64,000 nucleotides of DNA. Origin: Saprospiraceae bacterium (GTDB taxonomy: Bacteria > Bacteroidota > Bacteroidia > Chitinophagales > Saprospiraceae). A model generated the notes under the pieces. That model did no database searches. It saw only the letters and a list, made by a program, of their open reading frames with translations, and had not been told where the DNA came from. Positions 1-64,000 of this stretch are shown piece after piece. The translations under genes were made by a program, and so were the position numbers. The DNA lies in the NCBI GenBank assembly GCA_965220465.1, contig CBDCPZ010000025.1, positions 918,936 to 982,935 on the forward strand. Reading direction: 5' to 3'. How positions within the stretch are numbered: position 1 is the first letter of the stretch; the number at the start of each line of letters is the position of its first letter.

Positions 1-79
1 GACGAAAATCAAAAATCGTATTCCATTCTCAAGTAGAAACAGTGCTTTGTTTTGAAAAAATCAGAATTTAAAAAAAATA

Positions 80-382
80 TCAAATTTCGCTTCCTTTAAT
101 CAAAGTAGACACACGAACGGACTGTTGTTTTAAATGCAGGTAATTCTTCCGTTCGGGATCTAATTTAAATTGTTCAAAATCTGTTTCAGTTTGGAAGCTA
201 ACCAAGTGGATTTCATAAGGTCGTTCGATTGAAGTTTCGATAATCGTTTCCTTTGTAGGACGGATTCTTAACTCGAGTTTTCCGTTATATTTTGAAATGA
301 TTGGAATTGCTACACTTTCAAATTCGTTGAAAACAGCTTCCTGCCCTTCGTTCAAATAAATAAGTTGGGTGATGTAAATCAT
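80..382 (-). CDS. DUF1330-like small protein
   Basis: A 100-aa ORF whose overall pattern resembles DUF1330 family proteins. It overlaps the upstream DinB-like gene by 4 nt, suggesting an operon. Confidence 0.45.
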   Translation of the reverse strand: MIYITQLIYLNEGQEAVFNEFESVAIPIISKYNGKLELRIRPTKETIIETSIERPYEIHLVSFQTETDFEQFKLDPERKNYLHLKQQSVRVSTLIKGSEI

Positions 383-822
383 CGTTTATAAAATATATAA
401 TCTGAAATGATTGGTTCAATCCCATTTTCTCTAAAGTCCGTTGCAATTTGTGCCCGATGATACGTGGAGTGATTGATGATATGGAAAAGAATATCCCGCA
501 CTGTGCTTATGTAAGAACCGCCTAAAGTGTTGGTATAACTCACTTTTAAATTGAAATCATACGCTTCAACAATGGCAATCGAAGCCATACATTTGGATTG
601 GTTGATTGTTTTCCAGTCAGACAAAGCATGGTTTTGCCAGACGCCAAATTCAGCTTTTTGCTTTAAAATTCTTGAGTTCCAGATTTCATGAGCGTTTAAA
701 ATATGGCTGAACAATTTGAGCGTTCTTTCGGTAACTTTGGATTCAGATTCCAAGGCTCTTTCAATCAATTGCTCATTGCACAAAAGGTTGTATTCGAACA
801 TTTCTTTAAAAAATGCTTTCAT
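379..822 (-). CDS. DinB/YfiT-family damage-inducible (metal-dependent hydrolase-like) protein
   Basis: A 147-aa ORF with the DinB_2-type His motifs (HIINHSTYHRAQI) typical of the DinB four-helix-bundle family. Confidence 0.6.
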   Translation of the reverse strand: MKAFFKEMFEYNLLCNEQLIERALESESKVTERTLKLFSHILNAHEIWNSRILKQKAEFGVWQNHALSDWKTINQSKCMASIAIVEAYDFNLKVSYTNTLGGSYISTVRDILFHIINHSTYHRAQIATDFRENGIEPIISDYIFYKR

Positions 823-1019
823 TGGCAGCTACTTTTTTATCGAAGATGATTTTTATTTTTTAAGTTTCAATTTAGGAAATGTAATTCAAATGATGTGGTT
901 GAATAACAAATATTGATCTGACGAGAGCAAAAATGATTAGGGTTAAATTTAAAAAAAAACATCAGAAGTCGTTAAATTAGACTTGAACTTGTTTAGAACA
1001 TACTTTTAAGATAAAAAAT

Positions 1020-2525
1020 ATGAAGCTTAAGACATTTTACAAAACGGTTATTTTTGTCTTCTTACTCTTTCCACAATTTTCATTTTCTCAGGAAACAAAA
1101 AATCCATTTTTATTTACCACAGAAAATATTAGCATTACTGATCATGACTCAATTAATCAAATAAATAATAACTCCGTAAATCTTCGAGACGAGAACGATC
1201 TCTTATTAGGTGAAAAAGGTGACAATTGGATATCTGGTAATTGGCAAAATGCTGATTCCGTTGAATATCTATATAATTCCGAAGGACTTTTAATCGAAAG
1301 CATCATTAGACTTGGCCATACCCAACCATGGACTAATTATAGCCGATATGCCTACGAATATGATGAAAATAGCAATTTAGCGGTATGGTTATGGCAAAAA
1401 TGGAACGAATCCGATTGGGTTAATCGTGGTCTTTATAACTACGAGTATGATGCGAATAATAACCAAACTGTGCTACTATCCAAACTGTGGGAATCGTCTA
1501 ATTGGGTAAATTATTCAAAAGAAATCAATGTATATGATGTAAATAATAATTTGATTTCATATTCAGAGCAAAAATGGGATAATGACTTCGGCTGGCAGGA
1601 TAATTCGAGATATACTTATGAATACGATGCAAATAATAATCAGACTTTGATGTTGGTTGAATATCGTGATGAATTTTTTAATTGGCAAAATTCAACTAAA
1701 ATTATTACAGAATACAATTCTGTTAATAAACTAACCCTGCAAAATTATTTTATTTGGAATGACACTACTTGGGCAAACCCGTATCGAACTCTCTATGAAT
1801 ATGACGAAAACGACAACTTAATAAGGGAGTTGTTTCAAAATCCAATTTTACTATCTTGGACTGACAACTATCATTACGTTTATGAGTATGATGTAAATAA
1901 TAATAGAACAAAATACTTAGCGCAGTCTCTCTGGCAATATCCGGAACCGGTTAATTACGAACGAAAATTCTACGAATACGACTTTGATAATAATCTCATT
2001 TTTCAGTTTGATGAAAAGTGGATTGCTGATGCATGGCGCAAGACTCAAAAGCTTACCTTTGAATACGATTCAAACAATAACCTTACACTTGAAAGAGAAC
2101 AGTGGTGGAATGCAACCTATTATGTCAATGATTTTCAGCATAAGTATGAATACGATATAGAAAACAATTTAGTCTTTCACCTTCAGCAAAAAGTAATAGA
2201 TACCGATTGGGTAAACTGGAAACGCAGATTTTACTATTACAAAATAATAATTGATAACCCAGAAATTAGAGCCTCGGATTTAGATTTTCGAATATTTCCA
2301 AATCCAAATAACGGGTATTTTGATATAACAATGGGTAAAAATGATTTTCAACCTGGCCACCTGAATATTTATAATTCAATAGGTCAAATAGTATATATCC
2401 AAACTATCGAAACCGGAGGCATCAAAAAACCACTCGATTTATCTCATCTTTCCGTTGGGACTTACTTCCTTCAACTGATGATAGGAGAAAAACAATCCAC
2501 ACAAACATTCATTATATCCCATTAA
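1020..2525 (+). CDS. T9SS C-terminal-sorting-domain repeat protein (10 x ~29-aa W/Y-rich repeats)
   Basis: Starts with a signal peptide (KLKTFYKTVIFVFLLFPQFSFSQ). The body is ten tandem units with the core Y-E-Y-D-x-N-N-N-x-T and flanking W-x-N-x-x-x-W. The C-terminus (FRIFPNPNNGYFDI...GTYFLQL...) matches a T9SS type A sorting domain. Confidence 0.7.
   Translation: MKLKTFYKTVIFVFLLFPQFSFSQETKNPFLFTTENISITDHDSINQINNNSVNLRDENDLLLGEKGDNWISGNWQNADSVEYLYNSEGLLIESIIRLGHTQPWTNYSRYAYEYDENSNLAVWLWQKWNESDWVNRGLYNYEYDANNNQTVLLSKLWESSNWVNYSKEINVYDVNNNLISYSEQKWDNDFGWQDNSRYTYEYDANNNQTLMLVEYRDEFFNWQNSTKIITEYNSVNKLTLQNYFIWNDTTWANPYRTLYEYDENDNLIRELFQNPILLSWTDNYHYVYEYDVNNNRTKYLAQSLWQYPEPVNYERKFYEYDFDNNLIFQFDEKWIADAWRKTQKLTFEYDSNNNLTLEREQWWNATYYVNDFQHKYEYDIENNLVFHLQQKVIDTDWVNWKRRFYYYKIIIDNPEIRASDLDFRIFPNPNNGYFDITMGKNDFQPGHLNIYNSIGQIVYIQTIETGGIKKPLDLSHLSVGTYFLQLMIGEKQSTQTFIISH
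1340..2210 (+). repeat. Tandem ~87-90-nt coding repeat, about 10 copies
   Basis: The motif tat/tac-gaa-tac/tat-gat...aat-aat-aa recurs at ~1352, 1441, 1536, 1619, 1711, 1795, 1882, 1972, 2060 and 2147. Confidence 0.6.
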
Positions 2526-2637
2526 AATATGGTCGATAACATATTCTATTTTCAATCGTCCAATTTATAGATTATGTCTCAAAAAGACTACTTTTTAAAA
2601 GCACCTCGTTTATTTTCCAAATCAATTTTAGGTTAAA

Positions 2638-3546
2638 ATGATTAAAAATATTTTTCTTTTTGTTGCCATCGCTTTTTTGGCTTCTTGTTCCACTTCCAAA
2701 AAAACGAGTCCTTACGAATTTGCCCTGATGAGCGCCGATGTCTATGATGCGGGAATCGTTTCGGAATTTCCAACCCATATTCAACCATTTATGGATTTCG
2801 ATAAAAACAATTTTAGTTCTCCTTTAAATATTGATTTTAATAAAGTTTTGGATTTGGCGGAGCAAAAAGATTGGAAACAATTAGCGCCCTATCTTGCTAT
2901 CAAGTCATTTGGCAAAGGCGGTTACTTCGGCAGAGCTTACATAAATACCAGAAGCAATCAAATCATCATCGCACACCGCGGGACGGATATCGATTTTAAC
3001 CGATTAAAAGGAAATGACCTTAACTTTTCAACAGGCATCAGCTTTAAAGATCTTATCCGCGACATTGACGACAATTATGATATTTTTAAAGGGGAGATTC
3101 CATACCAGCAATTAGCAGCCGCAAAATATTTTACGGAACTTGTAAAGCTCGATTACGAAAAGAAGTATGGCAAAAAAAATCCACAGGTCATCCATACTGG
3201 TCATTCGTTAGGAGCGGTGTTGGCCGAACTTTCAGCGATTGAAAATAAAGGAAATGCCGTTACTTTCGAAAGTCCCGGCTCTAATCCTATGGTTGAAAAA
3301 ATACTGGAATTGAACAAAGTGGATAAAAGCAGCTTCAAAATAATTACCTACAACATGGTTCCAAATTCTGTAAATCTGACCAACGCTCCTGCCGGAAAGG
3401 TTTATTATCTAAAAGATTTTGATCAATCTCTGAAAACTGATGATCCTTATAGCGATGGAGCTATCCAGGCAGCACTGGAAAACCATGGAATTGAAGAAAT
3501 TCTTTTGCAATTTGACCCGAAGACTGGTAAGCCGAAGAAGAAATAG
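2638..3546 (+). CDS. Class-3-lipase-like alpha/beta hydrolase lipoprotein
   Basis: Has a lipobox (FLASCST) and a GHSLG nucleophile elbow (HTGHSLGAVLAELSA). Region IIIAHRGTD is typical of the lipase_3/DUF2974 group. Confidence 0.6.
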   Translation: MIKNIFLFVAIAFLASCSTSKKTSPYEFALMSADVYDAGIVSEFPTHIQPFMDFDKNNFSSPLNIDFNKVLDLAEQKDWKQLAPYLAIKSFGKGGYFGRAYINTRSNQIIIAHRGTDIDFNRLKGNDLNFSTGISFKDLIRDIDDNYDIFKGEIPYQQLAAAKYFTELVKLDYEKKYGKKNPQVIHTGHSLGAVLAELSAIENKGNAVTFESPGSNPMVEKILELNKVDKSSFKIITYNMVPNSVNLTNAPAGKVYYLKDFDQSLKTDDPYSDGAIQAALENHGIEEILLQFDPKTGKPKKK

Positions 3547-3628
3547 TTTGTGGTTGGGAGTTGGGAGATTTCCTTTTTTAACTCTTTACGTCTTTACATT
3601 TTAACATCCTTACCTCTTGCCCTCTAAC

Positions 3629-4108
3629 TCATTCCTCTTTATAAAGCATCGCAGGATCAGCCATAAACCATTGTTCCCGATCTTTGGTAAAGCCGAATGT
3701 AGCGTGTGGTAATTTTAGGTTGAGCATTTTTAAAACATTTTCTGTTTCCTTTTCCGTCATACTCAAAGTGATTTCATCACCATCGATCAGTTTGAAATAA
3801 ATTGTGGCATTTTTTGAAAACTCCAGACCGAAGGGCATGCGCTGAGTCACGATTGAATAAACCCAAACAATTTTTTTAGGAGCATTTGTAAGCAATTGTA
3901 AAAGAAGCGTTTTGTCAACATTTCTGTTTAAAAGAGCATCGCGAGTATATTTTATTCCTAATACAGTTAAAACAATTCCAACAATTACGATTGCTCCATT
4001 CAACTGAAAAGCAAAAATACAAAGCAACTCTCCAAACAACAGCAAAGCCACTGAAGCTATTAGTTTCAGGCGAATTTCACGTTTCAAAGCTATTCGGATT
4101 GCTTCCAT
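3629..4108 (-). CDS. Hypothetical two-TM membrane protein
   Basis: A 159-aa ORF with two hydrophobic helices (LIASVALLLFGELLCIFAF; AIVIVGIVLTVLGI) followed by a soluble domain. No family recognised. Confidence 0.4.
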   Translation of the reverse strand: MEAIRIALKREIRLKLIASVALLLFGELLCIFAFQLNGAIVIVGIVLTVLGIKYTRDALLNRNVDKTLLLQLLTNAPKKIVWVYSIVTQRMPFGLEFSKNATIYFKLIDGDEITLSMTEKETENVLKMLNLKLPHATFGFTKDREQWFMADPAMLYKEE

Positions 4109-4231
4109 ATTTATGCAATATTCAATAATTCAAACAAATTTTTTGTTTTAATTTTAATTTTTAATAAACATTTTGTTGTTTTATAAATAAATTGTTTATA
4201 AATTGCAACAATAACAGCAATACGATAATGA

Positions 4232-5083
4232 ATGAGGGATTGTTTTAACCAAAATAGTCGAATCATGGATCTACAAATTTTAGTCAGTAAAAAAGGAACT
4301 CAAGTTGTAACTGCATCAAATCTTCACGATGCGCTTCGCCTTCCACAACATAAATATAATAGTAACATTGCAAAATGGCTCACTGATATTTACAACTTCA
4401 ATGGTGATATCAGAAAACCAATTGAGTTGAAAGATTATTCGAAAAGGAATCTGAAACTCAGCAAAAGAAAAGACTTTTATTTATCTATTGAGTTAGCGAA
4501 ACTGATTACACTGAATTCAGATAGCAATGCCAAACAACAATACGCTAAGTGGTTGACAACACTCGAACATAAAGAAGACACGATTGGTTTTTTTTCCAAA
4601 GATCAAATTGTTGCAGTTTTGGAATTGACGAAAGCAATGGGTTTGATTAGCTGCCAAAAATCAGTTGAACAACATCACTTGCAAGCTTATGAAGAAACAT
4701 ACGGCAGACCATACCGTTGGTGGGAATATCGCGCAAATCTTCTCGGATACTCGGTAGAAGAATTAAAATCAAAAATGCGGCAAGTCGGAAAGAGTTATAA
4801 AGGCAAAAACATTTTACAAATGCTGATGACAGTTGACAAATATGAAATCATCCGAATGGCCGTTATTGATCTCTTCCTGGCTTTAGGAAAAACCATAGAA
4901 TATGCGAAAAGTATGGGAGATTTGGCTAAGTTTTTTGCTACTGAATTGAAGGTGGAAATTTGGGATGACCGTAAATCTTCCATCAATTTCATGACGCATA
5001 AAGTCAACCCTCAATTGGTTGAAGAAGTAAAAATGATGAAGAAAGGTAAAAACTTACCAATGTGGTTGAACAAAGCAATCTAA
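4232..5083 (+). CDS. Hypothetical protein (start uncertain; alternative Met at ~4265)
   Basis: A 283-aa ORF with no recognisable motif. A strong rho-independent terminator follows it. Confidence 0.4.
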   Translation: MRDCFNQNSRIMDLQILVSKKGTQVVTASNLHDALRLPQHKYNSNIAKWLTDIYNFNGDIRKPIELKDYSKRNLKLSKRKDFYLSIELAKLITLNSDSNAKQQYAKWLTTLEHKEDTIGFFSKDQIVAVLELTKAMGLISCQKSVEQHHLQAYEETYGRPYRWWEYRANLLGYSVEELKSKMRQVGKSYKGKNILQMLMTVDKYEIIRMAVIDLFLALGKTIEYAKSMGDLAKFFATELKVEIWDDRKSSINFMTHKVNPQLVEEVKMMKKGKNLPMWLNKAI

Positions 5084-5126
5084 ATCGTTTTAAAAATATA
5101 ATTTTAATCGTTTAATTTTCGGAGGG

Positions 5127-5178
5127 GATTTAAACTTCAAAAAGTTCATGCAACTTCAGAAGTTTAAATCTTTTTTAA
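5127..5178 (+). terminator. Rho-independent terminator
   Basis: Perfect 12-bp stem gatttaaacttc / gaagtttaaatc with a 19-nt loop, followed by TTTTTT. Confidence 0.6.
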
Positions 5179-5254
5179 TTTCTTAACTTTGAACCCAATA
5201 TATTGCTATTGCGTTTTATGTACAATCCACTGAAAAGATAGAAAACAGTATTAT

Positions 5255-7180
5255 ATGTCTAAGGTAACTTATAACGAAGATAACATCAGATCGCTTGATT
5301 GGCGGGAGCATATTCGGATGCGTCCGGGAATGTATATCGGAAAACTGGGAGATGGTTCTTCTCCAGATGACGGTATTTATATTTTGATCAAAGAAGTCAT
5401 TGACAATTGCATCGATGAATATGTAATGGGATTTGGTAAATACATCGACGTAACACTTTCTGAAGGTAACATATTAGTTCGTGATTTTGGCAGAGGTATT
5501 CCTTTAGGGAAAGTTGTAGACTGTGTGTCAAAGATAAATACCGGTGGGAAATACGATTCCAAAGCTTTTAAAAAGTCTGTTGGCTTAAATGGTGTTGGAA
5601 CAAAAGCGGTAAACGCGTTGTCTGATTATTTTAAAGTTCAGGCTATCCGAGATGGAAAAACCAAAATTGCTGAATTTGAACGAGGTGAGATTAAAAATGA
5701 CGCCAAAATTATCAAGTCATCTGACGAAAACGGAACGCTAATTCTTTTCAGGCCAGACGCCTCCGTTTTTAAGAATTATCGTTTTCGGCCAGAATTTATG
5801 GAAGCTCAACTCTGGAACTATGCTTATTTAAATTCCGGATTGAAAATCAATTTTAATGGCAAAACCTTCTTTTCACGAAATGGTTTGCTTGATCTCCTAA
5901 CTCGCAAAACCAGTACGGAACACCTCCGCTACCCAATCATCCATCTTAAGGGGGAGGACATAGAAGTTGCCATTACACATGGTCAACATTATGGCGAACA
6001 ATATCATACTTTTGTAAACGGTCAAAATACAACTCAAGGAGGTACGCATTTAAATGCTTTCCGGGAATCTTTGGTTAATGTAATAAGAGGTTTTTATAAC
6101 AAAAACTACGATGCAAAAGATATCCGTTCTTCAGTAATCGCGGCTTTAAGCGTTCGAGTTGAAGAACCTGTTTTTGAATCTCAAACGAAGACAAAATTAG
6201 GCTCGCAAAATGTCGCTCCAGATGGCCCTACAATGAGGTCTTTTATCAATGATTTTCTGAGTAAAGAATTGGACAATTTTTTACACCAAAATCCCGAAGT
6301 TGCCAAAAGCTTACAGAAAAGAATTTTGCAGTCAGAACGGGAACGTAAAGAAATTGCAGGAATTAAAAAACTGGCAAACCAACGAGCTAAAAAAGCGAAC
6401 CTTCATAACAAAAAACTACGCGATTGCCGCAAACACTACAACAGCAATGGCCGTGAAGTTAGCGAAGAAGACCGAAATGCGTCCACCGTTTTCATAACCG
6501 AGGGAGATTCGGCAAGTGGTTCCATAACAAAAGCGAGGGATGTGCAATCACAAGCTGTATTTAGCTTACGAGGTAAACCCTTAAATTGCTATGGCTTAAC
6601 CAAAAAAGTCGTTTATCAAAACGAAGAATTTAACCTCCTCCAACATGCATTGAATATTGAAGATAGTCTGGATGATTTGCGATACAATCGAGTGGTGATT
6701 TCTACAGACGCAGATGTTGATGGAATGCATATTCGATTATTATTACTCACTTTCTTTTTACAGTTTTTTCCTGACCTGGTACGAGCTGGCCACCTTTATA
6801 TTCTGGACACTCCTCTGTTTAGGGTTCGAGATAAAAAAACAACCTTTTATTGTTACAGCGAAACTGAAAAACAAGAGGCGATAGAAAAACTGCGTGGTAA
6901 AGCAGAAATCACACGATTTAAGGGCCTTGGTGAAATTTCACCAGATGAATTCGGAGATTTTATTGGCGAAGATATTCGATTGGAACCAGTGATTCTCAGA
7001 GAAGAAACCAACATTGACCAAGTCCTTGAATATTATATGGGCAAAAACACTCCCGATCGACAGGGTTTTATTATTGATAATTTGAGAATTGAAAAAGATG
7101 AATTAACAGAAATTCAAAAAACCAGTACAGCGGAACCTCAAACCATTCAGCAAAAATCCGAAGTAGAAGTCGCCAGTTAA
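5255..7180 (+). CDS. parE: DNA topoisomerase IV subunit B
   Basis: A 641-aa GHKL/Toprim type IIA topoisomerase B subunit. The N-terminus ([41 protein letters not shown]) matches the Bacteroidota ParE pattern rather than GyrB. Confidence 0.8.
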
Positions 7181-7465
7181 AGCTGTTCGGAAAAAATAAT
7201 TTTACAACTTTACATCATTGTGACAAAATAGGTGGAACCGCTTATTTTGGAAACTTGGATATTTCATAGAATATCAAACTGTCTTTTTGTCGCCTAAATG
7301 TGAAAAAGGGGTTAATATAACAGGTTTGATTGCCAAAAAATGCCAAAAAGAACCTATAATTGCCACGGCATAAATATTGACTATTCATTATACGTTTATA
7401 AAAGAATATATTGAATGTCAATTTGGCATTTTGATATTTATTAAAATAAAAGACAGTGTTGATAT

Positions 7466-9877
7466 ATGAGTTTTCTTGAAAATTTTTTTATTCCACAAAG
7501 TATTGATGAAGATGGTGATTTTATGCCTTTACTTTCGGTAGAGGAGGAAGAAGATATCGCAACAGGTGAAAATTTTCCTGAGGTGATCCCAATTCTTGCT
7601 TTAAAAAATACAGTGCTCTTTCCAGGCATTGTTATCCCCATAACTGTTGGGAGAGATAAATCAATAAAAGCAATAAACAAAGCCTATGAAAATGACCGGA
7701 TTATAGGCGTTTTATCACAAAAAGAAAGTCAGACTGAAGATCCTGATACTGGCGATTTGTATAAAGTTGGTACAGTAGCACGTATCTTGAAATTGTTGAA
7801 AATGCCTGATGGCACTGCGACAGCAATCCTTCAGGGACGAAGGCGTTTTTCACTTTCCGAAATGATAGAAGAGGATCCTTACATGGTAGGTAAGGTTTCG
7901 GTATTAGAAGAAACTATCCCGGAGGATAATCTTGAGTTTAAAGCATTGATCTCCACAATCAAAGACAAGGCAAAACAAATTATTCAGCTTTCGCCAAATA
8001 TCCCGTCCGAAGCCTCTGTAATGTTAAAAAACATTACTAACAATTCATTTTTAGTCAATTTTATAGCCTCGAATTTAGGGATCAACAATGTCAAAAAACA
8101 ATTAGTCCTCGAGATTAATAATCAAAAAGATAAAGCTTCGGCAATTCTTGGATACATGGATCACGAGTTGCAATTGCTTGAATTGAAAGACCAGATTGAA
8201 TCAAAAGTCAGGGGAGATATTGAGAAACAACAACGAGATTATTTCCTAAATCAGCAACTGAAGACTATTCAGGAGGAATTGGGACAAAATCCGAACGAGG
8301 CAGAAATTCTTTCGCTAATCGAAAGATCAAAAAAGAAAAAATGGTCGAAAGAAGTCGCTGAGATTTTTCAAAAAGAAATCAATAAAGTTCAACGGATGAA
8401 TCCGCAGGTCGCCGAATATTCCGTCTTGTTGAATTATCTGGAATTCATGCTTGATCTACCTTGGGGAGAATACACAAAAGATAATTTTAACCTCAAAAAA
8501 GTAAAACAAGTACTTGACACGGACCATTTTGGCCTTGAAGAAGTAAAAGAAAGAATTCTGGAACACCTTGCGGTTTTAAAACTGAAAGGAGATATGAAAG
8601 CGCCGATCTTATGCCTGGTAGGTCCTCCTGGGGTAGGAAAAACATCACTCGGAAAATCTATTGCCAGAGCTCTAAAGCGCAAATCAATAAGAATGTCGCT
8701 TGGTGGATTGCATGACGAATCAGAAATCAGAGGTCATCGCAAAACCTATATTGGAGCAATGCCAGGGAGAATTCTTCAGTCAATGAAGAAAGCCAAATCT
8801 TCAAACCCGGTTTTCATCCTTGATGAAATTGACAAAGTTGGAAAAGATTTTCGGGGTGATCCGTCTTCTGCATTGCTGGAAGTTTTGGATCCGGAACAAA
8901 ACACTACTTTTCATGACAATTATCTAGAAATAGAATATGATCTATCCAAGGTATTATTTGTCGCCACAGCAAACTCTTTAGGGTCTATTCAACCTGCATT
9001 GCTGGACAGAATGGAAATCATAGATATCAGCGGATATTCCGTTGAAGAGAAAATTGAAATTGCAAAGAGGCATCTAATCCCTCAACAATTGAAAGAGCAT
9101 GGTCTAACTTCAAAAAATGTCAAATTGAAAACAGATGTTATTGCAAAACTAATTTCAGATTATACGCGTGAATCAGGGGTACGTTCTTTAAACAGACGGA
9201 TTGCAGGAGTGATGAGAAATGCAGCTAAAAAGGTTGCTATGGAAGAACCATTTAACCCAAATCTGAAGCCCACAGACCTTAAGGACATAGTTGGCCCCCC
9301 CAGGTACTCCACTGAAATGTATAAAGAAACAAATGCTCCGGGGGTAGCCATCGGTTTAGCCTGGACAAGAGTAGGCGGTGACATACTTTTCATTGAAGTT
9401 AGTTTGAGCAAAGGGAAAGGAAAACTGACGCTGACGGGAAATTTGGGCGAAGTGATGAAAGAATCAGCTACAACTGCCCTAAGTTATTTGAAAGCACACA
9501 GCGAATCATTGGGTCTCAATCCTGAAGTATTTGAGGAAAACGACATCCACATTCATGTACCCGAAGGGGCCATTCCAAAGGATGGGCCATCGGCTGGTAT
9601 CACGATGATTACAGCTCTAGCTTCCGCTTTTAATAAACGATCCGTAAAGCCATTTTTGGCAATGACAGGTGAAACTACTTTGAGAGGAAAAGTATTACCG
9701 GTCGGTGGTATAAAAGAGAAAATACTTGCAGCTAAAAGAGCAGGTATTAATGAGATCATAATTTGTAAAGATAATCGTAAAGATATTGAGCAAATCAATG
9801 AAAATTATATCAAAGATTTGAAATTTCATTACGTTTCTACGGTAGATGAAGTACTTGATTTAGCAGTAGGTTTTTAA
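7466..9877 (+). CDS. lon: ATP-dependent Lon protease (endopeptidase La)
   Basis: An 803-aa ORF with a Lon N-domain, Walker A (GPPGVGKTS) and the Lon catalytic serine motif (DGPSAGITMITALAS). Confidence 0.9.
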   Translation: MSFLENFFIPQSIDEDGDFMPLLSVEEEEDIATGENFPEVIPILALKNTVLFPGIVIPITVGRDKSIKAINKAYENDRIIGVLSQKESQTEDPDTGDLYKVGTVARILKLLKMPDGTATAILQGRRRFSLSEMIEEDPYMVGKVSVLEETIPEDNLEFKALISTIKDKAKQIIQLSPNIPSEASVMLKNITNNSFLVNFIASNLGINNVKKQLVLEINNQKDKASAILGYMDHELQLLELKDQIESKVRGDIEKQQRDYFLNQQLKTIQEELGQNPNEAEILSLIERSKKKKWSKEVAEIFQKEINKVQRMNPQVAEYSVLLNYLEFMLDLPWGEYTKDNFNLKKVKQVLDTDHFGLEEVKERILEHLAVLKLKGDMKAPILCLVGPPGVGKTSLGKSIARALKRKSIRMSLGGLHDESEIRGHRKTYIGAMPGRILQSMKKAKSSNPVFILDEIDKVGKDFRGDPSSALLEVLDPEQNTTFHDNYLEIEYDLSKVLFVATANSLGSIQPALLDRMEIIDISGYSVEEKIEIAKRHLIPQQLKEHGLTSKNVKLKTDVIAKLISDYTRESGVRSLNRRIAGVMRNAAKKVAMEEPFNPNLKPTDLKDIVGPPRYSTEMYKETNAPGVAIGLAWTRVGGDILFIEVSLSKGKGKLTLTGNLGEVMKESATTALSYLKAHSESLGLNPEVFEENDIHIHVPEGAIPKDGPSAGITMITALASAFNKRSVKPFLAMTGETTLRGKVLPVGGIKEKILAAKRAGINEIIICKDNRKDIEQINENYIKDLKFHYVSTVDEVLDLAVGF

Positions 9878-10009
9878 CTATTTTGCTGTTAAAATACTGT
9901 TAATATACAACGAAGATGCGCTTGAAAGTATCTTTAGATTGCGTTTAATTTTTAGATTTTACTATCTTGCAGAACTCATTTTATCAAGTACTTTTATAAT
10001 AATAATTTA

Positions 10010-10645
10010 ATGAGATATCTAATACTAATCATAGGCTTATTGACTCTTTTTAACTTCAAGCTTTCTGCTCAAGAGTCAAAGGAAGGATTGATTCAATTTT
10101 CAGGAATTGTACTTGATGGTTCTAATCAGGATTTATATCCAATCCCATATACAAATATTTATATCAAAGATAAGGGTCGAGGTACTTATTCTGATTTCAA
10201 AGGGTTCTTTTCTATCGTTGTTGAAAAAGGTGATAATGTAGTTTTTTCGGCAATTGGTTTTAGAACAGTTGAAATAACGATCCCTGACACTTTGAGTGAT
10301 GACCGATATTCTTTAGTGCAATTAATGTCTCAAGATACTGTTAACCTTCCAATGACTGTGGTTTTTCCCTGGCCAAGCCGAGAAAATTTTAAACTGGAAT
10401 TTTTGGCAATGGATGTTTCTTCAGAAATGCAGCAGCGAGCAATTGAAAACTTAGCACAGGAAACTTTAAAAAATGGAAGATCTGTAGTCGCTACTGATGG
10501 AAATGAACACGGTGATTATTATTTGCGTCAACAATCCAACCAATATTATTATGTCGGTCAATCCCCGCCTTCCAATATTTTTAGCCCAATTGCATGGAAG
10601 AAGTTTTTTGACTCCTGGAAAAATGGAGATTATAAAAAAAAGTAG
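10010..10645 (+). CDS. Secreted carboxypeptidase-regulatory-like domain protein
   Basis: Has a signal peptide. The segment GIVLDGSNQDLYPIPYTNIYIKDKGRGTYSDFKGFFSI fits the CarboxypepD_reg fold pattern. Confidence 0.5.
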   Translation: MRYLILIIGLLTLFNFKLSAQESKEGLIQFSGIVLDGSNQDLYPIPYTNIYIKDKGRGTYSDFKGFFSIVVEKGDNVVFSAIGFRTVEITIPDTLSDDRYSLVQLMSQDTVNLPMTVVFPWPSRENFKLEFLAMDVSSEMQQRAIENLAQETLKNGRSVVATDGNEHGDYYLRQQSNQYYYVGQSPPSNIFSPIAWKKFFDSWKNGDYKKK

Positions 10646-10925
10646 AGTAACAAACTTAAATACACAAAAGATTTTATAAAAAGAAGGCATCAAGTTTACG
10701 CTTATAGCCTTTTTTTATCGGGCAAAATATTATAACTGCAGTATCAAAAAGGATGCTTTTCATATTTTCGCTTCGTGTGGATTTCCTTTTTAAGGAGTGC
10801 TTCTGAAGAGGGAGTGTGAGAAAATGAAAGGCACCACTCGAAAGCACCTTCTAAGTAATCTAAAACTAATTTGTAGATTTGTGATATTAAAACAAAAACC
10901 TAATTCTGCAATCTGACAACCTACG

Positions 10926-11882
10926 ATGAAAGTAACCGAATACCTTGAGAAAACTAAAAACCAGACACTGATTTCCTTTGAGGTTTTGCCACCACTAAAA
11001 GGAGGCGGAATGAAAGCAATTTTTGATACGCTTGACCCTTTGATGGAATTCAAACCTCCTTTCATAGATGTAACTTATCACCGGGAAGAATTTATTTATA
11101 ATAAAAGATCCAGTGGCTATTATGAAAAAACAGCCATTCGCAAAAGACCGGGAACAGTAGGAATTTGTGCATCAATCATGCATCGTTATGGCGTTGATGC
11201 AGTTCCTCATTTGATTTGTGGCGGTTTCACTAAAGAAGATACGGAAAATGTCTTGATTGATCTTAACTTCCTGAATATCAACAATGTACTAGCTATTCGA
11301 GGAGACGCTCGAAAATTTGACGGAAAATTTATTCCTGAAAAAGAGGGCAATCGATATGCGCTTGATCTTGTAAAGCAAGTCGCAGGAATGAATAAAGGAA
11401 ATTACCTCGATCCAAATATCGAAAATGGTGAAAAAACAGACTTTTGTATCGGAGTAGCCGGTTATCCTGAAAAACACTTTGAATCTCCAAATATTCAATC
11501 CGATATGGAGTTTACTTTAGCGAAAGTTAAAGCAGGTGCGGATTATATCGTAACTCAAATGTTCTTTGACAATCAAAAATATTTTGAATACGTCGATACT
11601 TGTAAAAAATTAGGGATTGAGGTCCCAATCGTTCCAGGTTTAAAACCTGTTACAAAAAGGTACCAGCTGAACTCTCTTCCCAGGCTCTTTCATGTAAATA
11701 TGCCTGATGACCTTGTCAAAGAATTAGCAAAAGCAAAAAACGATGCCGCTGCTAAAGAAATAGGTATTGAATGGTGCATCCAGCAGTCAAAAGAATTAAA
11801 AGCGAAAGGCGTTCCTTGCCTCCATTTTTATACCATGGGCGATCCTGAAACGATAAGAAGAATTGCCGAGGCTGTTTATTAA
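10926..11882 (+). CDS. metF: 5,10-methylenetetrahydrofolate reductase
   Basis: A 318-aa ORF with an MTHFR TIM-barrel signature throughout (SFEVLPP...; ...HFYTMG). Confidence 0.85.
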   Translation: MKVTEYLEKTKNQTLISFEVLPPLKGGGMKAIFDTLDPLMEFKPPFIDVTYHREEFIYNKRSSGYYEKTAIRKRPGTVGICASIMHRYGVDAVPHLICGGFTKEDTENVLIDLNFLNINNVLAIRGDARKFDGKFIPEKEGNRYALDLVKQVAGMNKGNYLDPNIENGEKTDFCIGVAGYPEKHFESPNIQSDMEFTLAKVKAGADYIVTQMFFDNQKYFEYVDTCKKLGIEVPIVPGLKPVTKRYQLNSLPRLFHVNMPDDLVKELAKAKNDAAAKEIGIEWCIQQSKELKAKGVPCLHFYTMGDPETIRRIAEAVY

Positions 11883-11944
11883 TGCAAATTAAGCAGGGAT
11901 TTTTTTAAATTCGCTGGTTTTAGAATAAACCCAGTTTAAAGAAG

Positions 11945-14512
11945 TTGTATAAAAAATCCATGTTAATGACGCACCTTAAAAAGCTATCCATATTTTTTTT
12001 ATTATTTTTTGTTTCAAACTTCACATTTTCGCAAAACAAACTACAATCCCCTGAAGCATTTTTTCCATTCAAATACGGCGAACAATTTACGCCTCACCAC
12101 CTTTTAGTAGATTATTTTAAAGACGTTGCAGCAAATAGTGACCAGATTATTGTGCAGGAATATGGCAGAACCAACGAACAAAGGCCATTAATATGGGCAA
12201 TTATTTCTTCTCCTGAAAATCTCAGAAATCTGGAACAAATCAGAATCGACAACCTCAAAAGGGCAAAATTGATTGAAGGAAAACCTTCTGATTCAAAACC
12301 AGTCGCTATAATTTGGCTGAGCTATGGCGTCCATGGAAATGAAGCCGGCGCTTCCGAAAGCTCAATCGCCACCCTTTACGAAATTGCCAAACCAGGCAAC
12401 CAAAAAATACAATCATTTCTCGAAAACGCTGTGGTAATTATTGATCCTTGCATTAATCCTGATGGTTATTCCCGCTATACCCATTGGCAATGGAATGCCA
12501 ACAACAAAATCATCAATCCAAACCCGGAATCCAGAGAACATGTGGAACCCTGGCCGGGAGGGCGAGTCAATCATTATCTTTTTGATCTCAATCGCGATTG
12601 GGCATGGCACACACAGGTTGAAACCCAGCAGCGGCTTGACATCTACAACCAATGGATGCCGCATATCCATGTAGATTTTCATGAAATGGGTCATAATTCC
12701 CCTTACTATTTTGCACCGGCTGCACAACCGTATCATAAACATATTACTGATTGGCAAGGTGATTTTCAGCATGAGATTGGCCGAAACCATGCAAAATATT
12801 TTGATGAAAACGCGTGGCTTTATTATACCCGGGAAGATTTTGATTTGTTTTATCCGAGTTATGGAGACACCTATCCGATTTTTAATGGCAGTATCGGCAT
12901 GACACATGAGCAGGCAGGACACAGCAAAGCAGGAAGAGCTATTATATTAGAAAACATGGATACACTTACCCTAAAAGATCGTATTGAACATCACAAAACA
13001 ACGAGTATTTCAACTATCGAAATCGGGTCACTTAATGCAAAAAGATTAGTTCAAAAATTTGAAGCATATTTCACTGAATCCATGAAAAATCCAAAAGGGA
13101 AATATAAAACATTTGTTATTTCCCACTCCAATTCAAAGGATAAAATAAACGCACTTTGCAAGTTCCTCAGCAAACATAATATACACTACGGAAGTACCAG
13201 AACAGAAGCCTCTGTTGATGCTTATCATTATGCCACCGGGAAAACAGAAACCTATAAAATTGGACCCCAAGACTTAGTCATCACAGCTTATCAGGCAAAA
13301 TCTGTTTTGGCGCAGGTCCTTTTTGAACCCAATCCGTTTTTGGTAGATTCCCTGACTTATGACATTACTGCCTGGTCATTGCCCCATGCCTATGGCTTGG
13401 ATGCTTATGCCGTTGAACAACAAATTGAAGTGGATAAACCGTTTAAAATAGACAAAAAACCAGCTTCTTTAGAAAGAACATCCGCTCCTTATGCCTATCT
13501 TTTAGAGTGGCAATCAATTGAAGATGCTAAATTTTTGGGAGCTATTTTAAATAAAGGAATAAAAGTTCGTTTTGCGAACAAAAGCTTTGAGTTGGAAGGA
13601 AAAAAATATGGGCTTGGTACTTTGATAATGTCACAGGCAGACAATCGGAGAAACCCAAACTATATGAGTACTGTAATTCATTTAGCGCAACAATTAGAGC
13701 GAAATATCATTGCCGTAGAAAGCGGCTTTTCAATTATAGGCTATGATCTCGGATCAGGCGAAAACCATTTGGTTTCAAGGCCCAATATCGCCATTTTACA
13801 AGGGGATCGAATTTCCGCGAATGATTTTGGCTATGTTTGGCATTTTTTCGAAAATGACCTAAATTACCCTATAACAGTACTACCACTTACCACCATAGGT
13901 CGTGCTGACCTGGACAACTACAATTTGATCATCATGCCCAATGGCAGTTATAGCACCAAGTCTTTACATTTCGATAAACTAAAAGCCTGGGTTTCGAAAG
14001 GAGGAAGATTAATTGCGATGGGGAGTGCTCTTTCAGTAATGGAGGGGCAAAACGGTTTTACTATTGAAAAATATGCAAGCTCAAAAGAAAAAGGAGAGGC
14101 TGATAAAGAACGTGAAAATAAAATCCTGGAAAACAGATTAAGTCCCTACGCCGATCGTACCCGGAAATCAATAAGTGATCAGATACCGGGAGCTATCTTC
14201 AAACTAAAAATGGACAATACACACCCTCTGGCCTACGGTTTTCCTGACTATTATTTTTCATTAAAAACCAGCACCAAAGCATACAAATTTCTCAAAAATA
14301 CCTGGAATGTAGGTTATATTGAAAAAGAACCTTTGATTCTTGGTTTTGCAGGAGTCAACACTATCGAAAAAATGGAAAATACGACCGTTTTTGGCGTCCA
14401 GACATTAGGCCGTGGCGATGTTATTTATATGGTCGACAATCCATTATTCAGAGGTTTTTGGCAACAAGGAAAATTTCTTTTCAGCAATGCTGTTTTTTTA
14501 GCTGGCCAGTAG
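11945..14512 (+). CDS. M14-family zinc carboxypeptidase (secreted)
   Basis: An 855-aa ORF with a signal peptide. HGNEAGASE carries the zinc-binding His/Glu of M14 peptidases. Confidence 0.75.
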   Translation: MYKKSMLMTHLKKLSIFFLLFFVSNFTFSQNKLQSPEAFFPFKYGEQFTPHHLLVDYFKDVAANSDQIIVQEYGRTNEQRPLIWAIISSPENLRNLEQIRIDNLKRAKLIEGKPSDSKPVAIIWLSYGVHGNEAGASESSIATLYEIAKPGNQKIQSFLENAVVIIDPCINPDGYSRYTHWQWNANNKIINPNPESREHVEPWPGGRVNHYLFDLNRDWAWHTQVETQQRLDIYNQWMPHIHVDFHEMGHNSPYYFAPAAQPYHKHITDWQGDFQHEIGRNHAKYFDENAWLYYTREDFDLFYPSYGDTYPIFNGSIGMTHEQAGHSKAGRAIILENMDTLTLKDRIEHHKTTSISTIEIGSLNAKRLVQKFEAYFTESMKNPKGKYKTFVISHSNSKDKINALCKFLSKHNIHYGSTRTEASVDAYHYATGKTETYKIGPQDLVITAYQAKSVLAQVLFEPNPFLVDSLTYDITAWSLPHAYGLDAYAVEQQIEVDKPFKIDKKPASLERTSAPYAYLLEWQSIEDAKFLGAILNKGIKVRFANKSFELEGKKYGLGTLIMSQADNRRNPNYMSTVIHLAQQLERNIIAVESGFSIIGYDLGSGENHLVSRPNIAILQGDRISANDFGYVWHFFENDLNYPITVLPLTTIGRADLDNYNLIIMPNGSYSTKSLHFDKLKAWVSKGGRLIAMGSALSVMEGQNGFTIEKYASSKEKGEADKERENKILENRLSPYADRTRKSISDQIPGAIFKLKMDNTHPLAYGFPDYYFSLKTSTKAYKFLKNTWNVGYIEKEPLILGFAGVNTIEKMENTTVFGVQTLGRGDVIYMVDNPLFRGFWQQGKFLFSNAVFLAGQ

Positions 14513-14806
14513 TTTTAATCCTTTATTTATTATTATAAAATTGCTTGCTTTTGTAGAAGAAAAAGTGATTTTCAGAAGGAAGAAGATTTTGCTCAAATAA
14601 ACTTTTAAACATTTTCGGATAACACGTTGCTTGACAAACCGTTTTTCCTTGACTTAAATTACTGATTTTCAGCATCTTAAAAATTAGAGTCAACAATTTT
14701 TAGCCAAAGGCTTTAAAATAGCCATCTGATCCAATTCTATTTCACATTATTTGGAAACTTTTTTGCAGATCGTTTCATACATCCGTATCCAATAAACCGC
14801 TCATGT

Positions 14807-17800
14807 ATGAAAACCAGATTTTTAATCTTTACTTTTAGCCTATTCTCGGTTTTAAGTTTTTCACAAAATGATAGTCGACTGGCAGATGGTTTAGTACCAA
14901 TTACTGCAATTGAAAAAATTGCAATGCCGATCCTTGATAATGAGTTTTTGCTTCAAAAGGAAATGGAAAGACGCGGGCCGGATTTGGCTCCAAAATTTGC
15001 GGAAAGCATGGAGGTTAATATTTCACCGAATTCAAATGGAAATTGGGAATCCGCTACAAATGGCAATTTGGTTTGGCGGTTAGTTATTCAATCTGCAAAT
15101 GCAAAATCAATTAACCTGGGATTTACAAAATATAAAATGCCGAAAGGAGGGTCACTGATTTTATATTCATCAGATTACCAACATATTCTCGGCCCTTTTA
15201 CACCAGCAGACAATGAAGAACATGAGCAATTGTGGACACCTGTAGTTCCAGGGGATGAAATTGTGATCGAAGTTCAAATTCCTGAAAAATCCAGAACTGA
15301 TTTAGAACTTGAATTAAAATATGTAAACCATGATTTTCTGGGTTTTGGTGGAGTAACTTCCGGCAATTGTAATATTGATGTAATCTGTGGAACGATGGAT
15401 GGATGGGCTCAGATCGATGAATATCGGGACATTATTCGCTCCGTTGCTGTCATTGGCACAAATGGAAATACTTATTGCTCTGGCTTTTTGGTGAATAACA
15501 CCAGAAATGATTGCACTCCTTATTTCATCACTGCAAAACATTGTGGAATCTATTCTGCTAACGCGCCGACTTTGGTTACTTATTGGAATTATGAAAATAC
15601 TTATTGCCGTGAAATTGGATCGGCAGACAATGGAAATGAAGGCGACGGAAATTTGAATAATTATAATACCGGTGCATTTTTTAGGGCTTGTTATGCCGAA
15701 ACAGATTTTACTTTGCTGGAACTGGATGATCCTGTTTCCGAAACGGCCAATGCTTTTTTTGCAGGTTGGTCCAATCTTCCCGTTGCACCTACAAAAGCCA
15801 TTAGCGTTCATCATCCGGGTGCTGACGAAAAAAGAATTAGTTTTGAAAATGACCCTTTGATGCTTACCAATGGTTTAGAATCAAATCCCGAAACAAATTT
15901 TAATCATGTCAGGGTCGTCGACTGGGATAGTGGAACTACAGAACAAGGGTCTTCAGGTTCCCCTTTATTTAATCAGAATAAGCAGGTAGTTGGCCAATTA
16001 CATGGTGGGGCAGCAGCTTGTGGAAACAATAAATCAGATTGGTACGGTAGCTTTGCTATTTCCTGGTTGGGCGGAGGTTCAGCTTCAACAAGGTTGAAAG
16101 ATTGGTTGGACCCTGATGATACTGGAGTTCCAACGCTTAATGGAAGGGAGCAGAGCGCCTGCAATATTTATGTCGAAAGCAATCCTGCTTCTACAGAATT
16201 GTGCTCTCCTTCGAATACTGTTTTTCAGCTTTATGCCAGTGAAACTTTCGAAACTAATGTGACCCTTTCTGCCTCTTCAGATATTCCCGGAACAGATAAT
16301 CTCATTTTAGACAATAACCTGATAGCGCCTGGAGATTCTACTCAACTACATTTGATAGTTGATCCTTCAGTTCCAACTGGAATTTATACCATTTTTATTA
16401 CCGGAACCGCTGGTCTTGTTACTGTTAGTAAAAATATTGAAGTGACCATTTTTGAAACCGCACCACCTTCACTAGCTCTAATTACTCCACCCGATGAAAA
16501 AATGAATACTTCTATCATTCCGCGATTCAGGTGGATCGAAGGCCCAATGGAAGCGACCTATGAAATACAAATTGCTACAGATTCAAATTTCACCAACATC
16601 GTTGAATCGATAGTTGAATTGGATACCAATTTTTATGATAATACGACACTCGAAGTTTTAACCAATTATTTTTGGAGAGTGCGCGCCGCCAACCTCTGTG
16701 GCGATGGAACCTGGTCACAAATTTATTCCTTTAAAACAGCTGATGTTCATTGTCTTGTTAGCTCCAGTGTAGATGTTCCTATCACGCTGCCTGAAAATGA
16801 TACACCAACCACTGTTTCAACCACTGAGATTTTAGAAAATGGCCTGGTAACCGATGTTGACATCACCGCTTTAGACATATATCATTCCTGGGTCGGCGAC
16901 TTAGTCGTCACAATTGAATCACCCTCAGGCATCACTGCAACATTGTTTGACCAACCAGGTGTTCCGGCTTCCAGTTTTGGTTGCCCGGAGGATAATCTGT
17001 TTTTAGCTTTCAATGACGAAGCAACCGAAAATTATGAAACCTTTGACAACACCTGCAATGAAGGAAATATGGCGATTGAAGGAACATTCCAACCTTATCA
17101 ACCTTTAAAAATATTTAATGGAGAAGTAGCAAAAGGGGTTTGGAAAATGACCATTATTGATAAAGCGGATGGTGATGGGGGCATGCTTAATGGGTGGAAC
17201 CTGAACATTTGTTCAACCATAATTCCTGATATATCAATAACAAGTTCAATGTTGGAACCAACGTATTGTATTGGTGAAAATATCACCTTCCAACTGACGC
17301 TTGGGTCGGATTTTGATTCAACCGGCATCAATCTCTCCACTATCGGAAATCCAATTGGAAGTACCATAGAGTTTAGTGAAAACAATGTCCTTCCTGGCGC
17401 AACCGTTGAGGTGACTATTCAAGGTATAAATTCAATCGGAAATTATCCAATCCTCTTTTTTGCAAATGATGGGACCAATTCCTTTAATTCGGAAATAAAC
17501 ATTCAAATAACAGGTACTCCGGCAGCCCCGCATTTGATGTTTCCTTTAAATGGTCAAACGGGCATTCCATTAGCCCCTATGCTTTTCTGGACTGGAAGTG
17601 AATATGCTTCAGGATATTTGGTTGAAATTGCAGAAGATGAATTTTTCAATAATGTTATTGCTTCAAATTTGCAAGTTGATTTGGAATATCTAACTCCTCA
17701 ACTCAATGAAAATCAGCAATATTTTTGGCGTGTTACGGCCCAAAATGAATGTGGTGAAACTTCGTCTTCCGTTTTTAACTTCACAACAGATGTGATTAAT

Positions 17801-18067
17801 AAAACTAATATCCTGAACGACAATGAAATAACAATCTATCCAAATCCAACAAGCGGAAAACTCCACATTCAATTTGAACAACCGCTTCAGGATAAAGTAA
17901 TCATTGAGGTGTTTTCACCAAATGGGCAATTGGTTCAACACATCACTACGGATAATTTTAATACCGATACAGAACTTGATTTAAAAAGCTTTGCTGATGG
18001 AATTTATTTAATCCGAATAATAAATAAAGAGACCGTTTTAAGACGAAAAATTGTTTTACAAAAATAA
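14807..18067 (+). CDS. T9SS-exported trypsin-like (S1, lysyl-endopeptidase-like) serine protease with proprotein-convertase P-domain and Fn3/Ig-like repeats
   Basis: Has a signal peptide. TAKHCG provides the catalytic His and GSSGSPLF the catalytic Ser. A P-domain-like segment (DITALDIYHSWVGDLVVTIESPSG...WKMTIIDKADGD) follows. The C-terminus (ITIYPNPTSGKLHIQFEQ...DGIYLIRI) is a T9SS sorting domain. Confidence 0.75.
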   Translation: MKTRFLIFTFSLFSVLSFSQNDSRLADGLVPITAIEKIAMPILDNEFLLQKEMERRGPDLAPKFAESMEVNISPNSNGNWESATNGNLVWRLVIQSANAKSINLGFTKYKMPKGGSLILYSSDYQHILGPFTPADNEEHEQLWTPVVPGDEIVIEVQIPEKSRTDLELELKYVNHDFLGFGGVTSGNCNIDVICGTMDGWAQIDEYRDIIRSVAVIGTNGNTYCSGFLVNNTRNDCTPYFITAKHCGIYSANAPTLVTYWNYENTYCREIGSADNGNEGDGNLNNYNTGAFFRACYAETDFTLLELDDPVSETANAFFAGWSNLPVAPTKAISVHHPGADEKRISFENDPLMLTNGLESNPETNFNHVRVVDWDSGTTEQGSSGSPLFNQNKQVVGQLHGGAAACGNNKSDWYGSFAISWLGGGSASTRLKDWLDPDDTGVPTLNGREQSACNIYVESNPASTELCSPSNTVFQLYASETFETNVTLSASSDIPGTDNLILDNNLIAPGDSTQLHLIVDPSVPTGIYTIFITGTAGLVTVSKNIEVTIFETAPPSLALITPPDEKMNTSIIPRFRWIEGPMEATYEIQIATDSNFTNIVESIVELDTNFYDNTTLEVLTNYFWRVRAANLCGDGTWSQIYSFKTADVHCLVSSSVDVPITLPENDTPTTVSTTEILENGLVTDVDITALDIYHSWVGDLVVTIESPSGITATLFDQPGVPASSFGCPEDNLFLAFNDEATENYETFDNTCNEGNMAIEGTFQPYQPLKIFNGEVAKGVWKMTIIDKADGDGGMLNGWNLNICSTIIPDISITSSMLEPTYCIGENITFQLTLGSDFDSTGINLSTIGNPIGSTIEFSENNVLPGATVEVTIQGINSIGNYPILFFANDGTNSFNSEINIQITGTPAAPHLMFPLNGQTGIPLAPMLFWTGSEYASGYLVEIAEDEFFNNVIASNLQVDLEYLTPQLNENQQYFWRVTAQNECGETSSSVFNFTTDVINKTNILNDNEITIYPNPTSGKLHIQFEQPLQDKVIIEVFSPNGQLVQHITTDNFNTDTELDLKSFADGIYLIRIINKETVLRRKIVLQK

Positions 18068-18108
18068 AAACTTTAAAAAGAATAAATAAAATTATTAGTA
18101 AAATTGGA

Positions 18109-18140
18109 TAAAGGCGTGGCTTTTGCTTACGCCCTTTTTT
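18109..18140 (+). terminator. Rho-independent terminator after the protease gene
   Basis: Stem ggcgt...acgcc followed by TTTTTTATT. Confidence 0.5.
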
Positions 18141-18217
18141 ATTACTTTTGCAGCTTTCAAGTAGTTTGACGAAATTATCAATAAACTATTTTTTTCGTCT
18201 TTAAAAACAGACCTGCA

Positions 18218-19486
18218 ATGATAAAAGCAAACAATCCGAAAATACAATCCTGGCTCGACATTCCTGAAGGCAGCGACTTTCCAATCCAAAATATTCCTTT
18301 TGGTATTTTTAAAACTAAAAAGCAGTCTCCTCGTGTTTGTACGCGCATCGGCGATCAGGTGATCGATCTTGCAAAAGCAAACGAACTGGGCTTTTTTGCT
18401 GACCTGAAGATTTCAAAATCGGTTTTCCAAAATCAATACCTCAATGACTTTATGGCTCTGGGGAAAGCTACCACACGAGCAGTGCGGGATCGAATTTCGG
18501 AGCTGTTCGACAAGCGATCCAAAAAGTGGAACTCCAGAGAAATGGCGGAGCATTTTTTACACAACATTGAAGATGTTGAACTATTGCTGCCTGTCAAAGT
18601 TGGTGATTACACGGATTTTTATTCCAGCATCGAACATGCAACTAACGTTGGTTCACTTTTCCGCGATCCGAAAAATGCATTGCTCCCCAACTGGAAACAT
18701 TTGCCCGTTGGTTATCATGGCCGGTCTTCTTCAATCGTTGTCTCCGGCACTCCGGTCCATCGTCCGAAAGGACAATCAAAACCGGCGGATGCCGACAAAC
18801 CCGTTTTTGGCCCCAGCAAATTATTGGATTTTGAGTTGGAGATGGCTTTTATCGTTGGAAAATCTACTGATCTGGGCGATTCGGTTTCTACTGCCCAGGC
18901 TGAAGATTATATTTTTGGACTAGTGCTTTTCAACGATTGGTCGGCTCGTGATATTCAAGCTTGGGAATATGTTCCGCTTGGCCCTTTTCTAGGGAAAAGT
19001 TTTGCGTCAACCATTTCTCCGTGGGTGGTGACCCTCGACACGATGGAGCCCTTCCGCGCCAAAGGCCCCAAACAATCTCCAAAAGTGCTTCCCTACCTTG
19101 AATACGAAGGAGAAAAAAATTATGACTTAAACTTAACCGTTGAAATCCAACCTGAAGAAGGAAAAGGAAAAACGGTTTGCGTTTCAAATTTCAAATACAT
19201 GTATTGGAACATGTGTCAGCAATTGGCTCACCACACGGTCAATGGCTGCAATTTAAATATTGGAGACATGTGTGCATCAGGAACGATCAGTGGAAAAAAC
19301 AAAAATTCCTATGGTTCCATGCTAGAAATCTCCTGGCGCGGCACCAAGCCGGTAACTATGCCTGACGGTTCGCAGCGAAAATTCATCAATGACGGAGATA
19401 CCGTTGTCATGAAAGGCTGGTGTGAAAAAGATGGTGTACGAGTTGGATTTGGAGAAACAAGCGGTAAAGTATTACCTGCTATATAG
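18218..19486 (+). CDS. fahA: Fumarylacetoacetase
   Basis: A 422-aa ORF whose N-terminal domain (SWLDIPEGSDFPIQNIPFGIF) and C-terminal FAH domain are diagnostic. Confidence 0.85.
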   Translation: MIKANNPKIQSWLDIPEGSDFPIQNIPFGIFKTKKQSPRVCTRIGDQVIDLAKANELGFFADLKISKSVFQNQYLNDFMALGKATTRAVRDRISELFDKRSKKWNSREMAEHFLHNIEDVELLLPVKVGDYTDFYSSIEHATNVGSLFRDPKNALLPNWKHLPVGYHGRSSSIVVSGTPVHRPKGQSKPADADKPVFGPSKLLDFELEMAFIVGKSTDLGDSVSTAQAEDYIFGLVLFNDWSARDIQAWEYVPLGPFLGKSFASTISPWVVTLDTMEPFRAKGPKQSPKVLPYLEYEGEKNYDLNLTVEIQPEEGKGKTVCVSNFKYMYWNMCQQLAHHTVNGCNLNIGDMCASGTISGKNKNSYGSMLEISWRGTKPVTMPDGSQRKFINDGDTVVMKGWCEKDGVRVGFGETSGKVLPAI

Positions 19487-19614
19487 TTTAGCTTATTTCT
19501 GTGGCATTTTAGCATAAAATAAACTAAATTAAAGTCTTATATTTGAACTTTAAATTGCATATGTTTGCAATTTTGAAAGGTATTTTGCATCATTTTTCTT
19601 GAACCATTTTTAAT

Positions 19615-20190
19615 TTGATCCCAGAGAAGTACATTCAAAGCCTAAGGAAATTCAGAGCGTTACATCGTTTACTCGGCATTACCTTGGCGATACTACTCGT
19701 GATAAGTGCATCAACAGGAATATTGCTTGGCCTGAAAAAAGAAGTCGCTATAATTCAACCTCCAACCACAAAAGGGATCAGTAAAGGAATTAACAATTGG
19801 AAAGCATTTTCTGAAATTGATTCATTGGCGAAAGCTGCTTTCTTTGCAGCACATCCTAATCAAAGTGACAACACTGTTGATCGTTTTGATGTTCGCCCTT
19901 CCAAAGGAATTGTGAAGGTCCTTTTTGAAAAAGGGTATTGGGAAGTTCAAATTGATCCTGTTTCCGGGGAAATAAAATCAATTGCCCAACGCCATTCTGA
20001 TTGGATTGAAGCATTACACGATGGTTCAATTGTTAGTGAATTATTCAAACTAATTTCAATGAATTTTCTGGGAATTGGCTTATTAGCTTTAATCTCAACA
20101 GGCTTGTGGCTGTGGTATGGCCCTAAAAGAATCCGCAAAAAGAAAACCATCCTCAGAGAAAAATTAATTGAGGAAAATACGGAAAATTAA
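19615..20190 (+). CDS. PepSY-associated TM-helix protein (TTG start)
   Basis: The N-terminal TM helix RALHRLLGITLAILLVISASTGILLG is typical of PepSY_TM proteins. There is a second TM helix near the C-terminus. Confidence 0.55.
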   Translation: MIPEKYIQSLRKFRALHRLLGITLAILLVISASTGILLGLKKEVAIIQPPTTKGISKGINNWKAFSEIDSLAKAAFFAAHPNQSDNTVDRFDVRPSKGIVKVLFEKGYWEVQIDPVSGEIKSIAQRHSDWIEALHDGSIVSELFKLISMNFLGIGLLALISTGLWLWYGPKRIRKKKTILREKLIEENTEN

Positions 20191-20430
20191 TCTTCCACTC
20201 TATTAGCAAGGCTTCCAAAAAAAGTGCTTGGACACAATTAACTTAAACATTTTATGACTGTTTCTTTATTCACCCTACTTCGTTGAAAATACTCGTCATA
20301 GCTTAGGCTATGCTTGCGCTTTTCGCCTTGTCTGGTAAATAAATAATCTCGGTCAAAAATGAAACTTATTTATGTCCAAGCACTTACATTCTCAAAAAAT
20401 ATTTTTAAAAAATTGCTGAAATATTTTAAT

Positions 20431-20447
20431 ACATAAGATTCTTATGT
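20431..20447 (+). promoter_or_regulatory. Perfect 17-bp palindrome ACATAAGA-T-TCTTATGT, putative PadR operator
   Basis: It sits 12-28 nt upstream of the PadR start codon. The ACAT/ATGT half-sites match the known PadR-box style. Confidence 0.45.
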
Positions 20448-20458
20448 ATCTTTGACTT

Positions 20459-20791
20459 ATGCATTCAAAGGAACTACTCAAAGGCACGCTAAAAACGATC
20501 ATTTTAAAACTTTTATCAGAGCATGATAAAATGTACGGGTATGAAATTACTCAAAAAGTGAAGGAACTCACACTTGGCAATATTCTTCTGACGGAGGGCG
20601 CACTCTACCCTACTCTACACAAATTGGAAAGTGAAGGTTTGCTGACCACCGAAAAAGTGTCCGTTGGAAAGCGAGTAAGAAAGTATTATTCATTGACGCC
20701 CACCGGGGTGACCGAATCGGTTTCAAAAGTGGAAGAGTTTCAAGCTTTTGTAACAACCATGCAAATGGTTTTGGGAATTAAACCAATATAA
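20459..20791 (+). CDS. PadR-family transcriptional regulator
   Basis: A 110-aa ORF with a winged HTH (LKGTLKTIILKLL...MYGYEI...GALYPTLHKLESEGLL) and a C-terminal dimerisation helix. Confidence 0.85.
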   Translation: MHSKELLKGTLKTIILKLLSEHDKMYGYEITQKVKELTLGNILLTEGALYPTLHKLESEGLLTTEKVSVGKRVRKYYSLTPTGVTESVSKVEEFQAFVTTMQMVLGIKPI

Positions 20792-20804
20792 AAGCAACCT
20801 TATC

Positions 20805-21524
20805 ATGGCTCAATTAACGGATCAACAGATCATTTATATTCAGCAATATCTTGAAAACGAGGGGTTATCCTACGAGCCTTTGAAAGATGAAATATTGGAT
20901 CATTTGTGCTGCATGACTGAAACGAATATGCAGCTTGGCAACTCTTTTCACCATGCGGTTCAATTTTCTTTTTCAAACTTCCAAAAAGAAGAAATTCATG
21001 CAATTCAAAAACAAATAAAATATTCTTCAACCCGAAAAAAGCGAATTATGAAAGTAACATCATTTTTTACATTGGGCTTTTTGCTCACTTTTTCAACGAT
21101 TTATTGGGGATTTTTACAAGATCCACCTACAATTAGTCCGCTGAACGGGCAATATGAAATTTCAAGCGCTTTTGGTATGCGACATCATCCCATCCAAAAA
21201 AAGAAAAAAATGCATAAGGGAGTTGATTTCAAAGCACCGATCGGCACCCCTGTAATGGCAACTGCTGATGGCGAAGTCGTAACCGCAAAAATCACAAAAG
21301 CGGGTTATGGATACGGTAAACATATCATCATCAAACATGACGATCAATACCAAACGCTCTATGCACAGCTTTCTGAATTGGATGTGAAAGTGGGTGATAT
21401 CATCAAAAAAGGACAGATCATCGGAAAAGTAGGAAGCAGCGGTCAATCAACTGCGCCGCATTTGCATTATGAAGTCCTAAAGGATGGAACTCCTCAAAAT
21501 CCCGAAAACTATTTACGCCCTTAA
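20805..21524 (+). CDS. Membrane-anchored M23 peptidase with N-terminal PadR-partner (DUF1700/HAAS-like) helical domain
   Basis: The N-terminus (QIIYIQQYLENEGLSYEPLKDEILDHL) resembles DUF1700-type partners of PadR. A single TM helix (FFTLGFLLTFSTIYWGF) follows. The M23 motifs HKGVDF and HLHYEV are present. It lies 13 nt downstream of padR. Confidence 0.65.
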   Translation: MAQLTDQQIIYIQQYLENEGLSYEPLKDEILDHLCCMTETNMQLGNSFHHAVQFSFSNFQKEEIHAIQKQIKYSSTRKKRIMKVTSFFTLGFLLTFSTIYWGFLQDPPTISPLNGQYEISSAFGMRHHPIQKKKKMHKGVDFKAPIGTPVMATADGEVVTAKITKAGYGYGKHIIIKHDDQYQTLYAQLSELDVKVGDIIKKGQIIGKVGSSGQSTAPHLHYEVLKDGTPQNPENYLRP

Positions 21525-22519
21525 AAGTATACAGGATAAAAACGAACCTTTCCCAACGTATTAAATTCGATAGCCGGCGCCGGCACTTTTATAGTATTAA
21601 ACAGGAAAAGCAACGTTTTCAAAAAATGACTTTTAGTTTTGATACGGGTAAGATCCAAATCCACTGATAGGAAAAATTGGCTATACCTCGGATAGGTTTC
21701 ATTATCCAATTGATAAAATACATCCCCTTCGTACCATTCATTTTTAAAACCACCATATAAATTATCAGAACCATAACCAACGGCAATATTCAGCCATTTG
21801 GGAAATTTGCTTTCTTTGTTTTTCATAAAAGAATAAACATTCACGGATGCCCAAATCGTTTGTTTGTTGTAGTCTTTTAAAAATCGCTCCAACGTCGTTT
21901 CACCAAAAAGATCATAAGCACGAGTGGCCAATGTGGTCGTTTTTCCTCCATCGACCGAATAGATCGTGGTGGCAGGATAAGTTGTTGGAAAAGAAGACAT
22001 TTTCATAAAAATCCGCTGCTCTTTCCAGGCCAGTTCCTGTGAAACCATCACAACACAACCCAAGGTGTTAAAAGCCAAATCAGACATCGAAAAGCCCCAT
22101 TTGGATGAATATCCATCCAGCATTTCCAAAGAAAATTGCAGAAAAAAGCCTATCCCCGCTCCCGTCCACATTGCTTTTCGCCGCTTCATTCCTGTCCACT
22201 TAGCACCCTGAAAAGCCCAATTGCTGTAAGTGTATGCGGTGAATAAATGGCCCATTTTATCCATATTGTTCCACTCTCCCCAATCATCAAAAAGGTGAAA
22301 ACTGGAACGCTCGTAACCCGCGTACCAGGCTTCATTAAGGCCAATCATTAATCCTGTATAAGCTGTTACGCCAATTGCGGTGCTCGTCCAAAACCGTTTT
22401 TTGGAAAACGTTTCTGCAGGCTGAAAAAAAGAAATCTTCTCTGTATTCTGAGCTTTAAGTGTGCATAAAATGCTGCCAGAAATAAATAAGATTAAAAAAA
22501 TCGGTTTAAAAATTTGCAT
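21521..22519 (-). CDS. Hypothetical secreted protein (Bacteroidota-type, possibly DUF2279-like)
   Basis: A 332-aa ORF with a signal peptide and an aromatic-rich sequence ending in F. No confident family. Confidence 0.4.
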   Translation of the reverse strand: MQIFKPIFLILFISGSILCTLKAQNTEKISFFQPAETFSKKRFWTSTAIGVTAYTGLMIGLNEAWYAGYERSSFHLFDDWGEWNNMDKMGHLFTAYTYSNWAFQGAKWTGMKRRKAMWTGAGIGFFLQFSLEMLDGYSSKWGFSMSDLAFNTLGCVVMVSQELAWKEQRIFMKMSSFPTTYPATTIYSVDGGKTTTLATRAYDLFGETTLERFLKDYNKQTIWASVNVYSFMKNKESKFPKWLNIAVGYGSDNLYGGFKNEWYEGDVFYQLDNETYPRYSQFFLSVDLDLTRIKTKSHFLKTLLFLFNTIKVPAPAIEFNTLGKVRFYPVYF

Positions 22520-22578
22520 AAATGGAATGGTGAATTACGGCAAATTTAACCTATTTTTATCAATCCAACAGACCTAAT

Positions 22579-23902
22579 ATGAGAAATCAAAAAGCGATTA
22601 AATGGTTATATCAGCAAATCCCTTCGCTGGTTGAAAAAGGAGTTCTCCAGGCTGATACAGCTGAAAAATTAAAACTACATTTTGGCGAGATTGACGAAAA
22701 GCCGAATTACAACATTGCTTTTTTATTAGCAGGTACATTGGGTGCCGTGCTCATCGGAGGCGGCATTATTTTAATTTTTGCCTATAACTGGGAAAATCTT
22801 TCTATAACCTGGCGAACTATTTTTAGTTTTCTGCCACTGATTTTTCGCACAGGCAATCTACACTTTTGTTTATTTTAATAAAAGAGAATCAACAAGCTGG
22901 GTTGAAGCTTCTTCAGGTTTTTTGATGCTCATGCTGGCCTCTACGATCGCGTTGATTAGCCAGACCTACCACATTGCAGGAAGCATGGAAGGCTTTTTAT
23001 TTATATGGATGCTACTCAGCATTCCCCTGCTTTATCTGATGAATTCCAGCCTGGTTTCTCTTTTCTATCTGATAGGAATAGCAAGTTGGGCACTCAATCA
23101 ACAAGGATCAGAATCGGTTTATTATTGGGCTTTTTTATTAGCTTTTTTACCACATTTTGTAATCAATATCCGCCAAGAGCATCATACAATACGAGCCAAT
23201 CTGCTCGGCTGGAGTTTGGTCCTCACCTTTGCTTTTGCCTTTTTTGGAGTGATTGAACCGAATATTCAGGAGTTCAGCCTTTTGTGTTCTGCTTTGGTTA
23301 TTGCCAATTTTTATTTAAAAGGAGAATTGAATTTCAAAGGAGATCGATTTATTAATCGGCCATTTCAGACTGTTGCAATCAGTGTCTTGTTCATCATGTG
23401 CATGGTGCTTGGGTACAGCTGGGGAGATGAAAGTACTTCCATGGAGGTGATTATTTATGGAGATCGATATGCTTCGTGGGCAGGCTTGATAAATTTCATC
23501 TTTTTGATTGCCAATGTTTTAGGTTTTGGATATCTTTTTTACTTGTATTTAAAAGAAAGTAAATCTCCCAATTATTTTATACTCGGTTTTCCCTTTTTTA
23601 TAATTATTGGGTTAGTTTTGGCGCGGCTTAATCTTGAAACCATCGCTATCGTACTTGCAAATGCTTTTCTATTTGGTTTTGGACTTTTTTATATCAAAAC
23701 CGGCATTCAAAAACAAAGAATGGCTTTGGTAAATGTAGGAATGTTATTTATTTCTGCACTTATTATTGCCCGCTTTTTTGATACCGATTGGAGTTTTGTA
23801 ATAAAAGGAATTGCTTTCGTTTTGCTTGGGGTTGGTTTTTTGAGCGTCAATTGGGTACTTTCGCGTAAGTTACAAACCATGAAGAAAACCGAAGTCGAAT
23901 AA
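22579..23902 (+). pseudogene. DUF2157-like polytopic membrane protein gene, frameshifted (or sequencing indel) at a T5 run at ~22841-22845
   Basis: Two ORFs (22579..22878 in frame 1, 22922..23902 in frame 2) encode consecutive parts of one membrane protein. Frame 2 is open from 22841 and reads ...AQAIYTFVYFNKRESTSWVEASSGFLMLMLAS, continuing straight from ...FSFLPLIF. Confidence 0.55.
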
Positions 23903-24037
23903 CATACTCAGGAAAGATTTAAATTCTTTCGTCTTTTAATTTTCTATTTTTATATAATTATCAAAACCTGAATCACCCGAAACTGTTATCTTATCAACAT
24001 TGAAGGATAAAACTAAAAACAATAAAATCTTATTATC

Positions 24038-24853
24038 ATGAAACAAAGTAGATTAATCACATTAGGAATTATAACAATGGTGGCGCTGATATTCGTCCTG
24101 GCGTTATCAAACAGTATTTTTCTGACGATCGACCCGGGGCAGAGAGGCGTACTTTTTAAGCGATTTGGTGGCGGACTGGACAAACAGCATATTTATAAAC
24201 AAGGTTTTCATATTATCGCCCCTTGGAATACCATGTATATTTATGATGTCAGAGTCAACGAAGCTTTTGAAAAAATGACTGTACTTTCCAAAAATGGTCT
24301 GAATATTCAAGTAGACCTGTCTTATCGTTTTTTACCAGAAGCTGATAAAATAGGTTATCTCCATGATGATATTGGGACTAATTATCTGGATCGAATCATT
24401 ATTCCGGAAATTCGTTCAGCTACTCGGGAAGTCATCGGAAAATATCTTCCGGAAGAATTGTATTCCAGCAAGCGGGAAGCCATCCAGGATGAAATTTTTC
24501 AAAGAACTTCCGAATCAATTGCTGAAAAGAATATTATACTTGATGCCGTATTGATTAGAGAAGTTACTCTTCCGGAGACGCTTCAGGCTGCAATTGAAAG
24601 AAAATTGAAAGAAGAACAATCTTCGCTGGAGTACGAATTCCGTTTGGAAAGAGAAAGAAAAGAAGCAGAACGTAGAGTAATTGAAGCACAAGCGAAAGCC
24701 GACGCCAACCAGATTCTAAATGCCAGTTTGACGGACAAGATTTTGAAGGACAAAGGGATCGAAGCTACACTTGAATTAGCAAAATCTCAGAACTCAAAAG
24801 TTGTCATTGTCGGAGGCCAGGATGGTGGGTTGCCGCTGATTCTTGGAAATTAG
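24038..24853 (+). CDS. SPFH/band-7 (prohibitin/HflC-like) membrane protein
   Basis: An N-terminal TM helix is followed by an SPFH domain (IDPGQRGVLFKRFGG...) and a C-terminal coiled-coil. Confidence 0.8.
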   Translation: MKQSRLITLGIITMVALIFVLALSNSIFLTIDPGQRGVLFKRFGGGLDKQHIYKQGFHIIAPWNTMYIYDVRVNEAFEKMTVLSKNGLNIQVDLSYRFLPEADKIGYLHDDIGTNYLDRIIIPEIRSATREVIGKYLPEELYSSKREAIQDEIFQRTSESIAEKNIILDAVLIREVTLPETLQAAIERKLKEEQSSLEYEFRLERERKEAERRVIEAQAKADANQILNASLTDKILKDKGIEATLELAKSQNSKVVIVGGQDGGLPLILGN

Positions 24854-24873
24854 TTTTAAAAAAAGATTTGAAA

Positions 24874-24905
24874 AAGGCTGCCATTTTGCAGCCTTTTTCA
24901 TTTTA
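24874..24905 (+). terminator. Rho-independent terminator
   Basis: Stem aaggctgc...gcagcctt followed by TTTTCATTTT. Confidence 0.55.
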
Positions 24906-24981
24906 GATTATTCTGTTTTACCAATCACGTTTCGTCAATCAGTAAAGAAATATTAAAGTTTTATCGAAGTTTATAGTTGGT

Positions 24982-25224
24982 TTATTTGCCATTAATTCTT
25001 TTAATTTCTTTGATATTTTGTACGATTGGAGAGATGGTTACTTCTTTTTCATTTTCAACCACATAAAATATATATGAACTGTTTTGCCCAACAATTTTAA
25101 TATTTTTTGAGCTTTCGTCAGTGAAAATAATTTGATGGGTTAATTTAATCTCTCCGCTTTTTATTCGTGAACTAACCTTAGAACCGCGTCCCAATCCGAA
25201 ACCTAAAAACATGGAAAGAATCAT
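24982..25224 (-). CDS. Small hypothetical membrane protein, possibly a remnant
   Basis: An 80-aa ORF. The same frame stays open ~190 nt upstream to 25416 and encodes a hydrophobic helix (KIVLFLFIITIVGSYFEIVVFV) but contains no ATG, GTG or TTG. Confidence 0.3.
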   Translation of the reverse strand: MILSMFLGFGLGRGSKVSSRIKSGEIKLTHQIIFTDESSKNIKIVGQNSSYIFYVVENEKEVTISPIVQNIKEIKRINGK

Positions 25225-25462
25225 AAGGGCTATTAGTATTACACCTCTGTTTTCATTGGTTTCAATGTCTTTTCGGTCTAATTTTTCAACATTATATAGT
25301 TTTCTATACCATTTCTTTCCTTTAAATTTTTCACGAAACCGAGGAACAAAAACGACAATCTCAAAATAACTCCCGACAATCGTTATGATAAAAAGGAACA
25401 GAACGATTTTTCAGCTGACTAAGGTAAAATGCTGCTTAGGTTTGTATTCCTTTAATAAATAT

Positions 25463-25750
25463 TTATTGAATTAGCAGCAAAAGGGAATCCTCCTTCCCAA
25501 GTACCTGATGGCTCACTTTTTCAGGAATCTTTACAAAGTCGTGTGCTTTTAATAATTCAATCGTTCGGCCCTCTTCTTCGTAAACTGCTTTTCCGGAAAG
25601 CAACACCAGCATGGCATTTGTGCGGCTTTGGTGTTTATCAAGTATAGTCCCTTTATTAATTTTTATCAAGGTAGCAGAAGCGTTTTCTTTCAAAACTCTT
25701 TTGGTCGAAACTGGTTTTTCAGCATTTGCCAAGAAATCATGTAAGTTCAT
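25463..25750 (-). CDS. Cupin-domain protein
   Basis: A 95-aa small-barrel pattern. Last gene of a dps operon, with a 4-nt overlap with the upstream gene. Confidence 0.5.
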   Translation of the reverse strand: MNLHDFLANAEKPVSTKRVLKENASATLIKINKGTILDKHQSRTNAMLVLLSGKAVYEEEGRTIELLKAHDFVKIPEKVSHQVLGKEDSLLLLIQ

Positions 25751-26160
25751 TCAAAATAGTTTTTGTAGGTCGAAAGATAATGTTTCAATTCGTTGATGGC
25801 AAGTTCCGCTTCTTTTGGATCATTTTCATCTATTTTTTCAAACTTCCCTTTCATTGGCAGCAAATAATTATGTAGTTGATTGTGTGCTTCGCCGGTCATG
25901 GTGCATTGTTTGAAGATATTTTGAAACTCATCCTCCAGGCCTTTTCTAAGTTTTTTCCTGTCTTCTTCATTCATTGTTCCTCCCTCAAAATCAACAATAA
26001 TTGTCTGCATCTTAGCTATTCCAGTTGTCGTTTCGGAGTTTGCTTGCCAAGGTTTCCCGTTGTCCGCTTGGACGGCCACTGTTTCGCCATGATGGGATTG
26101 ATCACCGCAGGCTTGCAAAAATGCAAAGAGGAACAAAAACAAATAAATCGTATATCTCAT
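25747..26160 (-). CDS. Hypothetical lipoprotein
   Basis: Has a lipobox (FLQACGDQ) and several His residues. It lies between dps and the cupin gene. Confidence 0.45.
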   Translation of the reverse strand: MRYTIYLFLFLFAFLQACGDQSHHGETVAVQADNGKPWQANSETTTGIAKMQTIIVDFEGGTMNEEDRKKLRKGLEDEFQNIFKQCTMTGEAHNQLHNYLLPMKGKFEKIDENDPKEAELAINELKHYLSTYKNYFE

Positions 26161-26188
26161 GTCTTATTAATTTTTAAATTTAAGAGTT

Positions 26189-26668
26189 CTATTTTTTAAG
26201 AAAAGCAGAATACATCCAAACCAGTTTTTCCTGTTCGCGGATATAATCACTCATCAGGGCATTGGTACCTTCGTCGTCTGCATCGGCTGAGAGTGTAAGC
26301 AACTCTCTTTGCAGCACAATAATGGCTTTTAAGGAGTTCAAAATGTCAGAGACTGCTTTCATGCCGTCAGAAACTTCAGTGCTTTCTTTTATACCTGAAA
26401 TTTTTTCATAATCAGAGTAGCGATGATTTGGTGCATACCCGAGTGTGAGTATCCGTTCCGCTATTTCGTCAATTTTTATTAACAAATCATTGTATAATTC
26501 TTCAAATTTTAAATGCAACTCAAAAAACTTTTCCCCTTTTATATTCCAGTGATACCCTCTGGTATTTTGATAAAAGATGGAATAATTTGCCAACAAAAAA
26601 TTCAGCTTGTCAGCCAACTGTTTGGATTTTTTCAAATCAAGTCCGATTGGATTTAGTGTTTTCATCAT
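26189..26668 (-). CDS. dps: Dps-family DNA-protecting ferritin-like protein
   Basis: A 159-aa ORF whose ferroxidase-centre region (NTRGYHWNIKGEKFFELHLKFEELY) is typical of Dps. Confidence 0.85.
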   Translation of the reverse strand: MMKTLNPIGLDLKKSKQLADKLNFLLANYSIFYQNTRGYHWNIKGEKFFELHLKFEELYNDLLIKIDEIAERILTLGYAPNHRYSDYEKISGIKESTEVSDGMKAVSDILNSLKAIIVLQRELLTLSADADDEGTNALMSDYIREQEKLVWMYSAFLKK

Positions 26669-26869
26669 TTCGTTTTTTATTTTTTAAAAAGAAATCAAAC
26701 TTAAAATAGCAGTTTCTTTGAATATGATAGTCGATTTAATTATTAAATCTGCCGATCACAAAATTAGGCTACTAATTGGTCCTCAATTGTGATCCTGATC
26801 ACTTTAGGTGGTGACTTTTATCAAGAAAGAATACAATAAATTTGGAATAGATTCTAAAAAAAGAAATCA

Positions 26870-27394
26870 TTAAGGCATGACGTCTCTTGCAAACATTATG
26901 CGGGGTTTCCAATAGCTTGATTTAGATACATTTTGAACCATCACACCTTTTGATGTAGTGCTATGAATCACTTCAATTCCATCCTTGGTATTGGCGACGA
27001 TGAGCGCTACGTGATTGACATTCCCATGTTTTTTAAAAAAGAGCAAATCTCCTTTTTGAGCTTTACTCAATGAAATTTTCTTACCAGAAGTTGCCTGACC
27101 TTTCGCACTTCTTGACAAATTGATATCAAATTTTTCAAAGACATATCCTGTAAATCCTGAACAATCAAAACCTTTTGGGCTTTGACCGGCATATTTATAT
27201 TTTACACCAACATATTTTTTTGCATGCTGGGTGATTTCTTGGCGAAGCCTTTGGTCTTTGGAAGCTCCGTTTTTTGAACTTCGGTTTGTTGATTTTTCAC
27301 CGTCCGATGACGGAGGGCGATAATCAACCGTAGTACAGGAAGCAATCAAAAAAGCCAAACTTGCTAACAACATTACAGATTTTACAGCGTTCAT
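26870..27394 (-). CDS. NlpC/P60 (C40) peptidoglycan endopeptidase lipoprotein
   Basis: Has the C40 Cys motif (FDCSGFTGYVF) and catalytic His (HVALIV). A lipoprotein signal (MNAVKSVMLLASLAFLIASCTT) gives a preferred start at 27394. The longest ORF extends to 27427. Confidence 0.75.
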   Translation of the reverse strand: MNAVKSVMLLASLAFLIASCTTVDYRPPSSDGEKSTNRSSKNGASKDQRLRQEITQHAKKYVGVKYKYAGQSPKGFDCSGFTGYVFEKFDINLSRSAKGQATSGKKISLSKAQKGDLLFFKKHGNVNHVALIVANTKDGIEVIHSTTSKGVMVQNVSKSSYWKPRIMFARDVMP

Positions 27395-27607
27395 AGACAT
27401 ACAACTCATTGTGAATAAAAAAAACAACTCGTTGTCAATGGTTAGTTAATAGGGTTATTAAAAAACATAGACTTTCAGCGAGTTTAAGCGGTTAGATTTT
27501 TCTGACCGCTTTTTTATTATACTTAGCCAAAAGCTTTCTGGTTGCGTTTGAGGAAATAAAAACGCGAAAGGATAAACGATTATTATTAGCAGGAATTTCT
27601 ACAATAA

Positions 27608-28411
27608 TTAAAGCTGTTTTGAGATCTCTTTATTTTGGATTTCAAAAAGATCTCTGTCATTTAGAAATTGAAGTTTATTTCTGAATTCTTTTTGCTGCTC
27701 ATAAGAAAGTTCCAAAGTGGAAATCCCCTCTACTTTTGCTATTCGATATAAGACATTTCCGGCGAAGTCAACAATTGAAGTATCGCCGACATACGAATGT
27801 CCTGTTCCATCGCTACCTACTCGGTTTACACCAACCGTATAGGATTGATTTTCGATAGCGCGGGCTTCCAACAGTGATTTCCAGGCTTGCCTTCTTTGGT
27901 GAGGCCAGTTGGCCATAAAAATCAATAAGTCATAATTATCGGTATTCCGGCTCCAAACAGGAAACCGCAAATCATAACAAATCAAAGGGCAAATCCTCCA
28001 GCCTTTCCATTCGAAAATCAACAATCTATCTCCAGCGGTAAAGGTCAAATGTTCATCGGCAAGGGTAAAAAGATGACGTTTGTTATAATATTGAATGGTT
28101 CCATCAGGAAATACGACTACCGCCCGATTGAAATAGTTGCCATTTTCTACCACTATGAAACTTCCGATAATGGCTGCATTTATACTCGCTGCCTGTTTGA
28201 TAAGCCAACGAATCGTTTGGCCATCCACGCCTTCTGCAAGTGATTTTGCATTCATACTAAAACCAGTGGTAAACATTTCGGGGAGGACGACCAAATCCGT
28301 TGTACCGGTGAGTGCTTGCAGTTTGTGTTCAAACATTTTCAAATTAGCAGCAACATTTTCCCAGTGCAAGGAAGATTGAACTGTAGTTAATCGGAGTGTT
28401 TGCATTTTCAA
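27608..28411 (-). CDS. Nitrilase-superfamily carbon-nitrogen hydrolase (omega-amidase-like)
   Basis: Has the CN-hydrolase catalytic triad context (DLVVLPEMF; catalytic Cys in ICYDLRFPV). Confidence 0.8.
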   Translation of the reverse strand: MKMQTLRLTTVQSSLHWENVAANLKMFEHKLQALTGTTDLVVLPEMFTTGFSMNAKSLAEGVDGQTIRWLIKQAASINAAIIGSFIVVENGNYFNRAVVVFPDGTIQYYNKRHLFTLADEHLTFTAGDRLLIFEWKGWRICPLICYDLRFPVWSRNTDNYDLLIFMANWPHQRRQAWKSLLEARAIENQSYTVGVNRVGSDGTGHSYVGDTSIVDFAGNVLYRIAKVEGISTLELSYEQQKEFRNKLQFLNDRDLFEIQNKEISKQL

Positions 28412-28419
28412 TATGTTTA

Positions 28420-28460
28420 AAAATAAAAGAGACGTAAGTTAATAACTTACGTCTCTTTAT
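28420..28460 (-). terminator. Rho-independent terminator downstream of rplY
   Basis: Perfect 13-bp stem agagacgtaagtt / aacttacgtctct with an AAT loop. The minus strand reads stem followed by TTTATTTTT. Confidence 0.65.
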
Positions 28461-28506
28461 AATAGGGTTATTTTGATTAAGTGTGTGCTTAATACAATTT
28501 TTTAAA

Positions 28507-29160
28507 CTATTCTGCTGCCGGCGCATCGCCTCCTTCTGTACCTTCTGCACCTTCTTCACCTTCAACTCCTTCTTCACCTTCAGCTTCCTCTTCTTCTTCT
28601 TCAAGACTACGTAAAACACGTGGAACTTCAACAGAGCAAACTGGAATTCCTAAAGAACTCATTATTTCCATGCCATCCCCGATTTCGATATCACGTACTC
28701 TTATAGATTGCCCTAATTTTAGTGTTGAAATATCAACTAATAGTTCATCTACAAGATGTTCCGGAGTCGTTTTAATTTTAACTACCCTCATTTTTTGGTA
28801 CAATTTTCCACCAGTTTTTACTCCTGGAGCAACTCCTTTAAATCTGATTGGAAGTTCTACTTTGATGGGTTGTCCATCGACCAGTTCCAAAAAATCCATA
28901 TGAAGCAAAGCATCTGTAACGGGATGGAACTGCATATCCTTAAGAATGCATTTATATGTTTTGCCATCTATTTCGATTTCAACCAATTTGAAATCAGCAG
29001 TATAAACTAATTTTTTGAAATCAAGAACTGGGGCTGTAAAATGAATTACTTTTTCACCTCCATAAATAACGCAAGGTACATCATTAGCTTTTCGAATCAA
29101 CTTGGCTGCGCTTCCGCCAAGATTTGTTCTAATTTTTCCTTGTACTGCAACGGATTCCAT
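28507..29160 (-). CDS. rplY: 50S ribosomal protein L25 / general stress protein Ctc
   Basis: Has an L25 N-domain (VQGKIRTNLGGSAAKLIRKANDVPCVIYGG) and an acidic E/G-rich C-terminal tail. It lies downstream of prs, the conserved arrangement. Confidence 0.85.
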   Translation of the reverse strand: MESVAVQGKIRTNLGGSAAKLIRKANDVPCVIYGGEKVIHFTAPVLDFKKLVYTADFKLVEIEIDGKTYKCILKDMQFHPVTDALLHMDFLELVDGQPIKVELPIRFKGVAPGVKTGGKLYQKMRVVKIKTTPEHLVDELLVDISTLKLGQSIRVRDIEIGDGMEIMSSLGIPVCSVEVPRVLRSLEEEEEEAEGEEGVEGEEGAEGTEGGDAPAAE

Positions 29161-29319
29161 ATCTTTTTACTTTATATAAATGACCAGAAAAAAGCTTCTC
29201 TAATCGGGTTTTTATCAAAAATGCACGCAAAGATAATCATTTCTTTTTAGAAAAACAGCAAATACGAGCATTGGAATTTAAATCATTCCACATTTTTTTC
29301 TCTTTTCTTCTTATTGAAA

Positions 29320-30279
29320 TCACTTTTCAACAAAAAGTGCTGAAATAGAACGGTGTTCGTGCATATTCCGAATGGCTCTGGCAAAGAGTTTTGCAGTTGA
29401 AAGCACTTTGATCTTTGATGATTCTCTACGAAGTGGAATTGTATCGCATACGATCACTTCGTCAATCTTAGAGTTTTCAATATTTTCGTATGCTTTTCCG
29501 GAAAGAACGGGATGTGTGCATAAAACGCGAACACTTTTGGCTCCTTTTTCTATAATAATTTCCGCAGCTCTGCAAAGTGTTCCAGCCGTATCAACGATAT
29601 CGTCCACCAAAATAACATCCGCTCCTTTCACATCTCCGATAACGGTCATTCCTGCAATTTCGTTGGCTCGTTTCCGGTATTTATCACAGATCACCAAATC
29701 CCTTGCAAAATACTTGGCGTAAGTCCTTGCGCGCTTTACTCCACCGACATCCGGAGAGGCAAAAGTTACATTAGACAAATCCATTTTTTTCAAAAAAGGG
29801 ATAAAAATCGCTTCGCTTTTCAAGTGATCTACAGGAATATCAAAAAACCCTTGAATCTGATCAGCATGCAAATCCATCGTCATAATTCGATTAGCGCCTG
29901 CTGCCTGGATAATTGTAGCAATCAATTTAGCAGAGATGGGAACACGTGGTTTGTCCTTTCGATCCTGACGAGCATAACCAAAGTAGGGAATTACAGCGAC
30001 GATATATCCTGCTGAAGCCCGTTTGGCAGAATCAATCAACAATAATAACTCGAGCAAATTATCTGCAGGAGCAAAAGTCGACTGAATAAAAAACACATAG
30101 CTTCCACGAACAGACTCATTGATTACAGGTTGCATTTCGCCATCACTAAACCGTTGTAAAGTCATGTCTCCTAAAGAATAACCATAAAAATCAGCGATTC
30201 TTTCAGCGAGATATTCTGAATTGGTTCCTGAGAAAAGTTTTACGTCCACTTTGAATTTGTTTTGAAGATAAATGGCCAT
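29320..30279 (-). CDS. prs: Ribose-phosphate pyrophosphokinase
   Basis: Has the PRPP-binding motif and the VIPYFGYARQDRK region. The start is set at MAIYLQNKFKV (30279). The ORF track extends 34 codons further upstream, which has no homology support. Confidence 0.85.
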   Translation of the reverse strand: MAIYLQNKFKVDVKLFSGTNSEYLAERIADFYGYSLGDMTLQRFSDGEMQPVINESVRGSYVFFIQSTFAPADNLLELLLLIDSAKRASAGYIVAVIPYFGYARQDRKDKPRVPISAKLIATIIQAAGANRIMTMDLHADQIQGFFDIPVDHLKSEAIFIPFLKKMDLSNVTFASPDVGGVKRARTYAKYFARDLVICDKYRKRANEIAGMTVIGDVKGADVILVDDIVDTAGTLCRAAEIIIEKGAKSVRVLCTHPVLSGKAYENIENSKIDEVIVCDTIPLRRESSKIKVLSTAKLFARAIRNMHEHRSISALFVEK

Positions 30280-30540
30280 CTCGTATTCAAAATAAGCAAG
30301 GGCCGAATGAGAATCACAAAGGTAAAAAGTTTTAAAATAAAGCCCGCTATACAACAAGTTTTTAAATAAAAACTTCAATCAAATAATTTGACGATGATAC
30401 TAAAGAGTTTGTCGATGATTTGTGAAAATGTTAACATTTTTTATGATCTTTAGTGCAATTGATCGCTAAGCGTATTTAAATAAGACTTTGGGACAATAAA
30501 AAAATTATTATCAACTAATCAACCGCAACAATACAAAGCC

Positions 30541-31158
30541 ATGGTGTTATTGTTTTTAGAAGATTGGTGGGGGCCATTGAGCAGTACTGAAAAAGTATTT
30601 TGGGGAATTTCTCTTGTATTTAGTGTATTGTTTCTTATCCAATTTGTAGTCAGTCTGATAGGATTAGATTTTGATACCGATTCGGATGTCGATGTCCATG
30701 CTGATGTTGACACACATAGTGATTACCACCTAGATCCCAGTTTTACCATTTTATCAGTTCGAAGTATCATTGCATTTTTCACCTTCTTTGGTTGGACAGG
30801 AGTATTGGTGTTAAATGCAGGAGGAAGTGTGTGGGCAGCTATCGGTTTTTCAAGTTTGGCTGGTCTGGCAGCCATGTTTATCGTAGGTTATGTTATTTAC
30901 CTTTTTACGACTTTAACCGAGCAGGGAACTACCCAATTATCCAAAGCGCTTTACAGCACAGGGGAAGTTTATCTGTCCATACCAGCCAATAAAAACGGGC
31001 AAGGCAAAGTACATATTAAAATACAAGGCGCATTGAAAGAAGTTGATGCTGTAACTAACGGAGATGCACTACCAACAGGTTCAGCAATCAAAGTAGTAGA
31101 AGTAATTGACGATAACCTGATACTAGTTGAACAGGCTGACTTCTTCTTGAAAAATTAA
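30541..31158 (+). CDS. NfeD/YqiJ-like membrane protein (flotillin partner)
   Basis: Has TM helices, an acidic D-rich segment and a C-terminal OB-fold-like domain. It sits immediately upstream of the flotillin gene, as in E. coli yqiJ-yqiK. Confidence 0.6.
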   Translation: MVLLFLEDWWGPLSSTEKVFWGISLVFSVLFLIQFVVSLIGLDFDTDSDVDVHADVDTHSDYHLDPSFTILSVRSIIAFFTFFGWTGVLVLNAGGSVWAAIGFSSLAGLAAMFIVGYVIYLFTTLTEQGTTQLSKALYSTGEVYLSIPANKNGQGKVHIKIQGALKEVDAVTNGDALPTGSAIKVVEVIDDNLILVEQADFFLKN

Positions 31159-31274
31159 TAACAATCCAATTCTTAATGAGTAATTTTAACCAATATAAAT
31201 TCTGCTTTGCAGAACAGTTACACTATAGCTAACATTTTACAAAAAATCATTTTCAAATTAAAAACTAATCAATC

Positions 31275-32726
31275 ATGGATCAACTACTCATCATAACATT
31301 AGGCCTAATCGGACTTGTATTTATCATGCTTATGTGGGGAGCATCGCGGTATAAACGTTGCCCTTCGGATAAGATTTTGGTTATCTATGGTCGAACTGGA
31401 AGTGGATCTGCAAAATGTCTTGCGGGTGGCGCTGATTTTGTATGGCCAGTGATTCAAGACTATGAATATCTCGATCTTACTCCAATTTCGATCGACGTGG
31501 ATTTGAAGGGCGCGTTGAGTAAACAAAACATCCGGGTGTCTGTTCCATCTAGATTTACAGTTGGGGTTTCCAATCAGGAAGGCGTTATGCTCAATGCAGC
31601 AGAAAGGCTTTTAGGTAAAACGAACGAACAAATTCAACACATCGCTAAAGATATTATTTTTGGACAGCTACGTTTGGTTGTTGCAACAATGGATATTGAA
31701 GAGATCAATTCGGATCGTGACAAATTTCTTTCTAACGTTTCTACGAACGTTGGAGCAGAACTACGGAAAATTGGTCTTTCCCTCATAAATGTAAATGTGA
31801 CTGACATTCAGGACGAATCCGGTTATATTGAAGCGTTAGGAAAAGAAGCGGCGGCTAAAGCAATCAACGATGCAAAAATGAGCGTTGCTGAAAAAAATCG
31901 TGATGGATCAATTGGGCAGGCCAATGCAAACAAAGACGAAAGGATTCAGGTATCAGATGCTAATGCTGGTGCTTCGATCGGTGAAGCAGACGCTGAAGCA
32001 AAATCCATTGATGGTGCCAATCTTGCAAAAATTAAAATTGCTCAATCAAATGCAGAGCGCCAGGTTAAAGAAGCGGAATCATTGCGTTTAGCGACAGCCG
32101 CAGAGAAAATCCAAAAGGCGAAAGCATTGGAAGAAGCATATCTCGCTGAAAAAGAAGCGGAACAAGCGCGTGCTGCCAGAGAGATGGCAACCCGAGAAGC
32201 GGATACCATCGTCCAAGCTCAAATCGACAAACAAAAAATGGTCATCGACGCTGAAGCAGAAGCCGAACAAATCAGGGCACTTGCGAAAGGAGAAGCAGAC
32301 GCTATCTTCTTAAAGAAAGAAGCGGAAGCGAAAGGTATGTATCAAGTTTTAAGCAAACAAGCTGATGGGTTTGGTCAAATCGTAAAAGCTGCAGGTGGAA
32401 ATTCAAAAGATGCTGTTTTGATGCTCATTGCTGACAAATTGGAAGAATTGGTTAAAACTCAGGTTGAAGCCATCAAAAACATCAAGATTGATAAAGTCAC
32501 AGTTTGGGAAGGCGGAAATAAAGAAGGCGAAGGGAATTCCACTTCCAAGTTTGTTTCAGGGTTGTACAAATCTGTTCCTCCGCTGAACGATCTTTTTAAT
32601 ATGGCAGGGATGGATTTACCGCAATACCTTGGGAATACAAACACTCCTGAAAATGGCAATGATAAAGAAGAAGTTGTTGAGTTAAAAGAGTTGCCGAAAA
32701 ATACTGATAAAAAGGAAAAGTCATAA
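31275..32726 (+). CDS. Flotillin-family SPFH protein (YqiK-like)
   Basis: A 483-aa ORF with an N-terminal TM helix, an SPFH domain and a long EA-rich coiled-coil (AEKEAEQARAAREMATREADT). Confidence 0.8.
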   Translation: MDQLLIITLGLIGLVFIMLMWGASRYKRCPSDKILVIYGRTGSGSAKCLAGGADFVWPVIQDYEYLDLTPISIDVDLKGALSKQNIRVSVPSRFTVGVSNQEGVMLNAAERLLGKTNEQIQHIAKDIIFGQLRLVVATMDIEEINSDRDKFLSNVSTNVGAELRKIGLSLINVNVTDIQDESGYIEALGKEAAAKAINDAKMSVAEKNRDGSIGQANANKDERIQVSDANAGASIGEADAEAKSIDGANLAKIKIAQSNAERQVKEAESLRLATAAEKIQKAKALEEAYLAEKEAEQARAAREMATREADTIVQAQIDKQKMVIDAEAEAEQIRALAKGEADAIFLKKEAEAKGMYQVLSKQADGFGQIVKAAGGNSKDAVLMLIADKLEELVKTQVEAIKNIKIDKVTVWEGGNKEGEGNSTSKFVSGLYKSVPPLNDLFNMAGMDLPQYLGNTNTPENGNDKEEVVELKELPKNTDKKEKS

Positions 32727-32788
32727 AATAAAAGCTATGTATTCTGGAAGGGCATCGTTTATCGATTGCCCTTTTTTTATATCTTCAA

Positions 32789-33805
32789 TTGAAAATGAAA
32801 AAAATCCTCATCCTTGGAGGCACCAATTTCATCGGCCGGGTTTTCACAGAACAGCTTCTGGCGCATGAAAATTATGACATCACGATTTTCCAACGGGGAT
32901 CTACCAATTCTCAATTATTTCCAAACATTCGCCGAATATTAGGTGACCGATATACCAATGATATTTTAAAAGTCGCTAAAGAGGATTGGGATATCATTGT
33001 TGATATTTCCTGCTATTTTCCTTCATCTCTTGAGTTATTAATTCCAAATTTGAAAGGCCGAGTTGGTCGGTACATTTATATTTCGACCGTTTCTGCATAC
33101 AGTTGGCAAGATAATGAAAACCAACTCATTACTGAAGATTTTAAAAAAGTAAGCTTTGATGAATCACAAATACGGGATCCAGAAAAAATGAAACATTATG
33201 CTGAAAAAAAAGCTGCTTGTGAGGTCGTATTAGATCAACAGGATTGGTTGGACAAAATCATTCTGCGGCCAGCTCTGGTTTATGGCCAATATGACTATAC
33301 TGACCGAATGTACTATTGGATTCACCGAATCAATAATTTTCAAAAAATCCTCATCCCAAATGACGGAAACGAAAAACTCAATTTTACTTTCGTAGAAGAT
33401 TTAGCTGCCATCATGCGTGAAGCGATCACTATTAAAAAACATCAAACGTATTACAATTTGACAACCCATGATATAATCCCAACACATCATATTTATAACA
33501 CGATTGCTAAAGTTTCAAACAAAAACCCGGAGTATGTCAAACTGCCTCAAACATTTGCAGAAGTGCATGATCTAAAACCATGGGTGGATATTCCGCTTTG
33601 CACTAATTATCAAGGAAAAAGTTCTGCTATTTTTGATAATCAAAAAATTAAATCTGATTTCAAAACTCAATTCACCTCCTTTGAGGAATCCATCCTCAAG
33701 ACCTATAAATTTTATCAAAAACTTAATTTTCCTGAACCGATAGCTGGTATTTCAAGAGCTAAAGAAGAAGAATTAATAAATCAACTGAGTTTGACAGCAC
33801 TTTAG
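32789..33805 (+). CDS. NAD-dependent epimerase/dehydratase-family (SDR) oxidoreductase
   Basis: Has the Rossmann motif ILILGGTNFIGR. Confidence 0.7.
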   Translation: MKMKKILILGGTNFIGRVFTEQLLAHENYDITIFQRGSTNSQLFPNIRRILGDRYTNDILKVAKEDWDIIVDISCYFPSSLELLIPNLKGRVGRYIYISTVSAYSWQDNENQLITEDFKKVSFDESQIRDPEKMKHYAEKKAACEVVLDQQDWLDKIILRPALVYGQYDYTDRMYYWIHRINNFQKILIPNDGNEKLNFTFVEDLAAIMREAITIKKHQTYYNLTTHDIIPTHHIYNTIAKVSNKNPEYVKLPQTFAEVHDLKPWVDIPLCTNYQGKSSAIFDNQKIKSDFKTQFTSFEESILKTYKFYQKLNFPEPIAGISRAKEEELINQLSLTAL

Positions 33806-33864
33806 AAAAAATAGTTGCTTCGGTTTCAATCCTCCATAAAAACATAGCGGGATTTCTACTATAT

Positions 33865-34782
33865 TTGCAACCTAAAACAATCACCTTTGTGCAACCTATC
33901 TCAAAGCAATTAACCAAACCTCCAACTTTAAAAGCATGGCTCCTTTTGGGCCTTCTGGGATTGGTTTGGGGAAGTTCCTATGTTTTGATAAAAAAAGGGT
34001 TAGAAGCTTTCAGCCCTGAGCAGGTTGCTTGCTTGCGAATTGGTATAACTGCTCTGGCTTTTTTACCTGTTTTCATTCTGCGTTTCAAAAAAATTGATTG
34101 GTCAAAGTTGAAATATTTTGCTGTTGTTGGATTTGCAGGCAGTTTTTTTCCGGCATTTCTATTCTCTTATGCACAAACCCAAATCAGTAGTTCAGTTACC
34201 GGCGTTTTAAGTTCTCTCACGCCACTTTTCACATTAGCCTTAGGTATTTTGTTTTTTAAAACGCCTTTTTTCTGGACAAAAGTAATTGGCGTTTTGATAG
34301 GTTTAGCTGGCGCTGTTTTATTAATTATTTTTGGCAAAGAAGCAGGTTCCGATGGCAATATTTGGTATGGATTGCTGGTCGTTTTAGGAAGCCTGCTTTA
34401 TGCTTCCAGTGCCAATACCGTTGGAACTTATTTGCAAAACATGGATGCATTGATCATTAGTGCAGTATCGTTCATATTGATCGGATTTCCTGCGATCAGT
34501 TATCTTTTTTACTCCGATTTCACAGCTGTTTTAATCGAAAAAGAAAATGGCTGGGCAGCTTTAGGATATATCAGTATTTTATCCCTTTTTGGGACAGTCA
34601 TAGCTACTGTTTTGTTTTTCAGGCTTGTTCAGATAACCGACGCTGTTTTCTCATCAACGGTTAGTTATTTAATCCCATTGGTTGCAATAATGTGGGGCGC
34701 AGTAGTTGGGGAACCGATCACTTTTTATCATCTGATTGGAATGATTTTGATTTTATTTGGCGTATATATTTCTAGGAAATGA
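33865..34782 (+). CDS. DMT-superfamily (EamA) transporter (TTG start)
   Basis: A ten-TM protein with two EamA repeats. Confidence 0.75.
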   Translation: MQPKTITFVQPISKQLTKPPTLKAWLLLGLLGLVWGSSYVLIKKGLEAFSPEQVACLRIGITALAFLPVFILRFKKIDWSKLKYFAVVGFAGSFFPAFLFSYAQTQISSSVTGVLSSLTPLFTLALGILFFKTPFFWTKVIGVLIGLAGAVLLIIFGKEAGSDGNIWYGLLVVLGSLLYASSANTVGTYLQNMDALIISAVSFILIGFPAISYLFYSDFTAVLIEKENGWAALGYISILSLFGTVIATVLFFRLVQITDAVFSSTVSYLIPLVAIMWGAVVGEPITFYHLIGMILILFGVYISRK

Positions 34783-35168
34783 GTCAACAAATTCCATATT
34801 TATATGTCGCTTCCAGCGAACTCCACGACCGGGGAGTTTTTTGTGCAACCTTTATTCCCGAAGGAAGCATCATCGAAATATGTCCGGTGCTTTTCATTCC
34901 GGAAAGTGATATGGATGCCCTCAAAAAGACTGTTTTATACGATTATTATTTCACCTGGGGTGAAGATGACAAAAGTGGCGGTATTGCTTTAGGCTACGGT
35001 TCCATTTACAATCATCATCATCAACCAAACGCCAGATATTATGTGGATTATGAAGGGCTTAGTTTAAAAATTTATGCAATTAAAGATATTGAAGCCGGTG
35101 AAGAAATCACCTTCAATTATAACGGTGATCCCGAAGATCAATCAAAGGTGTGGTTTGAAAAGGGTTAG
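34779..35168 (+). CDS. SET-domain protein (putative lysine methyltransferase)
   Basis: A 129-aa ORF with the SET motifs GRGVFA..., NHHHQPN (an NHSCxPN variant) and a C-terminal Y. It overlaps the EamA stop (ATGA). Confidence 0.6.
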   Translation: MSQQIPYLYVASSELHDRGVFCATFIPEGSIIEICPVLFIPESDMDALKKTVLYDYYFTWGEDDKSGGIALGYGSIYNHHHQPNARYYVDYEGLSLKIYAIKDIEAGEEITFNYNGDPEDQSKVWFEKG

Positions 35169-35403
35169 AATGAAAGTGCAATTTAAAAAAAGCCCCTCCT
35201 CACTTTCCAACAATTATTTTAATTGTAGGATATTGAAAAGGGGTCGGTTTTGGGATCTTTCGGATCTGCATAGTGGATTAATACTTATGTGGGATTAATA
35301 AAATGTGGTGAAAAATTGCTGTGAATCCAGCAGGGAGTGTTCTCTTTTGTAAAAATAACGAAAAGATTTAATATTTCGCTGTTTTGCTTATATTTTTAAT
35401 AAT

Positions 35404-36343
35404 GAAGTTGTTTTAAAATAAGCTTCTCCAAAAAGATGGGGATATATAAAAATGTTGCAAAAGCATTAAATTGTTAGTTCTCCCACAAACGATTTAAAAC
35501 CTGTTGCAACATGTATGTAAATTTATCTAAAAAGTTCATTACAAAAAATTTATTACCACACTTGAGCCAAACTAATCTTGGCAGAAAAACAAAAATTCCT
35601 TTATGGCGAATAATAAAAGCTATAATTTATCGGCTCAAAAGTGGTTGCCAATGGCGTGAAATTCCAATCGCTGCTTTTTGCAGCAGGACATTAATCACTT
35701 GGAATACAATGTATTATCACTTTAGAAAGTGGTCAAAAGATGGATCATGGAAACGGATGTGGGCAATTTTACTTTCGATTAATAAATCAAAGTTAGATAT
35801 GTCTTCTGTTCAATTAGATGGTTCACATACACCTGCCAAAAGAGGAGGTGAAGCGGTAGGGTATCAGAATCGGAAAAAATCAAAAACAACGAATGCATTG
35901 TTTTTAACGGATAAACAAGGAATTCCTTTAAGCATTTCTGACCCTATTGATGGAAACCATAATGACCTTTTTGACATTGAAATTTTCTTCGCCAAAATGT
36001 TATCCGATTTAGAACAATCGCAAATAGAAACAAACGGATTGTTTTTAAATGCAGACGCTGGTTTTGATAGTGAAGGATTTCGAGAAATCTGTTTTTCAAA
36101 CGGAATTATCGCTAATATTGATTTTAATAAACGAAATTCCAAAAACACTGACAATCAACCTCTTTTGGATGATTTACTTTATAAAGAACGTTTTTCAGTT
36201 GAGAGAACAAATGCTTGGATTGATGCTTTTAAAGCACTCCTGGTCAGATTTGAAACCAAATCTCAAACCTGGTTGAGCTTGCATTATTTAGCATTCTCTC
36301 TCATTCTGATTAGAATTTAAACATATCATTTTAAAACAACTTC
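35404..36343 (+). mobile_element. IS5-family (IS1031/IS427-group-like) insertion sequence, ~940 bp
   Basis: A 16-bp perfect terminal inverted repeat gaagttgttttaaaat (35404-35419) matches attttaaaacaacttc (36328-36343). It is flanked by AAT on both sides (35401-35403 and 36344-36346), a TNA-like target duplication. It encloses the transposase ORF. Confidence 0.65.
35511..36320 (+). CDS. IS5-family DDE transposase
   Basis: Has an N-terminal DUF4096-like region with WREIP and a DDE domain (LDGSHTPAKRGGEAVGYQ...ADAGFDSEGFRE...ERTNAW). Confidence 0.8.
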   Translation: MYVNLSKKFITKNLLPHLSQTNLGRKTKIPLWRIIKAIIYRLKSGCQWREIPIAAFCSRTLITWNTMYYHFRKWSKDGSWKRMWAILLSINKSKLDMSSVQLDGSHTPAKRGGEAVGYQNRKKSKTTNALFLTDKQGIPLSISDPIDGNHNDLFDIEIFFAKMLSDLEQSQIETNGLFLNADAGFDSEGFREICFSNGIIANIDFNKRNSKNTDNQPLLDDLLYKERFSVERTNAWIDAFKALLVRFETKSQTWLSLHYLAFSLILIRI

Positions 36344-36375
36344 AATAACTTTTACCTACAATAATTTAGATAATT

Positions 36376-36897
36376 TTAATTAGGTTCCTTAAACCAACCG
36401 CTGTACATCACATAATTATCAGCGATCCGTTTAATCGTATCTTTAAAAGCTTCCGGGCTTAATGGCTTTACTTTTTTGGCGGGGATTCCGGCGTAAATAT
36501 ATCCGGATTCAAGATGACTATTTTCTAAAACAACGGCTCCGGCAGCTATAAGGCAATTCGATTCTACAATTGCGTGGTCCATCACAATGGCGCCCATACC
36601 GATGAGAACATTGTCTTTGATCGTGCAACCATGCACAATAGCGCGATGTCCGATTGAAACATTATTTCCAATAAAAGTAGCTGCTTTTTGGTAAGTACAA
36701 TGGATAATCGCAGCATCCTGAATATTCACTTTATTGCCGATCCTGATGCTGTTGACATCTCCCCTGATGACGGACTGGAACCAAAAACTGCAATCGTCTC
36801 CGGCGATAACATCACCAACAATCGTGGCATTTTCGGCGAGGTAGCAATTTTTTCCAAAAACAGGAGAAACCCCTTTTACAGATTTGATTAAAGCCAA
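36376..36897 (-). CDS. Gamma-carbonic-anhydrase-like hexapeptide-repeat protein
   Basis: Has a left-handed beta-helix hexapeptide pattern and the His triad context of gamma-CA/PaaY/YrdA proteins. Confidence 0.75.
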   Translation of the reverse strand: MALIKSVKGVSPVFGKNCYLAENATIVGDVIAGDDCSFWFQSVIRGDVNSIRIGNKVNIQDAAIIHCTYQKAATFIGNNVSIGHRAIVHGCTIKDNVLIGMGAIVMDHAIVESNCLIAAGAVVLENSHLESGYIYAGIPAKKVKPLSPEAFKDTIKRIADNYVMYSGWFKEPN

Positions 36898-36902
36898 TTT
36901 TT

Positions 36903-37886
36903 CTATTTTGTTTTTGAAATGTGAAGTGGGTTGAGTGTATACCCTTCTTGTCGAAGTAACCTGATTACGCCGTTTTCGCCACCAAGATGACCCGCTCCAA
37001 CTGCAAAAAAAGTAGGTTTTTCTTTCATCATTCCTTGCATGACAGGAATCCAGTTGCGGTTTCGATTGACCAGCAAAACATCCTCATAATCTCCAATTCC
37101 TGCTTCTTCGCTTTTGAACATTTCCTGCATACCTTCAATATCCTCACTTAAATACATATCTATCATTTCTTGAAATTGACCTGAGCCTTCAGATTCTGCT
37201 TTCAGGCTTTCAACCAACATCTGAGCCTGATCCGTTAACGGAATACTATCAAAAATGCTGATCTGGTATTCTATCGTTTCGAGGCCAGCCATTTCCTTTT
37301 CCATTTGCTGAGCCATTTGCATAAATTCCATTTCATAAGAAACCAGCTCGCCATTTTGCAAACCATTTGGATCCATGTCTCCTGAAGCAAAAGTGGTTAA
37401 AAACATAGGTTTTACCCGATCGAGAATACCCGTCATCATCGCTGGAAGCCCTAACTCAGCAAATTTCTCTTTTACAAAATTATACTCTTCTTCGCTCAAC
37501 AAATCCTTAAGCGTCATGGCATCAGGCATCATCACTTTGCTAATCAATGTGAACATAGTGGACAAGTCGTTCATTTCTTCCATATTGATTTCAAAAGTGA
37601 TTCGTTCACTTTTATCAAAAGAAGCTTTGGTCTGATCGCTAAGAATAAAGTCATCTTTGTTAATAATGTGGATCGTTCCGTAAAGAAAGGATGGTTTGTC
37701 CAATCCTTTTCCGCTGATTTCCCAAAGCAGTGATTTCTCCAGGCCCGTTTCGATCGATTTTACGGAATCTTCTTGTACTTTTTCGGGAATTTCAATGGCC
37801 ACTTGTCCAATAGAAAAGTTGAAAGAAAGCACAAAAAGAAAAAGGGTAATAAATATTTTATTCATCATTTTATTTTTTTCAAGCAT
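36903..37886 (-). CDS. TraB/GumN-family protein
   Basis: Has a signal peptide and the GumN motifs (FLYGTIHIINKDDF; AVGAGHLGGENG). Confidence 0.7.
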   Translation of the reverse strand: MLEKNKMMNKIFITLFLFVLSFNFSIGQVAIEIPEKVQEDSVKSIETGLEKSLLWEISGKGLDKPSFLYGTIHIINKDDFILSDQTKASFDKSERITFEINMEEMNDLSTMFTLISKVMMPDAMTLKDLLSEEEYNFVKEKFAELGLPAMMTGILDRVKPMFLTTFASGDMDPNGLQNGELVSYEMEFMQMAQQMEKEMAGLETIEYQISIFDSIPLTDQAQMLVESLKAESEGSGQFQEMIDMYLSEDIEGMQEMFKSEEAGIGDYEDVLLVNRNRNWIPVMQGMMKEKPTFFAVGAGHLGGENGVIRLLRQEGYTLNPLHISKTK

Positions 37887-37942
37887 TAAAGTTATGGCTT
37901 ATTAAACCAAATAACTTGCATCAGGTTTTAAATAGTTTTAGT

Positions 37943-38078
37943 GTTGTTCAAAAAATTAAATCCTTTTTTCAATTTTAAATTAAGGCTCATCTTCTCTACC
38001 TTTCAGTCGTTCAACTTTCACCTAAATTTAAAATGTCGGATTTATTTTTTAACTGTTTTAATTATTTGCATCAAAATA
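37943..38078 (+). repeat. Intergenic repeat, copy A (~84% identical to copy B at 43566)
   Basis: Direct alignment of ttgttcaaaaaat...ctcatcttc...aaaatgtcggatttatt with the copy at 43566. The core runs 37943-38052 and the weaker tail overlaps the last codons of the 38058..39011 gene. Confidence 0.55.
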
Positions 38079-39011
38079 TTCTACAATACTCATCAACATT
38101 TCAATATCTTCAAAAAACTCCCGAACCAATTCAAAACTAACGTTTGATCTGAGTATAAAAGGTTCGAGGATATCCTTTGGTTCTGTAATTCCAATATAAA
38201 TTTGACTTTCAATAAAGGAAATATAAATTTCTTTCTTTGTCTCGTGGCGATATTTAACAATTGCGTTTTGCATATCTGTCGACAATAGGGAAGCGACATT
38301 AGCATTTTTTGTTGCAAAAGTCATGAATAATTCATTAAATCGCTCTTCCAAATGCTGGTCATATTCCTCTCCACCCTGCGTATTAAATGCTCTAATTGAA
38401 CGAGAAAGATACTGCTTAAATTCTCTCGGCAAAACAAGGATTTTTCCTCGAAGCGGTAAATTAAAAGTGGTGTGTAAAAAAATACCACGAAAAACATAAT
38501 TCAGTCGGTTTCTTACTTTCGAAAACTCTTTTACATTCAATTCGCACATTTCAAAATCCAGTTCTCCTATTTTGCCGCTTATAAAATCTTCTCCCTGATA
38601 AAATGGAGCCTCCGTTCCAAACAACTGGCTGGCTATAAAACGTTCCTTTTCGATACTTCGTTTGCTATCGTATTTTAAAGTGCCATAATTCAAGCCATCA
38701 TCAATAAAATCCAATATCAGGTTGACAACATGAGGTTTGAAGGTAGAGCGAAATCGCTGAATTCTATAAACCAGATAAGTTAAATACAAACCAATCGGTA
38801 TAAATAAAATCAAACTAACCACTAAAATGTTGAGATAAAATTGGATAAAAACTGCGGCGCCCAATAATAAAAATGAAACTACAAAAAGAAAAAGCAGGCG
38901 TTTCCGCCTTCGCTCCAAACGTAGTAATTCCGGATGGATGGTTTGATTATAAAAAAGGCGAAATTCTTTTATTCTTTTCACTTTAATTAATTGGTTCAAT
39001 TTCAGGCGCAA
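38058..39011 (-). CDS. Hypothetical two-TM membrane protein (possibly DUF3137-like)
   Basis: A 317-aa ORF with two N-terminal TM helices and then a soluble domain. The family assignment is uncertain. Confidence 0.4.
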   Translation of the reverse strand: MRLKLNQLIKVKRIKEFRLFYNQTIHPELLRLERRRKRLLFLFVVSFLLLGAAVFIQFYLNILVVSLILFIPIGLYLTYLVYRIQRFRSTFKPHVVNLILDFIDDGLNYGTLKYDSKRSIEKERFIASQLFGTEAPFYQGEDFISGKIGELDFEMCELNVKEFSKVRNRLNYVFRGIFLHTTFNLPLRGKILVLPREFKQYLSRSIRAFNTQGGEEYDQHLEERFNELFMTFATKNANVASLLSTDMQNAIVKYRHETKKEIYISFIESQIYIGITEPKDILEPFILRSNVSFELVREFFEDIEMLMSIVEYFDANN

Positions 39012-39494
39012 CTCGGATTAGCGAAGTAATTATTAACTTGTAGCTAATACCAATGAACAAAATATACAAAATGCTGGAAAAAGTGTGGAATAGAAATGAA
39101 AAACATGAGACACCGCGAATTTTGGAAAATCACAGAATAGCCTATAAAATAATTGATAATATTTTTTATCAAATAAGCTTAATAACTCGATTCATTACTC
39201 ATCACTTGCCTCCGGCGGCTGGCTTTTCCAGTCGATGAAAAGTCAGCAAAAATCCTTTTGCAATCACTATTTAATACCCCGTATCAAGCGGCGCAGAAAA
39301 TAAAATACATCTTCATCATTAATCTTAAAAATGAAAAACTTTTAACCGACCTTTTTTAGTTTTGGGCAACAATTCTTAGTGAAGATTTTGTGGGAAGGGT
39401 TGAGAAAGTAGCCATGTTTGAGCGAAGCGAGTTTGGCTATACGGCTAAATCAAGCTTAGGATTGTCCAAAAGGAAAAGCAGTCTTGATTTTTTG

Positions 39495-41315
39495 TTTCTT
39501 TTGTATCAAGCTCACCTTTCGCGTAAACATAATCAAGTTCTTTGAAAGTGCTTAATTTTAGTTTATGCTAGTAGAACACCTTGATGATTTACCTGTGTTG
39601 GGAAATCAAATACGTCGAATTGAATTATCTTCTATTTTGAATACCCACTTTGTTGACCACGGTCATTGGAAAGGGATTAGTGGAGGGAAACTTACATGTG
39701 GATGGTTGCTTTATATCCTTAGCCAAGGAGATCACCGGCTGAGTCATGTTGAGGATTGGGCGGAACTCCGCTTACGGAGCCTTGCAGCGATATTAGAGGA
39801 ACCGAAATTGCGAAGCTTGGATTTTTGTGATGATAGATTAGCTCGTCTTCTTGATCGATTCAGTGAAGATGATAAATGGACCGACTTTGAGAAGGCAATA
39901 GGAAAGAAACTATTGCAAGTATATCAATTAGATCGCGTTGAAGGAGAATCAAAAGCTGAAATAAAGGTAGTTCGTACCGATTCATTCAATGCTCCCCAAT
40001 ATCGAGATGAAGGTGAATTGTATCGACATGGTTATAGCAAACAACGTAGATCGGATCAACCCTTTTGTAAGGTTATGATATCTGCTTTAGACCCAATGGC
40101 AGTTCCCCTTGCAGTTGATATACTAAAAGGTAGTGGCCCAGATGTAGATCATTATCTATCTGTAATAAAACGGGTACAATCAATGCTTGAAAAAAGTGGC
40201 AATTTATATGTTGGAGATTCTCAACTGTGTAGTATGCCTAATCGTTTAGCGATACATTCGGCAGGAGATTACTATTTGTGCCCATTAAGTAAAAAACAAG
40301 TTTCAAAGGAAAAATTGCACAGTTACCTGGATCGAATAAAGGGAGCTATAAATAAATTACCAAGTATCTTTACTCAAACAGCATCAAAAAGGAAACCAGC
40401 CTATTTTTACGAACTGACCGAAACGATTAAAGCTCAAGAAAAAGGAATAATGTGGCAAGAACGTCGGATTCTAGTGTATTCTCCTCACTACGCACAGGGA
40501 TTGATCAAATCCTTTAATAATCGATTATCAGAATCTGAACAGAAAATACAAAACTTGGTGATTTCAAAACCTGGTCGTCGTAATCCTAAGACAATAAAAG
40601 ATTTATATGCTCGAGTTGCTGCAATTATTAAGCAATATAAAGTTGAAGATTGTTTCAAAGTAAAATGTAGTCAAACTCTGGAAAAGAGGCGAGTACAAAA
40701 ACATAAAAATCGTCCGGAAGAAATCCGACAAAAGATTACTTTATATCTAAAAATAAAAAGAAATGAAGATGTGATTGAACTGAAACAAAAAAGACTAGGC
40801 TGGCAATTATATGGAACAAATGTTCCACAAAACAAGTTTGAAACATCGGATTTGATAAAATCTTATCGGGACGAATATAGAATTGAACACTTGTTTGACT
40901 ATCTCATTAACCGGGATGTAGGGTTACTTCCTATATACTTAAAAAAAGAAGAAAGAATAAAAGGACTAATCCGTTTACTAAGTTTAGCCATGAGATTTTC
41001 AATGTTAATACAATATGATGTAAGAATAAAGTTATCAAAGAATGGAGGCCAACTTAAAGGAATTTATCCAGGAAATAAAAATCGGAAAACAGATAGGCCT
41101 ACAACCCCCATGATACTTCGTGCCTTCAAAGGTATCTCCGTAGTTTGGTTACAAACTGGTGAGGTAAATATTATTCAGTTGACACATTTGAAAGAAAACC
41201 AAAAAACGATTTTAAAATTGTTAGGAACACCTGATGTATACCAACGCACTTTAGAAGTTTTAAAAACTCATCCTAATTTACGCGAAACATGAGATCAAGA
41301 CAAAAGAATAACAAT
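39495..41315 (+). mobile_element. IS1634-family-like insertion sequence (ends approximate)
   Basis: The element is inferred from the transposase ORF. A candidate imperfect IR is gtttcttttgt (~39500-39511) matching acaaaagaataac (~41303-41315). Confidence 0.4.
39565..41292 (+). CDS. IS1634-family (IS4 superfamily) DDE transposase
   Basis: A 575-aa ORF. The N-terminal DUF4277-like region (VEHLDDLPVL...ISGGKLTCGWLLYILSQGDHRLSHVEDWAE) and its overall size and architecture match IS1634 transposases. Confidence 0.65.
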   Translation: MLVEHLDDLPVLGNQIRRIELSSILNTHFVDHGHWKGISGGKLTCGWLLYILSQGDHRLSHVEDWAELRLRSLAAILEEPKLRSLDFCDDRLARLLDRFSEDDKWTDFEKAIGKKLLQVYQLDRVEGESKAEIKVVRTDSFNAPQYRDEGELYRHGYSKQRRSDQPFCKVMISALDPMAVPLAVDILKGSGPDVDHYLSVIKRVQSMLEKSGNLYVGDSQLCSMPNRLAIHSAGDYYLCPLSKKQVSKEKLHSYLDRIKGAINKLPSIFTQTASKRKPAYFYELTETIKAQEKGIMWQERRILVYSPHYAQGLIKSFNNRLSESEQKIQNLVISKPGRRNPKTIKDLYARVAAIIKQYKVEDCFKVKCSQTLEKRRVQKHKNRPEEIRQKITLYLKIKRNEDVIELKQKRLGWQLYGTNVPQNKFETSDLIKSYRDEYRIEHLFDYLINRDVGLLPIYLKKEERIKGLIRLLSLAMRFSMLIQYDVRIKLSKNGGQLKGIYPGNKNRKTDRPTTPMILRAFKGISVVWLQTGEVNIIQLTHLKENQKTILKLLGTPDVYQRTLEVLKTHPNLRET

Positions 41316-41417
41316 GAACTGATAATCAAAATATTACACCCAGCTTTTAAAAAAAAGATAAAAGCAATCCGAAGTTTCAAGATGATTAAAATTCAGGATA
41401 ACTCAGGTTAAGGATAA

Positions 41418-41909
41418 TTAGTTTTGCTCCTTTTCATACTTTTCAATAAAGTTGGAAACAACTCTGTTGATTATATCTTTGAGATAGGCCTTTTCTTCTT
41501 TGGCTATATCTTTCAATTTAGCCAGTTTTTCCTTTTCAACGACAAAGGTTACGCGTTTTTTAGTCGGAACATCTACCTCAACAGTTTCCATGTCTTCAGT
41601 ATGTCGAATGAGCGCGTCAAGTCCTGATAATCGACGCAATCTTCTTTGCCTTCTTTGTGGTGGTGCTTGTGCTTGTTTATTGCTTTTTGCCTTTTCCTCA
41701 CTCTCTTCGATGGTATCTGACAATGCTTGTTCAAACAAGGTATCCAGGTCAGAGGTGAAGCTTTTGGAAGTACGTTTTTTAACAGTTGAGGCAACTTTTT
41801 TAACTTCCTTTTTAGTTTTATCGAGCAAAGGGCTTTCTTCCTGGAAGGCTTCTTCTGTAGCCATTCCAAACAAACTTTCTAATCCTACTGTAAATTTTTT
41901 CTTACTCAC
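41418..41909 (-). CDS. Small ribbon-helix-helix ParB-like partition protein (ParG/omega-type) with ParB-like N-terminal LG-R peptides
   Basis: A 163-aa ORF. The N-terminus (KKKFTVGLESLFG) and RRLSGLDALI resemble the ParA-activating N-peptide of ParB. The C-terminus (KRVTFVVEKEKLAKLKDIAKEEKAYLKDIINRVVSNFIEKY) fits an RHH fold. It is directly downstream of parA. Confidence 0.5.
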   Translation of the reverse strand: MSKKKFTVGLESLFGMATEEAFQEESPLLDKTKKEVKKVASTVKKRTSKSFTSDLDTLFEQALSDTIEESEEKAKSNKQAQAPPQRRQRRLRRLSGLDALIRHTEDMETVEVDVPTKKRVTFVVEKEKLAKLKDIAKEEKAYLKDIINRVVSNFIEKYEKEQN

Positions 41910-41958
41910 GCCCTGCTTAGGTTTTTTATTAAAATCGATATTTTAGTATCAAAAGCAT

Positions 41959-42720
41959 TTATACTACAACAGCTTCTGTACGTTCAATAACTTCACGGCA
42001 AAGGGCAAGATAATCTTCAGCTCCATTGCTATTTCTGCTGTATTCAAAGATATCTTTTCGTTGAGCAGGGGCTTCAGCCAAAGCCACATTATCCCGAATG
42101 AGGGTATTGAAAACTTTTTCTCCAAAATACTTTTTGATCGTTTCTACAACGTCCCGATTCAGCACCTTTCGAGCATCATACATGGTTGCGATTACTCCAC
42201 CAATTTCCAGCTTTTTATTCAACCTAAAACGTACCTTATCAATGATCTGCTTGATTTTTGCCAAGCCTTGCAAAGCCAAAAATTCAGTTTGTAAAGGAAT
42301 GTAAACAAAATCACTGCTCGTCAAGGCATTTAAAGTCAACAGACCTAATGATGGTGGACAATCAATAATAATATAATCATACTCCTCAATCACCGTTTCG
42401 AATAATTCCCGCAAGATGTATTCTCTTCCGGCCTCATTGATTAATTCCATTTCAGCGCTTGACAAATCGAGCGAAGAGGTGATCACATCAAATCCTTCCC
42501 GATAGGGAAACGGAACCAACTCAGATTCGCCTCTGAGTGCTTCATAAATCGTAGCATTTTGTCTTGGAATTCCTAAAGAAAGTGTGAGATTTGCCTGTGG
42601 ATCGAGATCAATCAATAAAACTTTACGACCGAGTTCAACAAGTCCGGCACCAATATTAATTGCACTTGTAGTTTTACCTACTCCACCTTTGTGGTTTAAC
42701 AAAGAGATTATTTTTCCCAT
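41959..42720 (-). CDS. parA: ParA/Soj-family partition ATPase
   Basis: A 253-aa ORF with a deviant Walker A (KGGVGKTT) and the motifs DLDPQ and YIPLQTEFLALQGL. Confidence 0.85.
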   Translation of the reverse strand: MGKIISLLNHKGGVGKTTSAINIGAGLVELGRKVLLIDLDPQANLTLSLGIPRQNATIYEALRGESELVPFPYREGFDVITSSLDLSSAEMELINEAGREYILRELFETVIEEYDYIIIDCPPSLGLLTLNALTSSDFVYIPLQTEFLALQGLAKIKQIIDKVRFRLNKKLEIGGVIATMYDARKVLNRDVVETIKKYFGEKVFNTLIRDNVALAEAPAQRKDIFEYSRNSNGAEDYLALCREVIERTEAVVV

Positions 42721-42824
42721 TTCGTATGTTTACTTATTCTTTGGTTGTGAAAGTAATAATTATTAGCCAATATTACGACAATCGTTTGCAAAATAAATGT
42801 TTTTAATATAAATTAAAATGATGC

Positions 42825-42862
42825 GTTGAATTATTTTTAATTATCATGTGTTTTAATTCAAC
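42825..42862. promoter_or_regulatory. 9-bp inverted repeat GTTGAATTA-N20-TAATTCAAC in the parA upstream region (candidate operator/centromere)
   Basis: The repeat is seen directly in the sequence. It lies in the 272-bp AT-rich intergenic region between parA (-) and the GNAT gene (+). Direct CCAATATT repeats occur at 42767 and 42918. Confidence 0.35.
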
Positions 42863-42992
42863 AATTGAGCCAAAATTATAATATGTAGGTAAGGTAGTTT
42901 GACGAGATTTTTAATAACCAATATTTTAACATATCGCAAAAACAAGACAATCAACTTTAGCTTTTTTATTCTTTTTTTCCAAAATATAAAAT

Positions 42993-43562
42993 ATGCCCAA
43001 TCGTAAAAAAGTGTTGAAAGTGGATGAATCAATTTCCCTTCATCTTCCTGAATCAAACATGGCTCAAGAGTTATTTAACCTCATCGATCAACAACGGGTT
43101 TATCTCAGCAAATGGCTAATCTGGGTGGAACGGACGAATTCGATAATTGATTCTCAATCTTTTTTAAAAGAAGCTGGTATTTTCAACCGCGGTGGGCAAC
43201 GGCTGACTACTTTTATAAAATACAATAAAAAAATGGTGGGCTCTGTCGCTTTTGTAAAATTGGACAAAGTGAATAAAAACGGTGAATTAGGTTACTGGAT
43301 CAGTGAAAATATGCAAGGAAATGGAATCATCACAAAATCATGCGAAAAATTGATCGAATATGGTTTTAAACATTTGGATCTCAACAGAATAGTTATAAAA
43401 ATGGATGCTCAAAACAACAAAAGCAAAGCAATTCCAACCCGTATGGAATTTACATATGAAGGCACATTAAGACAAGATAGATTCAAAAATGATCTTTTTC
43501 GGGATACTGATTTATATAGTTTATTGAAGAAAGAATGGGTTGCAAACAAAAAAGCGATTTAA
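42993..43562 (+). CDS. GNAT-family N-acetyltransferase (RimJ/RimL-like)
   Basis: A 189-aa ORF with the acetyl-CoA-binding motif region (ELGYWISENMQGNGIITKS). Confidence 0.75.
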   Translation: MPNRKKVLKVDESISLHLPESNMAQELFNLIDQQRVYLSKWLIWVERTNSIIDSQSFLKEAGIFNRGGQRLTTFIKYNKKMVGSVAFVKLDKVNKNGELGYWISENMQGNGIITKSCEKLIEYGFKHLDLNRIVIKMDAQNNKSKAIPTRMEFTYEGTLRQDRFKNDLFRDTDLYSLLKKEWVANKKAI

Positions 43563-43565
43563 ATA

Positions 43566-43708
43566 TTGTTCAAAAAATAGCATCCTCTTTTCAATTTTAA
43601 ATTCACACTCATCTTCACTACTCTACAGTCGATCAGCTTTCAACTAAATTCAAAATGTCAGATTTATTTATTAAACGGGTTTAAAGCAATAATTCATCTA
43701 AAAAATAG
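43566..43708 (+). repeat. Intergenic repeat, copy B
   Basis: About 84% identity over a ~110-bp core to 37943-38052. It begins 4 nt after the GNAT stop and lies 335 nt upstream of ftsK. Confidence 0.55.
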
Positions 43709-44043
43709 TCAAGAAAACGCTTTCCCTATTAAGTTTGCAAAAAGAAAATTCTTTATCAAAAATTTTAATGTAACCCAAAGAAACAGAGGTGTTTTTTTAA
43801 TTTGAATTCTTAATTTTTTTCTTTATATTTTCTCAAAGCCAAGAGAAAAAACCTTAATCAAAGCAACTTTAGTTTTACTACTGGTTGCTTCGCAAATTAA
43901 AATAGTTAATTTTACAATCAGATTATTTAACTGCCGTGATTCTGGTTTTTTTGTTGGCAAAACTCAGTGTCGCTGGCATTTTGATCAATTACACTAATGA
44001 AATACTATTCTGCAGCTCGCAGAAATATAAGAACTGAAGAAGC

Positions 44044-46536
44044 ATGGCCACAAAAAATACAACCAAAGGAAAGAAACAACTTTCTTTTAAAATAGGCATC
44101 AATGACGAGCGTATCCCAAAACTTGTAGGAGTTTTTTGTTTGTTTCTTGCATTATATTTATTTATTGCTTTTTCCTCTTATTTGTTCTCCTGGCAAATTG
44201 ACCAGGACCGGGTGTTGCAGCATTCCTTAGGACTTCTTTTACAGGGAGATGTCGAAATGGCAAATTGGTTGGGTAGGCTCGGAGCTATCGTTTCCAATAT
44301 GTTTTTTTACTGGGGATTTGGCTTACCTTCTTTCATTTTCGTTTTTGTTTTAACGGTCGTTGGTTTGGGTAGTATTCGACGTGTTCCTTTCCAAAAACAT
44401 ACTAGTATCTTGTGGTCTTCCTTTTGGCTGCTTTTGTTCTCTTCTATATTGTTAGAATTCCTTTTTCAAAATGCTGAATTTCCATGGGGAGGTGCTTTTG
44501 GTGAAGAAGTATCTACCTGGCTGACCAATTTTTTGGGGACAATCGGTCTCGCGATATTGTTTGTTTTCATCGGTATTGGCTTAGTCACCTGGTTTACGAA
44601 TCCTAATTTCAATGAACTTACTTTCAATGGAGTGGTAAAAGAGGTCAAATATTTTTTTGAGGATTTGATAAGCGGGCGACGACGTTTTCAAAAAAAAGAA
44701 CAACCTCAAACTTCATCCTTGACTACTTTGAAGCCTCGAAATCAATCCTTTGAAGGCGGTAAGGAAGAACCCGATGGAAATGCTGCAAGCGATTCTGAAA
44801 CAGCTAAAAGCAGCAATGATGAATTAACTGAATTGGACGAAAAAGGTCAATTGCGATTTAAACTTGGTGATAAAAAAAGAGAAAAACCTCAATCACTCAA
44901 AAAGGGGGAAGGCGAATTAGAAATTGAAGATCCAGTTGAAACGGAAATTTCGGTTGAAACGGATCCTCTTGCCGGTAAGCCTGACATGACCATTGTTGCT
45001 GAAAACTCGGATCATGGCGAACCTTATGACCCCACATTAGAATTGTCTTCGTATGAAAATCCTGTCGTCTCTTTACTCAATGAATATTCTGAAGGAAAGG
45101 TAGAAATTGATCGCGCTGAACTTGAACAAAACAAAGATCAGATCATCGAAACATTGCTCAATTACAAAATTGAGATCACAAAAATAAAAGCGACAATTGG
45201 CCCTACAGTGACGCTTTATGAGATTGTTCCAGCACCTGGTGTTCGAATTTCAAGGATCAAAAATCTGGAGGATGACATTGCGTTGAGCCTTGCAGCTCTT
45301 GGAATTCGGATTATCGCTCCGATTCCTGGAAAAGGAACCATCGGTATTGAGGTGCCAAACAAAAACAAACAAACAGTTTCCTTAAAAGAAGTCCTCGTCC
45401 ACGAAAAGTTCAAAAGGGCTAAAATGGACCTTCCGATTGGTTTTGGAAAAACGATTTCAAATGAGGTTTTTGTTGCTGATTTAGCAAAAATGCCTCACTT
45501 GCTTATCGCCGGAGCCACCGGTCAAGGGAAGTCTGTCGGGATTAATGTAGTATTGATGTCGCTTTTATATAAGAAACATCCATCTCAAATCAAATTCGTT
45601 TTAATTGATCCGAAAAAAGTGGAGCTTTTCCCTTACAGCAAAATTGAAAACCACTTTCTGGCTTACCTTCCGGGACTGGATGAACCAATCGTTACCGACA
45701 CGACGAAGGTGGTTCACACGCTCAATTCGTTGACTATTGAGATGGAAACGCGTTATGATTTGCTCAAAAAAGCGCAAGCGAGAAATATCCGTGAGTACAA
45801 CGAAAAATTTATTGCCAGAAAACTAAACCCGAATAATGGACATCGGTTTTTACCTTTTATCATTTTGGTCATTGACGAATTTGCGGATTTGATCATGACA
45901 GCTGGTAAAGAAATTGAATTGCCGATCGGAAGGCTAGCTCAGCTTTCTCGTGCTGTTGGAATTCATCTGATCATTGCTACACAGCGTCCATCTGTCAATA
46001 TTATCACGGGAGTGATTAAAGCTAATTTCCCTGCACGTATTGCGTTTAAAGTAACTGCAAAAGTAGATTCGCGAACCATCCTCGATACTGGTGGAGCTGA
46101 TCGACTGATTGGTCGCGGAGATATGTTACTTTCCTTTGGCAGCGATATTATCCGTTTACAATGCGCGTTTGTAGACACACCTGAAGTTGAAAGAGTTATT
46201 GATTTTATATCACAACAGAAAGGTTACCCTATGCCCTATTTCCTTCCTGAATTCCATGGTGATGAAGAAACACATTCCGGCGGTTCCGTTAATTTTAGTG
46301 ATCTGGATGAAAATCTGGATGATGCTGCTCGTTTGGTCGTTTCCAACCAACATGGTTCCACTTCAATGATCCAGCGCCGATTGAAGTTAGGTTATAACAG
46401 AGCTGGTCGAATAATGGATCAGCTGGAATCACTTGGAATTGTCGGACCAAGTGAAGGAAGCAAAGCACGTGAAGTTTTATTTTATGATGAAATAGAATTG
46501 GAACGGTTTTTGGAGGACCTAAAAAATAGGAAATAG
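44044..46536 (+). CDS. ftsK: DNA translocase FtsK/SpoIIIE
   Basis: An 830-aa ORF with N-terminal TM helices, a linker, a motor domain (Walker A GATGQGKS; LIIATQRPS) and a C-terminal gamma winged-helix domain. Confidence 0.9.
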   Translation: MATKNTTKGKKQLSFKIGINDERIPKLVGVFCLFLALYLFIAFSSYLFSWQIDQDRVLQHSLGLLLQGDVEMANWLGRLGAIVSNMFFYWGFGLPSFIFVFVLTVVGLGSIRRVPFQKHTSILWSSFWLLLFSSILLEFLFQNAEFPWGGAFGEEVSTWLTNFLGTIGLAILFVFIGIGLVTWFTNPNFNELTFNGVVKEVKYFFEDLISGRRRFQKKEQPQTSSLTTLKPRNQSFEGGKEEPDGNAASDSETAKSSNDELTELDEKGQLRFKLGDKKREKPQSLKKGEGELEIEDPVETEISVETDPLAGKPDMTIVAENSDHGEPYDPTLELSSYENPVVSLLNEYSEGKVEIDRAELEQNKDQIIETLLNYKIEITKIKATIGPTVTLYEIVPAPGVRISRIKNLEDDIALSLAALGIRIIAPIPGKGTIGIEVPNKNKQTVSLKEVLVHEKFKRAKMDLPIGFGKTISNEVFVADLAKMPHLLIAGATGQGKSVGINVVLMSLLYKKHPSQIKFVLIDPKKVELFPYSKIENHFLAYLPGLDEPIVTDTTKVVHTLNSLTIEMETRYDLLKKAQARNIREYNEKFIARKLNPNNGHRFLPFIILVIDEFADLIMTAGKEIELPIGRLAQLSRAVGIHLIIATQRPSVNIITGVIKANFPARIAFKVTAKVDSRTILDTGGADRLIGRGDMLLSFGSDIIRLQCAFVDTPEVERVIDFISQQKGYPMPYFLPEFHGDEETHSGGSVNFSDLDENLDDAARLVVSNQHGSTSMIQRRLKLGYNRAGRIMDQLESLGIVGPSEGSKAREVLFYDEIELERFLEDLKNRK

Positions 46537-46639
46537 GAGGCAACCTTGTGATTTATTTCACAGGGAAACTTAAAACCTAGCGGATCAATTTCGTTAGGTT
46601 TTTTTTCTTTTAAGGCCTCATTTTTTCTAGGACTAACTT

Positions 46640-48277
46640 TCATTTTACAAAATACATATTTACCTCTCCGATATTCTTAGCCATAATTTTTCCCCTTGCT
46701 TCACAAGTGTATTCATCTTTCACTAATTGATAAGTAGCTTCTGAAATATTGATTTTACCTGATTCTCCATTACTCTCCATACGACTGGCTATATTGACTG
46801 TATTCCCCCAAATATCATAAGCAAATTTTTTATCGCCCACTACACCTGCCACAACAGGTCCGCTATGAATGCCAATCCGCATCTGCCAGTAAGCCTGTCC
46901 GCCAGCTTTTTTTTCTGCAATTCGCTTATTAATAAATGCATTGAACTCTAAACCAACTCTGATAGCGCAATAAGAGTGTTGCTCATCTGGTATGGGTAAA
47001 CCTGAAACACACATGTAAGAATCACCAATCGTTTTTATTTTTTCCATTCCTTGTTTTTCGATGATGGCATCAAAGTTTCGAAAGCAATAATTGAGTTCTT
47101 CAATTAGTTGTTCAGGACTCATCGAAGATGCTACTTTTGTAAAGCCGCTAAAATCAGTAAATAAAACAGTGGCGTTGTCGTAGCGTTTTGGACTAGCGTA
47201 GCCTTTTTCCTTAAGTTCCTGTGCCGTTTCTTCAGGCAGAATGTTGAGCAAAAGTTGATCTGATTTTATACGTTCTGCAGTAATTTCTTCTTTCTGATGC
47301 TCGATAGCTTCGTTTTTTTGACTGAGTTGCTGGTTGAGTTTTCTTGAGTACAACAAACCTACTGCTACGGCTAAAATGATGAAGATCATCAGGGCTCCCA
47401 AACCGTAAAAAAATTTTACCCTTTCTTTTTGTTTGTCTAATTCCAACACATTAATTTCTTTGTCTCGGAGCAGGATGTCATTTTGTTGTTTTTCTGCAGT
47501 TAATTGGGCTTCTTTATTTTGTATATCGAGTTGTTGAAGTGCTTCCTTTTGGTGGAGCATCGTCACTTCTTGTTCCTGTTGAGATGCGATCAGCCGTTGT
47601 TGGGTGAGTTCTAGTTCTTGCTTCGCTCTTTGAGTTTCTAATTCCTGTGTTTGAAGTTTACTGGCTCTGATTTCGTTTTCTTTTTGAAGTAGTTCCTTTT
47701 CTTTTTGTTCGGCAATCAATTGAGCTTCTTTATTTTGCAATGCTAATTGTTGATTCTCTGCTTCCACCTTTAATTGGGAAATGGTGAGCTCTTGTATGTC
47801 TTCATTTATCATGAAAAGTTTGATCTGTTTTTCAGTGCGTTCCAGGTCAATTTGTTGTTGCAGCAATTGTTGCTGACGAATTTTTTCTTCAAACGCAAAA
47901 GAATCCCGCAATTGTAAATGTTTTTGAAAATAATCAAGAGCAGTGTCATATTCATAAAGCCCCGAATAAATAAGGGCCGTGGTGTAATAAACATCGGTGA
48001 GCAAGGCATCATTTTGATTGACTTTTGCGATGGCTTCTGATTGATTAGAATATTCAAGGGCATTATGCAGATCCAGCTTTTTAAGGTAAACTGTTGCTAA
48101 CAATTGATTGATTTCATCAACTCCTACGTGGTCATATTTGTTTTTAATATTTTTTGACTCTAACAAATAATCAATACTTGTTGCAAAATCTCCAAGGTTG
48201 TAATAAGCAATTCCAATATTAGTGGTCAGTATCACTTTGTCAGAATGATCTTTTTCCTCAAGCAGTTTGAGAGCCAT
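46640..48277 (-). pseudogene. C-terminal portion of an IS630-disrupted gene for a TPR/coiled-coil membrane class-III adenylate/guanylate cyclase
   Basis: The cyclase motifs are FTDFSGFT, GDSYMCVSG and RIGIHSGPVVAGVVG. The reading frame continues upstream without a start codon for 49 codons until it reaches the IS630 end at ~48425. Confidence 0.7.
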
Positions 48278-48425
48278 TTCGAAATACCCAATTGATTCTT
48301 TATATTGTTTTAGGTAATTATAGTTGAAACCAAGGTTATTATAAACTAGCAGCCGCTCTTGATTGGAGCGATTGTTACCTTCCAGTAGTTGCTTGATTTG
48401 GAGATTACATTCCAGTGCATGACTA

Positions 48426-49532
48426 TACCTTTAATTAATTGTTATGGGAATGTACAGACGTACCACCCACTGTCCTGAAATTCAGAGAGAGTAGCGATTT
48501 TAAATCTGACTTATAGTCCTTGATATTTTCTAAAAAATCAATTATTTCATTTTTGAAATCATCATATTTTTCAAAATAAATCGAATTAATTATTTTCTGT
48601 TTTAAGTAGCCCCATAAGCGTTCAATTAAATTAAGGTTGGGGGAATAAGGGGGTAAGAAAATAAATTTTATCCTTTTATTTTCGGCCCATTCCTTTAGCA
48701 CTCTATTTCGATTATATTTTGCATTATCGCAAATGAAATAGATGGTCCCTTTTCTATGCTTTTTTAGTAAGGATTGACAAAGCCTTTGGGTAGATTGAGC
48801 ATTTACACTTTTGGTAATATCATAAACCAATTTTGTTGAGTCTGTTGCATTAATTGCTGCATTGATATTCACTCTCTTCCTGCCACTGTTTGCTTGTATC
48901 TCGAAACTTTTTCCTCGCTTTATCCATCCTCTGCTTTTTATGGTGTTGTGAGTCGGATGACAGCCGTCAGAGTAATAAACCACGGCTTGTCCAGCTTTTT
49001 GTTCTTCTAATATGGCTGGTAATACTTCTTCTAAAAATTCAACCTGCGCCTGTTCATCCGCTTTACCCGGAACTACTTTTGTTTCTTTATATTCATAACC
49101 CAGGCGATGAAGCAAGGGAATCAATCCTGTTGGAGTATATTTAACATCAAATTCTTCCTCTATAAATTGACATATAAATTTTGAATCTGAGTAGCAATTC
49201 TCTTCTAAATGTTCGTCCAGTAGTGTTAATTGTTCTTCTGATAATTTTCCTGAATATGGAATGTAACCATCCTCAATATATTTTTTAAGACCTACTTTTT
49301 TATAGGCCTTTTCATATCTGTAAATCGTATTATCATCTATGCCCAATGCCAATTCTACCATTTTTACTTCATAGCCCTGATCTAACATTATTATTACTGT
49401 TACTTTTATGTAACGACGACGATGCAAGCCTGGTTTCTGCTGAATTTTTCGCAGTGCTTTTAATTCTTCGGATGTTAACTCTATTTTCACAACGCTATTA
49501 TACGAATTTTCCCAATCTTCTTAATTTTGGGT
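48426..49532 (-). mobile_element. IS630-family (Tc1/mariner-like) insertion sequence with TA target-site duplication
   Basis: Imperfect TIRs tacctttaattaatt (left) and aattttgggta (right) are each flanked by TA (48424-25 and 49533-34). The enclosed transposase is on the minus strand. Confidence 0.7.
48435..49490 (-). CDS. IS630-family DDE transposase (GTG start)
   Basis: A 351-aa ORF with an N-terminal HTH and DDE_3 domain (YYSDGCHPTH...FICDNAKYNRN...FLPPYSPNLNLIERLW). Confidence 0.8.
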   Translation of the reverse strand: MKIELTSEELKALRKIQQKPGLHRRRYIKVTVIIMLDQGYEVKMVELALGIDDNTIYRYEKAYKKVGLKKYIEDGYIPYSGKLSEEQLTLLDEHLEENCYSDSKFICQFIEEEFDVKYTPTGLIPLLHRLGYEYKETKVVPGKADEQAQVEFLEEVLPAILEEQKAGQAVVYYSDGCHPTHNTIKSRGWIKRGKSFEIQANSGRKRVNINAAINATDSTKLVYDITKSVNAQSTQRLCQSLLKKHRKGTIYFICDNAKYNRNRVLKEWAENKRIKFIFLPPYSPNLNLIERLWGYLKQKIINSIYFEKYDDFKNEIIDFLENIKDYKSDLKSLLSLNFRTVGGTSVHSHNN

Positions 49533-50029
49533 ATATATTGCTTATTGAGCATATAGGCTTTTGCCATTTCATGTAAAGTATTGATTTGACCATTAAGGTT
49601 TCCTGATTTTTCTTTGTTGTCGAAAATGATTTTGTAAAAATAATAGGCACTGTCAGGTCTTGATAGATTTGAATAGGTTCCAGCCAATTGTTGATATAGG
49701 TTTTCTGACTGATTATCAAATAATGCATTCTTATCTAAAGCATTAAGTGCTTTCAGGTAATAAGGAAGCGCTTGTTCGTATAATTGCTCCTTTTCATAAA
49801 TATTCGCAATAGCCATACACACCTCCGGAAGATGATATCGATCATCAGCCTCCTCTACCGCATCGTAAACCCGTAACCAGCGCACCAATACTTCGCCGGC
49901 AGAGGCATCAGTGGCTTGTTCATCTAATGCAGCCTGGATCAGTACAGTAACATTATCCTGTTGGGACCAGACTAGGTATGGAAGGCAAAAAAGCATTAGC
50001 GCCGCAGTTAAATTTTTAATATCGATCAT
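49487..50029 (-). pseudogene. N-terminal portion (signal peptide plus TPR) of the IS630-disrupted cyclase gene
   Basis: Has a signal peptide (LTAALMLFCLPYLVWSQQ) and a TPR-like segment. The last 15 codons are IS-derived. The frame is restored into 46640..48277 when the IS plus one TA is removed. Confidence 0.65.
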
Positions 50030-50035
50030 GGTATT

Positions 50036-52387
50036 TCACTCGAGTCGGTAATTTATTCCAAATCTTATAAACCGCTTGGACTGTGGATTGTAAATAAGGC
50101 CATCTGCATCAGGAGTTGCATCTAACCCAGCGTATTCAACATTGAAAAAATTATTGATTCTCATATATGCCAGCAATTGTTTGTTGAATTGATAATTAAC
50201 CGTCATATCGAGTGTATAATATCCGGAATTATACAATTTACCACTTTCCAGCAAATCAGGATCCTGGTAAAAGAGCGCATTCTGCGTCAAACTTCTCGTC
50301 AAAAAAGTGTTTTCAAACAGCAATCGGACTTTTTTTAAAGGCTTAAGTTCAATATCCAACTGTATAATCCATTCTGGCTGAGAACGAAGATCATCCAATT
50401 CGAGCAATACGAATTCAAATTCCTTGAAAGAAAAAGTGCTGAAACCTTCTTTTCCTCTGGCATAATTCAAATTGAACGTACTGCTAAGGCCGATGGCGGG
50501 CAATATATTTTTAAAAGTAATGCTCGATTGAATGCCATATAATTCGGCGTAAGCATTTTTATCATTAAAATACCCACTAATAAATCCAACAAAATCAGTT
50601 GTAGGAACAATGGAGTAGCGGATGAAATTATTTGTACGGGAAAAATAAACAGCCGCATCACCGTGAACTTTCGGCCCCAGTGTCCAGCGGCAGCCAATTT
50701 CAGCACTAAAGGTTTGTTCAGGGCTCAATCTCGCACCGGTGTTGACAACACCAATGTTGTTAATGTTAATCGTATAAGATGTAGCAGAGTAATAAGGTGA
50801 AGGGTAACGGTATGAACTGCCTGTTGATCCGCGGAGACTTAACTTATCCGTCCATCGATATTGCAATGCCAGTCTGGGATTCATGATCAACTGGGCACTT
50901 TCTGAATAATCAGTTATACGGGTAAATAATTGTGTCCCTATTATGACGTTCCATTTACCGATATTCACATAACCTTCCAAAAAAGTACTAAAATCAAAAT
51001 AATATGCTTCGTCGATAACGATACGTTCGATAATCAGACTGTCGCTAAGGTCACTTAAAGGATTGGGGCTAAAATTCCGCAAAGGTGCCCCCCCTCCTCC
51101 TTGCAACTTAACACCTGAGGTGAGTTCAAATTTTTCACTAAAATCATAATTCATTAGAGACTCAATCATAATTTCCCCTGACAGAGCGGAACTATACCGG
51201 TTGCCGGAAAAATACAGTTCATTGACCACTTGCTTCAGCGAATCTAATTGTTGTTCATTTCCCGAAATGTCTTCTGCAATTACTTGATGAATAAAATTGA
51301 AAAAGGGAATTACGTAGGAATATGAACTGTTATCATCAGTCTGGTAGGCAATTACGCTGAAAGAGTTTTTTATATGAAAGCGATCATTTGTTTTGCTATT
51401 ATTGAGTTGGAAACTGGTAATCTTTTCTCCAAAAAAGTTAAGTGGATTAGCGTAGGATACAGCATAGGGGCTCAAACCAATTGAGCTGTGATCACGGCGA
51501 TAATAGTTTTGGACGGATAGCTGCCAATTTCGATAACGCAGATCAATTCCCAGCGCATTGCTTAAATGAGGTAATTGGCCCAATTGAGGAGTCTCTTCGG
51601 TTCCTTTGTAATTGGGACTGTTGAGATAAGAAAAATTTTCGGGATTTAAGACACGTTGATAGGTAAGCGGATTATAAAGCGAATCCATGTCATATTTGAT
51701 TCTCCTGTCGTCGAAAGTTGTATAATTTCCAAACACTTGAAACTTCAACACCTTCTTGTCTTTTCCCATCTTTCCGCTAAACATTATATCTAAATTTTTA
51801 AACCCATCTCCACCAAATCCCAGATCAGATTGTAAATAAATAGGCCGTTCGGATTCTTTCAGAATAATGTTTATAATGCCGGCAGAAGCATCAATTCCAT
51901 AAATAGTAGCCGCAGGGCCATAAATAATTTCGATGCGCTCGGCTTCACGAATGGGAAATTGAGCTCCAATGGGTACACCACTTACCAAAAAGGGCTTTAT
52001 AGGAATATCGTTGATCAAAATTTTCGCGTAGGTATTACCCAGCAAACCTCTCATTAAAAAAGTTTCTCCCTCTAACGCCGAACCCGGTTGTGACACCCGT
52101 ATCCCCGGCAAACGTTTAAGTACATCAGTAAGGGTCAGGTAGCCATTTTTTCGTATCTCTTCACCAGTAATTACAAATATGGTAAATGGAAGGTCAGCAA
52201 CTTCTTTTTCCGAGCGACTTCCTGAGATGACCTTTGTTCCTTGTAGCAAGTCCTCGCTGCTTTTAACATCTTTCCAGTTGAGTTGTGAGAATTCCAATCG
52301 CAAACTATCCTCTTGTTGACCATAAAGTACTGTAAAGGCAAGCATAAAAGTAATCCAAATACAAGTCAAAGGTTTGCGGTGGCCCAT
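50036..52387 (-). CDS. TonB-dependent outer-membrane receptor
   Basis: Has a plug domain (DVLKRLPGIRVSQ...) and a C-terminal beta-barrel. The preferred start is MGHRKPLTCIWITFMLAFTVLYGQQ at 52387. The longest ORF extends to 52456. Confidence 0.75.
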   Translation of the reverse strand: MGHRKPLTCIWITFMLAFTVLYGQQEDSLRLEFSQLNWKDVKSSEDLLQGTKVISGSRSEKEVADLPFTIFVITGEEIRKNGYLTLTDVLKRLPGIRVSQPGSALEGETFLMRGLLGNTYAKILINDIPIKPFLVSGVPIGAQFPIREAERIEIIYGPAATIYGIDASAGIINIILKESERPIYLQSDLGFGGDGFKNLDIMFSGKMGKDKKVLKFQVFGNYTTFDDRRIKYDMDSLYNPLTYQRVLNPENFSYLNSPNYKGTEETPQLGQLPHLSNALGIDLRYRNWQLSVQNYYRRDHSSIGLSPYAVSYANPLNFFGEKITSFQLNNSKTNDRFHIKNSFSVIAYQTDDNSSYSYVIPFFNFIHQVIAEDISGNEQQLDSLKQVVNELYFSGNRYSSALSGEIMIESLMNYDFSEKFELTSGVKLQGGGGAPLRNFSPNPLSDLSDSLIIERIVIDEAYYFDFSTFLEGYVNIGKWNVIIGTQLFTRITDYSESAQLIMNPRLALQYRWTDKLSLRGSTGSSYRYPSPYYSATSYTININNIGVVNTGARLSPEQTFSAEIGCRWTLGPKVHGDAAVYFSRTNNFIRYSIVPTTDFVGFISGYFNDKNAYAELYGIQSSITFKNILPAIGLSSTFNLNYARGKEGFSTFSFKEFEFVLLELDDLRSQPEWIIQLDIELKPLKKVRLLFENTFLTRSLTQNALFYQDPDLLESGKLYNSGYYTLDMTVNYQFNKQLLAYMRINNFFNVEYAGLDATPDADGLIYNPQSKRFIRFGINYRLE

Positions 52388-52654
52388 TAGGTTTATATCA
52401 TTTGATTTGTTGCTAAAATAGAAAGGTTTAATGAATCTAGATAAAAAGATTGCCAAATATATGGCAAATAGAAGAGCAAAACACGGAAACCTGGAGTCTT
52501 AAGCGCAATCGGGTAGATATACCTCAAAGACTTATAAGAAGTTGAATCAGCATAATAATATCGAATACATCATTTAAAGGCTCAATATTATACCAATTTG
52601 ATTTCTGAGATCGTTATTTATACGTTTCCAAATTCAGAACAAGCACTTTTGAAA

Positions 52655-53158
52655 ATGTATAAAAAATTGTTGCTCATTACCTTTTTGATTTTAGGGTTGA
52701 ATCTTTCAGCAGATGTAAATTCCCAAAAATATAAAAATAAGAACAATGCTGAAGCTTTTAAAGCTGAAATGCTAAAACTAGTTAATCAAACTCGCTCAGA
52801 AGGTTGCCAATGCGGCAATCGATACATGCCTCCTGCTCCTCCACTTAAATGGAACAATAAGCTTGAAAATGCGGCAATATTTCACGCAAAAGATATGAAT
52901 TCCAACAAATTTATTGGACATCGCGGCTCAAATGGAAGCAAAATCGGAGATCGTATTAAAGCAAATGATTATTTCTGGAAAGCTGTTGGAGAAAATGTAA
53001 GCTGGGGACCCAGAACCGTTGAAGGAGCAATACAAGGATGGAAGGACAGTCCAAGCCATTGCATCACTTTGATGAGTCCCAGCTATAAAGAAATGGGCGC
53101 AGCAAATGAGGGCAAATTTTGGGTTCAAAATTTTGGCCGTAAAATGGAAGGTAACTAG
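52655..53158 (+). CDS. CAP/SCP/PR-1-domain secreted protein
   Basis: Has the CAP motifs (HAKDM...GHRG; GENV...W; HC). The signal peptide begins at MYKKLLLITFLILG. The longest ORF starts at 52598. Confidence 0.65.
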   Translation: MYKKLLLITFLILGLNLSADVNSQKYKNKNNAEAFKAEMLKLVNQTRSEGCQCGNRYMPPAPPLKWNNKLENAAIFHAKDMNSNKFIGHRGSNGSKIGDRIKANDYFWKAVGENVSWGPRTVEGAIQGWKDSPSHCITLMSPSYKEMGAANEGKFWVQNFGRKMEGN

Positions 53159-53194
53159 AGGGTAATATAAACAAGTTTCTTTGCCCTTAATTCA

Positions 53195-53260
53195 TACATC
53201 CGCACATCCAACAATCCGAACATTTACACATCCAACAATCCACACATCCTTACATCCTCT
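53195..53260. repeat. C/A-rich ACATCC repeat array, including a 14-bp direct repeat ACATCCAACAATCC x2
   Basis: Five ACATCC units were seen. The 14-mers lie at 53204-53217 and 53228-53241, in the intergenic region between the CAP and MFS genes. Confidence 0.5.
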
Positions 53261-53316
53261 TCAAACTTCAAAATCAAAAACTTGGGCTTAATTCAATTTT
53301 CTGATAGCTTTACAGC

Positions 53317-54579
53317 ATGGCAGAGCTCAAACCTTTTTATCAAAAAAACCTCCAATACTGGAAATTTTCTGCTTATGGCTTTTTAAAAAACCTAAGGTTT
53401 TTCGATGCTTTTATCATCCTTTTTTTAATCCAAATCGAAGTAAGCTTTACTCAAATTGGGATATTGTACGCCATTCGTGAAATTATTTCATTTGTCATGG
53501 AAGTACCTTCAGGAATAATAGCTGACCAATTTGGAAGAAAGGAAGCTTTGCTGGGTTCTTTTATACTTTACATTCTGTCTTTTATCATTTTATTTGCCAG
53601 CCCAAATTATTATTTGTTGATGCTTGCTTTCATTTTATATGGAGCTGCTGATGCTTTCAGGAGTGGCACACACAAGGCGATGATCATGGAATACCTGACT
53701 ATTCATGGTTGGTATAATTTCAAGATAGATTATTATGGCCATACGAGAGCCTGGTCACAAAGAGGCTCAGCTATTTCTTCTATAGTTGCAGGTTTTTTGG
53801 TTTTTCTGGAAGGGACCTATCAAAACATTTTCCTTTATTCCATTATTCCATACCTTTTGAATTTCTTTTTAGTTTTGAGTTATCCAAAAGAACTAAATCG
53901 CAATCACAGCCGAAGAAATTTATCAACGCAAGAGAGTATTCCTGAATTTTTACGCAAACTGTGGAGAGTAACCCGACACATCCGAGTAGCTTCCATCATT
54001 TCCACTTCAGCTTTGCACACCGCTTATTTAAAAGGAGTAAAAGATTTTATTCAGCCGATGATGGCAGCTCTGGCAATTGCCCTTCCTTTTTTGGATTTTA
54101 TACAAAATCCGGAAAAAAAGACGGGCCTGGTCGTTGGAATTCTCTATTTTTTCATTTATATGCTAACCGCTTATGCTTCTTCTCAAGCTGGAAAATTATC
54201 CGCCAAAATAAAACGAAAAGCGGCAATCTCTTCCGCAACTTTATTCTTAGGACTTGCTTTTGGAACTTTGGCCGGATGGCTTTATGATACGCATTATTTG
54301 AGTTTCGCGATTGGAGCATTTCTTTTGGTTTTTGTGTTGGAAAATCTGCGTAAACCCATTCTGACCGGCTATGTGGTTGATGAAGTTCCGGAGGAAATAT
54401 TAACCAGTGTTTTATCTGTCCAGAATTTTCTTAAAACCATTTTTGCAGCGATGATAGCCTTTTTATTGGGCTGGTTTGCTGACCTTTTCGGGATTGGTTT
54501 GGGCCTTGTTATTTTATCTTCAGGATTGTTAATTATTGTAATTCTGCTAGAAAGTGTTGCTTATTTTAAAGCGAAGTAA
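53317..54579 (+). CDS. MFS transporter
   Basis: A 420-aa ORF with 12 predicted TM helices and a loop motif (ADQFGRKEALL). Confidence 0.7.
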   Translation: MAELKPFYQKNLQYWKFSAYGFLKNLRFFDAFIILFLIQIEVSFTQIGILYAIREIISFVMEVPSGIIADQFGRKEALLGSFILYILSFIILFASPNYYLLMLAFILYGAADAFRSGTHKAMIMEYLTIHGWYNFKIDYYGHTRAWSQRGSAISSIVAGFLVFLEGTYQNIFLYSIIPYLLNFFLVLSYPKELNRNHSRRNLSTQESIPEFLRKLWRVTRHIRVASIISTSALHTAYLKGVKDFIQPMMAALAIALPFLDFIQNPEKKTGLVVGILYFFIYMLTAYASSQAGKLSAKIKRKAAISSATLFLGLAFGTLAGWLYDTHYLSFAIGAFLLVFVLENLRKPILTGYVVDEVPEEILTSVLSVQNFLKTIFAAMIAFLLGWFADLFGIGLGLVILSSGLLIIVILLESVAYFKAK

Positions 54580-54713
54580 TTATTAGAGTTGTTCAAAAAT
54601 AAAGTTTTGACGCTGAAGGACACTGAGTTTTATGATTTATTATGATTAAATCACGCTGACAATCAATCCTTTAAAAAATACCTTAATTTGCTATTTTTTA
54701 AATTTGAACAAGT

Positions 54714-55403
54714 CTATTCCATCAGTTCATTTAACGTTTGATTGATATTTTGCTGAACCATCTCGCGGAGTTCTGATTCCAGCAAAGGAAATTCATCACG
54801 GCTGTACGTTTTTGCGATTACTCCGTCTTTTAAAAAACTAATCTTATCACAAATACTCGTCAACGAGGAAAGAATGTGCGAGGAAAGAAGGATCACTTTC
54901 CCTCGTGTTTTCAATCGCTGCAAAATCTGGAAAATCTTTTCATTGCTTTCCACATCCACTCCATTGAACGGTTCGTCAAGTATTAAAATCGGACGATCCA
55001 GCGCCATAACTCCCAAAAACGTCAATTTTTTCTTCATCCCTGTTGAATACGTATCGATCAGATCATTCAGTGGAAGATTAAAGATTTGGTTCCATTTTTC
55101 GATATCAAATTTAACTTCAGCATTTGAAAGGAGATCAAGGTATTCCTGCCCTTTCATATAAGAATAGAAATAATTTTCAGTTTCCAAGAAGCCAATAGTT
55201 CTGCTTCTTACGCTACTATTTTCGAAAATACAATCTCCGTCATCTTTCTTTTTAAAGCCATAAATCGTTCGAAAAAGTGTTGTTTTCCCGGCGCCATTCA
55301 TCCCTAAAATTCCGTGCAATTCTCCTTTGAGACATTCCAGATTTAGATGGTCAAGGACCCGGTGATCGCCAAAGGAAACAGAAAGATCATTTATTTTCAG
55401 CAT
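54714..55403 (-). CDS. ABC transporter ATP-binding protein
   Basis: Has Walker A (GMNGAGKTT), the ABC signature (YSTGMKKKL) and Walker B (ILILDEP). Confidence 0.85.
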   Translation of the reverse strand: MLKINDLSVSFGDHRVLDHLNLECLKGELHGILGMNGAGKTTLFRTIYGFKKKDDGDCIFENSSVRSRTIGFLETENYFYSYMKGQEYLDLLSNAEVKFDIEKWNQIFNLPLNDLIDTYSTGMKKKLTFLGVMALDRPILILDEPFNGVDVESNEKIFQILQRLKTRGKVILLSSHILSSLTSICDKISFLKDGVIAKTYSRDEFPLLESELREMVQQNINQTLNELME

Positions 55404-56343
55404 AATAAAATCTGATATTTTTTCTGGCCTTGATCCAATAAATTAAAAGGTAAATCAAAGTCACCGGATAAAAAAACGGAATAAAAATCGAAAGGATAAA
55501 AAATGAATTCGCCGTTGAATTGTACACTCTTCTTCGATAGGGCGTAAATTGAGCGTATCTGTAAAATATATTGAAAAGGATCACCGTCGTTCCCAAAAAC
55601 AAAGCCGCTAAAAGCAAATACCAATATTGAAAATGTAGCACCAAAAACAGCAAAACATGAGGAACCATCAGCAAATAATACAAACTCAGATAGATTCGAA
55701 TCTTGCTTGTTAAAATTCCTTGTTTGAAATGAAAAACTTCGAAAAGTTCCTTGCTTTCTACTTCGTCAAAAAACGAAATAAACGTAAACGAAATCAGCAG
55801 AGCCGCCAAAAGCCCCGGAGCGATAAACATCGCAGTTCCAAGCAATAAAACATAGACAAAAACCGAAGGAATAATAAACTGCCGGAAATAACTGCGCGCT
55901 TCAAAAGCTCGCGAAGAGATCAATTTCAAATCCAACCTGTTCGAAAAACTACCTTTCGAGCCGGAAAATGGTTTGGTAAAACTGAGCAAAACCAAGCCAA
56001 CGTTTTGAATGATCGCTGCTCCGTAATTTCCGGAAAACAGAAAAATTATCGTCAAAGGAAGAAAGAAAACCAGGTACTCTGCTGCAAACAATTTTGCAGT
56101 AGAAATATCCAGCTTTGATAAAAATCCTCCGTCTTTTCGGTTTAAATGAATAAAAGAAGCCAACACTAATCCCAAAAGCCCAACCGCCGGAGCATCGCTG
56201 TTAAAAACCTGTTCGACAATTCCCATTACCAAGCCAAACACCAATAAAAGTGCGACTAAAAGATAGACGACTCCTATCTCCCTAAGCATTCGGTACAATT
56301 GCCGAAAACGAAATATTAGCAGTTTTGAAATCATAAAGCACAC
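55387..56343 (-). CDS. Polytopic membrane protein, putative permease partner of the ABC ATPase
   Basis: A 318-aa ORF with many TM helices. It overlaps the ATPase gene by 17 nt. Confidence 0.45.
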   Translation of the reverse strand: MCFMISKLLIFRFRQLYRMLREIGVVYLLVALLLVFGLVMGIVEQVFNSDAPAVGLLGLVLASFIHLNRKDGGFLSKLDISTAKLFAAEYLVFFLPLTIIFLFSGNYGAAIIQNVGLVLLSFTKPFSGSKGSFSNRLDLKLISSRAFEARSYFRQFIIPSVFVYVLLLGTAMFIAPGLLAALLISFTFISFFDEVESKELFEVFHFKQGILTSKIRIYLSLYYLLMVPHVLLFLVLHFQYWYLLLAALFLGTTVILFNIFYRYAQFTPYRRRVYNSTANSFFILSIFIPFFYPVTLIYLLIYWIKARKNIRFYYAENK

Positions 56344-56549
56344 AAAATAAAACGAAAGGGCAGCTTTAAAAACAATTCATGCTGAAATCCCTGAAAACGA
56401 AGACCAACAAAAGGAATTAGCCGGTTTTTGTACGGCATTGTTTAACAATAGTTTAACTTCGCATTTCTTTTTAAGTGATCCTTAACCCTTTAATTTTGTT
56501 TTTAACAAATAAACAAATCGTCGATCACGTTTTAGTAAAAAAATAACGA

Positions 56550-57242
56550 ATGAAAAATATTCTAACATTAGCGGCCATCTTCAGTTTCCTTTGTACAGGG
56601 ATGGCACAGGAAATTCCCAAAGAAGCACTTTACGAGGATCGATCTGACCCGGAAGCAAAGGTTATTTTGGAAAAAGTGAGCAAAAAGTACGAAAACTTCA
56701 AATCCCTTGAAATTGATTTTGACATGACCATCGAAATTCCTGAGGAAGATGAGGTTGTTCAAAAAGGAAAAATGATTCAGTCCGGTGATAAATACTATTT
56801 GGATATTCCTCAAATGGCGATTTATTGCGATGGAAAAATCATTTGGACACACCTGAAAAAACAAAAACAAGTTCAGATCAATAATTATGAAAAAGATGAG
56901 GAAAGTGAAGATATTTTGTCTCCAAAAGATGTTTTAAAGATTTATAAAGGCGACAACTATTTTTATGTTTTGATGAACGAAGCTTATGAAAATGGAGTCA
57001 TGATCCAGCAGATTGAGTTTAAACCAAAAGACCGCGATTCCGAATATTCCAAAATGCGCGTCACTATTGACAAAAACACTTCAGAAATTATGCGCCTGAA
57101 AGTCTTTGTGCGTGACGGTTCCCGTTATACTTTTTCAATTAAAAATACGAACCCCGATAAAAATATAAGTGCTGACACCTTTGTTTTTGTTCGTTCAAAA
57201 GCACCGGATGTCACTGACATTGAAGATCTTAGAACAGACTAA
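56550..57242 (+). CDS. LolA-like outer-membrane lipoprotein carrier family protein
   Basis: Has a signal peptide and LolA-like beta-barrel sequence features. Confidence 0.55.
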   Translation: MKNILTLAAIFSFLCTGMAQEIPKEALYEDRSDPEAKVILEKVSKKYENFKSLEIDFDMTIEIPEEDEVVQKGKMIQSGDKYYLDIPQMAIYCDGKIIWTHLKKQKQVQINNYEKDEESEDILSPKDVLKIYKGDNYFYVLMNEAYENGVMIQQIEFKPKDRDSEYSKMRVTIDKNTSEIMRLKVFVRDGSRYTFSIKNTNPDKNISADTFVFVRSKAPDVTDIEDLRTD

Positions 57243-57372
57243 ACTATCATTTTAATTAAAAAGAGCGATTTGTGGTATAAACTGCAAATCGCTTTTCTTT
57301 TTCAGATTCATTCAAAAAATTGGTGGAGCTTTCTAATTTTGTTAAAATTTAGGTTCAAAAATCCAATCTTTC

Positions 57373-58878
57373 ATGGGATTCAAATCGAAACTATTAAAAC
57401 CTATTGCTAATAAGATCGCCAAAAAAATAGATCGCTGGTCAGCTGATGCTGTCGGAGCGCAGCAAAAGGTTTTTGATGAACTCATCAAAGTTGGAAAAAA
57501 GACTGCTTTTGGAAAGGATCACAATTTTAAAAACATCAAATCTCATGAAGCTTTTAGTGCTCAGGTTCCAATTAGAGATTACGAAGATTTAAAACCTTAT
57601 ATCGAACGAATTAAAAATGGAGAATCAGACGTGCTTTGGCGTGGACGGCCCAAATATTTTGCAAAAACATCCGGAACAACTTCTGGCGTAAAATATATTC
57701 CATTAACCAAAGACAGTATTCCCAACCATTTTGGAACGGCCAGAAATGCCCTTTTTAATTATTATGCACGGAGTGGAAATGCTGAGTTTTTGGATGGCAA
57801 AATGATCTTTCTTTCCGGCAGTCCGGAACTCACCAACGTTGGCGGAATCAAAACTGGTCGCCTTTCCGGCATCGTCAATCATCAGGTTCCAAAATGGCTG
57901 CGAACCAATCAGCTGCCCAGCTACAAAACCAATTGCATCGAAGAGTGGGAGGAAAAACTAGAAAATATTGTCACTGAAACGATAAACGAAGACATGCGCC
58001 TCATCAGCGGAATACCGCCTTGGGTGCAAATGTATTACGAGCACCTTTTAGCACGAAGCGGCAAAAAGTATATCAAAGATCTTTTCCCGAATTACACGGT
58101 TTTTGTTTATGGCGGTGTCAATTTTGAACCCTACCGCGCTGCGCTTGAAGAGCTGATCGGAAAGCGTTTGGATAGCGTCGAAACCTATCCCGCCTCAGAA
58201 GGTTTTATCGCTTTTCAGGATAGTCAAACCGAAAAAGGGCTTTTGCTCAATGCGCTCAGCGGTATCTTTTTCGAATTTATTCCGGCTGATGAAATATTGA
58301 AAGAAAATCCAACTCGTTTATCTTTGAAGGATATCGAATTGGGTGTCAATTATGCAATTATTATAAATAACAATGCAGGGCTTTGGGGTTACAATCTTGG
58401 CGATACGGTTGAATTCGTTTCGAAAAATCCATATCGCCTAATCGTTACCGGGCGGATCAAACATTTTATTTCTGCATTCGGCGAGCATGTGATTGGAAAA
58501 GAAGTGGAAAATGCGGTGCTTTCGGTAGCGAATGATGAAGCGGTGAATATCGTAGAATTTACAGTCGCTCCGCAGGTTAAGCCACCTGAAGGAGGACTCC
58601 CCTATCACGAGTGGTTTATTGAATTTGAAAAGATTCCGGAAAATTTAAATTCCTTTGCCGCGAAAGTGGACAAAATGATGGAAAAGCAGAATATTTATTA
58701 CGAAGACCTGATCAGCGGCAACATCCTCCAGCCTCTAAAAATTACACCTCTGCAACGGGATGCTTTTCGCAATTATATGAAATCGCAAGGCAAATTGGGT
58801 GGTCAAAACAAAGTTCCACGGCTTTCTAACGATCGCAAAATTGTGACCCAATTGTTGGATTATGCATTGCCCAAATAA
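57373..58878 (+). CDS. GH3 auxin-responsive-promoter-family (acyl-adenylate-forming) protein
   Basis: A 501-aa ORF whose N-terminus (LLKPIANKIAKKIDRWSADAVGAQQKVFDELI) and overall length are typical of Bacteroidota GH3 homologues. Confidence 0.75.
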   Translation: MGFKSKLLKPIANKIAKKIDRWSADAVGAQQKVFDELIKVGKKTAFGKDHNFKNIKSHEAFSAQVPIRDYEDLKPYIERIKNGESDVLWRGRPKYFAKTSGTTSGVKYIPLTKDSIPNHFGTARNALFNYYARSGNAEFLDGKMIFLSGSPELTNVGGIKTGRLSGIVNHQVPKWLRTNQLPSYKTNCIEEWEEKLENIVTETINEDMRLISGIPPWVQMYYEHLLARSGKKYIKDLFPNYTVFVYGGVNFEPYRAALEELIGKRLDSVETYPASEGFIAFQDSQTEKGLLLNALSGIFFEFIPADEILKENPTRLSLKDIELGVNYAIIINNNAGLWGYNLGDTVEFVSKNPYRLIVTGRIKHFISAFGEHVIGKEVENAVLSVANDEAVNIVEFTVAPQVKPPEGGLPYHEWFIEFEKIPENLNSFAAKVDKMMEKQNIYYEDLISGNILQPLKITPLQRDAFRNYMKSQGKLGGQNKVPRLSNDRKIVTQLLDYALPK

Positions 58879-58893
58879 CACTACATTTGTATT

Positions 58894-59496
58894 GTGCAAA
58901 ACAACTTTGACATTTACGGATTGATCTTAACCGGTGGTTTCAGCAAACGCATGGGAAAAGAAAAAGCTTTGCTGGATTATCATGGAAAACCACAGTTTAC
59001 TTACCTTTTTGACCTCCTTAGCCAATTTTGTGAAAAAGTGTTTTTGTCGTGTCGGGCAGCGCAATCGCTTCAATTTGGAGATCAATACCCAAAGATTTTA
59101 GATATCCATGACGGCATTGGCCCGATGAATGGCTTGCTTTCTTTTTTTGAAAAATATCCTTCGCAAGCATGTTTGATTGTTGCCTGCGATATGCCTTTTA
59201 TTGATGAAAGAGCGATCCGTTTTTTAATAAAAAATCGTCAGTCGGATCAGTTTGCAACCGCTTTTAAAAGTAAAAAAGAATTCCCCGAACCATTGCTAAC
59301 TATTTGGGAACCAAAATCTTACAAAGAATTAAACACTGCCTTTCAAAAAGGGAATTTTTCGCTGCGGGATATTCTACAAATAAACAATTGTCATATTTTG
59401 CAAACCGCTAACGATAAGACGCTATTAAATATCAATAATCCGGAAGAGTTGGAAACTGTCCTCGAAGTGTTGAAATTACCGCCCGAAAAACCGTAA
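58894..59496 (+). CDS. mobA: Molybdenum cofactor guanylyltransferase
   Basis: Has the GLILTGGFSKRMG nucleotide-binding loop. Confidence 0.75.
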   Translation: MQNNFDIYGLILTGGFSKRMGKEKALLDYHGKPQFTYLFDLLSQFCEKVFLSCRAAQSLQFGDQYPKILDIHDGIGPMNGLLSFFEKYPSQACLIVACDMPFIDERAIRFLIKNRQSDQFATAFKSKKEFPEPLLTIWEPKSYKELNTAFQKGNFSLRDILQINNCHILQTANDKTLLNINNPEELETVLEVLKLPPEKP

Positions 59497-59529
59497 TTTC
59501 GAATTAATCATCGGTTTTAATTATTTTTT

Positions 59530-60357
59530 ATGAAAAGCACCACTCCTGTCAAAATCTGGAATGTTACCCAAAAACAACGCGTCGAGAAAAGTGATTTTCT
59601 TGCTGTAGAAGAACCCGTTGAAATTCAACTAAAACTAAAAGATCAGCCACCAAAGAGCATTTCGATTACCATGCGGACGCCCGGCAATGACTTTGAATTG
59701 GCGATTGGCTTTTTGTTTACCGAAGGAATTATCCAATCAAAAGCTCAAGTCGACAATATTGATTACGCGAAGGTTTGGGAAACCGAAAAAGAAGGAAATA
59801 TTGTTTTAGTTGAAATTGCAGAAGGCGTGGAAATAGATTTTCAAAGGTTGGAAAGACATTTTTACACCTCATCAAGTTGCGGCGTTTGTGGCAAAGCTTC
59901 CATCGATGCTGTGAAATTTAGCGGAATGAAAGAAATCCCTCAGTGGCAGCCTGTATTTGACCATAAATTGGTCCACAATCTTCCGGATTTGCTACGGGAA
60001 AAACAAGCCGTTTTTGAAGATACGGGCGGCCTCCATGCCGCTGCGCTGTTTGATAACACTGGAACCCTTCACCTGCTCCGCGAAGATGTCGGACGCCATA
60101 ATGCCGTTGACAAATTGGTTGGTGCGGCGCTGCTAAAAGAAATGATTCCACTGAATGATTTTCTGATTATGGTGAGCGGAAGGGCCAGTTTTGAGTTGAT
60201 TCAAAAATCGTTGATGGCCGGAATTCCAATACTGGCTGCTGTCGGTGCTCCTTCGAGTTTGGCGATTTCGCTGGCAAAAGAAGCGGGAATGACTGTACTG
60301 GGTTTTGTTCGCGACGAGCGATTTAACATTTACTCAGGTGCTGATCGAATTAGTTAA
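59530..60357 (+). CDS. fdhD: Formate dehydrogenase accessory sulfurtransferase FdhD
   Basis: Has the SSSCGVCG motif and the C-terminal RHNAVDK region. Confidence 0.85.
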   Translation: MKSTTPVKIWNVTQKQRVEKSDFLAVEEPVEIQLKLKDQPPKSISITMRTPGNDFELAIGFLFTEGIIQSKAQVDNIDYAKVWETEKEGNIVLVEIAEGVEIDFQRLERHFYTSSSCGVCGKASIDAVKFSGMKEIPQWQPVFDHKLVHNLPDLLREKQAVFEDTGGLHAAALFDNTGTLHLLREDVGRHNAVDKLVGAALLKEMIPLNDFLIMVSGRASFELIQKSLMAGIPILAAVGAPSSLAISLAKEAGMTVLGFVRDERFNIYSGADRIS

Positions 60358-61088
60358 ATTGGTTTGTTAGCGTATAAAACATTTTCTCCAGCTTTCAAAC
60401 CAAAGAAATCCTCCTTTTCAAAAGAGTTCACTTTTACGGTAAAACCTGCTTTTTCCAGGCGCTGTTTCAATCCATCAACCGAATATATTCGGACATGATC
60501 TTCCTGGTCAAAATGAATTTTTCGATCTTCACGGCTAGTTATCCTTTCATTTTCATAAATATCCCCTTCTTTGAATGGCGTTTGAATAATTGTTGTTCCA
60601 CCGGGCTTCAAAACTCTAAAAAGTTCTTTCATGGCCTGCGAATCATTTTGGATATGCTCCAAAATGTGGTAACAGATGATAAAATCAAAAAGATTGTCCT
60701 CCGTTTCAAGATTTGTAATATCGTATTTCTTGTCCGCTAAAAATTCATTTTCAAAGTCTGTGCTGACATAATCGATCGTTTTGTATTTTTTCAAACGACG
60801 GTAAAGGCTTCGCGATGGTGAAAAATGGAGGATTTTTCCAGTTATTTTCAATTCTTCTCTCAATAACTTCCAAAGTCTTCTGGTTCGAGGCAGGCTTCCG
60901 CAAAAGGGGCAAATCGTATCTCCATTTTCCAAAACAATGAATCCGGAAAGCTTTCTTTCACAAACCGGGCATTGATGTTTCGAGCCGCTATGCCAAATTC
61001 CTATCGGCCATCTCAAAGTTTCCTCCATTTGAAACAAAATGGAATTTGGGAGTATTGATTTTATAGTCTTTTTTAACGTTTGATACAT
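60354..61088 (-). CDS. Class I SAM-dependent methyltransferase with N-terminal CxxC...CxxC zinc ribbon
   Basis: Has CPVCERK...CPFCG and the methyltransferase motifs (LHFSPS; DFIICYHILEH). The preferred start is MYQTLKK at 61088. The ORF track extends to 61148. Confidence 0.6.
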   Translation of the reverse strand: MYQTLKKTIKSILPNSILFQMEETLRWPIGIWHSGSKHQCPVCERKLSGFIVLENGDTICPFCGSLPRTRRLWKLLREELKITGKILHFSPSRSLYRRLKKYKTIDYVSTDFENEFLADKKYDITNLETEDNLFDFIICYHILEHIQNDSQAMKELFRVLKPGGTTIIQTPFKEGDIYENERITSREDRKIHFDQEDHVRIYSVDGLKQRLEKAGFTVKVNSFEKEDFFGLKAGENVLYANKPI

Positions 61089-61180
61089 TATAATTTTTAC
61101 GAAAACCAATTGTAATATTAAAAAAGGAAAATCAACACCAACGGCCACTTTTCCTTTTTTACAACAAAAATAATCAACAA

Positions 61181-62848
61181 TTATTCGAACAGAATCTTGC
61201 CTGTTTTAAAATTGCCATGATCGTCTTCAATCCGATAGAGGTAAATTCCGTTGGTCAACCCTTCACGATTTATTTTTATAAGGTTGCCAACTGTGCTTTC
61301 TTTGTATTTCAGTTCTCTTCCAAGCAAATCAAAAATACGCAGCCGAACATCACCTGAACCCGCTGGTAACTCAAAGGTTAAATCATCCCGTGCAGGATTT
61401 GGAAAAACAGAAATCTCGTCCAAAGGGCTATAAATACCTTCCACGGCATTTGGGTTTTCGAAAACGACGCCAGTCGTATCCTCCGTGTACATCAGGATCA
61501 TAACCATCATTTCATCATCCGAAGTTGGTCCAAACCAAACCGGTGAGGGGCCATTATTTTCGTAGGTCGCTTCATGAATGATCCCGTTTGAAGCATTGAA
61601 AGTGATTGGCAAAAATGGTTCATAATAGAGCATCGGAATATGTTGATAATCATAGAACGGAGAAACGCATCCGGGAACCCCCAAAGCGCATGAAGCGTCG
61701 TAAATCAGCTCTCCTTGACTGCTATTTTCTCTTTTGTAAACTTTGTAACCGGTTCCCCATTGATGCGTATGCCCCATGATTCCCCAGATAAAAACTTCTC
61801 CAATATTATCATTGACAATCTGAGTTTCAATGTCTTCATTTCCATTATTATCAATATAAATATTATCATTTACTATCAGTTCAGTTTTCATTTCCTGAGC
61901 CGCAGTTCCGCTTGCTTGTGTGTAAATATTGACATAAACCTCAGCTTGATAAGTATTGGTTGCTGAATAATTGATGTAGTGAGAATTCAGATCCAACACC
62001 AGATCATTGTCCCAAATAAACGCAGTACCCTGCGGAAGCTTTAAATCAGTCGCTTCCTGAACAGCCGCAACCAAACCAATCCCGTTGTGGTAAGCATTGG
62101 ACCGTAAACCCGGACTTAGGTTTTGGGCATACGACGGATTATCAAAATCGTATATAATAAAGTGGTGAGATGAAGTAGCGATTTTGATATCCACACGTGT
62201 AACATCCACATCAACTGGTAAATCGAGTTCATATTTTTGGAAATATTCCAATTCATCTCCCACTTGACCTGAAGGTCTCAAATAAAAGGGTCCCATTTTG
62301 ATTTGAAATCCTTCATTTGCAGCGGGTGGTTCGGGAGCATCGTTTGGAAAGCTAGCAAGGCCATTTACATTGTAATAATCAAATATCACCTGCTCATCAA
62401 TCACTTCTCCGATTACAGGAGCACCGTATAAAATCCATTGCCGGATTAATTCTTTTTCTTCAATAGTAAGTTGAGGTTCGGAGGCTGGTGGTTGGGCAGC
62501 CCCTTCTTCGGTTTCAAGATGAATCGTTTGTTCCAGTCCATCACTTATTTTTCTAAATAAATAACTTCGATCTGTACGACCCGGATAAATATATTTATAC
62601 CCTTTACTTTCCGCAAAGCTATTGTCCGGAGTCACATTGACGATATTATTGTACACATCAAGTACTTGCGCTTCCATATTGATTCCGGCGCCTTCCAAAT
62701 CCAGTCCACTTTGGGGAGCATTATGGCCATGGCAACTGATGCATTTTTCCTGAAATATTTCAAAAACGCGAATACTTGTCGATTGGGCCATTAGTCCAAA
62801 ACTCATGAAGTTCATCAAAAAGACAAGTGAGAGTATTTTTTTCATCAT
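61181..62848 (-). CDS. T9SS-exported c-type cytochrome (PSCyt1-like) fused to a PHM/DBH-like copper monooxygenase
   Basis: Has a signal peptide. A CISCH haem-c motif (residues 36-40) is followed by an L..EE..LI..WI..GAP element typical of the PSCyt1 domain. The candidate copper ligands are HH (228-229), H290, HTH (360-362) and Met-rich MMVMILM (~447-453), with PHM-like 60-70-aa spacing. The C-terminus is a T9SS sorting domain (ISVFPNPARDDLTFEL...GIYLYRI). Confidence 0.6.
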   Translation of the reverse strand: MMKKILSLVFLMNFMSFGLMAQSTSIRVFEIFQEKCISCHGHNAPQSGLDLEGAGINMEAQVLDVYNNIVNVTPDNSFAESKGYKYIYPGRTDRSYLFRKISDGLEQTIHLETEEGAAQPPASEPQLTIEEKELIRQWILYGAPVIGEVIDEQVIFDYYNVNGLASFPNDAPEPPAANEGFQIKMGPFYLRPSGQVGDELEYFQKYELDLPVDVDVTRVDIKIATSSHHFIIYDFDNPSYAQNLSPGLRSNAYHNGIGLVAAVQEATDLKLPQGTAFIWDNDLVLDLNSHYINYSATNTYQAEVYVNIYTQASGTAAQEMKTELIVNDNIYIDNNGNEDIETQIVNDNIGEVFIWGIMGHTHQWGTGYKVYKRENSSQGELIYDASCALGVPGCVSPFYDYQHIPMLYYEPFLPITFNASNGIIHEATYENNGPSPVWFGPTSDDEMMVMILMYTEDTTGVVFENPNAVEGIYSPLDEISVFPNPARDDLTFELPAGSGDVRLRIFDLLGRELKYKESTVGNLIKINREGLTNGIYLYRIEDDHGNFKTGKILFE

Positions 62849-63087
62849 GATATTGAGGGGTTTTTATGATAGAAAAACTTATAGCATTTCAAATGTAATA
62901 ATTTCAACCACAAACATTTATTATGTTTCTTACAAATTACTGTTTTATTTAAGTCACAATTGTTAAAATTTAAAATTTCAGAACGGATAAATTATTAAAA
63001 ATAGGTAGATTTACTTTATCAAAAATTCATATTTCAGATTCGTGTTTTTATGTTTTTGATTTTCAAAAAAACTAAATCCATCTATTA

Positions 63088-64000
63088 TGAAAAGATCAAT
63101 TTTCACTTTATTCGTTTTTAGTTACGTTGTACTATTTCCTACATTTTCAACAGCGCAGGATTTTCCGTATTATTTTTCTGTGGAAAACGGAGTGTATGCT
63201 AACCTGACAGATCCCATTTCTCTGAATAACGGGGAGGTTTGGGATGATCCTGATTTTATCATTCCGGTTGGGTTTCAATTTGAATTTTTTGGACAGGATT
63301 ATGATACGCTATTCTCGTTTGAAGCCCTTGGAGCCTTATTGTTTGCAATCAACTCCGGAGACCCAATATTACCTACATTGATACCTTTTGGCGATGACCT
63401 TATTGATAGAGGTGACATAGTGGAGCAATCAATGTCCCCGATTTCATATAAAACTGAAGGAAATCAAGGTAGTCAAATCTGCAAAATAGAATGGCAAAAC
63501 GCAGGGTTTTATAATGAATTAGCGGAGTTAAATCAAAGTTTAAGTTTTGTGAATTTGCAATTGTGGCTATATGAAGCAACCGGTGATATTGAAATTCATT
63601 TTGGGCCAAACCATATTGAAGATGACGTAATCTGCTATGAAGGCAATCATGGACCTATTATCGGATTAATTGATTCGGTTTATCTTATTGAGGACGAACT
63701 CGGCACTTTTTGGTATTTAGGAAATGACCCGAATGATCCCGATATACTTAATGTTGGTGAGATTATTGATTTTCCTGGAGAAGTCCCTAATCTGTTAACA
63801 GGAACACCAACTGATGGGGTTATTTATAAATTTTCTCTCAGCCCGGTCAGTGTGCATCAAACTAATTATTTAGAAAATGTAAAAATATTCCCAACGCTAA
63901 CTGAGGGAATCATCCACATTGAATCACTGGATCAAAACCCTTTGAATATGGTAATTGTTGACAGTAATGGAAAAATTGTATTTGAACGAAAATCCGTCCG
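63088..64000 (+). CDS. Secreted protein with T9SS C-terminal sorting domain, 3'-truncated at the window end
   Basis: An uninterrupted ORF runs from ATG 63088 to the window end. It has a signal peptide (MKRSIFTLFVFSYVVLFPTFSTAQ), and its last residues (KIFPTLTEGIIHIESLDQNPLNMVIVDSNGKIVF) are T9SS-like. Confidence 0.55.

Follow-up and report, generated by a model that had tools for sequence, protein, structure and literature searches.

ParA-driven segregation is known almost entirely from systems in which the ATPase works with ParB, a CTPase clamp, on chromosomes, or with ParG, omega or ParB on plasmids. A chromosomal parA is normally followed by a gene for a ParB of ~300 aa. In the type Ib plasmid systems (ParF/ParG of TP228, delta/omega of pSM19035 and PrgP/PrgO of pCF10), ParA has no N-terminal DNA-binding domain and its partner is a small dimeric ribbon-helix-helix (RHH) centromere-binding protein, whose flexible N-terminal tail activates ParA; such operons normally regulate themselves through sites immediately in front of them, and in ParF/ParG and delta/omega this autoregulation coexists with partition. 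Here we describe a pair of genes within a 64,000-nucleotide stretch of Saprospiraceae DNA (the window; Table 1), where a first-pass annotation had recorded a 253-aa ParA followed by a 163-aa protein instead of ParB; both open reading frames are present as described. Analysis in silico establishes a chromosomal gene pair, spread across an order, with homologues on plasmids, an RHH fold in the partner, and conservation of both the partner's peptides and the ParA pocket. Our main reading, to which we give a probability of about 0.62, is that these genes form a ParA partition or positioning module of type Ib design that came from a Bacteroidota plasmid family and is now fixed in Saprospirales chromosomes.

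Table 1. Features of the module and its surroundings (positions in the window)
Feature	Position	Strand	Remarks
DUF3137 membrane protein gene	38058..39011	-	Pfam DUF3137 6.4e-25; conserved next gene, same strand
IS1634-family insertion	39104..41412	+	window-specific; outside the module, dividing it from its conserved downstream neighbours
IS1634-family transposase	39565-41292		NCBIfam transpos_IS1634 1e-66
IS1634 terminal inverted repeats	~39496-39527, ~41277-41308		
163-aa partner (adaptor) gene	41418..41909	-	GTG start; three peptides and C-terminal RHH domain
RHH DNA-binding/dimerisation domain (predicted), residues 116-160	41430..41564	-	strand, then two helices
Peptide 3, residues 88-104, QRRLRRLSGLDALIRHT	41598..41648	-	Arg/Lys-rich run, then [LV]-S-G-L-D-A-L-I-R-x-T
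Peptide 2, residues 49-60, KSFTSDLDTLFE	41730..41765	-	K49, F51, D54 invariant; L55, L58 99%
Peptide 1, residues 3-15, KKKFTVGLESLFG	41865..41903	-	consensus K-K-K-F-T-x-G-L-E-S-L-F-G
parA	41959..42720	-	253-aa deviant-Walker-A ATPase, plasmid-type (small-partner) clade
Inverted repeat GTAATA-N12-TATTAC	42753..42776	-	between proximal promoter-like box and parA ATG
Promoter-like box TTATTTTG	42789..42796	-	one mismatch from Bacteroidota -7 box TAnnTTTG
28-nt box ACATATTA-N5-TTGGCTCAATTGTTG	42859..42886	-	139-166 nt upstream of parA ATG

The partner's reading frame starts 49 nt downstream of parA and matches no Pfam or NCBIfam family at cut-off. We take it to be a real gene because a set of 5.8 billion proteins contains 349 relatives at E≤1e-3 and the family has 488 cluster representatives. 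Relatives are encoded in at least 160 GTDB species genomes, and all 80 loci that we retrieved belong to Saprospiraceae, Lewinellaceae or Phaeodactylibacter. The partner gene follows parA immediately at 78 of 81 loci, the remaining 3 ending at a contig edge; between members, ParA is 78–96% identical and the partner 35–85%. The setting is chromosomal: carriers include a 6.19-Mb contig with dnaK, rpmF, trpS and metK nearby, a 5.76-Mb contig and the cultured Flavilitoribacter nigricans, and in the window ftsK (44044–46536) lies 1.3 kb from parA, as first noted. A search of 72,556 PLSDB plasmids returned no match to the partner. The module's G+C content matches that of its surroundings, the flanks examined hold no tra, rep or integrase genes, and synteny across related genomes keeps the pair together among conserved flanking genes. 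The pair is fixed in the chromosomes of Saprospirales, a whole order of Bacteroidota.

Three transposase genes of different kinds occur in the window, one directly adjoining the module, and both ParA and its partner are of plasmid type, as would be expected if the pair had been left behind recently by an integrated plasmid or conjugative element and lay passively beside an insertion sequence. That account is effectively refuted by the number of species genomes that carry the pair within conserved flanking genes, by the partner's absence from PLSDB plasmids and the flanks' freedom from mobility and replication genes, by uniform G+C, and by the state of both genes, which are intact and strongly constrained; the insertion sequence is, moreover, missing from this site in the closest relative. 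Homology to that locus (L002) ends at 41413 and restarts at 39103, so that the IS1634-family element, which had been described as bounding the module, is instead a later, secondary insertion splitting a conserved gene order. The first-pass annotation had weighed chromosome segregation, a relic of an integrated plasmid and a Bacteroidota-specific positioning system. The last of these comes closest to our findings; of the second, the plasmid origin stands and the relic status falls, given fixation across the order and the high identity of ParA.

We found no sign of ParB in the sequences examined. None is encoded in the window; neither box II nor an ENxQR motif occurs in six-frame translations of the window and the 81 loci, and tblastn searches of window and locus DNA with a Spo0J sequence and an approximate ParB consensus returned nothing. 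The 16-bp parS palindrome TGTTNCACGTGAAACA, allowing up to 2 mismatches, does not occur in the 823 kb examined, and a canonical ParB adjoining parA, which would have contradicted the initial description, was never seen among the loci examined. A literature search that included the supplement of PMC9304909 likewise found nothing on ParB in Saprospirales. The module nevertheless resembles canonical ParABS (Soj/Spo0J) in being chromosomal, in having the partner gene downstream of parA, in its conserved ParA pocket, and in the L-x-x-G-L-x-x-L-[IF] spacing and GLDALI core of its peptides. It departs from ParABS in a partner that has neither the ParB/Srx CTPase domain (GERRxRA, box II) nor an HTH and gives no ParBc match, in the lack of parS across the 0.82 Mb examined, in peptides without the central Arg/Lys of LG-R/K-GLxxLI, and in a ParA without two arginines of the Soj DNA-binding patch.

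ParA itself matches Pfam AAA_31 (1.4e-56, residues 3–173) with no extra domain, and is a small Walker-type ATPase without an N-terminal HTH domain, as in type Ib systems. The ParA_partition, RepA and PrgP models each match below their own cut-offs, and the PDB entry matched best is 8RAY, M. xanthus ParA (1.6e-63). A difference from type Ib systems is that its similarity to Soj (1e-53 to 1e-63) far exceeds that to ParF or delta (~1e-13). The initial label 'Soj-like' is still imprecise, since the protein belongs by identity and by signature to a plasmid-type clade: it is 56–64% identical to the closest Bacteroidota plasmid ParAs, versus 44–46% for M. xanthus ParA and T. thermophilus Soj, and it carries IRDNVALAEAP where Soj has IPRNVRLAEAP. 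The form IRDN[IV]ALAEAP is present in 78 of 78 family ParAs and in 5 of the 7 plasmid ParAs that we compared. Every Walker A and motif 2 residue inspected is kept, and the equivalents of M. xanthus ParA Y81, E82, D110, E117, L150, L152, L155 and L192 are retained in 77–78 of 78 family ParAs; the predicted pocket for the ParB peptide is thus conserved, matching the peptides of the partner. The non-specific DNA-binding patch defined in Soj (PMC6393308) comprises four basic residues, two of which are changed in every one of the 78 family ParAs (the equivalents of Tt R208 and R211, or Mx R235 and R238, are D/N and A/S/T) while the other two are still basic. Plasmid-relative ParAs carry the same change. 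Because these two residues are gone, nucleoid binding by the family ParA is not to be assumed.

The plasmid relatives include pairs from Flavobacterium pA5BP1 (H5G30_RS00045/40) and B. thetaiotaomicron p5482 (BT_RS24255/50), others from Tenacibaculum and Adhaeribacter, and also pairs on Lawsonia and Paracaedimonas plasmids. They share with the Saprospirales pair a homologous ParA and partner, an M-x-K-K-x-F-[ST]-G-G-L-x-S-L-[LI] peptide, the RHH domain, gene order and spacing. Their partners, however, are proteins of 85–102 aa in which a single peptide (MAKKNFSGGLxSLL) accompanies the RHH domain, against 163 aa and three peptides here, and the plasmid pairs sit by rep genes on small replicons, whereas the Saprospirales pair is chromosomal and order-wide. 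Homology between the two partner forms is detected by pairwise BLASTP (1e-4 for the N-terminus, 5e-9 for the C-terminus) and by hhalign (98.3% probability, E=1.2e-14). The plasmid partner family amounts to 3958 clusters and has no Pfam family; clusters named by their source are all 'hypothetical' or 'uncharacterised', one evident misannotation excepted, and we found no paper on the family or on partition of pA5BP1 or p5482. PrgO weakly matches the plasmid partners, and viral contigs yielded only one relative of the plasmid-type partner. Taken at the level of sequence, the Saprospirales module would be a domesticated and enlarged type Ib-like partition module from this unnamed family.

We next consider the partner's C-terminus, for which the first-pass annotation had proposed an RHH domain like those of ParG and omega; profile searches, an AlphaFold2 model and Foldseek all bear this out. 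A PDB profile search ranks ParG (1p94, E=0.012) first, followed by ORF56 (0.031), and the PHROG Arc-like repressor matches at 7.6e-5. Of 107 members, 31 give a weak match to Pfam ParG and 18 a match to RHH_3; the best member reaches 7.5e-4 with ParG (PF09274), short of the gathering score, and the window's own partner has no ParG match and an RHH_3 score of 14.3 bits against a cut-off of 21.6. In the AlphaFold2 model, mean pLDDT over 10-residue blocks is 93–97 for residues 121–160, and the top Foldseek matches (ORF56, ParG, CopG and Arc) are all RHH proteins. Together these searches and the model point to a ParG/Arc-type RHH domain and a predicted DNA binder; its strand, K118-R119-V120-T121-F122, is 97–100% conserved across the family. 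DUF3408, suggested earlier as a link to TraB, gave no match to the partner at E≤1 in a Pfam search, and an identity as a CTnDOT-type TraA/TraB was set aside on that result and on neighbours that are housekeeping or unrelated genes. Alongside the small dimeric RHH partner of type Ib systems, with ParG the best PDB and Pfam match, the differences are a ParG match below cut-off, a tail peptide that is ParB-like rather than ParG-like, and its triplication.

The N-terminal 115 residues have low pLDDT in the AlphaFold2 model and are probably disordered, a short helix being predicted at each of the three conserved peptides. The initial reading of ParB-like peptides holds, and the two quoted at the time, like the quoted C-terminal string, are all found in the protein; their number was too low, K49-x-FTSDLDSLFE having been missed. 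Peptide 1, with invariant K4, G9, L10 and F14, is the homologue of the one peptide that the plasmid partners carry at their N-terminus. Peptide 2 is missing from the 85–102-aa plasmid partners, yet follows the Peptide 1 pattern (K-x-F-T-x-[GD]-L-[DE]-[ST]-L-F), and its region is modelled as a helix over residues 51–76. Peptide 3, with invariant G96, D98, L100 and T104 and a modelled helix over residues 97–103, contains GLDALI, the core string of many ParB N-termini. The same core is present in the ParB N-terminal logo described in PMC12462528, a study in which the ParA-binding motif of M. xanthus ParB was defined experimentally as L11-G-R13-G-L15-x-x-L18-I19 and its central Arg/Lys (R13) was required for ATPase stimulation. 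The hydrophobic residues of Peptide 1 (F6/L10/L13/F14) are spaced i, i+4, i+7, i+8, as are L11/L15/L18/I19 of M. xanthus ParB (PMC12462528), and the partner's peptides appear to share the hydrophobic spacing of ParB's ParA-binding helix. The Gly and hydrophobic positions are kept and the central basic residue (i+2) is replaced by D/S/V/T overall (D/S/V in Peptide 1, S in Peptide 2); an invariant Lys stands at i-2, and an Arg-rich run precedes Peptide 3. Queries of 30 residues spanning the peptides did not find ParB in the PDB, and the likeness to ParB is best described as one of pattern, without a statistically supported match.

The spacer upstream of parA is 272 bp long with 22% G+C. Its 9-bp inverted repeat (42825–42833/42854–42862) and CCAATATT direct repeats, proposed in the first-pass annotation as operator or centromere, do exist, but the role is not supported: dinucleotide shuffles of the spacer reach an equal inverted repeat in 38% of cases and an equal direct repeat in 73%, the level of chance in so AT-rich a sequence, and the inverted repeat is retained in the closest relative only. 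The 28-nt box may be an operator, a centromere or a distal promoter. Window L001 and 7 other genome loci carry an exact copy of its 14-nt core, always upstream of parA, and L078 has a variant core, TTGGCTTATTTGTTG, in that position; among 241 million metagenome records there were 6 matches, all 6 upstream of a same-family parA, and a looser form adds ~7 further loci, most loci being without the box. GTAATA-N12-TATTAC, by comparison with 0.06 expected, has a single match in the 64-kb window; it recurs at the equivalent place in one clade (L004, L005, L007, L008 and L009), and its AGTAATA/TATTACT units reappear ahead of parA on pA5BP1 and on the Tenacibaculum and Adhaeribacter plasmids, which is suggestive only of a candidate operator. 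The Bacteroidota -7 promoter consensus is TAnnTTTG; exact boxes of this form lie ~70–85 nt from the ATG in many relatives, at the place where TTATTTTG may be the proximal parA promoter.

No iterated motif common to 73 parA upstream regions stands out, and no centromere was identified there. A further difference from type Ib systems is the chromosomal rather than plasmid location. The nearly invariant RHH strand predicts a conserved DNA target, which was not found in the upstream regions examined. CACTA, TTCAC and TACTTT boxes near the ATG, ~2-fold enriched, are common upstream of other genes too and probably reflect general properties of promoters or leaders. A hairpin conserved in the 5'-UTR was also discarded: it is present at many loci, yet z-scores average only -0.96, and that of the window is +0.89. 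Rfam and tRNA scans found nothing.

With candidate operator elements between a promoter-like box and the ATG, no multi-copy centromere upstream, an RHH domain as close to repressors (Arc-like PHROGs, CopG, ORF56) as to ParG, and weak partner starts (non-ATG at 57 of 76 loci) that might suit a tightly titrated regulator, the pair could be mainly a transcriptional regulator, an RHH repressor with ParA as nucleotide-dependent co-repressor, whose segregation function was lost after capture from a plasmid. We think this quite unlikely: three invariant peptides of ParA-docking type, together with a conserved ATPase and pocket, would be needless for a repressor, ParA has been kept at 78–96% identity across the order, and known type Ib systems combine autoregulation with partition.

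Downstream, the gene order shared with L001 runs parA, small gene, DUF3137, TraB/PrgY/GumN and hexapeptide transferase. DUF3137 lies within ~0.5 kb downstream at ~33 of 81 loci (about 40%), on the same strand, and a TraB/PrgY/GumN gene is often adjacent. The adaptors of cargo-positioning ParA systems are mostly disordered with multiple short motifs, as the AlphaFold2 model predicts for the partner. These observations, and the loss of two canonical DNA-patch arginines from ParA, would suit a system that positions a non-DNA cargo, for instance a complex of the membrane or envelope that includes DUF3137 or TraB/PrgY/GumN, with the partner as an adaptor like those of McdA/McdB and ParC/ParP and the RHH domain serving for dimerisation or nucleoid anchoring. 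It is an unlikely account all the same, for the near-complete conservation of the K-R-V-T-F strand points to base-specific reading of DNA, and more than half of the loci have no DUF3137 nearby. The homologous plasmid modules, moreover, adjoin replication genes on small plasmids without DUF3137, which suggests that the ancestral cargo was DNA.

Under the partition reading, we infer a mechanism in which the 163-aa protein, dimeric by way of its RHH domain, would recognise a particular DNA site, probably adjoining its own operon, where binding would also repress transcription. From a long flexible N-terminal arm, three amphipathic peptides would dock as short helices in the hydrophobic cleft between the subunits of the ParA-ATP dimer, which is where ParB peptides bind, and docking, with the conserved Lys/Arg just upstream of each peptide, would stimulate ATP hydrolysis. 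ParA-ATP dimers spread over the nucleoid would in this way be turned over locally, and the protein-DNA complex, as the putative cargo, would track the resulting ParA gradient as a diffusion ratchet. Three peptides per chain, or six per RHH dimer, versus one per chain in the plasmid relatives, may be read as a gain in valency that would allow a small DNA complex, one that does not spread, to contact the two sites of one ParA dimer or more than one dimer at a time.

A bolder proposal, which we hold tentatively and regard as possible but improbable, is that Saprospirales chromosomes are segregated by this captured plasmid-type ParA and its RHH adaptor, with ParB-parS replaced altogether; the triplicated docking peptides would then compensate for the missing CTP-driven spreading of ParB. 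The closest parallel is SegA/SegB of Sulfolobales, which, according to PMC8682754 and PMC12139799, is likewise a chromosomal operon of a ParA-type ATPase and a small partner of RHH-type fold, SegB having a disordered N-terminus and binding site-specifically near its own operon. The resemblance is one of architecture only, across domains of life and with no detectable sequence relationship: SegB is absent from the PDB profile matches of the partner at E≤10, though SegB structures are in the PDB (PMC8682754), and it has a single N-terminal region where the Saprospirales partner has three repeated peptides. If the proposal is true, the module would be the bacterial counterpart of SegAB, and Saprospirales the first bacterial lineage to use a type Ib-style centromere-binding protein for its chromosome; were ParB absent from Saprospirales genomes, this would amount to wholesale replacement of the bacterial centromere-binding protein.

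On the main reading, a whole order of bacteria that are abundant in the environment and in wastewater has retained a plasmid-type ParA/RHH pair in its chromosomes. The pair belongs to a large protein family without a name or a Pfam model, of ~4000 clusters in its plasmid form and ~500 in its chromosomal form, and, with Flavilitoribacter nigricans as a carrier in culture, the system is open to experiment. How many peptides engage a ParA dimer, and how their local concentration sets ATPase activation, is a current question (PMC12462528); an adaptor that would be a natural multivalent form of the ParA-activating peptide, with three per chain, bears directly on this question.

The first-pass annotation, made from the sequence alone, had paired a ParA with a 163-aa protein encoded downstream of it, and this observation is real: both reading frames are present (see table), with a RimL-like GNAT gene and then ftsK, both divergently transcribed, lying upstream of parA. 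The partner matches no family in Pfam or NCBIfam at cut-off, and all of its relatives are labelled 'hypothetical' in their sources; a set of 5.8 billion proteins yields 349 relatives at E≤1e-3, and a search of clusters formed at 50% identity gives 488 representatives, of which the best-scoring 150 are 126–225 aa long, so the small ORF is a genuine gene. Start codons other than ATG predominate, at 57 of 76 loci (GTG in 33 and TTG in 24, against ATG in 16), a conserved preference for weak start codons that perhaps keeps the adaptor low relative to ParA.

Features of the parA–partner module and of nearby transposase genes in the window
Feature	Position	Strand	Evidence or remark
ParA, 253 aa	41959-42720	-	Pfam AAA_31 1.4e-56
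ParA signature segment TLIRDNVALAE, residues 204-214	42079-42111	-	IRDN[IV]ALAEAP in all 78 family ParAs
Partner ORF, 163 aa, GTG start (41907-41909)	41418-41909	-	49 nt after parA
Island 1 (peptide 1)	residues 1-15		M-S-K-K-K-F-T-x-G-L-E-S-L-F-G; K4, G9, L10, F14 invariant
Island 2 (peptide 2)	residues 49-60		K-N-F-T-S-D-L-D-S-L-F-E; K49, F51, D54 invariant
Island 3 (peptide 3)	residues 88-104		Arg/Lys run, then [LV]-S-G-L-D-A-L-I-R-x-T; G96, D98, L100, T104 invariant
Island 4	residues 116-160		K-K-R-V-T-F-V-F-D-K-x-K-L-x-K-L-K-x-I-A-K-x-E-K-x-Y-L-K-D-I-I
28-nt box ACATATTA-N5-TTGGCTCAATTGTTG	42859-42886	-	comparative analysis; also L001 8983-9010, L002 5024-5051, L082-L087 (metagenome loci)
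Inverted repeat GTAATA-N12-TATTAC	42753-42776		single match in window (0.06 expected)
IS1634-family transposase, downstream of module	39565-41292	+	NCBIfam 1e-66
IS4/IS5-like transposase (DUF4096 + DDE_Tnp_1)	35511-36320	+	
DDE_3 + HTH_33 transposase	48435-49490	-	

An alignment of 107 partner proteins, with residue frequencies taken from the family, resolves four conserved islands amid variable sequence. Islands 1, 3 and 4 had been seen at first reading, as two N-terminal ParB-like peptides and a C-terminal ribbon-helix-helix (RHH) pattern; island 2 had been overlooked, so that the peptides number three rather than two. The identification of island 4 as an RHH domain rests on several independent lines of evidence, among them the profile search and structure prediction suggested when the protein was first noted. 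The family profile finds ParG (1p94; E=0.012) as its best match in the PDB and the RHH protein ORF56 next, there are weak Pfam matches to ParG (31/107 members) and RHH_3 (18/107), and the PHROG 'Arc-like repressor' matches at 7.6e-5. AlphaFold2 models residues 121–160 as an extended segment followed by two helices, with 10-residue block-mean pLDDT of 93–97, and the top Foldseek matches in the PDB are ORF56, ParG, CopG and Arc. Over the other 115 residues AlphaFold2 confidence is low, the exceptions being short helices that coincide exactly with the three peptides.

The ParA-binding motif of Myxococcus xanthus ParB, L11-G-R13-G-L15-x-x-L18-I19, places four hydrophobic residues in the ParA dimer-interface cleft (V116, L150, L152, L155, L187 and L192), while R13, which is required for ATPase stimulation, touches Y81, E82, D110 and E117 (PMC12462528). 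Peptides 1 and 2 reproduce the i, i+4, i+7, i+8 spacing (F6/L10/L13/F14 and F51/L55/L58/F59), and peptide 3 carries a GLDALI core. The central basic residue of ParB is replaced at i+2 by D, S or V in peptide 1 and by S in peptide 2; an invariant Lys stands at i-2 in both (K4, K49), and ahead of peptide 3 comes a stretch rich in Arg. Queries of 30 residues found no ParB in the PDB, and the resemblance is best described as a conserved pattern without a statistically supported alignment. On the ParA side, the equivalents of Y81, E82, D110, E117, L150, L152, L155 and L192 are identical in 77–78 of 78 family proteins, the cleft substitutions being V116 to Met and L187 to Lys, so that the docking site is intact. 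In the window ParA, M91, L125, L127, L130 and L167 would line this cleft.

Scanning one genome per GTDB species, we found a partner relative in 160 genomes, from which 80 loci were kept, all from Saprospiraceae, Lewinellaceae or Phaeodactylibacter. parA lies directly upstream of the partner in 78 of 81 loci, a contig end cutting the other three, with a median gap of 58 nt; identity to the window's proteins is 78–96% for ParA and 35–85% for the partner. The module sits among dnaK, rpmF, trpS and metK on a 6.19-Mb contig of ERZ25072999, and occurs on another of 5.76 Mb from GCA_041392805.1 and in the cultured Flavilitoribacter nigricans, assembly GCA_002646595.1; its G+C content is that of its surroundings, and a search of 72,556 plasmids found nothing that matched the partner. 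This distribution effectively excludes a recent mobile-element relic. Nor is a canonical ParB encoded beside parA: the window and the 81 loci together (823 kb) contain neither a box II motif of ParB nor a parS site, even with up to 2 mismatches allowed, and tblastn found no match to ParB in them.

Synteny in related genomes, a check proposed at the outset, also bears on the module's limits. In the window as in the 6.19-Mb genome, parA is followed by the small gene, DUF3137, TraB/PrgY/GumN and a hexapeptide transferase in that order, which identifies the IS1634 element as a later insertion; the element is indeed present, as first described, but is not the module boundary it was taken for. Its transposase is flanked on both sides by 32-nt terminal inverted repeats, and homology to the closest relative (L002) ends at 41413 and restarts at 39103. 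Three unrelated transposase genes occur within one 14-kb part of the window, a stretch rich in IS elements, and a 545-aa protein at 46640-48277 (-) combines N-terminal TPR repeats, a long Gln/Glu-rich coiled-coil-like segment and one transmembrane-like stretch with a C-terminal class III adenylate/guanylate cyclase domain (Pfam 6.7e-58). Distant genomes preserve the arrangement of the genes that come after the module, namely DUF3137 (a membrane protein), TraB/PrgY/GumN and the hexapeptide transferase (window 36376-39011 (-); L001 10579-12986), and a TraB/PrgY/GumN gene also adjoins it in F. nigricans (L096 8069-9001). The module might instead position a non-DNA cargo, perhaps linked to the adjoining DUF3137 or TraB-family genes, a reading to which we give an outside chance.

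The window ParA, at first called Soj-like, is closer to plasmid proteins: it is 56–64% identical to ParAs of Flavobacterium, Tenacibaculum, Adhaeribacter, Bacteroides, Lawsonia and Paracaedimonas plasmids, against 44–46% to M. xanthus ParA and Thermus thermophilus Soj. In all six plasmids whose downstream region was examined, parA is followed by a 'hypothetical protein' of 77–102 aa; in the Lawsonia plasmid the partner ORF starts just before the record ends. Five of the downstream proteins (85–102 aa) consist of M-A-K-K-N-F-S-G-G-L-x-S-L-L, a short linker and an RHH domain of the form (E)TRATFIV-EDLLEK-KAIAYWDR-LIKD. Their homology to the window protein extends to both termini (BLASTP 1e-4 at the N-terminus and 5e-9 at the C-terminus; hhalign 98.3% probability, E=1.2e-14). 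This plasmid family comprises 3958 clusters, mostly on short contigs, with no name and no Pfam family, and we found no paper on it. A short partner of the plasmid type, with 52% identity to that of pA5BP1, is present on one IMG/VR contig (IMGVR_UViG_3300029446_000108; L095 3204-3485), and phage-plasmid-like elements may be further carriers of the module.

In place of the IPRNVRL[AS]EAP of Soj-type proteins, family and plasmid ParAs share IRDN[IV]ALAEAP or a sequence close to it. The Soj DNA-binding patch (PMC6393308) thereby loses two of its four basic residues, one of them corresponding to Mx R238 / Bs R218, and an Arg stands where Soj-type proteins have a conserved Pro. Because bona fide small plasmids carry the same change, we read it as a clade signature, not as proof of lost DNA binding; nucleoid binding by these ParAs cannot be assumed and has to be shown.

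The main gap is the centromere: none was found, although the near-invariance of the RHH strand leads one to expect a conserved DNA target. The 9-bp inverted repeat and CCAATATT repeats first suggested as operator or centromere are present in the 272-bp upstream spacer (22% G+C), but at chance level, an equal inverted repeat arising in 38% of shuffles and an equal direct repeat in 73%; the former is conserved only in L002. Comparison among loci brings out other elements, one of them the 28-nt box, whose 14-nt core is exact in L001 and seven other genome loci, with a variant in L078, although partners at box-bearing loci are 36–85% identical to the window's, some as low as 36–45%. All six of its matches among 241 million metagenome records lie upstream of a family parA. 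A looser form occurs in about seven further loci (by a partly circular search), and the box is absent from most loci. The 28-nt element frequently overlaps a TAnnTTTG-like -7 box and may therefore serve as a distal promoter, as an operator or as the centromere. A mainly regulatory role for the gene pair is a rival reading that we consider improbable.

The inverted repeat GTAATA-N12-TATTAC is kept in five relatives, and its hexamers reappear in repeats upstream of plasmid parA genes. Conspicuous repeat arrays, probably the centromeres or operators of the plasmids, precede parA in the plasmid relatives: a roughly 45-nt palindrome of AGTAATA and TAAGTAAAC units in pA5BP1 (L088 about 2409-2455), TAGTAT(T/A)TT triplets in p5482 (L089 about 2408-2450) and 16 tandem CCCTGTTA units in Paracaedimonas plasmid CP008938 (L093 about 1671-1800). 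A search for iterated motifs shared by the upstream regions of the family found none. Boxes enriched near the parA ATG were rejected as module-specific sites, being probably generic leader features. Stable hairpins of unrelated sequence lie about 20–95 nt upstream of parA, between a promoter-like box and the ATG, in L004, L007, L011, L039, L041, L045, L052, L074, L075 and L078; with individual z-scores down to -6.5, a mean of -0.96 over 78 loci and an unstructured leader in the window, 5' UTR hairpins are weakly supported.

We favour, with a probability of roughly 0.6, a mechanism in which an RHH dimer would bind a specific site, probably beside its own operon, which it probably autoregulates. 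Its flexible arms would offer ParB-like amphipathic peptides to the cleft of the ParA-ATP dimer, provoking ATP hydrolysis, and the complex would be moved along a gradient of ParA, in the way that type Ib systems partition plasmids. Activation of ParA needs both sites of the dimer occupied and a high local peptide concentration, which ParB reaches by clamp closure and loading (PMC12462528). Peptide tripling, apparently derived in the chromosomal form, would raise the number of peptides in each dimer from the two of the plasmid relatives to six, a higher valency by which a small, non-spreading RHH complex may achieve both.

The module probably works in the manner of type Ib systems and is a homologue of the unnamed Bacteroidota plasmid ParA/RHH family, while its partner falls outside Pfam ParG at the curated threshold. 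Lacking a ParB/Srx domain, an HTH and, in the 823 kb searched, parS, it is not a member of ParABS; archaeal SegB is alike in architecture and chromosomal setting, without detectable sequence relation to the partner. We found no literature on ParB in Saprospirales, and that the module has replaced ParB–parS there is possible but doubtful. The module stands apart in being chromosomal, in being fixed across an order and in having a triplicated peptide of the ParA-docking type.

Follow-up and report, generated by a model that had tools for sequence, protein, structure and literature searches.

On the minus strand of the window (the whole stretch of 64,000 nucleotides analysed here), a gene for a TonB-dependent receptor, recognized as an ORF at 50036..52456, ends with its stop codon 6 nt before the ATG of an adenylate cyclase gene that is in two pieces: a 5' fragment (49534..50029) holding codons 1-165 and the first base of codon 166, and a 3' fragment (46640..48423) that takes up codon 166 at its second base and continues to the stop. 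Between them, on the same strand, lies an unnamed insertion sequence (IS) of the IS630 family, 1108 bp long (48426..49533, the left end on the transposase strand being 49533), with one copy of a TA target-site duplication at its left end (49534..49535) and another at its right (48424..48425), both assigned from the TA flanks and from restoration of the reading frame. The downstream edge of the locus is a plus-strand ORF of 830 aa encoding FtsK (44044..46536); it converges on the cyclase gene and ends the locus, and the insertion should therefore have no polar effect past the cyclase. There are no tRNA genes in the window, so that tRNA-targeted integration is not at issue. A terminator-like hairpin is seen at 46572..46602.

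The interrupted cyclase gene

The two minus-strand ORFs from which the original prediction set out, of 180 aa (49487..50029) and 545 aa (46640..48277), are present as claimed. The first ends in 15 residues (IPKIKKIGKIRIIAL) that come from the IS and not from the cyclase gene; the host-encoded part has a signal-peptide-like N-terminus followed by the first TPR repeats, and aligns with residues 1-165 of intact orthologues. The second, as annotated, begins at an internal Met, which in the restored protein is residue 215; the 49 codons that precede this Met are open, and the orthologue alignment runs through them gap-free. From its start, the 3' fragment encodes TPR, a Q/E/L-rich helical segment, a transmembrane (TM) helix and a class III cyclase domain.

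Within the 3' fragment the Pfam profile Guanylate_cyc (PF00211) is matched over positions 3-182 of 183 (195.7 bits, cutoff 21.9, E 7e-58), and the catalytic domain matches adenylate cyclases of the PDB at E values of 1e-45 to 1e-69, the best being 9e-69. Residues D589, K629, D633, D702, N709 and R713 are aligned with their counterparts in the C1 and C2 domains of mammalian AC8; we take D589 and D633 to be metal-binding, K629 and D702 to specify adenine, and N709 and R713 to act on the transition state (mammalian AC numbering). TPR_12 is matched in the 3' fragment at 38.8 bits (cutoff 30.1), while TPR matches in the 5' fragment are weak, with E values of 1e-5 to 1e-3, and sub-threshold (TPR_7 25.1 vs 27.9). 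The Q/E/L-rich helix that follows the TPR array extends over about 160 residues, a hydropathy peak marks a single membrane helix at residues 503-524, and the helical segment before the catalytic domain matches the end of the HNOBA model. Pfam for the TPR and cyclase domains and hydropathy for the membrane helix thus agree with the secreted or membrane TPR and class III nucleotidyl cyclase originally proposed; the signal peptide and the coiled coil, judged by eye, are putative. The gene is predicted to encode a receptor-type class III adenylate cyclase, in whose probable membrane topology a periplasmic TPR sensor and a helical stalk would be joined through one TM helix to cytoplasmic catalysis.

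Each fragment is recognized as an ORF with a start codon, and public databases list the 545-aa one as a protein (P0004), as would be expected of two independent genes, one for a small TPR protein that is secreted and one for a TPR-cyclase, with the IS merely intergenic. Alignment to IS-free relatives, the check proposed with the original prediction, found single uninterrupted genes and not independent fragments, and leaves this reading practically no chance: every close relative has one protein spanning both fragments without gaps, of 759 aa (P0001, P0002 and P0003) or 758 aa (P0005) and 87-71 % identity, the alignment being gap-free over residues 160-170, across the junction. The 15 IS-encoded residues at the end of the 180-aa ORF, the aligned open codons before the 545-aa Met and the exact orthologue length obtained on in-silico excision all argue the same way, and that the orthologues are themselves fusions is implausible, since there are more than 20 full-length proteins. 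The surroundings are likewise conserved. Without the IS, the window is collinear for 7.4 kb with a relative's locus (L001), 78 % of the nucleotides being identical, and the cyclase gene of this locus and the restored one are each 2280 nt and 83 % identical with no gaps; in L001 and in two other loci (L088 and L089) the cyclase is preceded, at a distance of 6-11 nt, by a Plug + TonB_dep_Rec gene, and an FtsK gene of 830/831 aa occupies the equivalent place in L001 and L089. The intact orthologues and this synteny of TonB receptor, cyclase and FtsK bear out the view that the two fragments are one split gene.

The insertion sequence and its copies

The boundaries of the IS were set by comparison with seven further copies, 100 % identical to it (L002-L008), among which similarity stops at both ends, exactly at TA/TACCC...GGTA/TA; these seven lie on further contigs within a single metagenome assembly, and are counted per assembly, not per genome; among the contigs concerned, coverage is 160x for ctg195223, 6.7x for ctg196218 and 7.9x for ctg196301. 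The element had been placed at about 48426..49532, of which the start stands but the end is one base short. A ninth copy differs by one amino-acid change. No further copy of the IS or of its transposase was found within the window, and a search with the exact left IS end gave 0 matches in the GTDB species-representative genomes, from which the source genome is absent. All 8 copies have TA on both sides, and their targets are NTAN in AT-rich surroundings. The left terminal inverted repeat, TACCCAAAATTAAGAAGATTGGGAAAA (49507..49533, minus strand), and the right one, recognized by comparison with it and given as the reverse complement, TACCTTTAATTAATTGTTATGGGAATG (48426..48452, minus strand), are weak, 16 of 27 positions being complementary; the tip, TACC, is perfect, and the IS ends TACC...GGTA.

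The single ORF of the IS (48435..49490, minus strand) begins with GTG and encodes a transposase of 351 aa. It matches the NCBIfam profile NF033545 transpos_IS630 over positions 5-298 of 299 (182.9 bits, cutoff 100) and, in Pfam, DDE_3 (98.9 bits, cutoff 28.6, E 3e-28) and, at residues 106-155, HTH_33 (51.6 bits, cutoff 25, E 7e-14); HTH_29, at residues 30-87, falls under its cutoff (20.6 bits vs 28.1). The catalytic triad, D175 (YSDGCH), D255 (ICDNAK) and E290 (LIERLW), was assigned by motif inspection within the DDE_3 match, not from structure; its spacings of 79 and 34 residues make it DD34E, in keeping with the roughly 34-35 residues expected in the family between the second D and the E. 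With one ORF in 1108 bp, the element lies in the range of the IS630 family (single ORF, about 1.0-1.4 kb), and transposase profile, DDE triad, HTH, size and terminal repeats all fit the IS630-type element predicted to lie between the two fragments. Homologues of the transposase at 88 % and 84 % identity are also of 351 aa, on metagenome contigs of about 1.2 kb; the closest named relative, 'IS630 family transposase [Lewinella sp. 4G2]' (P0116), is 58 % identical.

At 49487-49492 the sequence TTGTGA makes the stop codon of the host fragment overlap the transposase start. Were this overlap to couple translation of the transposase to host expression, the IS would sense insertion into active genes, a notion to which we attach very little probability. 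A sigma-70-like match, TTAAGA-16-TATAAT (10/12), lies within the left repeat (49524..49497), and a weak hybrid match (9/12) spans the right junction; both are matches to the sigma-70 consensus, from which Bacteroidota promoters depart, and for this reason they were set aside.

Reading frame, origin and consequences of the insertion

Deletion of 48424..49533 (1110 nt, the IS and one TA) yields an ORF of 759 aa, in which ...AYMLNKQY meets SHALECNLQ... and the junction without the IS reads CAATATAGTCAT. An ORF of about 760 aa had been predicted on excision, and that obtained has the length of the three closest orthologues; the junction translation, whose mis-reading had been named as something that would tell against the prediction, was read correctly. 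The "precise excision" of that prediction refers to an in-silico operation. Deletion of the IS alone (1108 nt) leads to a stop at codon 191, and deletion of the IS with both TAs (1112 nt) puts the sequence out of frame, so that a stop is met at codon 164; a 1112-bp IS that includes both TAs, inserted without duplication, was rejected on the latter ground. The claim that the fragments join in frame only when the IS and one TA are removed therefore holds among these three biologically meaningful deletions but not among all those tried nearby, any of which keeps the frame if its length is a multiple of 3. The TAs at all the copies, together with a frame restored only when one TA is kept, support the predicted duplication of TA at the target, the empty site available for comparison being that of an orthologue, not of the same species: the closest, at 87 % aa and 83 % nt identity, has TACA at the target, not TATA.

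With several 100 % identical copies in one assembly, the IS is the kind of repeat on which assemblers err, and the insertion might have arisen as a repeat-induced chimeric join in this long-read metagenome assembly. Such a join, however, would not put a complete element between the halves of a gene with both flanks collinear, nor would it produce a clean duplication of 2 bp, TA, by which the frame is exactly restored; we regard an artefact as extremely unlikely.

It is very probable, then, that an IS630-family element inserted at a TA in a receptor-type adenylate cyclase gene, splitting the gene and most probably inactivating it. In the course of events that we propose, the 1108-bp IS, moving by cut-and-paste, would have integrated at the TA within codons 165/166 (TAT AGT) of the 2280-nt gene, duplicating the TA; the protein would be truncated after residue 165 and extended by the 15 IS-encoded residues, and its catalytic part would be left without a start codon and signal peptide of its own, and the cyclase function therefore most probably lost. 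The 545-aa ORF, with its internal Met, persists as a remnant, and this and the weak hybrid promoter-like match at the right junction count against such a loss. The insertion looks recent, as originally proposed, because the gene is otherwise without lesion over its whole length and the eight IS copies are identical; both TA copies are intact as well, and the event may also be recent in absolute terms. The IS itself appears to be active now, or to have been so very recently, to judge from its identical copies, of which at least eight occupy different TA sites in one assembly. Several of the other copies interrupt ORFs as well, and in-silico excision makes these whole again, giving, for example, 599 codons in L007.

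The perfect restoration of an otherwise intact gene by loss of the IS and one TA, and the apparent activity of the IS, could be taken to suggest a reversible switch of this TonB-receptor-linked gene, in which precise excision leaving one TA would toggle the cyclase, and with it cAMP signalling, in the population. The exact restored junction (30 nt), by which an uninterrupted allele of the same species would be recognized, gave 0 matches in JGI metagenome contigs, and the splitting of unrelated genes by several other copies fits random hits, not a dedicated switch. After cut-and-paste excision in the IS630-Tc1-mariner group, moreover, what remains is a double-strand break or footprint, and the site is not precisely restored. 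We think it very unlikely that the IS serves as such a switch.

The insertion involves no new mechanism: an element that has no name, but whose family is well known, has most probably knocked out a gene in the ordinary way, and no general question is opened or settled by it. For annotation, it means that the 180-aa and 545-aa "genes" should be entered as the two parts of a single pseudogene, that of a 759-aa adenylate cyclase; identical copies of the IS can also fragment assemblies and inflate the number of genes counted. The insertion also points to an unnamed IS630-family element, active now or in the recent past in a Saprospiraceae-like bacterium that is uncultured, and to a conserved, uncharacterised pair of genes in this lineage, for a TonB-dependent receptor and a predicted adenylate cyclase with a TPR sensor.

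Comparison with known systems

Elements of the IS630-Tc1-mariner group generally have an ORF for a transposase with HTH and DDE domains, terminal inverted repeats and duplication of a TA target (PMC8533490). The present element has in common with the IS630 family a single transposase ORF with an N-terminal HTH and a DDE domain of 34-residue spacing, as well as terminal inverted repeats, a size of about 1.1 kb and the TA duplication. It is at most 58 % identical to the named members of the family, and would be given a new IS name. It differs from IS630 itself in its target, NTAN in place of CTAG, and its inverted repeats are rather weak (16/27).

Among class III adenylate cyclases, the nearest solved catalytic domains are those of mammalian AC8, AC9 and AC5 and the mycobacterial entries 4p2m and 5o5k; as in the homodimeric bacterial cyclases, all six canonical residues are on one chain. 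The restored protein is predicted to be built like the receptor-type class III cyclases, with its sensor outside the cytoplasm, a single TM helix and the catalytic domain inside; here, it has for a sensor a TPR array, after which comes the long Q/E/L-rich helix, its gene belongs to a Saprospiraceae-like lineage of the Bacteroidota and is paired with that of a TonB-dependent receptor, and this copy of the gene is interrupted.

Two halves of one cyclase gene

From 46640 to 50029 the minus strand carries three ORFs in a row: one of 180 aa (49487..50029) with only weak TPR matches in Pfam; a transposase ORF of 351 aa with a GTG start (48435..49490); and one of 545 aa (46640..48277) that matches TPR_12 at 38.8 bits and contains a full Guanylate_cyc domain scoring 195.7 bits. 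The original prediction, made from the sequence alone, was that an IS630 element had split a single gene, with duplication of a TA target. An empty-site comparison bears this out. A protein search with the 759-aa product restored in silico (IS and one TA deleted) returned uninterrupted orthologues of 759 aa (87 %, 80 % and 76 % identity) and 758 aa (71 %), more than 15 additional full-length relatives at 50-60 % identity, and the window's own 545-aa fragment (100 % identity, 72 % coverage). Of the named genomes that carry relatives, the nearest are MAGs of Saprospiraceae and other Bacteroidota. The orthologue alignment is gap-free at the junction, around residues 160-170.

In L001, the locus of the closest orthologue, the cyclase gene has the same length as the restored gene, 2280 nt, and aligns with it gap-free at 83 % identity; the target region reads CAATACAGTAAT there, CAATATAGTCAT in the restored window, and CAATACCAAAAT and CAATACCGAAAA in two other orthologous loci. 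Once the IS and one TA are taken out, window positions 43901..52600 match L001 as a single collinear block of 7.4 kb (78 % identity). Gene order is common to the window, L001 and L089, another relative's locus: a TonB-dependent receptor, the cyclase starting 6-11 nt after it, and finally FtsK in convergent orientation. The full-length gap-free orthologues, the collinearity and the shared gene order refute the notion of two independent genes; the 180-aa and 545-aa fragments are thus halves of one.

The receptor-cyclase pair itself occurs in the window (50036-52456 with 46640-50029), L001 (3637-8280), L089 (1644-6277) and a third relative, L088 (443-5080). The two genes are probably co-transcribed, and their pairing hints at cAMP signalling tied to outer-membrane uptake.

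Ends of the element and the junction

An exact look-up of the transposase located seven other copies of the element, spread over three contigs of a single ENA metagenome assembly. Each matches the window copy at 100 % identity across exactly 1108 bp, and the shared sequence ends at the same pair of positions in 8/8 copies, each reading TA-TACCCAAAATT...TTAAAGGTA-TA. These common end points and TA flanks fix the IS at 48426..49533 (minus strand), one base beyond the end at 49532 originally proposed, with the target duplication at 48424-48425 and 49534-49535. Given this one-base correction, the original observation and its interpretation both stand. The two IS termini form imperfect inverted repeats that agree at 16/27 positions and have a perfect TACC tip. 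A ninth copy, P0182, on one of the three contigs, differs by one amino-acid change, T343A. No second copy was found within the window, and the IS end had no match in GTDB representative genomes.

Deletion of the IS alone (1108 nt) leaves a stop at codon 191, and deletion of the IS with both TAs (1112 nt) a stop at codon 164; deletion of the IS with exactly one TA (1110 nt) gives the 759-aa ORF, ...AKAYMLNKQY-SHALECNLQIK..., codon 166 (AGT) being the one interrupted. The claim that the frame is restored only in this way does not hold literally, as nearby deletions whose length is a multiple of three all stay open, but among the meaningful alternatives the TA-duplication model is the sole one that works. 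That the insertion is an artefact of chimeric assembly is barely conceivable: a chimera would not yield a complete element whose 2-bp duplication restores the frame, with collinear sequence on either side.

The interrupted protein and its fate

The restored protein begins with a putative signal peptide, MIDIKNLTAALMLFCLPYLVWS, followed by QQ, as judged by inspection. All ten aligned sequences have Gln immediately after the predicted cleavage site, which fits the preference for Gln at +1 reported for signal peptidase I substrates of Bacteroidota. There follow TPR repeats; a segment of ~160 residues (20 % Q, 16 % E, 15 % L) that we read as a putative helical or coiled-coil stalk; a single strongly hydrophobic helix (residues 503-524); a short helical linker matching the end of the HNOBA model; and the cyclase domain. 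Among solved structures (E 9e-69 to 1e-45) this domain matches mammalian AC8, AC9 and AC5 as well as adenylate cyclases from bacteria. The structure alignments place in it the C1-type metal-binding aspartates D589 and D633 together with the C2-type K629, D702, N709 and R713, roles we presume from known adenylate cyclase residue functions. On this evidence the restored cyclase would have every residue that a homodimeric adenylate cyclase should carry.

The insertion would leave an N-terminal product of 165 host and 15 IS-encoded residues, and a catalytic remnant lacking its original start codon and export signal; cyclase function has presumably been lost. Downstream genes should escape any effect, since FtsK runs towards the cyclase gene and a terminator-like hairpin separates the two.

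At the left IS end all three entering frames close before or at the transposase start, and the host-fragment TGA overlaps the transposase GTG (TTGTGA, 49487-49492). A sigma-70-like match, TTAAGA-16-TATAAT (49497-49524), lies inside the left inverted repeat and ends 6 nt before the GTG. At the right junction (48422-48450) the IS end, duplicated TA and flank compose TTCCCA-17-TATAGT, directed into the cyclase remnant, a weak match to consensus only (9/12). Both this match and the TTGTGA overlap are too weak to build on.

A probable recent burst of an ordinary IS630 element

The same in-silico excision was applied to the other copies. In L007 (IS at 2958-4065) it opens 599 codons across the junction, joining nSTAND3 and SNaCT8 fragments; with the IS at the same locus coordinates, L004 gives 354 codons, L006 332 (a Fic protein) and L003 247. 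With junction-spanning frames opened in four other copies, the insertions are not confined to the cyclase gene, and they suggest a recent burst that is making pseudogenes, several in defence-type genes. The idea that the cyclase insertion is a reversible switch, undone by precise excision, is very improbable: unrelated genes have been struck, a search of JGI metagenome contigs for the restored junction, the same-species empty site, found no exact match, and cut-and-paste excision in the IS630-Tc1-mariner group does not normally restore the target. The insertion looks recent, as originally proposed, because both TAs are intact, the IS copies identical, and the 2280-nt gene free of any other lesion.

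Besides the IS, the 234-kb and 279-kb contigs of L003-L008 carry many other transposases (IS91/Y2_Tnp, IS66, DDE_Tnp_1), along with numerous defence-like genes (SIR2_2, nSTAND3, patatin, Fic); G+C of the flanks is 0.29-0.36, against 0.37 for the window. These contigs are labelled 6.7x and 7.9x, and the contig of L002, ctg195223, 160x in the same assembly, a coverage by name ~20-fold higher, with an IS copy 100 % identical; it could be a multicopy replicon, or belong to a different, more abundant organism sharing the IS.

The transposase matches DDE_3 (98.9 bits; cutoff 28.6) and HTH_33 (51.6 bits) in Pfam, with a sub-threshold HTH_29 match, and nearly the entire curated NCBIfam profile transpos_IS630 (182.9 bits; cutoff 100). 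Motif inspection within the DDE_3 match gives catalytic residues D175, D255 and E290, the last two spaced by 34 residues. Every general trait listed for the IS630-Tc1-mariner group, namely a single transposase ORF, paired HTH and DDE/D domains, terminal inverted repeats and TA duplication (PMC8533490), is present here. The element joins a very well known family as a new member, still unnamed, and has acted as such elements ordinarily do.

What the first reader, a model, noticed from the sequence alone, without database searches (positions are those of the whole stretch)
61181..62848. Secreted haem-c / copper-monooxygenase fusion exported by the T9SS
One 555-aa protein has four modules in order.
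- A signal peptide.
- A PSCyt1-like c-type cytochrome module, with CISCH at residues 36-40 and a downstream LIRQWILYGAP element.
- A two-lobe domain with the ligand pattern and spacing of peptidylglycine alpha-hydroxylating monooxygenase / dopamine beta-hydroxylase. HH at 228-229 and H at ~290 would form a CuH site. HxH at 360-362 plus a Met cluster near 447-453 would form a CuM site.
- A T9SS C-terminal sorting domain.
PHM-type enzymes normally depend on ascorbate or a separate cytochrome. A covalently attached haem-c domain would supply electrons itself, and T9SS export points to a cell-surface or extracellular oxidative function. A Zn-ribbon SAM methyltransferase sits 33-90 nt downstream on the same strand. 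A second T9SS protein is divergently transcribed at 63088.
Basis: partly seen in the sequence, partly recalled or inferred. Interest (0 to 1): 0.7.

Follow-up and report, generated by a model that had tools for sequence, protein, structure and literature searches.

The report
Secreted cytochrome-c / PHM-like copper enzyme
This gene encodes a secreted bacterial protein that joins a haem-c cytochrome domain to a two-copper catalytic core of the type found in animal peptide-amidating and dopamine-hydroxylating enzymes; it belongs to a large Bacteroidota family that public records label only by its secretion tag.

Summary
ORF 61181-62848 (-) encodes a 555-aa protein with four parts:
- a signal peptide;
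- an N-terminal CxxCH domain of PSCyt1 / class-I cytochrome c type;
- a two-lobe core;
- a T9SS type-A C-terminal sorting domain, which scores above the curated cut-offs.

The AlphaFold model of the core matches PHM and DBH over about 310 residues (Foldseek E 4e-12, TM 0.64-0.68).

A profile alignment puts H228/H229/H290 on PHM CuH ligands H107/H108/H172. It puts H360/H362/M447 on CuM ligands H242/H244/M314. Five of these six are among only nine invariant columns in 84-121 relatives at 29-51% identity.

The family is large: 632 clusters at 50% identity. It is essentially Bacteroidota (Saprospiraceae, Lewinellaceae, Chitinophagales), and 82 of 84 sampled members carry the T9SS domain. Public names are "T9SS sorting domain protein" or "hypothetical".

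Caveats:
- Pfam copper-domain scores are below threshold for this protein.
- PHM's peptidylglycine-binding residues are not conserved.
- The expected distal haem Met is Gln119 here.
- The methyltransferase neighbour is lineage-specific, and no operon partner is conserved.
- Substrate and electron donor are unknown.

Best reading: a secreted PHM/DBH-type copper monooxygenase with a built-in cytochrome electron relay. I class it as a new variant of a known kind.

The parts
61181..62848 (-). Whole gene, 555 codons plus stop (TAA at 61181-61183)
   Evidence: Listed as an ORF. It is 100% identical to database protein P0001 and has more than 750 homologs.
62786..62848 (-). Signal peptide, residues 1-21 (MMKKILSLVFLMNFMSFGLMA), with predicted cleavage before Q22
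   Evidence: Read directly from the sequence. Q22 is at least 90% conserved in the 41-sequence alignment. A Gln after the cleavage site is usual for Bacteroidota signal-peptidase-I substrates (my own knowledge). No predictor was run.
62417..62785 (-). N-terminal mono-haem c-type cytochrome domain of PSCyt1 / class-I type, residues 22-144
   Evidence: - Pfam, all below gathering score: PSCyt1 20.6 bits (threshold 22), Cytochrome_CBB3 18.2 bits.
- 39 of 41 homologs hit Cytochrome_CBB3 and 36 of 41 hit PSCyt1.
- Best PDB profile match is the C-terminal haem domain of hydrazine synthase alpha, E 0.033, over the whole domain.
- AF2 model pLDDT 85.
62729..62743 (-). Haem-attachment motif C36-I-S-C39-H40
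   Evidence: Invariant in 121 homologs. It is the only CxxCH in any ORF of at least 100 aa in the window. Distant relatives carry Cx3CH or Cx4CH at the same place.
62486..62494 (-). Q119-P-P, at the position of the MPP distal-ligand loop just before the last helix of the cytochrome domain
   Evidence: About 101 of 121 homologs have Met here, about 8 have Gln (including this protein) and about 10 have His. That this position is the sixth haem ligand is inferred from class-I / PSCyt1 topology, not shown.
62324..62416 (-). Conserved linker with one helix, residues 145-175, joining the cytochrome domain to the copper core
   Evidence: Helix 152-162 is modelled at pLDDT above 90. Y159 and P175 are conserved.
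61904..62323 (-). PHM-like N-lobe (the CuH lobe), residues 176-315
   Evidence: Foldseek matches to PHM and DBH and the hhalign alignment to PHM. There is no Pfam Cu2_monooxygen hit.
62162..62167 (-). H228-H229, equivalent to PHM CuH ligands H107-H108
   Evidence: Aligned by hhalign. Invariant in 84-121 diverse relatives.
61979..61981 (-). H290, equivalent to PHM CuH ligand H172. The neighbouring N288 aligns with Q170.
   Evidence: Aligned by hhalign. Present in 146 of 150 representatives.
61463..61903 (-). PHM-like C-lobe (the CuM lobe), residues 316-462
   Evidence: - Foldseek match.
- Pfam Cu2_monoox_C at residues 352-458: 15.4 bits, E 0.013, below the threshold of 23.
- 47 of 84 relatives hit this model, best E 5.8e-6.
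61763..61771 (-). H360-T-H362, equivalent to PHM CuM ligands H242 and H244
   Evidence: Aligned in the HMMER output against PHM chains and by hhalign. Invariant in relatives.
61490..61525 (-). TSDDEMMVMILM motif. M447 is equivalent to PHM CuM ligand M314 (PHM reads TSSDEMCNLYIM).
   Evidence: Aligned. E446 and M447 are invariant.
61184..61408 (-). T9SS type-A C-terminal sorting domain, residues 481-555
   Evidence: PF18962 at 41.9 bits (threshold 27) and TIGR04183 at 41.5 bits (threshold 23). It matches PDB 8glj_D, a T9SS-bound sorting domain, at E 1.9e-6.
62890..62897 (-). Possible Bacteroidota -7 promoter element TACATTTG, 41 nt upstream of the ATG (low confidence)
   Evidence: Found by motif scan. 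The motif occurs 86 times in the window on both strands, so this may be chance. The sigma-70 scan of the region was at chance level.

Best explanation
The gene encodes a secreted redox enzyme. I describe it as a route in five steps.

1. A Sec signal peptide takes the protein to the periplasm.
2. There, haem is attached covalently to C36 and C39, with H40 as the proximal ligand, and copper is loaded.
3. The folded protein is recognised through its type-A C-terminal domain and exported across the outer membrane by the type IX secretion system.
4. Outside the cell, the two-lobe core works as a PHM/DBH-type non-coupled binuclear copper monooxygenase. CuH (H228, H229, H290) stores and passes an electron to CuM (H360, H362, M447). 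At CuM, O2 is activated to hydroxylate a C-H bond of an extracellular substrate.
5. The fused cytochrome c domain sits immediately N-terminal to the CuH lobe. It takes the place of ascorbate as the one-electron feed to the copper sites, and is itself reduced by an unidentified external donor.

The substrate is not a glycine-extended peptide.

Shown computationally: domain identities, ligand conservation and the secretion tag. Inferred: cofactor loading, direction of electron flow, monooxygenase chemistry, substrate and donor.
For: **Fold.** The full-length AF2 model has pLDDT 86.5 and pTM 0.74.
- Ranks 1-31 in the PDB search are all PHM or DBH: E 3.8e-12 to 4.6e-9, probability 1.0, TM normalised to PHM 0.58-0.68, over about 300-320 columns spanning both lobes.
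- The next match has TM 0.16.

**Ligands.**
- hhalign of the core profile against rat PHM maps all six copper ligands one-to-one. The PHM sequence was verified identical to 1opm_A. N288 falls on Q170.
- HMMER independently aligns mGHTHkyG with vHTHhlG, and GpTSdDEMmv with GgTSsDEMcn.

**Conservation.**
- The ligands are invariant in 121 close homologs.
- They are present in 145-148 of 150 representatives of 50%-identity clusters.
- They account for 5 of only 9 invariant columns at 29-51% identity.
- 47 of 84 relatives hit Pfam Cu2_monoox_C, best E 5.8e-6.

**Cytochrome domain.**
- CxxCH is invariant, with Pfam hits across the family.
- Relative P0125 carries a canonical Cytochrom_C domain (34.3 bits, above threshold) in front of the same core. 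A haem-c domain has therefore been joined to this core in two forms.

**Secretion.** The sorting domain scores above the cut-offs and is kept in 82 of 84 diverse relatives, some with PKD or Ig spacers.

**Precedent.** An extracellular c-type cytochrome domain reduces a secreted copper monooxygenase: CjX183 and bacterial LPMOs (PMC8981238).
Against: - This protein is below Pfam gathering scores for Cu2_monoox_C (15.4 against 23) and PSCyt1 (20.6 against 22). It has no Cu2_monooxygen hit.
- The hhalign probability is only 17%, against a single-sequence template.
- The expected distal Met is Gln119 here. The haem may therefore be five-coordinate, or differently ligated, and not a simple electron carrier.
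- Six distant relatives lack any CxnCH motif yet keep all six copper ligands. The copper core can evidently do without covalent haem.
- No electron donor for an extracellular haem is evident.
- No conserved operon partner gives a functional hint.
- The tools return no model coordinates, so the copper-site geometry and the haem-to-CuH distance were not measured.
- There are no experimental data for any member.
Confidence: 0.62

Rival explanations
1. Electrons flow the other way, or the protein is mainly an extracellular electron-transfer or oxidase protein. The haem c or the copper sites would oxidise an external reductant, such as Fe(II) or a phenolic or thiol compound, and reduce O2 to water or peroxide without hydroxylating an organic substrate.
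For: - There is no recognisable substrate-binding signature. PHM residues R240, N316 and Y318 are replaced by M358, V449 and I451.
- The axial ligand varies among Met, His and Gln, which suggests tuning of haem potential or reactivity.
Against: - The complete His3 plus His2Met ligand set of the monooxygenase family is strictly conserved over a very diverse family.
- In the known members, PHM and DBH, O2 reduction is tightly coupled to substrate hydroxylation (PMC12164859).
Confidence: 0.13
2. It is a peroxide-driven or peroxide-producing enzyme. A five-coordinate haem (Gln119 in place of Met) would bind or generate H2O2 or O2, and the copper core would use H2O2 as co-substrate. Alternatively, the protein's role is to generate or remove reactive oxygen species at the cell surface.
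For: - The distal Met is missing in this protein and in its nearest relatives. The Gln replacement also appears in P0038 and P0078, which are more distant homologs (55% and 55% identity).
- The choice of electron donor changes how much H2O2 a copper monooxygenase produces: less with CjX183 than with ascorbate for an LPMO (PMC8981238).
Against: - About 83% of close homologs keep Met at this position, so low-spin His/Met haem is the family norm.
- There are no peroxidase-type distal residues or family hits.
- The assignment of residue 119 as the axial ligand is itself an inference.
Confidence: 0.1
3. It is a true peptidylglycine alpha-hydroxylating enzyme, or a DBH-like amine hydroxylase, acting on C-terminal glycine peptides or phenylethylamines as the animal enzymes do.
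For: Same fold and same six ligands as PHM and DBH.
Against: - The residues that hold the peptidylglycine carboxylate and backbone in PHM are Arg240, Asn316 and Tyr318 (PMC12164859). Here they are M358, V449 and I451, and the positions vary across the family.
- There is no PAL-like lyase partner or other conserved neighbour.
- Sequence identity to PHM is only 12-16%.
Confidence: 0.05
4. It is non-catalytic. The PHM-like jelly-roll lobes would serve as a binding or adhesin module, or as a copper or haem scavenger, and the motifs would be relics.
For: - The PHM lobes share their jelly-roll fold with non-redox proteins.
- Many T9SS cargoes are adhesins.
- Some relatives carry Ig, PKD, cadherin or SprB-like domains.
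Against: - Relic motifs would not be the most conserved columns of a family spanning 632 clusters at 50% identity.
- Five of the nine invariant columns are copper ligands.
- The haem motif is retained in 121 of 127 full-length representatives.
Confidence: 0.05

Closest known systems
Peptidylglycine alpha-hydroxylating monooxygenase (PHM; catalytic core of PAM; PDB 1PHM, 1OPM, 1SDW)
   Same: - Two-lobe beta-sandwich fold (Foldseek E 4e-12, TM about 0.65 over both lobes).
- CuH ligands as HH...H and CuM ligands as HxH...M, with nearly the same spacing: 228/229-290-360/362-447 here against 107/108-172-242/244-314 in PHM.
- A shared G-x-T-S-x-D-E-M motif.
- An amide residue (N288) at the Q170 position.
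   Different: - 12-16% identity, and below the Pfam thresholds.
- None of PHM's disulfides is kept. This protein has its own pair, C387 and C394.
- Substrate-binding residues R240, N316 and Y318 are not conserved.
- Bacterial, and secreted by the T9SS.
- A covalent haem-c domain is fused N-terminally, in place of reliance on ascorbate.
- No PAL lyase domain.
Dopamine beta-hydroxylase / tyramine beta-monooxygenase / MOXD (PDB 4ZEL)
   Same: The same catalytic core (Foldseek E 2e-10). These are also multidomain proteins with an extra N-terminal domain (DOMON) placed before the CuH lobe.
   Different: - The N-terminal partner here is a c-type cytochrome, not a DOMON beta-sandwich.
- There is no dimerisation domain.
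- The origin is prokaryotic.
- The substrate is unknown.
Extracellular c-type cytochrome domains that reduce secreted copper monooxygenases (CjX183 of Cellvibrio japonicus Cbp2D with AA10 LPMOs; functionally like the fungal CDH cytochrome with LPMO)
   Same: A small secreted haem-c domain acts as one-electron donor to a secreted copper oxygenase outside the cell (PMC8981238). This protein would work in the same way.
   Different: - Here donor and copper enzyme are a single polypeptide.
- The copper centre is a binuclear PHM type, not a mononuclear histidine brace. The mature N-terminus is Gln22, not His.
- Export is by the T9SS.
- No carbohydrate-binding module is present in this protein.
PSCyt1 (Planctomycete cytochrome C, PF07635) and the C-terminal haem domain of hydrazine synthase alpha (PDB 5C2V)
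   Same: - CxxCH followed by G-L-D-L.
- A later P-G-x-x-x-x-S-x-L-F-x-K element.
- An MPP loop, and a closing E-x-x-I-R-x-W-I-x-x-G-A helix.
- The profile aligns over the whole domain with 5c2v_A residues 652-766.
   Different: - The scores are marginal: 20.6 bits against 22, and E 0.033.
- An insertion of about 40 residues lies between the motif and the MPP loop.
- The MPP Met is Gln in this protein.
- The partner domains differ: PSD1/PSCyt2 or a beta-propeller in the known families.
T9SS type-A CTD cargo proteins (TIGR04183 / PF18962; PDB 8GLJ, 8GLK)
   Same: A canonical C-terminal sorting domain scoring above the curated cut-offs, plus an N-terminal Sec signal peptide.
   Different: In the searches run here I found no described T9SS cargo that combines covalent haem c with a binuclear copper centre. 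Public annotation stops at the sorting domain.

Membership tests
PHM/DBH copper type II ascorbate-dependent monooxygenases (non-coupled binuclear copper monooxygenases) | Two-lobe antiparallel beta-sandwich catalytic core | tested here: met
   The AF2 model (pLDDT 86.5) matches about 30 PHM chains and DBH at E 4e-12 to 5e-9, probability 1.0, TM normalised to the target 0.58-0.68, over about 310 columns.
PHM/DBH copper type II ascorbate-dependent monooxygenases (non-coupled binuclear copper monooxygenases) | CuH site made of three His (HH plus a His about 60 residues later) | tested here: met
   H228, H229 and H290 align with H107, H108 and H172. They are invariant or nearly so in 121 homologs and 150 representatives. 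This is sequence-level evidence only.
PHM/DBH copper type II ascorbate-dependent monooxygenases (non-coupled binuclear copper monooxygenases) | CuM site made of HxH plus a Met | tested here: met
   H360, H362 and M447 align with H242, H244 and M314 in both the HMMER and the hhalign alignments. All three are invariant.
PHM/DBH copper type II ascorbate-dependent monooxygenases (non-coupled binuclear copper monooxygenases) | Pfam Cu2_monoox_C (PF03712) at or above gathering score | tested here: not met
   15.4 bits against 23, E 0.013, at residues 352-458. 47 of 84 relatives hit at E <= 0.1, best 5.8e-6.
PHM/DBH copper type II ascorbate-dependent monooxygenases (non-coupled binuclear copper monooxygenases) | Pfam Cu2_monooxygen (PF01082, N-lobe) hit | tested here: not met
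   No hit at E <= 1 for this protein. The model is not among the 25 families listed for the 84 relatives.
PHM/DBH copper type II ascorbate-dependent monooxygenases (non-coupled binuclear copper monooxygenases) | Two copper sites about 11 A apart across a solvent cleft | not testable with these tools
   The structure tool returns no coordinates, so the geometry could not be measured.
PHM/DBH copper type II ascorbate-dependent monooxygenases (non-coupled binuclear copper monooxygenases) | Binds 2 Cu and carries out O2- and reductant-dependent C-H hydroxylation | not testable with these tools
   This needs recombinant protein, metal analysis and activity assays.
PHM proper (peptidylglycine specificity) | Carboxylate and backbone anchors Arg240, Asn316 and Tyr318 | tested here: not met
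   The aligned residues are M358, V449 and I451. Across the family these positions are S/T/Q/M, I/L/V and Y/I/F. Their roles in PHM are described in PMC12164859.
c-type cytochrome (class I-like / PSCyt1) | CxxCH covalent haem-binding motif | tested here: met
   C36-I-S-C39-H40, invariant in 121 homologs.
c-type cytochrome (class I-like / PSCyt1) | A family profile at or above the curated threshold | tested here: inconclusive
   PSCyt1 20.6 bits against 22, Cytochrome_CBB3 18.2 against 27. 39 and 36 of 41 homologs hit these models at E <= 0.1. Some homologs have PF13442 precomputed.
c-type cytochrome (class I-like / PSCyt1) | Cytochrome c fold | tested here: inconclusive
c-type cytochrome (class I-like / PSCyt1) | Distal Met (or His) axial ligand | tested here: not met
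   The position of the family's MPP Met is Q119 in this protein. Among close homologs Met is present in about 83% and His in about 8%. The ligand assignment is inferred from topology.
T9SS type-A CTD cargo | C-terminal sorting domain (TIGR04183 / PF18962) above cut-off | tested here: met
   41.5 bits against 23 and 41.9 against 27. Matches PDB 8glj_D at E 1.9e-6.
T9SS type-A CTD cargo | N-terminal Sec signal peptide | tested here: inconclusive
   The sequence shows a typical n-region, h-region and c-region with A|Q. No signal-peptide predictor is available.
T9SS type-A CTD cargo | T9SS machinery in the same genome, and export shown | not tested
   The lineage is Saprospiraceae, in Bacteroidota. 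GldM was seen next to paralogs in a relative. The machinery was not searched for in this genome.
Lytic polysaccharide monooxygenases (considered as a functional analogue only) | Histidine brace with His as the first residue of the mature protein | tested here: not met
   The mature N-terminus is Q22. The fold is PHM-like, not LPMO-like.

The most novel reading that the evidence does not exclude
This family is a previously unrecognised class of secreted bacterial oxidative enzymes. Each is a single polypeptide that joins its own cytochrome electron relay to a PHM-type two-copper centre. It would hydroxylate C-H bonds next to a heteroatom in extracellular polymers (proteins, peptides or polysaccharides) and so cause oxidative chain cleavage. 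That would make it a functional counterpart of the LPMO plus cytochrome systems, deployed by abundant environmental Saprospiraceae and Chitinophagales through the T9SS.
Probability: 0.2. Interest if true: 0.85.

Novelty: new variant of a known kind. Interest (0 to 1): 0.66.

Why it matters
**Why a copper-enzyme specialist would care.** PHM, DBH and TBM are studied almost entirely as animal secretory-pathway enzymes that depend on ascorbate. Two questions about them remain debated: how electrons reach CuH, and how they cross to CuM (PMC12164859).
- A large bacterial family with the same six ligands and a covalently attached one-electron donor would be a natural system that needs no added reductant.
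- In it, electron delivery could be triggered and followed optically through the haem.

**Why a microbial ecologist would care.**
- It adds a redox enzyme combining haem c and a two-copper centre to the T9SS cargo repertoire of widespread Bacteroidota from water, sludge and marine habitats.
- It points to an extracellular oxidative activity that current annotation hides behind the label "T9SS sorting domain protein".

**Handles for mechanism.** The natural variation offers ready-made probes:
- Cx2CH, Cx3CH and Cx4CH haem motifs;
- Met, His or Gln at the distal position;
- members without haem;
- a swapped-in cytochrome domain of a different type.

Tried and rejected
- **Sequence search of PDB.** The single sequence and the profiles gave only E of about 0.2 to PHM. 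That is insufficient alone, so I moved to structure prediction and fold search.
- **AlphaFold database.** Foldseek against afdb50 was unavailable, so I could not survey annotated AlphaFold relatives or architectures in UniProt.
- **Genomic context.**
  - Clustering neighbours in 59 loci found no same-strand conserved partner. The shared genes (BamD-like, RpoZ, CoaBC, DUF4835, FdhD, GH3, LolA) are housekeeping synteny in at most 19 of 59 loci.
  - I rejected the methyltransferase as a functional partner because it occurs only in L004 and L005.
  - I could not confirm the divergent ORF as a T9SS protein.
- **Transcription signals.** Sigma-70 promoter hits were at chance level, and no terminator lies between the gene and the methyltransferase.
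- **Source record.** The look-up of P0001 failed. The organism is inferred from relatives only.
- **Literature.** Searches for bacterial PHM-like enzymes, the Pfam names, non-coupled binuclear copper in bacteria, and T9SS plus cytochrome c found nothing relevant.
- **Peptide-amidation function.** Considered and rejected for lack of R240, N316 and Y318.
- **LPMO membership.** Considered and rejected for lack of a histidine brace.
- **Paralogs.** There is no second copy in the window.
Full report
**1. The observation**

The window has an ATG-initiated ORF at 61181..62848 on the - strand, encoding 555 aa. Re-deriving the motifs from the DNA gives:
- CISCH at residues 36-40;
- EKELIRQWILYGAP at 131-144;
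- HH at 228-229, and H290;
- HTH at 360-362;
- TSDDEMMVMILM at 442-453;
- a C-terminal domain from residue 481.

This is the only CxxCH in any six-frame ORF of at least 100 aa in the whole 64-kb window, and the window holds no paralog. The N-terminus (MMKK, a hydrophobic stretch, then LMA|QST) looks like a signal-peptidase-I signal, and Q22 is at least 90% conserved. No predictor was available.

**2. Domain identities**

*T9SS sorting domain.* It passes the curated thresholds: PF18962 at 41.9 bits against 27, and TIGR04183 at 41.5 against 23. It resembles the sorting domain seen bound to the T9SS in PDB 8GLJ (E 1.9e-6).

*Copper core.* For this protein, sequence models give only weak hints.
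- Cu2_monoox_C scores 15.4 bits (E 0.013, threshold 23), and Cu2_monooxygen gives no hit.
- Family profiles reach PHM chains only at E of about 0.2.

I therefore predicted the structure from a 41-sequence alignment (pLDDT 86.5, pTM 0.74).
- Foldseek against the PDB returned PHM and DBH at ranks 1-31: E 3.8e-12 to 4.6e-9, probability 1.0, TM normalised to PHM 0.58-0.68, about 300-320 aligned columns covering both lobes.
- The next match has TM 0.16.

That chain is PAM residues 45-354, with H107, H108, H172, R240, H242, H244, M314, N316 and Y318 at the expected indices.

hhalign of the core profile against it (E 0.0015, 232 columns, probability only 17% because the template is one sequence) maps:
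- H228/H229 onto H107/H108;
- H290 onto H172;
- H360/H362 onto H242/H244;
- M447 onto M314;
- N288 onto Q170.

HMMER independently aligns the HTH and TS-DEM motifs.

*Cytochrome domain.*
- PSCyt1 scores 20.6 bits against 22, and Cytochrome_CBB3 18.2 bits.
- 39 and 36 of 41 homologs hit these two models at E <= 0.1.
- An N-domain profile aligns over its whole length with the C-terminal haem domain of hydrazine synthase alpha (E 0.033).
- A separate AF2 model (pLDDT 85) gave nothing with Foldseek.

**3. The family**

*Close relatives.* The protein has more than 750 clusters at 90% identity, all about 540-575 aa. They are named only "T9SS type A sorting domain-containing protein" or "hypothetical protein".

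*Wider family.* An exhaustive profile search with the core found 632 clusters at 50% identity with E <= 1e-3, of which 202 have E <= 1e-30.
- Nearly all have the core starting at residue 140-155.
- The short entries are N-terminally truncated gene calls that still carry the end of the cytochrome domain.

*Taxonomy.* Of 149 relatives in GTDB species genomes, the best 80 are all MAGs of Saprospiraceae, Lewinellaceae, Phaeodactylibacter or Chitinophagales, or unclassified Bacteroidota/Bacteroidetes. More distant members are Bacteroidia, Chitinophagales and Sphingobacteriales.

*Conservation.*
- Across 150 representatives the six ligand positions are kept in 145-148. Other His residues (254, 425) and the C387-C394 pair vary.
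- In alignments of 84 and 121 full-length members at 29-51% identity, only nine columns are invariant: H228, H229, P272, N293, H360, H362, E446, M447 and G534. H290 is present in at least 90%.

*Pfam on 84 diverse members.* Por_Secre_tail hits in 82, Cu2_monoox_C in 47 (best E 5.8e-6), Cytochrome_CBB3 in 26, PSCyt1 in 25 and Cytochrom_C in 7. Longer members insert PKD or Ig-like spacers before the sorting domain.

**4. Informative variation**

- *Haem motif spacing.* Among 127 full-length representatives the motif is Cx2CH in 47, Cx3CH in 22, Cx4CH in 50, Cx5CH or Cx6CH in 2, and absent in 6. The six without it keep all six copper ligands.
- *Domain swap.* P0125 carries a canonical class-I Cytochrom_C domain (34.3 bits, above threshold) in place of the PSCyt1-like one, in front of the same core. 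I take this second kind of haem-c domain as the best indirect evidence that the N-terminal module acts as a cytochrome.
- *Distal ligand.* The loop before the last helix of the domain, where class-I and PSCyt1 cytochromes place the distal Met (MPP), reads QPP in this protein.
  - Of 121 homologs about 101 have Met, about 8 have Gln and about 10 have His.
  - The Gln group is the window's own clade plus P0038 and P0078, which are more distant homologs.
  - The haem in this particular protein may therefore not be a standard His/Met centre.

**5. Context**

The gene is flanked by unrelated genes.
- Downstream on the same strand lies a Zn-ribbon class-I SAM methyltransferase (60354-61148; Methyltransf_23 at 56.9 bits). 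No terminator-like site lies between the two genes.
- That gene follows the homolog only in the two nearest relatives among 83 loci.
- Beyond it, convergently oriented, are FdhD, a MobA-like transferase, GH3 and LolA.
- In relatives, the recurring neighbours are on the opposite strand and are housekeeping genes, in at most 19 of 59 loci.
- The divergent ORF from 63087 runs off the window, has no Pfam hit and is absent from related loci.

Context therefore gives no clue to function. The gene behaves as a stand-alone unit.

**6. Mechanism**

The best-supported reading is a PHM/DBH-type non-coupled binuclear copper monooxygenase that is secreted by the T9SS, with the fused cytochrome acting as its one-electron feed.
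- In PHM, both coppers are reduced by ascorbate. The substrate carboxylate binds Arg240, with Tyr318 and Asn316. An electron-transfer path runs from H108 through Gln170. Mutating any ligand abolishes activity (PMC12164859).
- Here the ligands and the Q170-equivalent amide are kept, but R240, N316 and Y318 are M358, V449 and I451. The substrate is therefore not a glycine-extended peptide.
- The precedent for a secreted c-type cytochrome domain reducing a secreted copper oxygenase is CjX183 with bacterial LPMOs (PMC8981238).

Shown: fold, ligand conservation, haem motif and secretion tag. Inferred: cofactor loading, direction of electron flow, chemistry, substrate and the external donor.

Rivals:
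- reverse electron flow, or an oxidase or iron-oxidase-like role;
- peroxide-linked chemistry through a five-coordinate haem;
- true PHM or DBH specificity;
- a non-catalytic role.

**7. Known or new**

The literature searches found no description of a bacterial PHM-type enzyme or of this fusion. That library is incomplete, and the AlphaFold database library could not be searched. No curated NCBIfam model covers the core.

I class the protein as a new variant of a known kind. It has the catalytic core of the PHM/DBH superfamily in a new, prokaryotic, T9SS-secreted architecture fused to a cytochrome, with unknown substrate.

**Limits**
- Everything is computational.
- The hhalign probability and the cytochrome-fold scores are modest on their own.

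Noticed in passing
window 62486-62494 (-), residues 119-121: The expected distal haem ligand (Met of the family's MPP loop) is Gln in this protein and in its nearest relatives. Gln also occurs in P0038 and P0078, which are more distant homologs. About 10 of 121 homologs have His there and one has Asp.
   Followed up: partly
Representatives P0121-P0270 (N-terminal 110 residues): The haem-binding motif varies in spacing at the same position: Cx2CH in 47, Cx3CH in 22, Cx4CH in 50, Cx5CH or Cx6CH in 2. It is absent in 6 full-length members (for example P0161, P0172, P0199) that still keep all six copper ligands.
   Followed up: partly
P0125 (518 aa), residues 47-137: One relative has a canonical Pfam Cytochrom_C domain (34.3 bits, above threshold) in place of the PSCyt1-like domain, followed by the same copper core and T9SS tail. 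This looks like a domain swap.
   Followed up: partly
L084 6599-11698 and L085 8311-13396: In two related metagenomic contigs, three paralogs of the family (559-566 aa) lie in tandem. They are preceded by a protein of about 195 aa and by a divergently transcribed ECF sigma factor plus a small gene of about 85 aa. This hints at regulated, diversified copies.
   Followed up: no
window 60354-61148 (-): A class-I SAM methyltransferase with an N-terminal CxxC...CxxC zinc ribbon lies 32-92 nt downstream, with no terminator between. It follows the homolog only in the two closest relatives (L004, L005).
   Followed up: yes
window 63087-64000 (+): A divergent ORF with a signal-peptide-like start runs off the window end. 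It has no Pfam hit and no counterpart in 83 related loci. Its last 40 or so residues (VKIFPTLTEGIIHIE...) resemble the start of a T9SS sorting domain, but this is unconfirmed.
   Followed up: partly
L002 14036-14662 and L003 12154-12780: An SCO1/SenC copper-chaperone-family gene lies about 4.4 kb downstream of the homolog in one lineage. Nearby are a GMC oxidoreductase and a TonB-dependent receptor. This may be coincidence.
   Followed up: no
window 58894-60357 (+): MobA-like NTP transferase and FdhD (molybdenum-cofactor handling) genes sit next to each other and converge on the methyltransferase. In 11 related loci a molybdopterin-oxidoreductase-like ORF of about 765 aa occupies the corresponding downstream region.
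   Followed up: no
window 52598-53158 (+) and 50036-52456 (-): A small CAP (cysteine-rich secretory protein family) domain protein and a TonB-dependent receptor lie about 8-11 kb away.
   Followed up: no
P0133 (548 aa): One family member is labelled Fimbriimonadaceae (Armatimonadota) in NCBI, although it carries a T9SS sorting domain. It shares a contig length (21737) with P0138, which is labelled Bacteroidia. This is probably a binning error rather than a case outside Bacteroidota.
   Followed up: no
window 17822-18019 (+) and 10361-10492 (+): Weak tblastn matches to the sorting-domain part of the protein (E 0.098 and 3.9) suggest other T9SS cargo genes elsewhere in the window.
   Followed up: no
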